Part shown: one piece after another, positions 1-64,000 of the stretch
How positions within the stretch are numbered: the stretch's first letter is position 1
Layout: every line of letters starts with the position of its first letter
The notes under the pieces: model-generated
Told to the model about the DNA's origin: nothing
The model's database searches: none
The model's input: the letters and a program-made list of their open reading frames with translations, nothing else
Source of the DNA: Salpingoeca rosetta
Taxonomy: Eukaryota; Protista; Choanoflagellata
Length of the DNA: 64,000 bases
Assembly (NCBI GenBank): GCA_033442325.1
Contig: JAWQFM010000004.1
Coordinates: forward strand, 1,249,293 to 1,313,292
Reading direction: 5' to 3'
Translations under genes and position numbers: made by a program

Positions 1-725
1 GTCTCTGCCGCCAAAGCCGTCGGCGCCGCTGCCAGCGTCCTTGTGTAAGTGGCACGCCTGCGCGCGCACGTGTGTGTTGATGCGATGATGATGATGTTGA
101 TGGCGCCTGCGGTTGCAGCATCACATGCTATTCAAACTCCGCCCACACGCACACCTGTGCATGATGACACACCCTTTACGCACACGCGTGTGCTGCCCAC
201 CACCTCTGCGTTCGTTCTTCTAATCATGACACAACAACACAACACAACACAACACAATATAATGCAACACAACGCACAAATCGCAGGGACACTGCGGACC
301 GCACTGTGTCTGGCTCTGGAAAGCTTGAGGAAATTATGGTGTGCGGACAAGAGATCACAGCAAGCACAGCGCAGCTGGTGTCTGCAAGCCGCGTCAAGGC
401 GCGCCCACGCAGCGAGAAGAAGGCGGAGCTTGAGACGTGCTCGCGGCAGGTGCACACGGCGACGCAGGAGCTGATTGAGGCTGTGCGCGACGCGTGCCAG
501 CGGGCGAGGGAGGTGCACTCTGCCCAGGACTACCTCAAGCTGACCATCACGCAGGCGCGTCGGCTGCAGATGGACTCGCAGGTGCGGGTGAAGGAGCTTG
601 AGTACGAGCTGTTGCAGGAACAGGAGCGGCTGCGACAGCTGCGCAAGGCGCACTACCACCTCTCGGAGACGGCCAGCGTCAACTCGGAACGCGCCTCAAA
701 GCGAAACTCCATGGTGGCGGCGTAA
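1..725 (+). CDS. HIP1: 3' end of a Huntingtin-interacting protein 1 / Sla2-family protein (I/LWEQ actin-binding domain); exons <1-44 and 287-725
   Basis: Spliced translation VSAAKAVGAAASVLV|DTADRTVSGSGKLEEIMVCGQEITASTAQLVSASRVKA...QMDSQVRVKELEYELLQEQERLRQLRKAHY matches the HIP1/HIP1R I/LWEQ domain (EELMVCSHEIAASTAQLVAASKVKA...MDSQVRVLELE). GTAAGT donor at 45, CAG acceptor at 286, TAA at 723-725. Confidence 0.9.
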
Positions 726-1094
726 GAAACACTGGCAAATGAACGGACGGACAAACAAGCGCTCAAGACTGCGCTGACCAAGTGTTGAATGACTCGCGTC
801 TGTTGGCATCCTTCTTTCTCCTCTTCTTCTCTTCTGTATCTTCGTTTCATACTTTTTCGTTTGCGGTTGTACGGATTGCGTTCATATTGACCACCGCGCT
901 TATTGCGTTACCTTGGCTCATCCATAGATGTTGATCATCGCGTGCTGGTGTTTCTGTTGCATACTGCTGGGTCGTGCGTGCATACTGCTTGCCCTGTTCG
1001 ACCCGTGTTTGAAATTACGTTAAGCGCCCAACAAGGACAACCACATACAAATGCATATCAAACGACGTTGCCACAACCAACCCGTTTTTCACTG

Positions 1095-1126
<32 letters not shown>

Positions 1127-1916
1127 GACGTGACTTGGTCAAATCAGCAAATGGTATCGTTTACTATGTGCGGGGAATGCAAAGGGAGAGGGGAGAGAGA
1201 CGTGTCTCATGGGATGTCTCATCACACGTCTCTTTGGATGGATGGATGGATGGATGGATGGATGGTGCTGCGAACACACTCAAGCTGGCGGCCGGCACCA
1301 GCGACGAGCGAGAAACACGGCAGCAACACGGAGGCAGCGAGGTGGAGGTATTGGTACAGAATGCAGTTCAAAAACGACACCAGCGTAATGTAAGAAAAGA
1401 ACAAGAGCGCGTACAAAAAGCAGTGGTGTTGGTGTGGAAGTTGGAAAATGCACACACAGACACAGACACACAGACATACAGACAAACGCACACACACACA
1501 GACACAGACACAGACACAGACACACACACACAAACGCACACAGACACAGACACAGACACACAGACATACACACACACACAAAACGCACATAGCGCGGCAA
1601 TGCAAGTTGAAGCAAACGAAGCAGAGGCGCTCAGCAGCAAGGAAAGAAAGGAAAGAAATGTAAAACAGGGGCTGTCGGGGTGATGTAACGCAAGTGAGGG
1701 ACAGCACACGAGAGCCAAACACGACAGCTTCACAATGACCAGATGACGGATGCACAGCACAAAACACTCATCACAACCAAACAAACACGAGCAAACACAC
1801 GAACGAACGACCAAACAACACAAGCATCCGCTCTCTCTCACTCTCTCACAGACACATGACCACAAGCTGCGTGTGTGTCCATGCACGCAAAACATCGCGT
1901 GTGTCCATCAACCTGC

Positions 1917-3403
<1,487 letters not shown>

Positions 3404-3913
3404 GGCGTAATGTGATAGATCCCTGCTTTTCTCTCTCTCTCTCTTGTGTTCGTCAATTGCTTTCTCTTCGTTCCGTGCTTCCTACGCTGTTGTCTGCGTT
3501 TGCGCGTGCGGTTGCCTCTGTGTATGGGGTGGTGGCCGTCTGCGCTTCTGTTGGTGAAATGGGCTGTATCTGCTGTGCTCGAGCTGGACGAATATTTGTA
3601 ATGATTTCCACAGAAACAACAACCCCACCAACAAAAAAAAAAAAAAGGAAGAAAAAAAATCTGCGCCAGCCAGCAGGCAAGCAAGACACACGGCACGCAT
3701 GCATGGCAAGCAAGGGGGGACAACTAATCAGGGACAAGGGATCATCACAACAAGAGACAGACAGCAGCGCAGTGAAATGTGCAATGTGTAATGTGTAACG
3801 TGCAGTCGTGAAAGCAAACGCAAAGCAGACGAAAAGCACCGACAAAGAAGCAAACACACACACACACACAAAAAAGAAGCTATGTATGTATGTACTTGTG
3901 ACATGGATTGCGA

Positions 3914-5885
3914 TTATGCTGCGGATGAGGAGGAAGCTGGGGTTTGTGCGGATGCAAGTCGTTCAATCTGGGACCAGTCAGAGTGCCTGAGCGCTGGATC
4001 TTGCAGCTTCATGCCGCTCGCAAGCATCATCTTCTCGAAATCCTCCCACAAGGCATCGTGGGGCAGCGGCTGGGATTGCGTCACGTTGTGTAACGCCTGC
4101 TGCGGCTGTGTCACGCGGCGCACGGGCCGGGTGGGCGCCGCCGGCGACAGCACGCTTGGTCGAAACGACACGCCACTGTCGCCGCGGACCTGTGCAGGCT
4201 CCTGCTCCTGTTGTTGTTGTTGCTGTGGTGTAGGGGCGGCGGTGGCTTCCTCAGCCTGGGGGTGGTCGTGTTCAACGGCAACACTTGCTGGAGGCACCGC
4301 CGTCTCCTCATGTTGTGCTTGTACTGGTTCTTCTTGTGTTTGTTCCTCTTGCTGTTGCCGTTGCTGTTGCTCTTCTTCTGGCACCGTCGCTTCCTCTCCC
4401 TCCTCCTCCTCCTCCTCCTCCTCCTGTTCCTTCTGCTCCGCTGCTGCTGCTGCTTCTTCTTCTTCTTGTTCCTGTTCTTCCTCCTTTGCCGGCCTCGTGT
4501 CCGCAGCACCTTCAGACACCGGCTGCTCCTGCTGCTGCTCCTGGCCTGCTGTCGTGCCTTCTGCTAGTCCCTTCTCCTCCTTCTCTTCCGGCTCCTCCTC
4601 CTGCTGTTGTGCCTCATCAGCATCGCTCTTTGGTGGTTCTTCTTCCACAGCAGCTTGCTCTACTGCTGCCGCTGCCTCCTCCTCCTGCTGTTCTTCGTCC
4701 TCTTGGGCTGGCGCCTCCACCACGCCCTCCTCAGCACTTGGCTCAGGGGTGGTCTCAGTGGCGGCTGGCGTATCCTCCACTTCCTCCCCATACATCACCC
4801 GTTCCTCTTCTTCCTTGTCCGCAACAGCCGGCGCCTCTTCAGCAGCGGCCGGCGCCTCTTCTTCTTCTTCTTCCTCTGCACCTGTGCCTTGTTCTTGCTC
4901 ATCTGCAGCAACAGCAGCTGTTGTTGCTTCCTCCTCTTGCTCCTCTTGTTCTTGCTGCTGCTCTGCCTCCACTTGTGGGGCTTCAGTGTCCTCCGCCTCC
5001 ACTGGCTGCATCACTGCTTCCTCTTCCTCCTCCTCCTCCTCTTCTTGCTGTTGTGCGTCCTCCTGTGTGTGCACGACCGCCGCTTCCTCCTCCTTCTCCT
5101 GTCCCGTTTCTTCGTCAACCGCAGCCTCGACTGCACTCACCTCCTCCTGCCCCTTCTCTTCCTCTTGCCCCTTCTCTTCCTCCTCTTCTTCCTGCTGCTC
5201 TCCCTCTGTCTCCGCTGTTGCTGGCGCTTCTTGCTGCACCGTCTCCTCCTTCACTTCCGCCTGCTCCTCTTCACCAGCCTCCTGCACCTGTGGGTGTTTC
5301 TCCTCCACCACCTCCTCCTCCTGCTGTTGTTGGGCGTGTGGCGGCGCTGCTGTTGATGATGCCAGACTGCCGCCCTCAAACACGGGCGACAAAGCCTCAG
5401 ACTCTGTCGGGCTGATGGACGTGGTCGATTGGCCTGCACACACACACACATACACATTGAATCTTCGTGAGTTGTATTCAAGTCGTGGTGTGCCTGTGCA
5501 TACACGTTTGCTGTTACACTAACGCTCACAGCCACGTCCCTCCCTGCCTCACAAACACACGTTCATCATTCACAAACACGCCCTCGCGCCGTGCGCAGCA
5601 CCTGAGATTGAGGAGAGGGCGCTTGAGTCGAGGCCGAGCGAGTGCGATCCTTCATTCTTCGCCTTCTTCAGGCCGCTCATAATCGTCGCGAGCCGCTGCA
5701 GTTGCAACACAGGCGCGAAGGAGAGCACGCGCGCGCACACAAACGAATCAGCTCACAGTAGGTTCAGACAAAAGGGCAAACAGCACACACACACATGCAC
5801 TTGTACGAGGGTGTGTGTGTGCGGCTCTACATACCATGCACACACACACACACACACACAAACACAAACACAAACACAAACACAA

Positions 5886-5922
<37 letters not shown>

Positions 5923-6464
5923 CCACCAACGCCTCCTCCGTGCCAGTAGTTGTCACCCACCGCCTTGCGTGCGCGGCGCTCGGCCTGCTTCTGCTCGCGC
6001 ATGCGGCGCTTCTCAATGGCCTCGGGCGTGTTGAGCCGTCGCTCCTGCTCTGCTGCGGCCTCGCGTTTGCCCTGCTCAGCCAGCAGCTCCAGGTGGCGGC
6101 GGCGGGCGGCCGCGTTCTCTGCACGGCGCGCCTCAAGCTCAAGCTGCTTCTTTCGCTTCTCCTCTGCTTGCTGTGAGGAAGAAAGAGAGATGGGGGGGGG
6201 GAGGGTGCAGTGGGTGAGAATGAGGCCACACAGTCGTGAGAAAAGTCGCAACATGCTGGACTCAAAAACACACACACACACACACACACACAGACACACA
6301 GACACACACACACACACACACACACACAAGCTTGCGGACCTTGAGAAATTCCTCGTCCTCCTGCTGCATACGCCGTTCGGCGTCGAGGAGGCGTTGCTCG
6401 GCCAGTCGCTCCTCCTCTTCCTCCTGCCGCCGCCGCTCAGCAGCAGCCTTCTCTGCCTCACGCC

Positions 6465-6504
<40 letters not shown>

Positions 6505-6995
6505 ACGGCACACATGTGGCAGCATGACAGGTGAGGATGGATGAGGTGGTGCAAGTTGCAGGTTGTACGAACACACGCGCAAGCGACATGAAGCACATTG
6601 CAAGCGAGACACAGCCACGCACACAAACACACGCAGACACACAGACACACGCACACACACACAGACACACACAGACACACACACACACAGACACACAGAC
6701 ACACACACACACACACACACACACAAAGGCGTACGTTTTGCTGCCTCCAGCCAGTGCTCGTCGTCAGCAATTGGGGTGAGCGGGTCACTGGACTCTGTGC
6801 GCCTGCGAATGGCCTTCTTCTGTGTCAGCCGCTTCACAGCCTGCAGCGCGCCGACCTCAAGCCGCCCGCTCGCACTCAGCACGCTGTTCGAGTCGTCGTC
6901 GTCATCATCATCATCATTATTGCCATCCACTGCATCCTGGTCTGCTGCACCTTGCTCGTCGTCATTATTAGCATCAACAACGGCAGTGGCAGCGC

Positions 6996-7036
<41 letters not shown>

Positions 7037-8695
7037 CGAACGTCCTCCCTCGCCTCTTCACCATCATCATCACCTTCATCCATTTGTGCTGACTCAGCAT
7101 CCTCGTCCTGTTCCCTTTCTCCCTCTTGTGCTGCATCAACGCTTGCTGCGTGCACGCTCTCGCCATCACTTGCGTCCTCTGCCCCCACTTCATCTGCAAC
7201 TGCAACGGGTGCAGCCACGTCCTGCTCTTCTTGCTCTTCCTCCGCCTTTGCTTGCTCCTTCTTTGCCCTCTTGGCTGCACCGGTGGTCGCGTTTGACTTT
7301 GGCGATTTGGCTGCAGGCTTCTTCTTCGCACCCTCCGTTGTCTTCTTCGCTCCTGCTGCTGTCGCCGTCTTGGCTGTCTTTGCCTTTGCCACCTTGCCTG
7401 TGGGCGATGTCTTGGATGCCGGCCGGGTCTTGGTCCTGCTGGCTGTGGTGCCTGTCCTCGCCTTGCTGCTCGTTGCTGACGATGGCCGCTTCCCAGCCGC
7501 GCCCGTGCTTGCCCGCGCAATGCGTGTGGGTGTGGCCGTGCTGCTGCCACTGCTGCTTACACGCCCCGTCCGCGTGCTCCTCCCTGTGCCAGTCTTGGAT
7601 GCAGAGGCCGGTGTTCGCGCTGCGCCCGCTGCCGTCTTGGATTGGCGCGTCGCCTTGCCGCTTGGCGTGGCTGACGAGGAGGAGGAGGAGGAGGAGGAGG
7701 TGCGGGCACCGCGCGCGGTTGAACTCTTTGGGCGGGATGTTGATGCTGACGATGAAGATGGCGACGATGTTGATGATGTGGTGCGGCGTGAAGAAGCAGC
7801 CGGCGACGCCGTTGATGACGTGGGGATACTCCTATGAGGGCAGGGGAAGACGAGCACGGGGGGAGTGAGTGGGTGTATGTGAGTGAGTGTATGTGAGTGT
7901 ATGTGAGTGAGTGAGAGTGAGTGTATGTGAGTGAGTGAGTGAGTGAGTGAGTGAGTGAGTGTATGTGAGTGTGTGTTCTACATTTGGGTGTGTATGCATC
8001 TTTGATTCAGGCAGCGAGACAAGGCCATGCCAATCATGTACAGGCGTAAGCGCATTGCAAAGAACGTACGATCGTCTGGTCTTTGTTGCTGAGCGGGACG
8101 CGCTTGACTTTGTGGTGCTTGTCTTGCTGGGCGTGCCGGTCTTTGACTTGGTCTTGGTGGTCTTGGATGACGTCTGTAACGATGAGCCCAGAGAGGCAAT
8201 AAGGTGAGCAGTCGTGTTATTGGCAGGGGCGTGAGTGCGGATCATTGTGCATTGCTTGTGTTGGTGCATGCACGCTTGTTTCTGTGTTGTGTAGTCGCAT
8301 GTATGTGTGCCTGTACGCGTGTTGTGTGCCTGTATGCGTGCGGTCGTATGTGCGTTGGGATTTGTGCACGTGGTTTCAGCCACTTTCCCTTTGTCATGTA
8401 CATGCGTGTAAGAGCGTGGACCTTGTCTTGAAGCTTCTGCTTCAAGGCGACCTCGGCTTCCTGCAGCTTCTTCTTGCGCTCTGCTGCAGTGTTGCACATG
8501 TGTACGCATGCATGCAGGCAGGTTGATTACGAGAGAGAGTGTGTGAGCACATTTGTGTGACATGTATTTTGAGTGTGTGTGAGCGTCGTTGAGTGGCAGC
8601 AGCGGCGAGGGTTGAATAAGGATTGGCAAGTGAAAGGGTCACTGCTTGAACTGATGCCAACTGGTGCTCACACAGACACACACATACAGACAGAC

Positions 8696-8734
<39 letters not shown>

Positions 8735-8820
8735 CATACAAACGCACACACACACACACACACTCAGACACACAAACGCACACGCGCACCTGCGGTTGAC
8801 GGTTTTTTCTTGTCAGCCAT
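3914..8820 (-). CDS. Low-complexity coiled-coil protein, MAP7/ensconsin-like; about 8 exons, last exon about 5433-3914
   Basis: Starts MADKKKPSTA|ERKKKLQEAEVALKQKLQDK. A K/S/T/R-rich basic region (7830-7250) and an acidic linker lead to E/R/K helical exons ending QAERRARKA|RLATIMSGLKKAK, which resembles the MAP7-domain end ERKKRLEEIMKRTR. A ~450-aa Glu-rich tail follows. GT-AG sites are in phase where checked. The gene model is well supported; the family call is inference. Confidence 0.6.
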
Positions 8821-10299
8821 GATGGTGATTGGGGTGCTGGTGGTGCTGCCTGAACAAAAGGCCACTCACTGGCTCACTGACTCACGCACAAGCACAACGG
8901 CCAAGGCCATACACACACAATCTGTGCCTCGCCGCTGCTGTCGTCGTTGGTCTGATCTGCTCTGCTTGGTTGGTTGCGGGTGCAGTGCCACAGTGCTGTC
9001 TGTCGGTCTGACTCTTTCTCCTGGGTTCTGTTGTGGTTGGCAGGGGATGGACGGAAAGTGATGGAAATAGGAGGCAAGGATGGAGGGCGTCGTTGGACAG
9101 CGCAACAGACGGAAAGAATAAGGAAGGAAGAGAGAAGACAACGCCAAAGGGTGTTTTGGCGTGGGTTTGGATGGATGGCGTGGATTGGAAAGGCGAGAAA
9201 AGAGAAGGAGAGGGAGAGGATGTTGTGGGGTAGAATGGGATGATCACGCACGCACAAGGTTGGGGGTGGGTAGAAGGAGGGAGATAGGGGAAGGGAACGA
9301 AAAACGTACACATGCACACGCACGCACACACAGTCGGGGAGAGTGACGAGAACGCAAGCAAGCAAGGAAACAGGAGAAGAAGGAGGAAGAGGAGGAGGAG
9401 GAAAGGAGAAGGCGCTCGTGAGATGGGTGGCGATAGCTGTGTTATGCTCTCTAATGTGTGTGCAACAGCAGAAGAAGAGGATGCCCCTTGACCACGAATC
9501 AAGCTACTGCTGTTGGTGGGGGTGGGTTGATTGGATACGGCAATGTCGCCACTGCAACAAGTATGCGTGGCATACAAGAGAAGAAAAACGAACGAACGAA
9601 CGAACCCAGCCAGCCAACAGCAAACGAACTCAACATTATGCGTGTGTCACTTGTCGTTCCACCAAGCACAAGCACGCAAGCACAAGCACGCAAGCACAAG
9701 CACAGGCACACAAGCACAAACCCACCCAACACACACCTGCCGTTTGTTCGTTGTGCAGCAGCAGCGATTGCGTTTGTGTTTGAGATTGAGGGCGGCCCGG
9801 CCGGAATGTGTGTGCGTTTGCGTTGGCAGCAGGGGGATGATTGCGGATGATTGTTGAACATTTTTGGGCAATTTTCGCCATTGCTGGCATAGCAGCATCG
9901 AACCACAACTTGTGCTGTTTCTTGCCAGCGCATATGCCACTTTTTTTACCCACCCGTGGACATGTTGGCAAATTTGATTTTACCTTCGGCAATCACGTGC
10001 AGGCCGCGTTTCCACGTGCAAAACGACGTGGCGTGCTGGTTTTTTCGATAAACATGGGAAATCATCAACAAATTAGCAAAAGCTTCCAGCACCGTCCGAG
10101 TCCGCCTTTCGCGAACGAAGTGCGAGGAACAACCCCGAAGCTCGAAAATGTGACACAACGCACAGGAAGAACATGGAAGAACAACAGAGAAGCAAACGAA
10201 CGAAGCAACATTTGTTATCATCTCACCGCACCCACCTCCTGCTGCTGCCCTCGCCTTCCTGTGCTTTCCCCAGTATTGCGTGGGTTGTTCTCTCGTGTT

Positions 10300-11416
10300 C
10301 TTCTTGCGATCGCGTGGGTTTGGCTTTCCCCCTTTGGCTGGCTGGCTTGTTGGTTGTTGGTCGTTGGTTGTTGCACCCCTCGCCGCTTGCTCCTCCAGCC
10401 TCAACATTTTTCTGCGCTTGCCGCTGCTGTTCCCTTGCCTGTTGATCCGCTGCGTGTTTTGCGCCCCGCTGATCCCTCTCGTGGTTTCTTTCCCATTTTC
10501 ACCCAGCGATCGCCCTTCCTTCCCCACCTTTCCACCGAGCCCCTTCTGCCGTCTGTCTCTGTCTCTCTGATCGGGACAAGCCATTACAACCGCAAGCCCC
10601 TACAGCTCTCAACATCGCATTTCTCCCAGCGGCATCATCCCCATCAACACCACTGCACAACAAACGCCTCCCACCTATTTGATCTCTTCTCCCCACTCTG
10701 ATCCCACCAGTTTCTTCTCTCTGGCTTTTACCGCGTCCGTCGCTTGCTCTTGTTGAAGGTAAGATGCGGCAGCCATTCCTCATGCCAACCATTATTATCG
10801 CGATCGAAACCGCCATCGATCCCTCTCTTCTAGCTTCTCCGTTTGCATCATCTCTCTCTCTCTCCAAAGCAGCATCAGCACCGACACCGACGACAGCCAT
10901 TTGAGCGGGTCCCAATCGTGTCAGTCCCAAAAACTCTCGATACCATTGGCGCACTGACTGACGTCTCCACCTCCTTGATGCGTGAGAGATCATCCTTACG
11001 ATATCCCATCAGAGACGGACACAGACTGAGACAAGACTTGAGAGGGGCAGTGAGCACACCACGTGTGTGGCCGCGGTCTTGATCTTTCGAGCCGCTTGAT
11101 CTTTCGAGCCGCTTGTGTCGATCCCCCCACCTCCCACCTCCCAATCCAAACACTCCCATCCAGCCCACAAAGGTGGACCCCGATCGTCCCACTCTCTCAC
11201 CTCTCTTCCCCCCCCCCAGCCCGCTTCTTCCTCCTCAACAACTTCCACACCCTCATCGTGCCTGCTCTTCGCGCATGCCAAATCGCCTTAACATTCCAAC
11301 CCAGAGCTCACATCTGAACTCCCCTCTTGCCCTGCTTGCTTGCACCCTTTCCGTCCTGTTGTTCTGCTCCCTTTTGACCTGGCCTCTCCTTGGTTTTTTT
11401 TTTTCGTTGATTGCAG
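10300..11416 (+). promoter_or_regulatory. Probable promoter/5'UTR of the GATA gene, with a 5'UTR intron (10759-11416) and a GATC-motif cluster
   Basis: Microsatellite-free region. GTAAGA donor at 10759 and a T-rich tract plus TTGCAG acceptor at 11416. Fourteen GATC sites between 10308 and 11185. Confidence 0.5.
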
Positions 11417-11541
11417 CACAAAGTGGTGACATCCATCGTCGCTTTGAACTTCAGCAGCCAGCAAGTCCGCTAGTCCTCAAGTTCCAAGTGCTCCAAGTAC
11501 CAAGAGCAAGGCCAACCGCCCTTCTTCAATCAACCAACAAG

Positions 11542-13032
11542 ATGGTTCTCCCAAACGGTGGCTTCTCCCCTCACCCGAACGTTCACGTCCCGGCCGTCCA
11601 TCATGATGCGACCGCCGTCCAACCGGATCACATCGACGATCATCACGAGACGTTGACCGGCTTTGAGCCGTCAGCCACCTACCTTGCCACTCGCGCCGAC
11701 ACCACCTCCAAGACGTCCAGCACGGCCGCCCTCAAGAAGTTCGTGGAGGGCGAGTCCACCTCCTCTGGCCGCTGCAGCGTCTCCTCTGCTGTGTCGCGCG
11801 ACCCTTCCCAGTCGCCGCCGTCTGCGCCGTCCTCGCCGCACGTGGCCGCACGCGCCCTGCCGCTGGATCGCCTCGACAAGAAGCAGCAGCAGCGCCAGCA
11901 GCTTGCCAGCCTCGCGGCCGCCATGGACGCGCCCGCCCCCAAGTACCGCCACCAGCAGCACCACCTCTCCATGAGCGATGTTGACGAGGAGCCCAGCACC
12001 CCCGAGGAGGACAAGACCCCGAGCAGTGCCGACAGCCTCGACAGCACGGTCAACGCAGCCTTCTTCTCCCCCATCTCCCCCTCCGCCCTGGAGACAAGCA
12101 CCGCTGTGGTCAAGAAGGACGTCAAGAAGATTGCGGCCGAGCTTGCTGCTCCCACCGCCGCCATCACCACCAAGAAGACGGATCCCGTGACCGTCCTCAC
12201 CGCTCCTCTCCGCACGAAGCGCCGCAAGCCCCTGCGCCCCTTCCACATGACGCGCGCCGAGTTTGACCAGGCCAAGGGCATCAGCATCGCCTTCCAGCCC
12301 CTCAAGAAGCAGCCGTTTGCCATCACCAGCCGCAACGACTACCAGGTCGGGTCTGCGGGCCTGTACAGCCAGCTCACGGCCGCCCCCAGGCCAACCCTGC
12401 CCAAGAGAGCTGCCGCTGCAACCAAGACGAGGAGGGCGTCTGCCAAGACGGCAACCAAGCCCGCACCGCCCGTGCCCGGCCTCAAGACGCTCAAGAAGAA
12501 GCAGGAGCTGCAGGAGCTGCAGCGCCAAATCCTCGCCGAGAAGAAGGCCGCCGCTGCCGCCGCTGCTGCCGCCGCCCGCAAGGAGGCTGCAGCCGCCAAG
12601 GCGTCCAAGAAGGCTCCAACGCTGGCACAGCGCAAGAAGCAGCAGCAGCAGCAGCCCAAGAAGAAGAAGCAGATTGGTGCTGCAGGCGGCACCGCAGCAG
12701 CGCGCCGCAAGTCGAGCAACAGCAGCGCCGGTAGCAAGGCACGCACGCCCTCGTACCCGGCTGGCTCGCGCACCAACCCAAACAAGCGCTGCAAGTGCTG
12801 CGGCTGCAACACCACCCCGCTCTGGCGCGACTTTGGGCCCAACCTGCCCCTGTGCAACGCATGCGGCATTCGCTTCAAGAAGTATGGCTGCGTCTGCCGC
12901 GAGTGCATCTACGTCCCCTGCAAGCAGGAGTCCAGCCTGAGCTACTGCAAGCGGTGCAAGGCCAAGCGCTCCTACCTGCGCCGCCCCACGGCAACGGAGC
13001 TCAAGGCCCTCGACTCAAGCGTCAGCAAGTGA
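11542..13032 (+). CDS. GATA-type zinc-finger transcription factor with an intronless CDS and an extra C-terminal C4 motif
   Basis: CKCC-GCNTTPLWRDFGPNLPL-CNAC-GIRFKKYG is a C-x2-C-x17-C-x2-C GATA finger, followed by CREC-x13-CKRC. A Lys-rich NLS-like region precedes it. The start is taken as the ATG at 11542, downstream of the acceptor at 11416. Confidence 0.9.
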   Translation: MVLPNGGFSPHPNVHVPAVHHDATAVQPDHIDDHHETLTGFEPSATYLATRADTTSKTSSTAALKKFVEGESTSSGRCSVSSAVSRDPSQSPPSAPSSPHVAARALPLDRLDKKQQQRQQLASLAAAMDAPAPKYRHQQHHLSMSDVDEEPSTPEEDKTPSSADSLDSTVNAAFFSPISPSALETSTAVVKKDVKKIAAELAAPTAAITTKKTDPVTVLTAPLRTKRRKPLRPFHMTRAEFDQAKGISIAFQPLKKQPFAITSRNDYQVGSAGLYSQLTAAPRPTLPKRAAAATKTRRASAKTATKPAPPVPGLKTLKKKQELQELQRQILAEKKAAAAAAAAAARKEAAAAKASKKAPTLAQRKKQQQQQPKKKKQIGAAGGTAAARRKSSNSSAGSKARTPSYPAGSRTNPNKRCKCCGCNTTPLWRDFGPNLPLCNACGIRFKKYGCVCRECIYVPCKQESSLSYCKRCKAKRSYLRRPTATELKALDSSVSK

Positions 13033-13836
13033 ACTGAACCCTCGCCCACCGCTACGGCAACAGCGGCGGCGACGATGATGATGTGTATGATACATACGTT
13101 TGATGATGTGCATGTGGCGGTCAACAGTGCGGATTAGTGCCCTGTGTGTCCTCGGTTGTGCATGCGCGCACCTAGCTTGCAGCGCGTGTTTCAACGTGGA
13201 CCGTCTTTTCCTCTCTTTTAATTGGATCCCTCCCCTCTTCCCCTCTTATCCCTCTGTATTGGTTTTCCCGCAGCACATCTTCATACTTCTTCGTACTCTC
13301 GTTTTCTTCTTCTTTGGCGCTTTGCTTTGCGTTGCTTTGCTTTCCCACCGCTTTCAGCCCGCAACCCCCATCGCTCGCTCCTCCCTCGTCTTTTTTTCCT
13401 TTGTTTTCCTTGACTCACCTCACACAAATGTTCTCACAACGCGGTTGTGCTGTTGAGTCACTGATGCATGCATGTGAGCCACTGGTGCATGTGCTGCCCC
13501 AGTTTCCCTTCTTTCTTTCTTTCTTTCTTTCTTTCTTTCATTCTTTCATTCAGTGTGAGCGATGGTTCGGTGACGCTACGGGTTTGTGCAAACGATGTTT
13601 GATCGACTTGGTTTGTTTTTAACAACACGATCCAACCAGTCTCTGGTCCCCCCCCCTTTTTTTTTCTTTCTTTCCTTATTGATGCTTGATGCGTTTCCAA
13701 GACCCCATGGGCTTGTCATCACCACCACCACCTTGTGCCTTGTTTGGTGCTCTTGGTGAGTGTTGTTGCGATCGCTCTAGGAATTCGCACCTCGTGTTCC
13801 TTTTCCTTCTTTTTACGTTCATATCTATGTGGTTGG

Positions 13837-14352
13837 TTGGTTGGTCTCATTTCGCCAGTTGCCCCTCATTGATTGTTGTTGCGTTGTCACCTGTCTGTGT
13901 GATCACGTTGTGACATGACGTTTGACCAACCCATGACCCTTTCTTTTCCTTTCCTCTGTGTAAATGTTCTGTAGTGTGCAACCATCATGCCTGCGGCGCG
14001 TTTGTGCGTCTTCTTGTGTTGTTTTCGAAGACACATGTGAAGAACACTGTGCTAAAGAACTCTTGCCATGTTGTTGCTCGTGTGATTGATTCATTTGGTT
14101 GGTCTCATTTCGCCAGTTGCCCCTCATTGATTGTTGTTGCGTTGTCACCTGTCTGTGTGATCACGTTGTGACATGACGTTTGACCAACCCATGACCCTTT
14201 CTTTTCCTTTCCTCTGTGTAAATGTTCTGTAGTGTGCAACCATCATGCCTGCGGCGCGTTTGTGCGTCTTCTTGTGTTGTTTTCGAAGACACATGTGAAG
14301 AACACTGTGCTAAAGAACTCTTGCCATGTTGTTGCTCGTGTGATTGATTCAT
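13837..14352. repeat. Tandem duplication, 2 x 258 bp (13837-14094 and 14095-14352)
   Basis: The unit TTGGTTGGTCTCATTTCGCCAG...GTGATTGATTCAT recurs at an offset of exactly 258 with no differences seen. Confidence 0.95.
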
Positions 14353-14504
14353 AAACACGTCCGTTGAACGAACCTCAGCGCACAAATGCAATGGAGGAGG
14401 GGCAGTGGTAGAGAGGTGTTGTGTTTGGGGCACAAGCGGCGCAGAACAAGCGAACGAGGCAGCGATGGTGGTCGTGTCGCGAGCGAGGAAAGCCTCGCAA
14501 GCGC

Positions 14505-14764
14505 TCAGTAGTCAGTTATTGCGGTGTCTTGCGAGTGGAAGCCGTGCTGCGACTGCGTGTTGCCTTGCACCGTGTCCTGCGAGAGCGTGGCCATGGTGTC
14601 CTGTGTTGCCATCTCGTCCGTCGTCACAAACCCACCCTGGTGGTTGTGTGGGTGGGGTCATGGTTGGTTGAGGGAAGCACAAGGAGAGGGAGCGGGTGGG
14701 TGTGGTGCGCGTGTGCGTGTATGTGTGAGATGTGTGTGCGCGTGTGCGTGTATGTGTATGTGAG

Positions 14765-14829
<65 letters not shown>

Positions 14830-17175
14830 GCTGGGAAGCGGAAGGGGAGGACAAGGATGCAAGCAGGTGGTGCAGTCACCATCGTACCTGTGATGAGAGC
14901 GTGGATCCTTGTGAAGCGTCCAACGAGAGCGTTTGGGAGAACTGGGACGGCAGCGAGCGCTGTGTGTGCGTGTGTGTGTGTTTTGGAGTACGCATGTTAG
15001 TGTGGCAGCAAAACATGGGAACACCAGATGTAGACAAAGGCAGACAGACAAACAGAAAGACAGACAGACAGACAGACGCAGACAGACAGACAGACAGACA
15101 GACGCAGACACAGACACAGACACACACCTGGCTGAGGAATGGCTGTTGTGGGTCGTGCAGGACATGTGCGGGGACGCGCAAGTTGGCCGTTGCGTCAAAG
15201 CCGACCAGCCCAAACGCATCACGAGGCATCGCAGGCAGCGCACTGCCCAAATACTGCTGTTGGCTTTGGCCTTGGTTTTGTTGTTGCTGCTGCTGTTGGT
15301 GCTGGTGGCCACCGACGACTTCAGGGTGACCAGGGAGAATCATGTCGTACAGCATCTGGTTCATCAGCTGGTTCTGCCCAGGCTGTGGTGCGTGCGTGTG
15401 TGTGTGTTGGGTGTGTTGGGTGTGTGTATGAACGTCAGTTGAGGGGGCGAAAGAAAACAAGCGTTGAGCAGTCGACCGAATACGTCAAGCCATCAAGCCC
15501 AGCAGCAACGACATGCACAACACACCTTGTTGGCGAGGGGCCGCGGCTTGCTGAGATGCATCATGTATGGGCTGAGCTGGTCAAGCGGGCCCTCAACGAG
15601 CACGCCTTGCTCCTTGAAGTGAAGCAGCAAGTTGTGCCACAGCGCTTGCTGTAACCGTAAACCACGAGCAATAAGGTCAAAGATGAGGGTGAAGCAGGGT
15701 GGGAGGAGAACAGGTGTTAGCGGAAGAAAACAAGAGGTAAACTGGGCAGGAGATGCAGTGCACGTGTGCGAATGGGAGCAAACAGAACAAACAGAGCAGA
15801 GACACACATAGACAGACACAGACAGAGACAGACAGACAGACAGACAGACAGATACACACACACACGCACACACACACGCACACACACACACACACACACT
15901 CACGCACGCACGCACACACACACACGCACGCACGCACACACACGCACGCACGCACGCACGCACGCACACACAGACACACACACACGATACCTTTGAGAGG
16001 GCGCGCGGGTTGCCGACGAGGATGAGGCCGTACTTTGCGCGGGTGAGGGCGACGTTGAGGCGACGCGGGTCGTTGAGGAAGCCAATGCCCTGGTGGTCGT
16101 TGGAACGCGTGCACGACAGGATAATGTAGTCCTGGCGCAGGTGGATAGGAAACGAACGCGAAGAGAGGGGGATTAGTTGGGGGGGGGGAAAGGAAGGTTG
16201 AATGACTTCATGCAAGCGCTTATGCACGCACACGAACAAGCATTATCCAGTGGCCAGGCACAAGCCGCCAAGTACAACGGCACAACGGCACAACCAATCA
16301 ACGACAACCAACAAGAACAACACCGTCACAATAGCGCAATCAGCGAACCTTCTCACGGCCCTGGAACGAGTCGACACTGGCCACCTCCAGCGCTTCGTAG
16401 AAGGAGCGGCGGGCAGCGCCGTGGAAGTTCATGTACTGCACAATGTGCGCGCGCTGGCCCTCATATGGGGTGATGATGCCAATCTGATCCGGCGTGATGC
16501 CTGCACGCATGAACCGCGTCACAATCTTCTCCACATTCGCCGCCTCCGTCCTGCCAGGTGGTGGTGGTGGTGGTGGTGGTGGTGGTGGTGGTGGTGATGA
16601 TGGTGGTGGGATGTCGTGAGGGGGCGGACAACGTGTTTGGGAGGGTTAATGGTGGTAAGCAGGTGAAGTGAAGGGACCATACCGCGCAAACACAGACGAT
16701 TGCACAACACACCACATCAAGTTGTCACATCACATCACGTCACATTGCATCATCACAACCCCAACAGCGCCGCACCTGTTGAGGTAGGATGAGCCAGACG
16801 CTGCCATCTCTTCCCGGCCCATGCTGGCATAGAACAGCATGGGAACCTCCGGGTTTGGCCAGGGAAAATCAACAGCCGGCTGCTCGCGCTCAGCGGCCGT
16901 CACGCCGTTCTGCAGGCTGCCCTCGTAGAAGGTGTTGCTCGGAAACTCGCTGGTGGTGAAGAAGGTGAAGGCGGAGGGGGGGGGCGGAGGAGGCACACAG
17001 TGGAGTTGAAAGGCGGAGTGGGTGGGATGGTTGATCACAGCGTGAATGGGGTGAATGGGGTGAAATAAGTTGCACTACAAAACCAAGGAGCAAGAATAAA
17101 TACTCATTCTTCACTCGCGGTAGCAACACCAACGTGCCAAAACAACCACGGGAACAAGCACACACACATACATAC

Positions 17176-17239
<64 letters not shown>

Positions 17240-17585
17240 ATGCAGACGGTTGTTTTGTGGTGTACCTGAGGGCCGGGTGCATGCGGTATTGGACCTGGAG
17301 GCGGACGGGGCGCACGCCGTGAACAACGAGCCGCTCAAAGAGCGAGTGGGCCAGGCCCGCGTTGGCTGCCTTCTTGCACATCACAACGGGACCAAGCTGG
17401 CAGTGGTCACCCACAAGGATAACTTGGTTTGCACCGAGCACAAGCGGAATCAAAATTTCGGGCTCCGTTGCCTGCAGGCAATCGCAGGGGTGGGGGTGAT
17501 TGTGCAGGGTTAGAAGGACACATCGATCGCAGGGAGCGTGTGCTTGAATCACCGTGCACATGCAGACACACACAGACGCACAGAT

Positions 17586-17677
<92 letters not shown>

Positions 17678-19705
17678 ACACAAACAAAAACGCAGACACA
17701 GACACACCCGCTGCGCACCTGGGTTGCCTCGTCGACAAGGACGGTGCGATATGGCTTGCCGGCGACAATGCGGCGGTCACCGCCACCCGCACACGTGCAG
17801 CAAATCACGTCCGCTTTTCGCAGGAAGATGTCCTCAATTTTCTTGTACAGGCGCCTGTACATGCGCTCATCGGCCTCTGAGAGCTCGCCCAGCTCCTTCT
17901 TGAGCTTGGTGAGCTTGGTAAACTTGCTCGAACCCGTGTAATTCTCAACCTGGTTGTGCAGGGACAGAAACGACGCGTCGCCCTCAAGCTGCTCGCGGGT
18001 CTTGGCGGCCACGCGAACAACCTTCACCCCAGTCAGGTGGATGCGCTGCGCAAGGTGCTCAACAGCAATGTTGGACGGCGCACACACCAGCACCTGCATG
18101 GTGGTGACATGTGTGTGTGTGTTTGTGTTTGAAGTTGTGTGAGTGAGTGAAGGTGAGAGTGTGAGAGGCAGTGCATGTGGTTGGAGGTGCGGAAATGTGT
18201 TTGAGATGCAAGTGCAGGAGGAAGTACAAAGTTGTCAATGCGTTCACACATCATGTGTGAGTGTGCGCACCTGGCCGCGTTGCTGGACGAGGTGATAGAC
18301 GAGTGTTGCCGACGTCACGGTCTTGCCCGTGCCCGGTGGGCCCTGGTGGTGACGATTGATGATGTTGATTGATGGTGGTGAACATTGTGATGAGGGCCGA
18401 GGGGGGGGGGGGAGGAAGTTTGCTGCTGTCATGCTGTACACGCACGAAATCACTGACGAGAAACATGTGCAAGGGTGCGTGCGTGTGCAGCTACCTGTGT
18501 GTGTGTGTGTATGTTACCTGGATGAGGGAGAGCGGCTGCTGCAGGACGGTGCGAATGGCGTTGAGCTGGGAATGGTTCAGCTCGGGCAGGCCAGGCGCAG
18601 ACAGCCTGAATCCCACGTGGTGCAGAAGGGGTGAGGGGGGGGGGTGAGTGCATAGTGATTGATGCTGTTGGTTGTTTTTTCGTGCAGAGGCACAAGGGAC
18701 AGGGGGAAACCGCACAGAAGGAGCAGATGACAACGCCACCACCGCACACACATGCACCGCGTCGCATGTCACAATGACGATGCACATACACATCATCGCA
18801 TTCCACACAATCGCATCGACCAGCCACCAAACACTACTCGTTCGACAACCCTCGTGCCTTCTTCCGCACCTCTTTGGCATGTCAAACTTGAGCTGGGGCA
18901 GGTTGAGCTGGTGCCCCAGGAAGCGGTGGAACAGGTAGTCGCTCATCGCCGCCTCATTCACCGCAAACCGGCGCATGGCGCTCTGCATGCGGTCAAACAC
19001 GGTGCTGTTCCACACAAACTCGAGGTAGTACCCCGTGTTGACCGTTTCCAGCGTGAGCATGGCAGCGGCCGTCTCGTCGCCGTTGCGCGGACGGGAGCGG
19101 AGACGCGAGCGCTCGGAGGGGGATGGGCGCCGAAGATCAAGCTGCAGCTCAACCTCCTCCGACCGCGTGTCGGGCACCTGGAGCAGCAGTCGTGGATGAA
19201 GGCGGCCGGGGGGAGGGAAGGGGTGGTGAGGTGAGGTCCATGAAGGGTGGTGGTGGTGGTGGTGGTGATGGCGGTGGTGGCTCATGCATGCCACGCATAC
19301 ACGGCTTTGGGCGTGCACACAGACACAGACACAGACACAGACACAGACACAGACACAGACACAGACAGACACAGACACAGACACAGACACAGACACAGAC
19401 ACAGACATAGGCACACCCCCCCAACCTTCTTGACGGTGCCTGTGGCCTGCCAGACTTCGTTCTTTGAAAAGGGGTAGCAGAGGCGGAGTTCATCGCCGAC
19501 GAGGAGCTTGATGTCCTGCCGGGGCAGCTCAAAGCTCGCCACGTACTGCCGCTTGATGTTCGTGTCCCAGTGCACCGTAATGTCATCGCAGCGCTGTTAC
19601 AGCAAAGAAGGGCGACTCCGTGAGTGCGGGGTGAAGGAGAGTGAGTTGGGGGGGGCAATGCACGCAGAGGCACGTGTCTAATTCGCAGCGCAGCATGATA
19701 CACAA

Positions 19706-19764
<59 letters not shown>

Positions 19765-20154
19765 GCACGCACGCACATGCACACACACACACACATAAAA
19801 AAAAAAAGGCGCTGCGTCATATGTGTATGTGAGTCGTGGTAGTCACCTGCTCCTCCTTGATGCGCCTGACGTGTTCGGCCTCAATCTCCACGAGCGGACC
19901 GAGGATGTTCTGGTACTCGTACACGTCATCATAGATGAGTTTGGTGCGCGCGAGCTCCTCCTCCTGCGCCTCCGCTGCCGTCTCCACTCTTGGCTTCTTC
20001 ACGTCAAGCAGCGTCGCGTCAGGGTTGTCCTGGTGGTGGTGGTGGTGTGATGCAAAGGGAAGGGGAGGGAGAGGAAGGACGTGTGAACAGCGACACCATT
20101 GTCGAAGGGAGGACAGCCAAAATCAGACGCAGTCGGGCGGCCCAGACACAAAGG

Positions 20155-20237
<83 letters not shown>

Positions 20238-20510
20238 CACACTGACAGCAGCGCACCCTCCAGAGGTCCTCGAGTTTGTCAATCTGCGCAGGAGTGATCT
20301 GACGCGCGCGCATCTGCTCCTTGTGCGAGGGAACTTTCACAATCCACTTCAACAGCGACCGTTCTTGCACAATCGGCTGCCACTGCGTCGTGTCCCTGAT
20401 GGTTGTGGTGATGGTGGTTGTGGTGGTGGTGGTGGTGGTGGTAGTGATAATGGTGGCCGTGGTCGTGTCAGGGCGTGGTGGTACAACAACGCAAATGCGG
20501 GGAATGGGTG

Positions 20511-20541
<31 letters not shown>

Positions 20542-20766
20542 CGCACACACACCCGCTTCCCCCTTTTACATTGTGCTCATGGTTGTGCAGGGCATGTGGC
20601 GTGACTTACCAGTCGTCGTTCTTTGCGACCTGTGGAGACGCACACGGGTGGCGGCAGAGGAGAATCACAAACGAGTCGGCGCGTGCGGGAATAAACCCGA
20701 GGTTGAACACGTTGCGCGATCCACACGTGTAGCACTGCACACGTCGACAATGCGAGGGAAAGAGGA

Positions 20767-20810
<44 letters not shown>

Positions 20811-21271
20811 CGTGCGTGTGTGTGTGTGTGTGTGTGTGAGCGAGGCGATGGTGAGATGATGATCCACTTCAGCGGAGAGACACAACAGAGCAGGGTGTCA
20901 GGCACAGCAGCATGACATAAGGCAGAAATGCCTCACCTCCAGAACAGAGTCGCCGAGGGCGCTGTCCTTGTGCAGCATCACAGCGTTGTTCTTCGAGCGC
21001 ACCAGGTGGTTGATGATGTGGCTGTCGAAATGGGGGTGAGCATGAATGGTGGGGCGGGATGGGGAAGGGTGCAGCAAGGTTGATGAGAGTGTATTCACCT
21101 CGCAAGGTGGCCAGGCAGTGAGTTTTGCAGGCGCACACCAACACAAGAACGCATACGCATACGAACACAAGAGCGCAGACGCATACGACCACAAGAGCGC
21201 AGACGCACACCAACACAAGAGCGCATACGCATACGAACACACACACACACACACACACACATACACACACA

Positions 21272-21310
<39 letters not shown>

Positions 21311-22050
21311 AAAACGCACCTGCCGGAGGTGTTGCCACGGCCGTTGCAGAACCATTTGCCTGTGCTGATGCACTTGACCACGCATTTCGGGTCGTGGATA
21401 CCGCAGTACTTGCACGCGTGCTCAGGCAGGTTCTCCAACGTCTCCACCGCGTCAGCGTCTTCATCACCCTCAGCCTCATCTGCAGCTTCGTCCTCCAAGT
21501 CGTCCTCAAGGTCGTCTGCCTCATACTCGTCCTCGTCCTCCTCCGCATCATCGTCATCATCGTCGTCATCATCGCCATCAAGTTGGGCCTGCTCATCTTC
21601 AATCACGCTGTGGCCGTACAGGCCGCCCTTGGCATGTGGCGCGTTGGGGTCGTCCTCGGCACCGAGGTGCGTGTGTTGAAGGTCGTGGGCGAGCGCATCT
21701 GCGTGGTGCGTGCCGTGGTAGAAGGCTTCCGCCGGTTGCAGGTCGTCCAGCACACTGACACCCGCGCCAAACACGCCATCCAGGTAGTCTGCCTGTTGGG
21801 AGTGTCCGTCCGCGCCCAGCATCGTGCCGTGCGCGTGACCATGCATGAATGCATCGGCCTGCGACGCTTGCGTGTGTCCACCATGGTGTGGCTGCGTCTG
21901 CGTCTGCGTCTGTGTCTGCGTCTGCGAGATGCCCTGTGTCTGCGACGTCATGGTGAGGTCGTCCGCGCCGTAATCCAGCTGTGACGGCTGCGAGTCTGCA
22001 CCATAGTCAATGTCGAGGCCTCCCTGGCTCGTTCCCCACGTGTCGCTCAT
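14505..22050 (-). CDS. UPF1: Regulator of nonsense transcripts 1 (UPF1 RNA helicase), about 19 exons
   Basis: CH domain [20 protein letters not shown]...[12 protein letters not shown]|SHIINHLVR. Helicase motifs [66 protein letters not shown] and [17 protein letters not shown]-rich termini. TGA at 14505-14507. Confidence 0.97.
21140..21238. repeat. 24-bp minisatellite (about 4 copies) in UPF1 intron 1
   Basis: Unit approximately ACACAAGAGCGCAGACGCATACGA, repeated with substitutions. Confidence 0.75.
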
Positions 22051-22554
22051 GGCTGCTGCTGCTACTGCTGCTTGTGGTCTTGCAACTGTCGATGCTGGTG
22101 CCGAGAAAGGTAATAAGAATGTGCTCACGCAAGTACGGCAACCAAGTTCAAGGTTGGTGTCAGTTCGACGTGCGCTCTGCTGTGAGCGTGGTGCGGCAAG
22201 TGCTTCCCTTGCTTGCTTGCTTGCTTGCTTCTTTGCTCTTGTCGTCGTGGTCGCCTTTGGCCGTGTGTGGACAGTCGAAAATTGGTTACATCTTCAACAA
22301 TTTCTCCTCATTGCTTGGAGTGGCTGCGTCAACAACAGCGATCAACGACAACAACCCTTTGCTTGCTCCAGACACACACGACTCACCACATCGTCCAAGA
22401 TACACAAACACAAGCACAGCAGACAAAGCACAGCAGACAAAGCACAGCAGACCAAGCAAATCAGACAAAGCAAAGCCGACTACAGCAAAACAAACCAAAG
22501 AGGCCCTGACCCCCAACAAGACAAACCAACAACCAAAGACAGCACACAGACGAG

Positions 22555-24658
22555 ATGCGCTCCTTGATGCTGGTTGCCGCGATAGCGGTGGTGTACACCG
22601 CTTTGATCTGCACCGCTGCTCCTGCCATGTCGCAGCTGGCTGATGATGGTCAATTTGCCACGAATGGATCAACAACACCCAACTCAACAACACCAACAAC
22701 AACCACAACGGCGAACATCTCATCGACCACCACCACCACAACGACGCAAACGCATAGCACCACAGCGGGCCCCAACGTGACGACAACGGCCAACGTGACG
22801 ACAACCGCAAATGTGACGACAACAATGATGCCAACCACGGCTCCCAACGGGACTACAACCACCACTACCACCACGACCGCAGCGCCTGCACCGGCTCGCC
22901 GATTCAACCACGAGCTCGAGGTGAAGAACGCCACGGGCATCTGCCTCCTCTTCGACTACGACAAGGTCTTTATGACCTTCAACGACATTACCATCAACGC
23001 GACGGGCATCCCTGATTCAAACGTCAACGGCGACTGCTTCCAGTACAGCAAGCTCCCCGATGGCAACTACTCGCTGTCGGCGTCCGTCGAAACCACATAC
23101 CACGCTGACGACGTCAGCCTCACCGTGCGCTACACTCTCCTGCAAAATGCAACCTACGCAGGCCCCAGCCAGACCACGTACCGTCACGGCGACCAGTCGT
23201 CTGCACTCAGCCGTGCGTTGTCACTGCGCGTGTTTGTGTGTAGGGTGTGTGTGTGTGTGTAGGGTGTGTGCGTGTGTGTGTTTGCGTGTGTGTGTGTGCT
23301 TGTTTGCACTTGTTGTGCATGTGTGTGTGCCTGTTATTTGGTGCTGTGCTGTGTTGTTCCGTCTCCTTTTTTCATCCATCAAACATACCACGTTCAGCCG
23401 CTTGTCCATCATTGCACGATGTGACTCACCACTGGTCATCGTATCGCATGCCGCATTGCAGGCATTGATGTGACGCTCGTGGGCAAGGACAACAAGACAC
23501 AGGTGCGTGTTCATCGTGAAGCTTGTCGTTGCTGCCAGTCTCGTTGTCGGCGATGCTTGTGCAGCGCCAATGTCTCTCTGTGCCCATGTTCACTTTGCCC
23601 CTCCATCCCTCGCATCTGTTGCCCTCACAATCCCTTCCGCTCACCCGCAATCACACACACACACACACACACACGCACACACGCACACACACACAACCGT
23701 GCAGACTGCCCACTTTCTTGAATTTGACAAGTACGACATGGCCATGGACAACTCCGTGTCGTACCGGTGCAAGTACAACTTCACCTACAACACCAACGTC
23801 ACCCACCCCGCGGGCGCCAACGCCACGTTCACCGTTTACAATGTCCACGTGCAGCCGTTTGTTCCCAAGGGCCAGAACAGCTTTTCAAAGAGTACGTGTG
23901 TGTGCGTGTGCGTGTGCGTGTGCGTGTGCGTATGTGTGCGCAAGTGTGTGTTCATGTGTCGATTGCATGTGTATTTTGTGTGTGTGTGTGTGTGTGCATC
24001 ATTCACTATTCGTCTGCAATCGAGACCATTCGTGCATGCACTGCCGTTTGCTCATCATTGTCGCTGCCTGCTCCGTCTCCAACAGCCAACAGCAACTCCT
24101 ACTGCCCGCGCGACGACAAGGGTGCGTCCAGCCTTCCACTCGTTTGATGTGCTGCCTTGTTTGGTTTCATCCTTCTGGAACACCCATAGTCTACGATATC
24201 TCCCAAACCACAGCACAACCCGATGCGCGCATACCCCTCACCTTATTTCATCCACCACCTCATCCCCCACCTGTCATTACTCACGCGTGACATTCATCAC
24301 GGTCAACCACCCACCGCACTTTCCATGTTGCGCAGAGGTGAAGAGGATCGGGCTGATTGTGGGCGGCATCCTCACAGGCATTGCCTTTCTTGGCATCGTC
24401 CTCTTCTCAATCACGTCAGTCGCTGCCGTTGCCTGCAGGCAAAGCCATACTGTTGTGCATCGTGCGCTGCGCCGTGCCTTGTGTTGTGCACTGCGGTGTG
24501 TGCGTTGCGTGTATCCTTTGTCTTTGCATCCCCACCTCCATCATCGGACGTTCCAATGTCTTACTCACCGCGTCATCTCTACACCTCCACATATTTGCCA
24601 ACAATCCATCAGCGCCTGCCGCGGCGAGAGTGAATACCAGAGCCTCGACGACAAGTGA
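22555..24658 (+). CDS. LAMP-family lysosomal membrane glycoprotein (mucin stalk plus one LAMP domain, CD68/LAMP3-like layout); about 6 exons
   Basis: Signal peptide MRSLMLVAAIAVVYTALICTAAPA, then a Thr-rich stalk with many N-x-T sites. LAMP hallmarks: GICLL...GDC, SYRC, VHVQPF...F...C..D. TM helix IGLIVGGILTGIAFLGIVLFSI and a short tail ACRGESEYQSLDDK* containing a YxxL motif. Confidence 0.85.
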
Positions 24659-24825
24659 TGATGTCCGCCATACCCATCCATCCATCCATCCATGAAAACA
24701 TCTTGTTCGCATTTCTGCGTGCTGTCTGATTGCCTTCTCTGTGCTGTCTGTGCTTGTTATGCTTGTTGTGTGTATTGTATGTGGTATGTGTGTGCGTGTG
24801 TGCGTGTGCGTGTGTGTGTGTGCTT

Positions 24826-24857
<32 letters not shown>

Positions 24858-25484
24858 TTGTATCGCCCGTCCTGAGCCCACCTCCCTTCCGTTCGTGCGC
24901 ACGTTTGTACATTGCGCGAATTTCTGCCTATCTCCCCCCCCCCCCCCCCGGGTGCACGCCGTTTGTCACGTGTTCCCCAATTCCAACACCGCCCGTGCAC
25001 GTGACGTGATCTGCTGTTGCTTACTTCTACCGTCCTTCCGCTCGCGTGCATTTGCACCTTGCTTCCTGCACCGCTGTATGCCCGTTGAGAAGGCGTGTAT
25101 ATGTGTGCACGTGTACATGTGTGCACGTGTACATGTGTGCATGTATGCATGTCGCCTGATCTTCATCTTGCCTGCCTGCTGCTTCCTCTTCTTCCGTTTC
25201 GTGACTGATTCACAATAGATTGACTGCAACCAAGCATCGTCATATCACCCCTTTTTACTTTTGGCCACATGTGACACGGGTGAGTGAGCGAGCGAGTGTT
25301 GATGGAGTGAGAGCGAAGCCACGGTGTCACAGCACAACATACTGTCATGCTGACGCGAAAATGAACCGGTGTGGGCAGAAAGAAGGACAGGGTTCCGAAG
25401 AGTCAACAGCTAGCAAATAAGTCAATTAAACGTTACGTGTGCACATGTGTGCACATGTAAGTGTGTGTGTGGGTGTGTGTGCCA

Positions 25485-31920
<6,436 letters not shown>

Positions 31921-32797
31921 CGTTCGTTCTGTTCCCCCTCCTGTTGTGTCCTTGTGCCGGGACGGCCGTGGTTGGTCGTTGCCTTCTTCTGCTTCTGGCT
32001 GGTTTGGCGTGCCACCCACACACAACAAACAACAACAAGCCAAGCACCAATCCGCTGCAGCGAAATTTGGAAGGCGGATACGGAAAAGTCGTTGAAGATA
32101 TAAACAAAGGGAGGTCGCTAACGACTCCGATTCCGAGAACTTCAACCAGCACAACAGCGGGCGCTTGCGCAAAGGAGAGCAAAGGACAGCGCTGTGTGTG
32201 TGGTCTCAAGTCAAGTAGGTCAAACGCCTTCATCCTCTCGCTCACTCCTGTCGTTTGCCCGCACACGCGTCAACTAACTTGTTCGCTTGCATGTGACATT
32301 GCAACTCTCCCTTTGCGTTTCCTTTTTCTTGTTCTCGCTTCTCACTTCTCCCCCTTGCTTCTCCGCTTCGCCACCTTGTTGGAAAATTACAATTCACGCA
32401 TCCACAGCACACGCACACGCATTCAGTGCAAGGCTACATGCGGCGAGTGTATCAACCTACCCGCCTCGCACCAACATACGCACACGTCGTGTAAGGTCAC
32501 CGTGATCCACCAGCTATCGCTAGTTCCATCAATTGTGCTAGGTTCGGGAATCGGTGACAAGTGCGCACACCAGCCGACCTGAACCTTCAGCACAGCTTGT
32601 TCGTAAGCAACCCACGCGACCAGTCATCAGCAACACAGCAGCAGACACGCAAAGTCCACCCACCAACGGCACGGAAAGGGAATCCAGCTCGTGCAGCATC
32701 CACCATCACCGGCCCGCTTGTCACGTCAACTCTTCGTGTCCCTGTGCGTGTGCGTGGTGACCGCACTTGTGGGTTTTGGGAGGCGGATTGACAGCAC

Positions 32798-33970
32798 ATG
32801 TCCATAACCATGTCTGGGGGCCAGGTTCCGCGTTCGAGGCGTGAAACTGCCCCTGCAATGTCCACGGAAACGACCCCGCTTGCCATGCAGGCGCGGGATG
32901 TGTCCAAGCACCCGCTGCCGGCAGAGCTACAGCAGATGGCCGAGGATGAGACCATCTGCAAGTTCTGTGGCATCAGCTACCTCATCCATCGCCAAGTCAA
33001 GGCGCTGCAGGTGAGAGAGCGAGCGCCCCTCTTGTGTACACTTGCCCCTTCCTTTGCATGTCCAGTGTTGTGCTTGGCGTCTTGTGACCGGCGTCGTGCC
33101 ACCAGAGCGACTGAAGCTTCAAATGCATCGCACAACATCCGCCATCCACCACACTTACACAACGCGAACCACTGTGATTTGCCTCCACATGGTGTGTGTA
33201 TATGTACGTGTGTATGTGTGTCATGCAGGAGGAGAAGGAGTTTCTTGAAGGGCAGCTGCGGCGCTTCAAGGACGACGCTGCGCAGGCCAACGCCATGCGG
33301 GAGCGGATACGACAGCTGGAGGCCGATGAGGAGGTGGCGCGCGTGGAGCTGGGGCGCGCCGAGGAAAAGCTGCAAACCCAGCAGCGTGCGCTTGCAGACG
33401 TGCGCGATCGCATGCCCGTGCTGTTCCAGAGTCTCCGCAAGCAGCTCACGGCGCTGCGGGAGACGGCCGTACCGCAGATGCAGGCCGTGGCGAGCGCGGC
33501 TGGCAGCGATATTGCCCAGCACGTGCAGGCTGTGGCGGCACGGTGTGCGCGGCTGGAGCGCGACAAACAGCAGCTGGAGGACATGAACAAGCAGGCGAGC
33601 GAGCGCGTGGCGTCGCTGTCTTCCCTGCAGGCATCATACACGCGGAGCAGGGAGGAGGTGGAGCGGCTCAAGGCAGATCTTGCGCAGACCGAGGCTGCGC
33701 ACAAGGACGCGCAGGCCGTGCGGGCGGAGCTGGAGCAGAAGACAGCGGCACTTGCGGCTGCGCAGGCGAGAATACGGGCGCTGGAGGACGAGAGTGTTCG
33801 CGCACACACGGGCAATAAGGAGGAAATGGGGAGCCTGCAGGCAAAGCTGACGGCCGCACAGGCAGAGCTCGCTGCTGTGAAGAGGGAATGCAAAGAGTGC
33901 ACGGCCAAGCTGCATGAAGCTGAACGTAGCAAGCAGGTCGAAACCGCCCAGCAGTCGCGGGTACGTACCG

Positions 33971-34013
<43 letters not shown>

Positions 34014-35663
34014 TATGTGTGTGTGTGTGTGTGCGGGCGCGCGCGCGTGTGTGCGTCTGTCTGTTTGCATATTTGTTCTGAGGGTTGCATGTGTGTGTGT
34101 GTGTGTGTGGATATGGTGGGGTTATCGTTGTTGCGATTCCTTGTCGAGAATACGCTGCTTGTTAAGCAGCTCACTTCCATGTTGCACCCATCTGTTATGC
34201 CTGCATGGTTCCATCGTTGTGTGGCTTGGCAGCTCGCTTCCGCGTGTGCGTGGGCGTCGCAATCGCTGGAAAAGGCCGAAGCAGCCATCACCAAACTGCA
34301 GCACGACAAAGACAAGCTCACCCAAGGTCTGGGACTTGTTGTGTGTGTGTGTGCGTGTGCGTGCATAGATACATGTTTGGTTCTTTCGCGTGTGACGTGG
34401 TATATTAGAGCGTGAAACACACAGCTTGCATGCTCATTTTTGTTCTTGCGTGTCCTTGCCGATGAGTGCTCATATTCACGGTCTCCCCATACCCCACTGT
34501 GCCTTGCGCTTGTGAACAGAGCTGGCGCGTGTGCGGGCAAGCGTTGTGGACAAAGCGTCCAGTCACGAGCTCATTGCGCAATCCAAGGCGGAGGTGGAGC
34601 AGCGACTTTCTGACACGGTGTCAGAACTAAACAACATGCGATCAGCGAAAGAGGTGTGTGTGTGTGTATGTGTGTGTATGTGTGTGTATGTGTGTGTATG
34701 TGTATGTGTGTGTGTGCGTGGATGCATGCGTGCGTCTACTTGTGGTTGAATGTGTCTGATGGTACTGTTGTGTGTATGGTGATCAACGGCAGGCGTTGTC
34801 CAAGGAGAACGAGGCACTGAAGCACAAGCTACAGGTGAGGCGAATACGCGCAGACTCCAAGCGTAGGCAGATACAGAGGGAGAGAGAGAAGCGGAGCATG
34901 TGCTGTAGTGTGGGAAACGAGAAGTTGCGTCAAGCACACATCACTGTACAACGTGCACCAAATGTTTGCTTTTACTTTGGTTGACGTTCACTGTGGCCTT
35001 GCTTGGTTCAGGAACTGAACTCAATATGCGAGACAATGGAACACAAAGTGACACAGCAGCAGCAGGACACACACGCGCAGCTGACGACGGTTATTGCGCA
35101 ACTCAAGTACGCAACGGACTTGTTGTGTGGGGTGATGCCTGCAAGTTCTGTTGTGGCGACGTTGTTGTCATGGACGAACTTGTGTTGCTGTTGCGGTTCA
35201 CTGCTCGCACACACATACACGCATGCACGCATGCACACGCACGCACACACACACACAAATACAAACACATGCATGGTGTGACTGCACTCACGCACGCATA
35301 TACACACACACTGCATGTACGCCTATCGCCCATGTGCATGCGCAGGCAGCAGTTACAGGGCGATAAGGAGCGCTTTGAGAAGGAGTTGCAACTTGCGTCG
35401 CACCGCAGTGCAAACCTGTCGAAGCAGGCTGAGGTGGCACGCGAGGAGAATGCCAAGCTGATGGCAACCATCACTGAGCTTGAACAACAGCTTCAACACA
35501 CGTCTGTCACCTCCTCGGAGCAAGTCCTCAAGTTGCAACAACGTGTGTACTTGCTCACAGCTCTGTCCGTGTGTGTATGTGTGAGAGTGCCGTGTATGTT
35601 CGTGTGTTTGTGTGTGTGCGTGTATGTTTGCATCTGTGTGTGTGCTTGTGTGTGTGTGTGTGC

Positions 35664-35728
<65 letters not shown>

Positions 35729-36593
35729 GCCTGCCTTCTGCCACGTCCTTCTGCCTTATCCTTTTTGTTTCTTTTTTGTGACGTACACCTCGTATTGCTG
35801 TGCGTTTGCCCTCGACTGGTGTTTCAGAATTGGCGGAGAAGAAGCGCGCAAATGAGGAATTGGACCAGCGGCTCCAGCTTGCTCTGCAGAACGCACACGA
35901 CCCAACAGAGGTAGGGCTCGGATGTCGATGCATCGTGTGGTGTGGACATGCATCCGTGTGTGTGTGTGTGTGTGGTGTTGTCTGCATGCACATCTACATG
36001 CCGTGAGTGTGTTGAGTGTGTATGCTCCATTGATGAAGCGTTGAGCGCTCATGCATGGCATGGTCTCACCGTCTCCTGTGTCATGTTTGTTGTTCCAGGC
36101 ACGCCAGCTCAGGGAAGCATTGTCGGGGAAGGAGGAGGAGATTGCTGTTCTTCAGGACACCGTCGCTCGAGAGGTGCTGCTGCTGATCCTGTTGCTGTTT
36201 GCTGATGCTGTTGCTGATGTTGTTGCTGCTGCTGTTGTAATTCATGGAAGTGATGGTGGTGCTCTTGGCGGCGTTGATGGTCCTAGCGGTGTTGATGGTC
36301 GTGGTGTGCAGTTATGCGCGCCGATCCTTCCATCGTCACACATGCTGGACATCGTCGCTTACATCCGCACCCGCCTGCCCTTATGTTACGTGTGCATGTG
36401 TGCAGTGCATGGAGCGGGAGCAACTGGTGAAGAGCCTCGAGTCTGCGCGGGAGCAGGTGATGCGGCTGCAAGGCGCTGGATCGCGACGATCAACAGCACC
36501 GCGCTACTCTCGTATGTCAAGCGTGTCTTTGTGTGTGAATGTGTTTCTGTGAGAGCGTGTGTGTGTTTGTGTGTGTGCGCGCGTGTTTGTTTG

Positions 36594-36635
<42 letters not shown>

Positions 36636-36842
36636 GGTATGTGTTGATGCGCGTTGTTTCCAAAAGAGGGTTGCTTGGCTGTTCGGAGGCAAAGCGGCGC
36701 AGCACAAGCGCACCGCTCCGCCTCAGTCCCATCGTCGTCGTCATCGTCGTCACACCTCCGCGCAGCGCAGCAGCGCTCCGCTCGGAAGCACGCAATCCAG
36801 CACCACCCAGCACCAACGTCAGTGCACTGCTGTGCTGTCACT

Positions 36843-36937
<95 letters not shown>

Positions 36938-37194
36938 AAGGAAGCGAGGTTGTTGTCTCAGTGTCCCATCACCCCTCTCTCACCCATTCTCACATCGTCT
37001 TGTGCACCTACTTCCCTTTACTGCAGGTGAAGCCCCTTACACACGACACACACACACGCACACACACACACACATGCGTGCACGTTGTCTGTGTAGGATA
37101 TGCGGGGCTTCCAGAAAGACACGAAGCGAAGCAAAGACAATATCTGATGCGAGAACAGCACACGAAAAACAAACCGAACAAGCTCCCTATTTGA
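32798..37194 (+). CDS. LEKR1: LEKR1-like coiled-coil protein; multi-exon, start codon and last exons approximate
   Basis: N-terminal [34 protein letters not shown]|EE matches the LEKR1 motif (LPEEIQKM...VCKYCGVSYLI). After a long coiled coil, [13 protein letters not shown]|[17 protein letters not shown] matches the conserved LQETVRRECEERFEL segment. Confidence 0.85.
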
Positions 37195-37205
37195 TTAGCC
37201 AAGGT

Positions 37206-37215
37206 CATCATCATC

Positions 37216-37302
<87 letters not shown>
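37206..37302. repeat. (CAT)n tract between the convergent LEKR1 and NUDT8 stop codons
   Basis: About 32 CAT units. Confidence 0.95.
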
Positions 37303-37313
37303 TGAATCCTTTC

Positions 37314-37524
37314 TTAGTAGCTGCCGTATGGAAGAATGATAGAGTTGAATACACCTGCAAGCACGTAGGCCGTCATCCCCCAGATGCAATGCGGCCCGCT
37401 GTCAAACTGCGGCAAACTGCCCAAGCCTGCGGTGTGTACGTGTGTTCCGTGTGTTCCGTGTGAGTGAATGGACGGAAGAATCCAATCATCTCATGCAAAA
37501 CACAACGCAAAACAAGACCCACGC

Positions 37525-37604
<80 letters not shown>

Positions 37605-38991
37605 GTGCATACATGCGTAAACATGTGTTTCCTACCTGGCGCCTTCCACGTTGATCTCATGTCGGGGTTGAGCAAGTCGCGGCAAGGGACAATAAACGTC
37701 TCCGCAACCTGCAGCAGAAGCAAAACCGTGAGCAGCAATCGGCACACGGACACGGACACAGACACGCAGACACACAGACACACGTACACATAAGCTGTCG
37801 GACCTCGTTCAAGTTTGGCGTTATGTCTTCGGGGTAAACGGTACCGAGATAGCCAATCACCGGCGTCACGCTCAAGGTTTTGTCTTTGGCAGTCACGTCG
37901 TGCCATCGGCCCAGTATTCTCTACCAAGCACATATATGTGGTGGTGTGTGTGTGTGTGGTGCCGTGACTGGCTGTGAGTATGTGGACATTCGTGCAAGCA
38001 TGCAAGCATCCATGCATGCGCAAACTGTGCGCGCTTGTCGCAGAAGCTGCCAACAGTGGAACAAGAGCACACATGTACATACCCAGCACACGCATGCACA
38101 AACTCAGCACACACATGCACAACCCAGCACACAGCACACAGCACACAGCACACACACACACATACACACACACACCAAACACACACACACACATACACAC
38201 CTTTGGGGCGATGCCAATCTCTTCAAGGCACTCCCGCGCCGCTGCGGCCTCCACCGTCTCGTCATCGTCGTCCACCATACCGCCCGGAAAGCTGCAATCA
38301 CGACCATGTGAGCATCAACAGACAAAAGGAAATCGCAGTTTGGCAAGAAATGAGCCGCAGCCCATGCATGCTGTTGGGAACCAAGATTCACCAGCAGGGG
38401 AACATGTTATTATCTCCTCCCCTATGTAGTTGCACGCACCTCACTTGGCCGCCGTGTCTGTTGAGGTGCTCTGATCGCAGTGTAAACAACACGCAAGGCT
38501 GCCCTTCCTTGTTCAGGCACAGTGGCAACAGGATTGCTGCGTGCCGCTTTGAATGCGGCGTCAGGTCCACCCGCTTCAATGTCGCCAGCCGCTTCTCCAT
38601 TGCATCCAGCGCCTAGACAGGTGACAGAGTGTTTGCGTGTGTGTGTGAGTGTGTGAATGTGAGTGTGTGTGTTTGAATGTGAGTGTGTGAATGTGTGAAT
38701 GTGAGTGATTGTGTGAGTGAGTTTGTGTGTGTGTGTGAACACGCGCACGAGGAAACGTATTCATGATCTGCATGTAGGTGCAGGGTTAGATCGACAAGCC
38801 CTCAGCGACGACCAGCACCAGCTCGCAAGCAAAGAGACCACCCTCACTTGCGGTGTGCAGATGTTGTCCAGGGCTTCTTCAGGGACGGGCTTTGGCGGCA
38901 GCACTGCCCATCGGTGCATGCTGCGCACGCGTGGCACAAGTGCGGAGATCGCAGAGACCTTTGTCCACACCCGTGCCACTATCGCCGTCAT
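37314..38991 (-). CDS. NUDT8: Nudix hydrolase, CoA-diphosphatase subfamily (NUDT8-like), about 6 exons
   Basis: AAILLPLC...VLFTLRSEHLNRHGGQV|SFPGG...AAARECLEEIG gives the CoA-type motif plus Nudix box. Also VTPVIG, PNLNE|VAETFIVP and IWGMTAYVL. The Arg/hydrophobic N-terminus resembles a mitochondrial presequence. TAA at 37314-37316. Confidence 0.9.
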
Positions 38992-39170
38992 CACGACCAC
39001 AACAGGCATCGACCAAGCAGAGTCAGGATGGATGGATGTCGAGAGAAGAAGGATGAGGAGGGGAGGTTGAGAGAGCAGCAGCAGCAACAGCGACAAACAC
39101 AAACAGTCGGAAAATTCATGGGAATCATTCACCAATCTTCAGGACTTTGTGCATCAGGTGACGGTCCGTG

Positions 39171-40547
39171 ATGACTGCGCTGACGTTTGAGGTGGTGGAT
39201 GCGTTTGCCAAGCAAGGCACGGTTCAGTGGCAACCCGGCCTGCGTGGTGGTGCTTGGCGAGCAGGAGGGCGCCAACGATGTCACCGACGACTTTATGCAG
39301 AAGTTTGCCAGGTGAGCTGGTGCATCTAGCAAGCAAGAAGTGTGTGTGTGTGTGTGGCGGAGGAGGGAAGTGAGGTCAGAGATCCGTGGCCTTCGACTCA
39401 GTTGATGAAGTGATGTGACAGATGAACGTGAGCACAATGTGCGTTGTCGTGTTGTCGGCGCTTTCGCTTGTCGCTGCCCTCATGTTTTGTTTCTGTTGGT
39501 GGTGTCTGTTGGTGGCTGATGCTGCAGGGAGATGAACTTGTCGGAGACTGCATATTTGAGGAAGGAATCAGGAAGCGACAACACATACTCGATCCGCTGG
39601 TTCACCCCTGCCATCGAGGTGCGTGTGTGTGTGGGGGGGGGGATATGTGTATCTGTTCGTGTTTTTTCTTTGTGTGGATCACCGTGCGTGTGTTCTTTGC
39701 TGCCTGCACTGGTGCACTGGCAAAGCAGCAATTGACTTCTGCGTGCTTTACAGGTGGATCTGTGCGGCCATGCAACTCTGGCAGCTGCACACACGCTCTT
39801 CTCCAGAGGACATGGTGAGGCTCGCACATGCGTGCGTTCTATACAAGCGCTGTGTGTCACCAATGTATCTCGTTTTTCTTGGCCCGACGTCAACCACACA
39901 TCCTCACCCATGCTGTGCTTTGCACCACTGCGCACACACACACATGCACACACACATGCGCACACACACACACACGCACACACACATGCACGCACCACTG
40001 CACACACACACACACACACACCACTGCACACACACACACATGTACACACGACTTCTCGTGTCTTGAATTGCAGTGACTGGCGACTCCGTGACCTTCTCCA
40101 GCAAGAGCGGACCTCTCGCAGCTCGCCGTGCCGAAGGGTACGTGCCCATAACATAGCTGAAACGTTTCCGTTGATTGAGGCTACAACAGCAATTTGCACA
40201 CACTCCTGTACCACACTGTATACCTTGAACTCAGCGTCCACACTTCACGCACACCGCAGCCACTACACCGCGCACCACCACACCACACTTCACATATATC
40301 TCTCATGTGCAACTCACGATAGCAGCTGCTGCACTGGTGTGTAGGGGTCTGATTGAGCTGGACTTTCCACAAGAGCGCGTGGCAGCGGATGCAGAGGCAC
40401 CACCAGCGCTGCTGAAGAGCCTGAACTTCACGGTGGAGGACGTGGCGTTTGTTGGCAAGAACAGGATGGACTACTTTGTGGCCATTGCAGGTGGCCAGCC
40501 CGCCATCGCCGCCCTCGCTCCAGACTTTACCCTCATGAGGACCATCA

Positions 40548-40597
<50 letters not shown>

Positions 40598-41213
40598 GTG
40601 TGTGTGTGCGTGCGTGTGTGTGTGTGTGTGTGTGTGTGCGTGTGTGTGTGTGTGCGTGCGTGTGTGTGTGTGTGCGTGGGACCATGTGTGCGTGTACTGT
40701 TGCATGAAGAATGGGCTGCTGCTCCTGTGTGCGTACTTGTAGTGCTTGTTCATCCATTTGCACTGGTGTAGACCCGCTGCGTGATTGTCACGAGCCGTTG
40801 TGACGATGATGATTCCGAATACGACGTCGTATCTCGCGTCTTCGCCCCAGCCGCTGGCATTGACGAGGGTGCGTGGACAACACACACACGTGTTTGTGCG
40901 TGCGTGCGTGCATGTGTGTGTGTGTGTGTGCTTGTTATGATGCGTTTACATTAATCGTCGTTTCACATTCTTTGTGCTTTGCAACGTCCTGACTCTCACT
41001 GCATAATTGCTCATATCTGCACGTTGGTGTGACAGACGCGGTGACGGGCAGTGCTCACAGTGCCATTGGGCCATATTGGGCCGACAAGCTTGGCAAGGCT
41101 TCCCTCGTCGCTCGCCAGGTGAGATGCAACGCAGCGCGAAAACTTCTCATCACATGATGATGAATTGTCTTGCTCCTGCAGCAGCCTTCACACACACGCA
41201 CACACACACACAC

Positions 41214-41276
<63 letters not shown>

Positions 41277-41429
41277 CACACACACACACTCACTCACTCA
41301 CATATTGGCGTGCAGGCGTCTGCGCGTGACGGAACGCTCCACCTGACGGTAAAGGACAACGGCAGGATTCTCATCAAGGGCAACGCCGTCACGGTCACAC
41401 GTGGCGAGCTGCTGCCACAGGAGCAATGA
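39171..41429 (+). CDS. PBLD: PhzF/PBLD-family epimerase/isomerase, about 8 exons, with an apparent 4-bp frameshift near codon 14
   Basis: VVDAF, then in a shifted frame [10 protein letters not shown]. Downstream: [19 protein letters not shown]|[37 protein letters not shown]|[16 protein letters not shown] and [13 protein letters not shown]. Confidence 0.9.
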
Positions 41430-41815
41430 GTGATGCGTGACTCTTCTGTTGTGATGGTGGTGGTGGTTGTGGTGGTTGTGGTGACTGTCAAGTGACATTC
41501 GGGCACATGTTGGTGTGATTGGGGTTGCTCCTTCTGGCAATTGATGGTGCTGACGTGCGGTTGTGTTGCAATGCGTTGTCGACGCGTTCATTGGAGGCGG
41601 CTTTTATTTGTTGTTAAGACGTTCAATAACACAGCTAGCCTTTGTGTCGCGCATTACACATTACACATCGACACACACACATACATACACACACGCACCC
41701 TCGCGACCTTATCAAGCCTATGGTCAAACGCATCCTACATACCGACACAGACAGACAGACAGACAGACACACACACACACACGCATAACCTGCGCAAACT
41801 TCCATGCTAGCAGCC

Positions 41816-43165
41816 CTAGCAGCCTGGGTTGATGATGAGCACGGCGTGTGCATTGTAGGGAATGGCGTAGATGAGGTTGCTGGGCGCAGCCACGCCACCA
41901 ATCCACAAGGATGCAAACACTGCTGCTGATGATGGCGCTGGACGTGCTAAGGAGAGGGTGTCTGCGACGTTGGTCGCTGGGTCAAAGGTCAGCACTCGCG
42001 ACGTGTCAAAGGGGATACCGAAGATGCGACCGTTGTGCGCAAGAACACCCAGCGCCCATTTGCCCACGCCGTCTGGAGTGGTGTGCTCGGGAATGGTGGT
42101 GTGCGTGTTGGTGTCGGGGTCGATGACGAGGACGCTGGGTGCCATCAGCGGTATGCCGTAGAGAAGCCCGTTGCCGCCAAGGATGGTACCTTCCCACTTG
42201 GTGCTGTTCCCAAAGCCGGCGATGGTGGTCGTGTCGGCGGTGTTGGTCGCTGGATCGATGATGAGCACGCCGTCCTCGTTCAGCGGCGCAGCGTAGATTA
42301 GCCCGTTTGGTGCAAGCGTGCCGCCGCACCACTTGTACTGTCGAATGCCAATGTTGGTGAGGGTCGTGGTATCCGTGGTGTTGGTAAGAGGGTCGATGAT
42401 GAGGACGCTCGCGGAGAACCAAGGGATACCGTAGATGCGCCCATTGTCGGCGGCAACGCCGCTGATCCACTTGTTCCTGCTTGCGGGCAGGTTTGGCAAT
42501 GTCGTCTGGTCGGCCGTCTTGCTCACGGGGTCGATGATGAGGACGGAGGTGGCGTCGTTGGGAAACGCGTAGATGAGCCCGTTCCTGCCCACAGCGGCAC
42601 CGCCCCACTTTGCCGCGCCCGCTCCAACGTTGGCGATCGAGGTCGTGTCGGCGGTGTTGGTAACGGGGTCGATGATGAGCACGGACGAGGCGTGGTATGG
42701 GATGCCAAAGATGAGGCCGTTGGCAGCAAGCGCACCACCAAGCCATTTGCCACCGTCTGTGCCGACATTGGAGATGATGGCCGTATCCACCAGTGGTACG
42801 CATGACTGGCTGAAGAGGGCGGTCAACCGTGCCTCGTTCCTGGCTATCGTCCGCTCTTGCTCCTCCAGCATGCGCTGCTGCTTCTCAATCACGTGCTGCT
42901 GTCCAAGCAGCACCCCATTCACGTCCACCCCATTGAACAGCACCGGCTGGCGTGACGGGTCGCTCGTGTTGATGTGCAGCGCGCCACTCCCATCGACTTC
43001 CAGCACCGCATCTCCACGCACCTTCTTCACACCCACCACCACCACCACCACCACACAAACGACCACTGCCACACATACGCGGAGCATCACGTGCGAGGCA
43101 CTCGTCCTTGATTGTGAATCGGGGGTTGCGAAATTGCGTTGTGAACGTGTTTCCATTTCGCTCAT
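41816..43165 (-). CDS. Intronless secreted or membrane-anchored protein: hydrophobic leader, short beta-rich motif, coiled coil, and 7 repeats predicted to form a beta-propeller
   Basis: Seven ~46-aa repeats with consensus KWxGGxLAxNGxIYGIPxxAxxVLIIDPxTNTADT. Leader MLRVCVAVVVCVVVVVVVG (alternative start ATG at 43087). Coiled coil QQHVIEKQQRMLEEQERTIARNEARL. No microsatellites. Confidence 0.88.
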   Translation of the reverse strand: MSEMETRSQRNFATPDSQSRTSASHVMLRVCVAVVVCVVVVVVVGVKKVRGDAVLEVDGSGALHINTSDPSRQPVLFNGVDVNGVLLGQQHVIEKQQRMLEEQERTIARNEARLTALFSQSCVPLVDTAIISNVGTDGGKWLGGALAANGLIFGIPYHASSVLIIDPVTNTADTTSIANVGAGAAKWGGAAVGRNGLIYAFPNDATSVLIIDPVSKTADQTTLPNLPASRNKWISGVAADNGRIYGIPWFSASVLIIDPLTNTTDTTTLTNIGIRQYKWCGGTLAPNGLIYAAPLNEDGVLIIDPATNTADTTTIAGFGNSTKWEGTILGGNGLLYGIPLMAPSVLVIDPDTNTHTTIPEHTTPDGVGKWALGVLAHNGRIFGIPFDTSRVLTFDPATNVADTLSLARPAPSSAAVFASLWIGGVAAPSNLIYAIPYNAHAVLIINPGC

Positions 43166-43310
43166 CACGCTTGCTCGACCTCCCTTTTATGTGGCGAGGC
43201 AAGTGCTCACATGCTCACATGTACACAGGCGAGAACACGAGCACACGAAGCGCACACAACTGCACGCACCACAGCCACCACCAGTAACAAGCGACACCAT
43301 CACACACGGG

Positions 43311-55353
<12,043 letters not shown>

Positions 55354-56120
55354 CCTTCTGACGGGAAATGCCGTGCAAGGGATCGAAGCTTGTAGGAAAA
55401 GAGAGAGGAGAGAGAGATGGGGGCAGAGGGGGGCAGAGGGGGGGGGGGGTTGCTGTTGCAGTTGTGACTCGAGGAAGAGTTGTGGATGTGTGTCTTGATG
55501 TGACCACTCCAGCACTCGCTCAGGGCAGTGGTTGGCTTTTGTTGTTGTGCTCTTGTGCTGCGGAGCGAGAGGTAGTGAAATGTGGTTGATGATTTCCGTC
55601 AATAATCCATGAGCAACGGCCAAGAGGAAATTCGGCCAGCAAGCGAGTGGTGAGTGCTTGACAGTTGGTTGGTTGGTGCTCCTTGTTGTTGACACACCAA
55701 CCGCACCCATCTGTCTCTCTCTCCCTGCGACTCTCGTTGTGTTGGGTGTGTGGCTTGCTTGACAGTGTGTTTCACTTTGTGTGTGTGCATGTGTTAACTG
55801 CTGATAGTGTGTGAGGTGTGTCAGTGAGTGAGACGAGCGTTGGTTTCTTTTTTCTTTTTTTTTTGAGTGAGTGAGTGACGCTGCTTCCAGTGGCTGCATG
55901 GTGTTGTTTGTTCGTTATTGAGATTGTGGGGTTGAGTGGTCCCAATCGCTAGCACAGCAAGACGACGTGGATGGCTTCATGCAAACCACGGCTGCTCCCC
56001 TCATGCACAATCGTCCTCACGCGCGCGCACTCTCACGCACACTCCCTTTACCAACCACCATACAGGCTGGATTCCAAGGCTCAACGGACACGCAGCAAAG
56101 ACCACAACAGTGCCCAACCA

Positions 56121-56202
<82 letters not shown>

Positions 56203-56302
56203 NNNNNNNNNNNNNNNNNNNNNNNNNNNNNNNNNNNNNNNNNNNNNNNNNNNNNNNNNNNNNNNNNNNNNNNNNNNNNNNNNNNNNNNNNNNNNNNNNN
56301 NN
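56203..56302. other. Assembly gap (100 N) within (CA)n
   Basis: N run. Confidence 1.
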
Positions 56303-56310
56303 CACCACCA

Positions 56311-56378
<68 letters not shown>

Positions 56379-56452
56379 GCAACCACACACGCAGATCCGC
56401 ACAACCACGCACTCATACGCAGCAACGACACTAACTCCATACAGCCACCATC

Positions 56453-57057
56453 ATGGACCCGTATGGTGGCGGGGACAGCCCAGACTCTGACGATCGTCAG
56501 ATGTCCATCGCTGCGGGTCAACGCGTGCTGGCGAGACGGCGGCGAAGTCGCCAACGCGCTGCAAGAGAACAACAGCAACAGCAGCAAACTCAGCAGCAAA
56601 CGCAGCACAGCCGTGATGATGCGGGCACGTCCACATTCACGGGCCAGTCGCTCGCCTCGCTTCTGAGCCACGAGCCCGATTCATCTTACGGGGAGCAAGG
56701 GGGACAACAGTACTCCAGCGACGATGATCAACGCACAGTCGTGCCGTCCACAGAGCACTCGCCAAACCGCTCATGGGGCGACGCCGTGGATGTGCAGCTC
56801 TCCCGCAGTGACGACGACGACTCGTCTCGCAGCACCGACACCCAGCAGCAGCAGCAGCAGCAGCAACGGTTTCAGCATCTGCACCAACCACAACATCAAG
56901 AACAGGTGCAGTACGAACAACATCAAGGCCGACAACACCGCAGCGGATCGCCACTGCAGCAGCACGTGCTGTCGCCCTCGCCAGTGGCCTCCCCTGAGCG
57001 CGGCCCATCCCAACACGCTGCTGGCGCCCACGACGACTTTGATCCGGAGGTTGGCGC

Positions 57058-57145
<88 letters not shown>

Positions 57146-57303
57146 CTGGCAGAATTGCGCACCGAACACCGTGATTACCTTATTGTTTTCTGCAGCCCAA
57201 TTGATACAGTTCACACGAGCACAACGTCCCTCGCACGCCCACACTCGCACACTCACACTCACACACATGCATACTCGCACACTCACACACACACACATGC
57301 ATA

Positions 57304-57351
<48 letters not shown>

Positions 57352-58028
57352 TACATACTCATTCACTCCCTCACACACGCGTATCACACACGCGTATCAC
57401 AGATGTGGAATATCCAGCGGCAGGCGTCGCTGCGGCGCCGCATCAACAAGAGTGAGAACATCTACAAGGGCGCCGACAAGCTCTCAAAGGAGGTACACAC
57501 GCGTGCGTGTGCATGTGAGAGCATGTGTGTGTGTGTGTGTGTGAGCGTGTTTACAGCCCTGATAAGCAGTTGACAGTGAGGCGCAATCCCAAAGCTCAAG
57601 CAGCTGCTCACTATAATGCGCTCACACCACGGGTCCAATCACTATCCTATGCACACACAATCATACGCACACGTGACATGAACCATTCTCTCCCTCTCTC
57701 TTTGATGTGTGCGCGCTCGTGTGCAGGTGGCAAAGGATACGCGCAAAGATCTGCAGTACACGATGAAATACATGCGCGAGGACATTCGCCGGACAGAAAA
57801 GGTGCGATGATAATGGTGGTGGCGTTGGTGGTATTGATGGTGGTGATGGTGGTGTTTTGCTTTGTGTTTGAGGCGCGCACACGAAGCATGCATGCATGTG
57901 TGCGCGTGTGTTTGTGTGTCCGCGTTGCGACTTTCGCTTATGAGCGGGTGCTGCTTGCTCAAAAGTGCATGCATATTTTCTCTCACGCGCGTAACCTCGC
58001 CCCAACCACCATGCCACAACAAACCTCA

Positions 58029-58061
<33 letters not shown>

Positions 58062-61000
58062 ACACATACGCACACTTACACATACATTCACACACACATA
58101 CACACATTCACCGCCACAGGAGCTGGAGGATGTGGAGCGAATTGAGTACGCGTCATTTGACGAACTGCAGCGGCGGCTGTCAACGGAACTTCGCAAGCTC
58201 GAGGGCGCACGCAACCTTCGGCAGGTGCTGATGGTACAGCACCCTGAGCGAACAGCAGAGCTGGCGGAGGTGGAGAAGCAGATTCGCAATGCGCAGAGCG
58301 CTATCCGCGCCATCGAGGCCAGCATGCAAGGCGATGATGAGTCGTGGGAGGACGAGGACGAGGAGAAGGAGCACGCAGACACGTTTGACGTGCACGACGT
58401 CCCAAACTACCAAGACGCAAACGGCGGCAGCCACGCGCAGACAGCAGCAGCAGCAGCGACATCAACATCGCCGCTGCCGGGGGACGTGTCTGGCGCCTCT
58501 GCATCTGCACACAGCCTCCTTGGCGAGTCCCACAACTCGTCCACCAGCGCATTTGCGTCATCAAATGCGTCGCACTGGTCTGAGAGCGGCACCAACCCCG
58601 CCCTCGGCGCGTGGGTGGACAGGGATGAGGAGGCACTGGGGGACCTGCGGGCACGCATCCAGCGCGCGCTTGCGCTGACAGAGGCAGAGAGCGCACATGA
58701 GGAGATTCAGGGGCTGGGCGCACTGGCCAGCAAGCTGCTGCAGGAGCGAGAGGACTTGAAGCAGCAGCTGGCGCGGCTGCAGCACGGCGCGCAGGCGGAG
58801 AAGAAGCGGGCAGAGGACGCCGCCAACGACGAGAACAACGAGCTACTCAGGATGGTGGAGGATATGCAGGCCGAGCAGGACACCCTGCAGCAGCAACTCG
58901 ACTCGTACAAGGCGGAGACAGTGATGCTTGTTGACCACCTCAAGTCAGATCCCGACGGCACGCTCGTCCTCACCCACCGTGAGCTGCACGCCGTGTACAG
59001 GTGCACCGTTGACGCCCGCACGGAGCGCGCACAGCTGCAGCGGGCGCTGGAGACGTTGCGCAAGGACGTTTCATCCCTGGAGCAGGACGTGCTGGACCGA
59101 AACGGGCAAGTGGCCCGGCTCAGCGACGCCCTCAGCGCAGCACGGAACAACCTGCACATGACGCAAACCGACAAGACGCAGCTGGAGCACGTGCTCGCCA
59201 CAACAAAGGAGGAGCTGCTGACGGTGCAGGAATCCCGCGCCGCTGCCGGCGACGCCCTCTCCTCCCTTCAAGCGGACATGGACGACATGCGTGCGCGCCT
59301 GGCCGAAGAGCAGCAGCGCACGCGCGCACTGCAGGAGGAGCTGGATGCTGCGCGTGCCGGCGCCTCTGACAGCGCAGCCGCACAGGCTGTGGCGTGGGAG
59401 GACGAACGCCGTGCCTTGCAACAGGAGCGCGATAAACACGCCGAACATGCAAGGCGGGTGCAGAAGGAGCTGGCTGCCATGGAGCAGGAGGTGCTCGCAC
59501 AGGCCACCAGTGTACAGCGCTCGCAAGAAGAGATGCGTGACCACGTGACCAAGCTGGAGACCGAGCTGTCTGCCCTGCGGCAACGCCACACGGAGCTGCA
59601 GGCGCAGTACGAGGACGCACAGGCAAGCCTCGCCAACGCACAACAACAGCAGCAGCAGCAGCAACAACAACACGAGCAACATCAACAGCAGCAGGCCGAC
59701 AACAGCGTCAACAACAATGACAGCATGCGGGGCGGTTCTGAGTTGGATGCCACGTGGCAGGAGCAAAAGACAGAGCTCGAGCAGCAGCTGCGTGCGATCC
59801 AGCAAGAGGCTGACCGCTACAAGCACGCGTCGGAGGAGGCAGAGGCCACGCTTGCTGTGACGCGCAAGGAGCTGGAGAGCGCCCGCCACCACGCCGCACA
59901 CATGCGCACGCGCGACCGCACGTCCTCTGCACACAGCTCGTCCACGCAGCACACGGCCGAGCTGTCCCTGCCAGAGCCGCTGGCCACCAACCACCGCAAT
60001 TGGGTGCTGGGCATGCAGCACATGATGAGTCAGGACAAGCTGCGTGCCAAGGACCTGTTTGATCGCCTGGACAGCCACGGGCGCGGGTACCTGCAGCTGC
60101 GTGATTTCGAGCGCAGCCTCAAGTGGATTGACCTGAGCATGTCTGACCGGGAGCTGCGTGACCTCTTCAACCACATTGACCACAACAAGGACTCGCGCAT
60201 CGACTCGGACGAGTTCAAACGTGACATCAAGTACAAGTACAACAAGTCCCGCCACGACTACCATGGCCCTGAGGGTCACGCCCTGGGCGCCGTCCGCATC
60301 ACGCCGAGCCAATCAGAGGACTCGGACGCGTTTAGCATCGACCTGGACCAGCTGTCCACCGTGGACCAGTACCACACCGCCCTGCAGCGCGCGCTGTCCC
60401 GCCTGCAACAGCTGGAGCGGCAGCAGCGGCACGCACTTGACAGTGAAGATGGCAGCTCCCACGCGCGGTCGGCGTCACCATCCACCACAGGTGGAGGCAG
60501 CGGCACGGGTGACGGGAGCAACGTGCAGCGGCTGGAGCGGGAGAACCACGCACAGCGCAGCGAAATCAACTCGCTCAAGCAGCAGCTGCGGGATCTGCAG
60601 TTACAGCTGGACGAGGAGGCTGCGCGCAACCTCAACATGTCTGCAGACATGCGTCAGTTTGATGAGTCCATCAACGCCAGCTTCCGCAGCCCGGCCGAGC
60701 TGCGCATGGAGAATGCGCGACTGGCGCAAGAATTGGAGGAGGCCAAGGCCGCGGTGGAACAACTGTCCACCGCGCGCCAACGCCTGGAGGTACAGCACAA
60801 GGCGTACAAGCAGCAGATTGGCGACTTGGAGCAGGACGTGAAGCTGTACGGGGACGACGCAAAACGCCGCGATGCACACGAGGCGCAGATGGAGGCAGAC
60901 ATTGAGGAGCTGCGGGAGCAGATTGCCCAGCTGGAGAGCGAGAAGACGGCTGTTGGCCGCACGCTCGCACAGGCGGAAGCACGGCTGGCGGCACAGGCTG

Positions 61001-64000
61001 AGGAACAACGCATGACCGCAGCAGATGCACAGCGCACGCTGGAGCAGACGCAGCGACGGCTGCAGGAGGCCGAGGCAGAGAAGGACACACTGCAGGCACG
61101 CGTGCGGGAGGAAGAGGAGCGTGCGGCGCGCCTGAAGCAGCAGCTTGCTGACATGACCGACCAGTTCCAGGCAGCAAGCACGCGCGCAGAGGAGACGGTG
61201 CAGTCGCAGATGCAGCGCGACCAGGAGGTGACGCAGCTGCGGGAACAGCTGGCCAAGGCGAAGAACGAGGCGCAGGTGGCCCAAACACGCCTCAACGCAG
61301 AACAACAGCGAGCAACGGCGCTGCAGGCCGAGAACGACGGGTTTGTGCGGCAGCTGAAGGAGAAGCAACGCGAGATTGAGCAGCAGCAGGCAGACATGCG
61401 CACCATGTACGACGAGCACACAAAGGTGCTGGCGCGCTGCGAGGTGCTCACCAGCCAGGCCGACGGGCTGGAGCTGGACAAGGTTGCGCAATCGGAGGAC
61501 ATGGACAAGCTCAAGGCGCGCGTGGAGGCGCTGGCGCAGGAGGCCGAAGACAAGAAACGCGAGGCGCAGCGGCACCAGGAGGAGTTGAAGCGCGTGATCC
61601 AGGCAAAGAACGAGACGGCCACCGAACGCGACCTGGTGCGCAAGCAGCACGAGGACCTCTCCCGGCGGCTGGCGGACCTGCAGGCGCAGTACGACGGCTT
61701 GCAGGCTGACCACGACGCAGCGCTGGCCACGTGCGATGAGCTCAAGCGCAAGCTCACGGCCGCGGAGGACCAGGCAGCCAAGGCACGGGAGCAGGTGCGT
61801 GGTGCTGAGGAGCGTGCTGCCTCCCTTGATGAGAAGTGCACGCAGCTGCGCAGTGCAGAGCATGCAACGCACGACAAGCTGTCGCGTGTGGTTGAGGAGC
61901 GGCAGCAGCTGCGTGATGACTTGGAGCAAGCGGTGCAGCGGGCAGAGCGAGCCGAGCGCGACGCACAGGACCTGCGCAACGACGTGCGGGCGGCGCGGCA
62001 GGAGCGAGACGACCTGTTGAAGGCACTGGATGAGGCAAAGTCGAGCAGCAGCGAGGCGCAGCAGAAGGTGCAGGAGGCCGAGCGCGCTGCCAGGGACGCG
62101 CTTGCTGCGCGCGTGCAAGAGCTTGAGCAGCAGAAGGACGAGGAACACAAGCGGTGGCAGCGTGAGGTGAGCGAGCTGCAATCCACGCTGGCAGAGCAGC
62201 GCGGAGAGGCGCGCCAGCTGCAGGCCTCGCTGCGACAAGCAGAGGACAGGCTGTCCGCCAGCATTGAGGAGCGAGAGCGCCTCAAGCACGAGCTGCAAGA
62301 GGCGGAGTCTCGGGCCGAGGGCGCAGCGGCAGCCACACGCACCGCTGAGCAGGATCTTCGGGAGCAGGTGGCCCGTGCTGAGGAGCGGTGCAAGCAGCTG
62401 GAGGAGGAGCAGCAGGCGCTGCGGGACAAGTGCAAGAAGGCCGAGTCCGCCGTGGCCAAGCGCGACGCGCTGCACTCCAACAAGGAGGCCATGTACGCCA
62501 AGCAGATGGAGGGCTTCCAGTTTGAGACGCAGCAGTGGCGCGCGCGAGCAGAGACATATAGCTCGCAGCTGGATGAGTTGCGGGCACAGCTTGCGCAGCG
62601 GCAACAGGAGTATGACACGCTCGCCCAGGAGAAACGCGCCGCCGCCACTGCTGCTGCCAGTGATGCAACCGGGTCCACAGGTACGGTGCAGCAGCAGGAG
62701 TATGATGACGCGATGAACACGCTCAAGGACACGATGAAAGAGCTCGAGAAGGCCAAGGTGGAGGTTGCGCGGCTGGAAGAGGCGGTGGCGTTGCGCCAGC
62801 GCGCGATTGAGGAGCGAGACGGCCGACTGGAAGACGTGGAGCGGGAGCTGGTGCACCTGCGAAGTGAGGTGGCCACGCTCGATGCAGACCTCTCACTGAA
62901 GAACTCGTACATCGAGGACCTTGAGGCGGCAGTGAAGGATCGCAGAGGATACGCGTCCTCCACGGGCCGCCAGTCTGCCACGTCGCTCGTGTCGTCTGTG
63001 CCGGGGGTGGTGTCGCCGTCATCGCGTGCTGACTCATCGCCCTCGCAGCACACAGAGCACTCGCCACCGGCCTTTGCACACGAGCGCGCTGGCCGCAGCG
63101 GCGTTGGTGGTGGTGATGGTGTTGGCGGTGGTGATGGTGTTGGCGGTGGTGGCGCCAGCAGCACGGACGATGAAGTCGGTGGTGCGCAGGTGACGGCTGC
63201 GGGCGAGGGCCAGCGGAAGCGCGGTCCACGCCGCCCACGTCCGGGCTACCCTTCCTCAACCGCCATGACGCCCTCAACGACGACAGAGGCGTACCGCGAC
63301 CCAAGGTACGTGCCCGCGGAGGAGGCGCGCGTTGCGCAAGAGGAGCGTGATCAGTACGAGCACAGGATTGCGGGCCTGAAGGAGCAGGTTGTGAAGCTGA
63401 GGGAGGCGCTGCAAGCTGCACGCGCAGAGGTGGACACGGTCACCCGCAACCACGACCTGCACATCCAGCACTCGGAGGCGCGCGTGAAGGCGCTCAACGA
63501 CGAGCTGGCGACGCAGCAGGCGGAGTATACGCGCGAGCTGGAGCTTGAGAAGAAGAACCACAGGCAGGATGTCGATGCGCTGGAGGCGAAGCTGAAATCG
63601 CAGGTTGAGCGGCACGAGGAGGCGTGCAAGGGTCTCAAGTACCGCATCTCCGCAGACGGCAAGGAGCTGTCCACGCTCAAGCGGCGGCTTGATGAATCGC
63701 AGAACTCCCTCAACGAGCTCATCCAGCAGGAGCTGCGGACAGTGCAGCACCTGCGCGCGTTTGTGGCCTGCCACGACTACCGGCCCATGGAGGTGCACGA
63801 CGGGTGTGACCGCAGCACCGAGCTGCCGTTTGACCAGGGCGACCTGGTGTATGTGGTTGGCAGCGCAGACACGGACGGGTACTTTGAGGCGATTGTGCCT
63901 GGCCGCCGCGGCCTCGTGCCCAGCAACTACGTGGAGGAGCTACAGCTGAGCAGGGACGAGCTTGTGCGCAGCGCGCAGAGCAACAAGCCGCTGTGGAACT
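56453..64000 (+). CDS. Very large coiled-coil protein with two HR1-like repeats, an EF-hand pair and a RIM-binding-protein-type SH3 domain; 3'-partial; exons 56453-57049, 57403-57492, 57727-57801, 58120->64000
   Basis: All three introns are phase 0 GT-AG. Frame +1 from 58120 is open wherever checked and is missing from the ORF track because it runs off the window. HR1-like: LRRRINKSENIYKGADKLSKE|VAKDTRKDLQYTMKYMREDIRRTEK|EL and LQRRLSTELRKLEGARNLRQVL...LAEVEKQIRNAQSAIRAIE. EF-hands: LFDRLDSHGRGYLQLRDF and LFNHIDHNKDSRIDSDEF. SH3: FVACHDYRP...ELPFDQGDLVYVVGSADTDGYFEAIVPGRRGLVPSNYVEEL. Confidence 0.88.

What the first reader, a model, noticed from the sequence alone, without database searches (positions are those of the whole stretch)
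56453..64000. Hidden >2200-aa protein joining Rho-binding HR1-like repeats, an EF-hand pair and a RIM-BP-type SH3 domain
Seen: a gene absent from the ORF track, with two HR1-like helical hairpins (about 57403-58325), long coiled coils, an EF-hand pair (about 60040-60230; the second loop DHNKDSRIDSDE is canonical) and an SH3 at about 63755-63945. Known: the long RT-loop insert and the ELP...VxGxxDxDG(F/Y)...RGLVPSN pattern are typical of RIM-binding proteins, which are active-zone scaffolds that tether Ca2+ channels. HR1 repeats bind Rho GTPases in PKN and rhophilin. Animal RIM-BPs are not known to me to carry HR1 or EF-hands. Inference: a pre-metazoan scaffold that couples Rho signalling and direct Ca2+ sensing to a proto-active-zone or secretion module.
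Basis: partly seen in the sequence, partly recalled or inferred. Interest (0 to 1): 0.75.

Follow-up and report, generated by a model that had tools for sequence, protein, structure and literature searches.

The report
Pericentrin-like giant with EF-hand and SH3
The hidden gene is real, but it ends outside the window in a centrosome-targeting PACT domain, so it is most likely this protist's pericentrin-like basal-body scaffold carrying an extra calcium-binding EF-hand pair and a RIM-BP-type SH3 domain, not a forerunner of the synaptic RIM-binding protein.

Summary
The gene exists. It has six GT-AG exons and 3,778 codons. Exon 3 is one 2,888-codon open frame that runs off the window end.

- **EF-hand pair:** confirmed above Pfam's cut-off. 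The second loop is canonical and the first is degenerate.
- **SH3 domain:** confirmed, and it is RIM-BP-type. The five best solved-structure matches are all RIM-BP SH3 domains, and in a 1.84-billion-protein search everything after the one orthologue matched only the SH3, in two or more stretches; the five I scanned are RIM-BPs.
- **HR1:** only one hairpin is detectable, and it stays below threshold (26 bits against 33.1). A structure model and language-model neighbours agree with HR1. The orthologue and a profile search against solved chains do not.
- **RIM-BP reading:** it fails. Downstream there are no FN3 repeats and no further SH3 domains. Three frame-preserving introns lead instead to a full-length PACT domain (75.7 bits), the only one in the genome. 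A separate SH3-FN3-SH3-SH3 gene on contig 17 is the RIM-BP-like gene.
- **Relatives:** one orthologue was found, an unidentified eukaryote in a public sequencing run, with identical intron positions.

Best reading: a pericentrin/AKAP450-like centrosome or basal-body scaffold with added signalling modules, a new variant of a known kind. Another first-stage note of this scan (s1-442281) saw the same SH3-plus-PACT link on the overlapping window. The contig is not human. Exons were searched one by one and never joined.

The parts
56453..57049 (+). Exon 1 (199 codons). Starts at the ATG; low-complexity, Q/S/D-rich, no Pfam match.
   Evidence: The open frame and the donor GAG|GT are. The orthologue L007 begins and ends its exon 1 in the same way. 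No Pfam family matched.
57403..57492 (+). Exon 2 (30 codons).
   Evidence: Acceptor CAG| and donor GAG|GT, both in phase 0. Conserved in L007:886-975. No Pfam match on its own.
58120..64000 (+). Exon 3, the part inside the window; mostly coiled coil. The whole exon has 2,888 codons and ends beyond the window at L003:3076 (L003 position 1 = window 63709).

The rest of the gene lies outside the window and cannot be listed as parts:
- exon 4, L003:3281-4136 (coiled coil);
- exon 5, L003:4303-4615;
- exon 6, L003:4905-5717 with a TAG stop at 5718-5720. It holds the PACT domain at L003:5373-5684 (G000:C4:1318373-1318684).
   Evidence: The frame has no stop. It is 34% identical over its whole length to P0001. 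Pfam gives only coiled-coil noise such as tropomyosin.

The downstream junctions are GT-AG and keep the frame. PACT_coil_coil scores E 3.9e-21, 75.7 bits against a cut-off of 25, over profile positions 1-77 of 77. It is the only match above the cut-off in the genome. ESM Atlas neighbours are PACT clusters.
58159..58329 (+). HR1-like helical hairpin, below the family threshold.
   Evidence: Pfam HR1 at 26 bits, E 9.3e-6, against a cut-off of 33.1. It is the best HR1 candidate in the genome. The AlphaFold2 hairpin has pLDDT above 90. Foldseek lists TOCA1, PKN1 and CIP4 HR1 domains, but at E above 0.1. The nearest ESM Atlas clusters are all HR1.
59968..60273 (+). The most conserved block of the protein: a leading helix plus the EF-hand pair (Pfam match at 60043-60222). 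Loop 1 is degenerate. Loop 2, at 60178-60213, is canonical.
   Evidence: EF-hand_7 at 41.2 bits against a cut-off of 30. The block is 78% identical to the orthologue. PDB matches are centrin, calmodulin and radial spoke protein 7. The AlphaFold2 topology is a helix followed by two EF-hands, mean pLDDT 66.
63751..63942 (+). Single SH3 domain of RIM-BP type, with a long RT loop. A conserved helix runs directly into it.
   Evidence: SH3_9 and SH3_2 are above their cut-offs. The top five PDB matches are RIM-BP SH3 domains at 9e-12 to 2.4e-9, against GRB2 at 4.5e-7.

Best explanation
This is the organism's single PACT-domain gene, a pericentrin/AKAP450-like giant coiled-coil scaffold of about 3,778 residues.

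**Inferred mechanism.** From what is established for the family, the C-terminal PACT domain anchors the protein at the centriole or basal-body wall and binds calmodulin. The long coiled coil extends outward as a platform for pericentriolar and microtubule-organising material.

**What is different here.** Three extra modules sit in the rod:
- an N-terminal HR1-like hairpin, possibly a docking site for a small GTPase;
- a strongly conserved EF-hand pair with one canonical Ca2+ loop, probably a built-in Ca2+ switch;
- one RIM-BP-type SH3 domain, probably a docking site for a proline-rich RxxPxxP-type partner.

**Shown:** the exon structure, the domains, their conservation in a second species, the single PACT locus and the separate RIM-BP-like gene.

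**Inferred:** localisation, Ca2+ binding, SH3 ligands and any GTPase binding.
For: - **One open frame.** A single 2,888-codon frame holds the hairpin, the EF-hands and the SH3.
- **Consistent gene model.** All five introns are GT-AG with GT-rich 5' ends, and four of the five have CA-rich 3' ends. Every junction keeps the frame. The total is 11,334 nt, or 3,778 codons. Exon GC3 is 0.66-0.90 against intron GC of about 0.5.
- **PACT domain.** Full length in the last exon at 75.7 bits, and the only one in 55 Mb. ESM Atlas neighbours agree.
- **Orthologue.** P0001/L007 has the same exon 1-3 borders and the same donor after '...ILE'. Similarity drops at once beyond that donor, so the gene continues downstream in both species. 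Conservation peaks at the EF block (72%) and at the SH3 with its leading helix (54-62%).
- **Family function.** PACT targeting, calmodulin binding and SAS-6 binding are described in PMC6559791.
- **SH3 ligands.** RIM-BP SH3 domains bind proline-rich motifs of RIM and CaV channels according to PMC7456537.
Against: - No transcript evidence was available, so the link between exon 3 and the PACT exons rests on frame-preserving splice sites alone.
- The orthologous contig ends 230 bases after exon 3, so it cannot confirm the link.
- No CM1 (gamma-tubulin-complex-binding) motif was found in this gene.
- Outside the PACT domain there is no detectable similarity to animal or fungal pericentrins.
- HR1 is below threshold, weak in the orthologue (14 bits) and not recovered by a two-sequence profile against solved chains.
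- Only one orthologue is known.
Confidence: 0.8

Rival explanations
1. There are two adjacent genes: a coiled-coil gene with the EF-hands and the SH3 that ends at or just after exon 3, and a separate short PACT gene made of exons 4-6.
For: No transcript data were available. The orthologous contig stops before the downstream exons. Exon-by-exon searches cannot prove the linkage.
Against: - Reading through the exon 3 donor adds only repeat-derived residues and then a stop.
- The donor position is conserved in the orthologue, and similarity ends exactly there.
- The gap to exon 4 is 204 bases and has this gene's typical intron make-up.
- Exon 4 starts in mid-codon at an AG acceptor and the frame closes exactly.
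Confidence: 0.08
2. One reading: a RIM-BP orthologue or proto-active-zone scaffold that tethers Ca2+ channels and secretion machinery.
For: The SH3 is RIM-BP-type by sequence and falls on the RIM-BP side of a small SH3 tree.
Against: - It has one SH3 instead of three, and no FN3, Ig_RIMBP2 or RIMB1_N domain.
- Its C-terminus is a PACT domain.
- A separate SH3-FN3-SH3-SH3 gene on contig 17 matches RIM-BP SH3 domains more strongly, at 8.7e-19.
- A RIM-BP has already been reported from a choanoflagellate (PMC7565545).
Confidence: 0.03
3. An AKAP450-like tether that acts mainly at the Golgi or at another non-centriolar microtubule-organising site, with the PACT domain playing a secondary part.
For: The PACT family includes AKAP450, which also acts at the Golgi (general knowledge of the family, not tested here). 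This gene has no CM1 motif.
Against: It is the only PACT gene in the genome. If the organism has a pericentrin function at all, this gene most simply supplies it. No Golgi-targeting feature was detected.
Confidence: 0.07

Closest known systems
Pericentrin / AKAP450 (AKAP9) / Drosophila PLP / fission yeast Pcp1 / budding yeast Spc110 (PACT-domain family)
   Same: It is a giant coiled-coil protein with a full-length C-terminal PACT domain. Both conserved halves that carry the calmodulin-binding sites can be seen by eye. It is the sole such gene in the genome.
   Different: - It carries an internal EF-hand pair, a RIM-BP-type SH3 and an HR1-like hairpin. I know of none of these in described family members, and no paper in the searchable library combines these terms.
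- No CM1 motif was detected.
- A His-rich insert splits the PACT domain.
RIM-binding proteins (RIMBP1/TSPOAP1, RIMBP2, RIMBP3, Drosophila RBP)
   Same: The SH3 sequence type matches, including the long RT loop and the DG(F/Y)...RGLVPSN signature. The best PDB matches are at 9e-12 to 2.4e-9. RIM-BPs fill the top of the 1.84-billion-protein search. A coiled coil leads into the SH3.
   Different: It has one SH3 instead of three, and no FN3, Ig_RIMBP2 or RIMB1_N domain. It has a PACT end. The genome has its own RIM-BP-like gene elsewhere.
HR1 (antiparallel coiled-coil finger) domains of PKN, rhophilin and TOCA1/CIP4
   Same: It is a two-helix hairpin of the right length. HR1 is the best Pfam family. 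HR1 structures appear among the top Foldseek rows. The nearest ESM Atlas clusters are all HR1.
   Different: It scores below Pfam's gathering score and is weak in the orthologue. No solved HR1 chain was found by profile. Other helical hairpins score equally well in Foldseek. GTPase binding is untested.
Centrin / calmodulin-type EF-hand pairs, and EF-hand-bearing centrosomal coiled-coil proteins such as ninein (the ninein comparison is from my own knowledge)
   Same: An EF-hand pair sits in a centrosome-type coiled-coil protein. The best single-domain PDB matches include centrin and radial spoke protein 7.
   Different: The pair lies internally, about 870 residues from the predicted start, and only one loop is canonical. 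No orthology to ninein was shown.

Membership tests
Pericentrin/AKAP450 (PACT) family | C-terminal PACT domain above Pfam's cut-off | tested here: met
   PF10495 at 75.7 bits against a cut-off of 25, E 3.9e-21, profile positions 1-77 of 77, in the last exon, which ends 34 codons after the match. Genome search: 76.9 bits.
Pericentrin/AKAP450 (PACT) family | Very long coiled-coil body upstream of the PACT domain | tested here: met
   About 3,500 residues rich in A, E, R, Q and L. Pfam gives only coiled-coil-type noise, such as tropomyosin and intermediate filament. No dedicated coiled-coil predictor was run.
Pericentrin/AKAP450 (PACT) family | PACT and the upstream domains lie in one transcript | tested here: inconclusive
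   The GT-AG junctions keep the frame and the total is divisible by three. The donor is conserved in the orthologue. No RNA data were available.
Pericentrin/AKAP450 (PACT) family | N-terminal CM1/SPM motif that binds the gamma-tubulin complex (present in the fungal members) | tested here: not met
   A six-frame genome search with PF07989 at E up to 10 gave no match in this gene. As far as I know this feature is not required of the animal members.
Pericentrin/AKAP450 (PACT) family | Localisation at the centrosome or basal body, and calmodulin binding | not testable with these tools
   This needs tagging in cells and binding assays. The family behaviour is described in PMC6559791.
RIM-binding protein family | Three SH3 domains | tested here: not met
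   Pfam finds one SH3 in the whole of exon 3 and none downstream.
RIM-binding protein family | FN3 / Ig_RIMBP2 repeats between the SH3 domains | tested here: not met
   There is no fn3 or PF25523 match in any exon. True RIM-BPs show both, and the contig 17 gene has an fn3.
RIM-binding protein family | RIM-BP-type SH3 sequence | tested here: met
   The top five PDB matches are RIM-BP SH3 domains. Per-domain scores are 41-65 bits for RIM-BP SH3 domains against 10-32 bits for other multi-SH3 proteins. In the tree it falls on the RIM-BP side, but support is weak (SH-aLRT 79) and its place there is unresolved.
HR1 domain | Pfam HR1 match above the gathering score | tested here: not met
   26 bits against a cut-off of 33.1, and 14 bits in the orthologue.
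HR1 domain | Antiparallel two-helix hairpin fold | tested here: inconclusive
   A confident hairpin model aligns to PKN1 HR1b at TM 0.66/0.82. However, all Foldseek E-values are above 0.1, and ribosomal and GreA-type hairpins rank alongside. ESM Atlas neighbours are all HR1, at 0.89, which is a lead only.
HR1 domain | Binding of GTP-bound Rho-family GTPase | not testable with these tools
   This needs a pull-down assay.
EF-hand pair | Pfam EF-hand_7 above the cut-off, with a canonical 12-residue loop | tested here: met
   41.2 bits against a cut-off of 30, and 35.5 bits in the orthologue. Loop 2 has D, N, D, I, D and E at positions 1, 3, 5, 8, 9 and 12. Loop 1 has H and R at positions 3 and 5.

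The most novel reading that the evidence does not exclude
The RIM-BP-type SH3 and the EF-hand pair make this basal-body scaffold a Ca2+-sensing docking site for a proline-rich partner at the base of the flagellum, such as a voltage-gated Ca2+ channel tail or a RIM-like protein. If so, the SH3 module that tethers channels at animal active zones would also work at the ciliary base in the closest relatives of animals, which would link the evolution of active-zone and basal-body scaffolds.
Probability: 0.06. Interest if true: 0.8.

Novelty: new variant of a known kind. Interest (0 to 1): 0.45.

Why it matters
- **Marker caution.** A RIM-BP-type SH3 domain is not a safe marker of active-zone ancestry. 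Here it sits in the genome's only PACT-domain centrosomal scaffold, while a proper RIM-BP-like gene lies elsewhere.
- **Centrosome evolution.** It is an example of the pericentrin family taking on signalling modules (Ca2+, SH3 docking, perhaps a GTPase) in a lineage I infer to be choanoflagellate.
- **Testable ideas.** It suggests Ca2+ control of basal-body microtubule organisation, which could be tested in an organism that can be transfected and edited.
- **Limits.** It is known from only two genomes and its function is entirely inferred.

Tried and rejected
- **Word search, SH3 region of the big exon.** Nothing found.
- **Word search, EF region.** Only the same orthologue, P0001.
- **Two metagenome scans with conserved peptides of the EF and SH3 blocks.** No relatives.
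- **HR1-like piece against solved chains.** The single sequence gave no HR1 chain, and so did the two-species profile.
- **PACT exon against solved chains.** Only His-tag noise.
- **A possible internal SH3 ligand.** An RxxPxxP motif lies about 170 residues upstream of the SH3 in this species, but the orthologue lacks it, so I dropped it.
- **Pfam on exon 1, on the neighbouring 793-codon minus-strand frame and on a downstream frame.** Nothing.
- **Literature.** No hits for PACT with Salpingoeca, for PACT with SH3, EF-hand and pericentrin, or for the sequencing run of the orthologue.
- **EF-block structure model.** It reached only pLDDT 66, so I did not search folds with it.
- **Not done by rule.** The third SH3 of the contig 17 gene is split by introns, so I left it out of the tree.
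Full report
**Where the window lies**

The window is G000:C4:1249293-1313292 of a 55.4 Mb eukaryotic assembly in 68 contigs. It has GT/CA microsatellite-rich introns and GC-rich exons. It is not human. I take it for a choanoflagellate such as Salpingoeca rosetta from genome size, intron style and gene content. That is my inference and was not tested.

**The observation**

On the + strand a stop-free frame runs from 57847 to the last base of the window. The ORF listing does not show it because it leaves out frames that run off the end, which explains why the gene was 'absent from the ORF track'.

I fetched the next 20 kb. The frame continues to L003:3076, so exon 3 has 2,888 codons. Upstream, the ATG at 56453 opens a 199-codon exon that ends at GAG|GT (57049). 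A 30-codon exon follows at 57403-57492, and exon 3 begins at CAG|GAG (58120). All three junctions are in phase 0.

Pfam on the exon, given by reference, finds:
- EF-hand_7 at E 2.2e-10, 41.2 bits against a cut-off of 30, at window 60043-60222;
- SH3_9 at E 1.3e-9 and SH3_2 at E 4.7e-8, near 63810-63940.

The loop DHNKDSRIDSDE starts at 60178 and has the canonical ligand positions. The first loop has H and R at positions 3 and 5, so it is degenerate.

**What lies downstream**

There are none.

- Exon 3 ends at G|GT (L003:3076; L003 position 1 is window 63709).
- A 204-base intron leads to exon 4 (L003:3281-4136). It has a (GGTT)n-rich 5' end and a CA-rich 3' end.
- A 166-base intron leads to exon 5 (4303-4615).
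- A 289-base intron leads to exon 6 (4905-5717, then TAG).

Every junction is GT-AG, and the split codons close exactly. The six exons sum to 11,334 nt, or 3,778 codons. Exon GC3 is 0.66-0.90 against intron GC of about 0.5.

Exon 6 holds a full-length PACT domain: PF10495 at E 3.9e-21, 75.7 bits against a cut-off of 25, covering profile positions 1-77 of 77. A six-frame search of the whole genome finds this as the only PACT match above the cut-off. Language-model neighbours of exon 6 are PACT clusters.

**Relatives**

A whole-length word search found one relative, P0001 (2,919 aa, 34% identity, 97% coverage), which has the same EF-hand and SH3 families. It lies on a 10.8 kb genomic contig of 41% GC from sequencing run SRR14727191.

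- That contig has the same exon 1, 2 and 3 borders.
- It has the same donor after '...ILE', and similarity stops immediately beyond it. This argues that the gene continues past exon 3 in both species.
- The contig ends 230 bases later, so it cannot confirm the PACT link.

Conservation is uneven. It reaches 72% in the EF-hand block and its leading helix, and 54-62% in the SH3 and the helix that runs into it. It is about 40% in the first 100 residues, and 10-25% in several linker stretches.

Further searches found no other orthologue: two more word searches, a profile search of 1.84 billion representative proteins and two metagenome scans.

**The SH3 domain**

- **Solved chains.** The five best matches are all RIM-BP SH3 domains: Drosophila RBP and human RIMBP2, at 9e-12 to 2.4e-9. 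The next is GRB2 at 4.5e-7. The alignments run through the long RT loop and the DG(F/Y)...RGxVPxN signature.
- **Large library.** After P0001, every listed hit matched only the SH3 part, in two to six stretches, mostly three. All five that I scanned are RIM-BPs, with Ig_RIMBP2 in each, fn3 in four and RIMB1_N in one.
- **Per-domain scores.** The ranking by summed score favours multi-SH3 proteins, so I rescored by domain. RIM-BP SH3 domains give 41-65 bits and other multi-SH3 proteins 10-32 bits.
- **Tree.** A 90-row SH3 tree puts the two orthologues together (SH-aLRT 96) on the RIM-BP side. The split from four other multi-SH3 proteins has only SH-aLRT 79, and their place among SH3-I, II and III is unresolved.

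So the SH3 type claim holds, with modest phylogenetic support.

**A separate RIM-BP-like gene**

Searching the genome with this SH3 found two SH3 domains in one 757-codon frame on contig 17, on the minus strand. That frame reads SH3, FN3, SH3. A third SH3 follows, split by introns, and coiled coil lies upstream. Its SH3 domains match RIM-BP SH3 domains at 8.7e-19.

A RIM-BP has been reported from the choanoflagellate Monosiga brevicollis (PMC7565545), so this gene is the expected RIM-BP homologue. The gene under study is therefore not the RIM-BP orthologue.

**The HR1 claim**

In favour:
- For window 58120-58350, HR1 is the best Pfam family (26 bits, E 9.3e-6). That is about 300-fold better than the coiled-coil noise below it, but under the gathering score of 33.1.
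- The same stretch is the best HR1 candidate in the whole genome.
- AlphaFold2 on the two-species alignment gives a confident two-helix hairpin, with pLDDT above 90 over residues 11-60.
- Foldseek lists TOCA1, PKN1 HR1a and HR1b, and CIP4 HR1 domains among the top rows.
- The ten nearest named ESM Atlas clusters are all HR1, at score 0.89 with 197 shared features, which the tool rates as a lead only.

Against:
- All Foldseek rows are at E above 0.1, and ribosomal and GreA-type hairpins rank alongside.
- The orthologue scores only 14 bits.
- No solved HR1 chain appears at E up to 10, either for the single sequence or for the two-species profile.
- The supposed first hairpin depends on the 30-residue exon 2, which matches nothing alone.

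I rate one HR1-like hairpin as plausible, about 0.6. Two hairpins are not shown.

**Other family features**

- No CM1 motif (PF07989) was found in this gene.
- The EF-hand pair resembles centrin, calmodulin and radial spoke protein 7.
- A low-confidence model (mean pLDDT 66) shows an extra helix in front of two EF-hands.
- By eye the PACT domain keeps both conserved halves that carry the calmodulin-binding sites described in PMC6559791. A His-rich insert splits them.

**Mechanism**

The best-supported reading is a pericentrin/AKAP450-like scaffold. The PACT domain anchors it at the centriole or basal-body wall and binds calmodulin (family knowledge; PMC6559791). The coiled coil forms the platform.

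The lineage-specific modules would add intrinsic Ca2+ sensing, SH3 docking of proline-rich partners and possibly GTPase input. RIM-BP SH3 domains bind such motifs in RIM and CaV channels (PMC7456537). All of this is inferred; nothing about function was tested.

**Novelty**

I found no paper that combines a PACT domain with an SH3 or an EF-hand, and no other protein with this SH3 flank in the large library. I file it as a new variant of a known kind.

A first-stage note on the overlapping window (s1-442281) had already flagged SH3 plus PACT in one polypeptide. My tests agree with it.

Noticed in passing
G000:C17:about 842700-846000, minus strand (L016:3717-6783): A separate gene has the RIM-BP architecture: upstream coiled coil, then SH3, FN3, SH3 and an intron-split third SH3. 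Its SH3 domains match RIM-BP SH3 domains at 8.7e-19. It is probably this organism's RIM-BP homologue.
   Followed up: partly
window 57050-57402 and 57493-58119; L003:3077-3280, 4137-4302, 4616-4904: All five introns of the gene start with GT- or GGTT-rich repeats, and four of them (all but L003:4616-4904) end in CA-rich tracts. None shows an evident polypyrimidine tract. Notes s1-433637 and s1-442106 describe the same pattern.
   Followed up: partly
window 56203-56302 (also 43614-44134 and 45915-46026): These are runs of N, i.e. assembly gaps. The 100-base gap lies 150 bases upstream of the start codon and is flanked by (CA)n, so the promoter region is incomplete.
   Followed up: no
window 60601-63164, minus strand: Open frames of 751 and 836 codons lie antisense to exon 3. 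They are most likely shadow frames of the GC-rich, purine-biased coding strand and not genes.
   Followed up: no
window 53518-55899, minus strand: A 793-codon open frame diverges from the gene's start. It has no Pfam match.
   Followed up: partly
L003:about 5540-5620 (beyond the window end): A His/Arg-rich insert of about 27 residues lies inside the PACT domain, between its two conserved halves.
   Followed up: no
P0027 (1,004 aa): A protein with five SH3 domains, from the large-library search, groups on the RIM-BP side of the SH3 tree. RIM-BP-type SH3 domains may therefore occur in further architectures.
   Followed up: no
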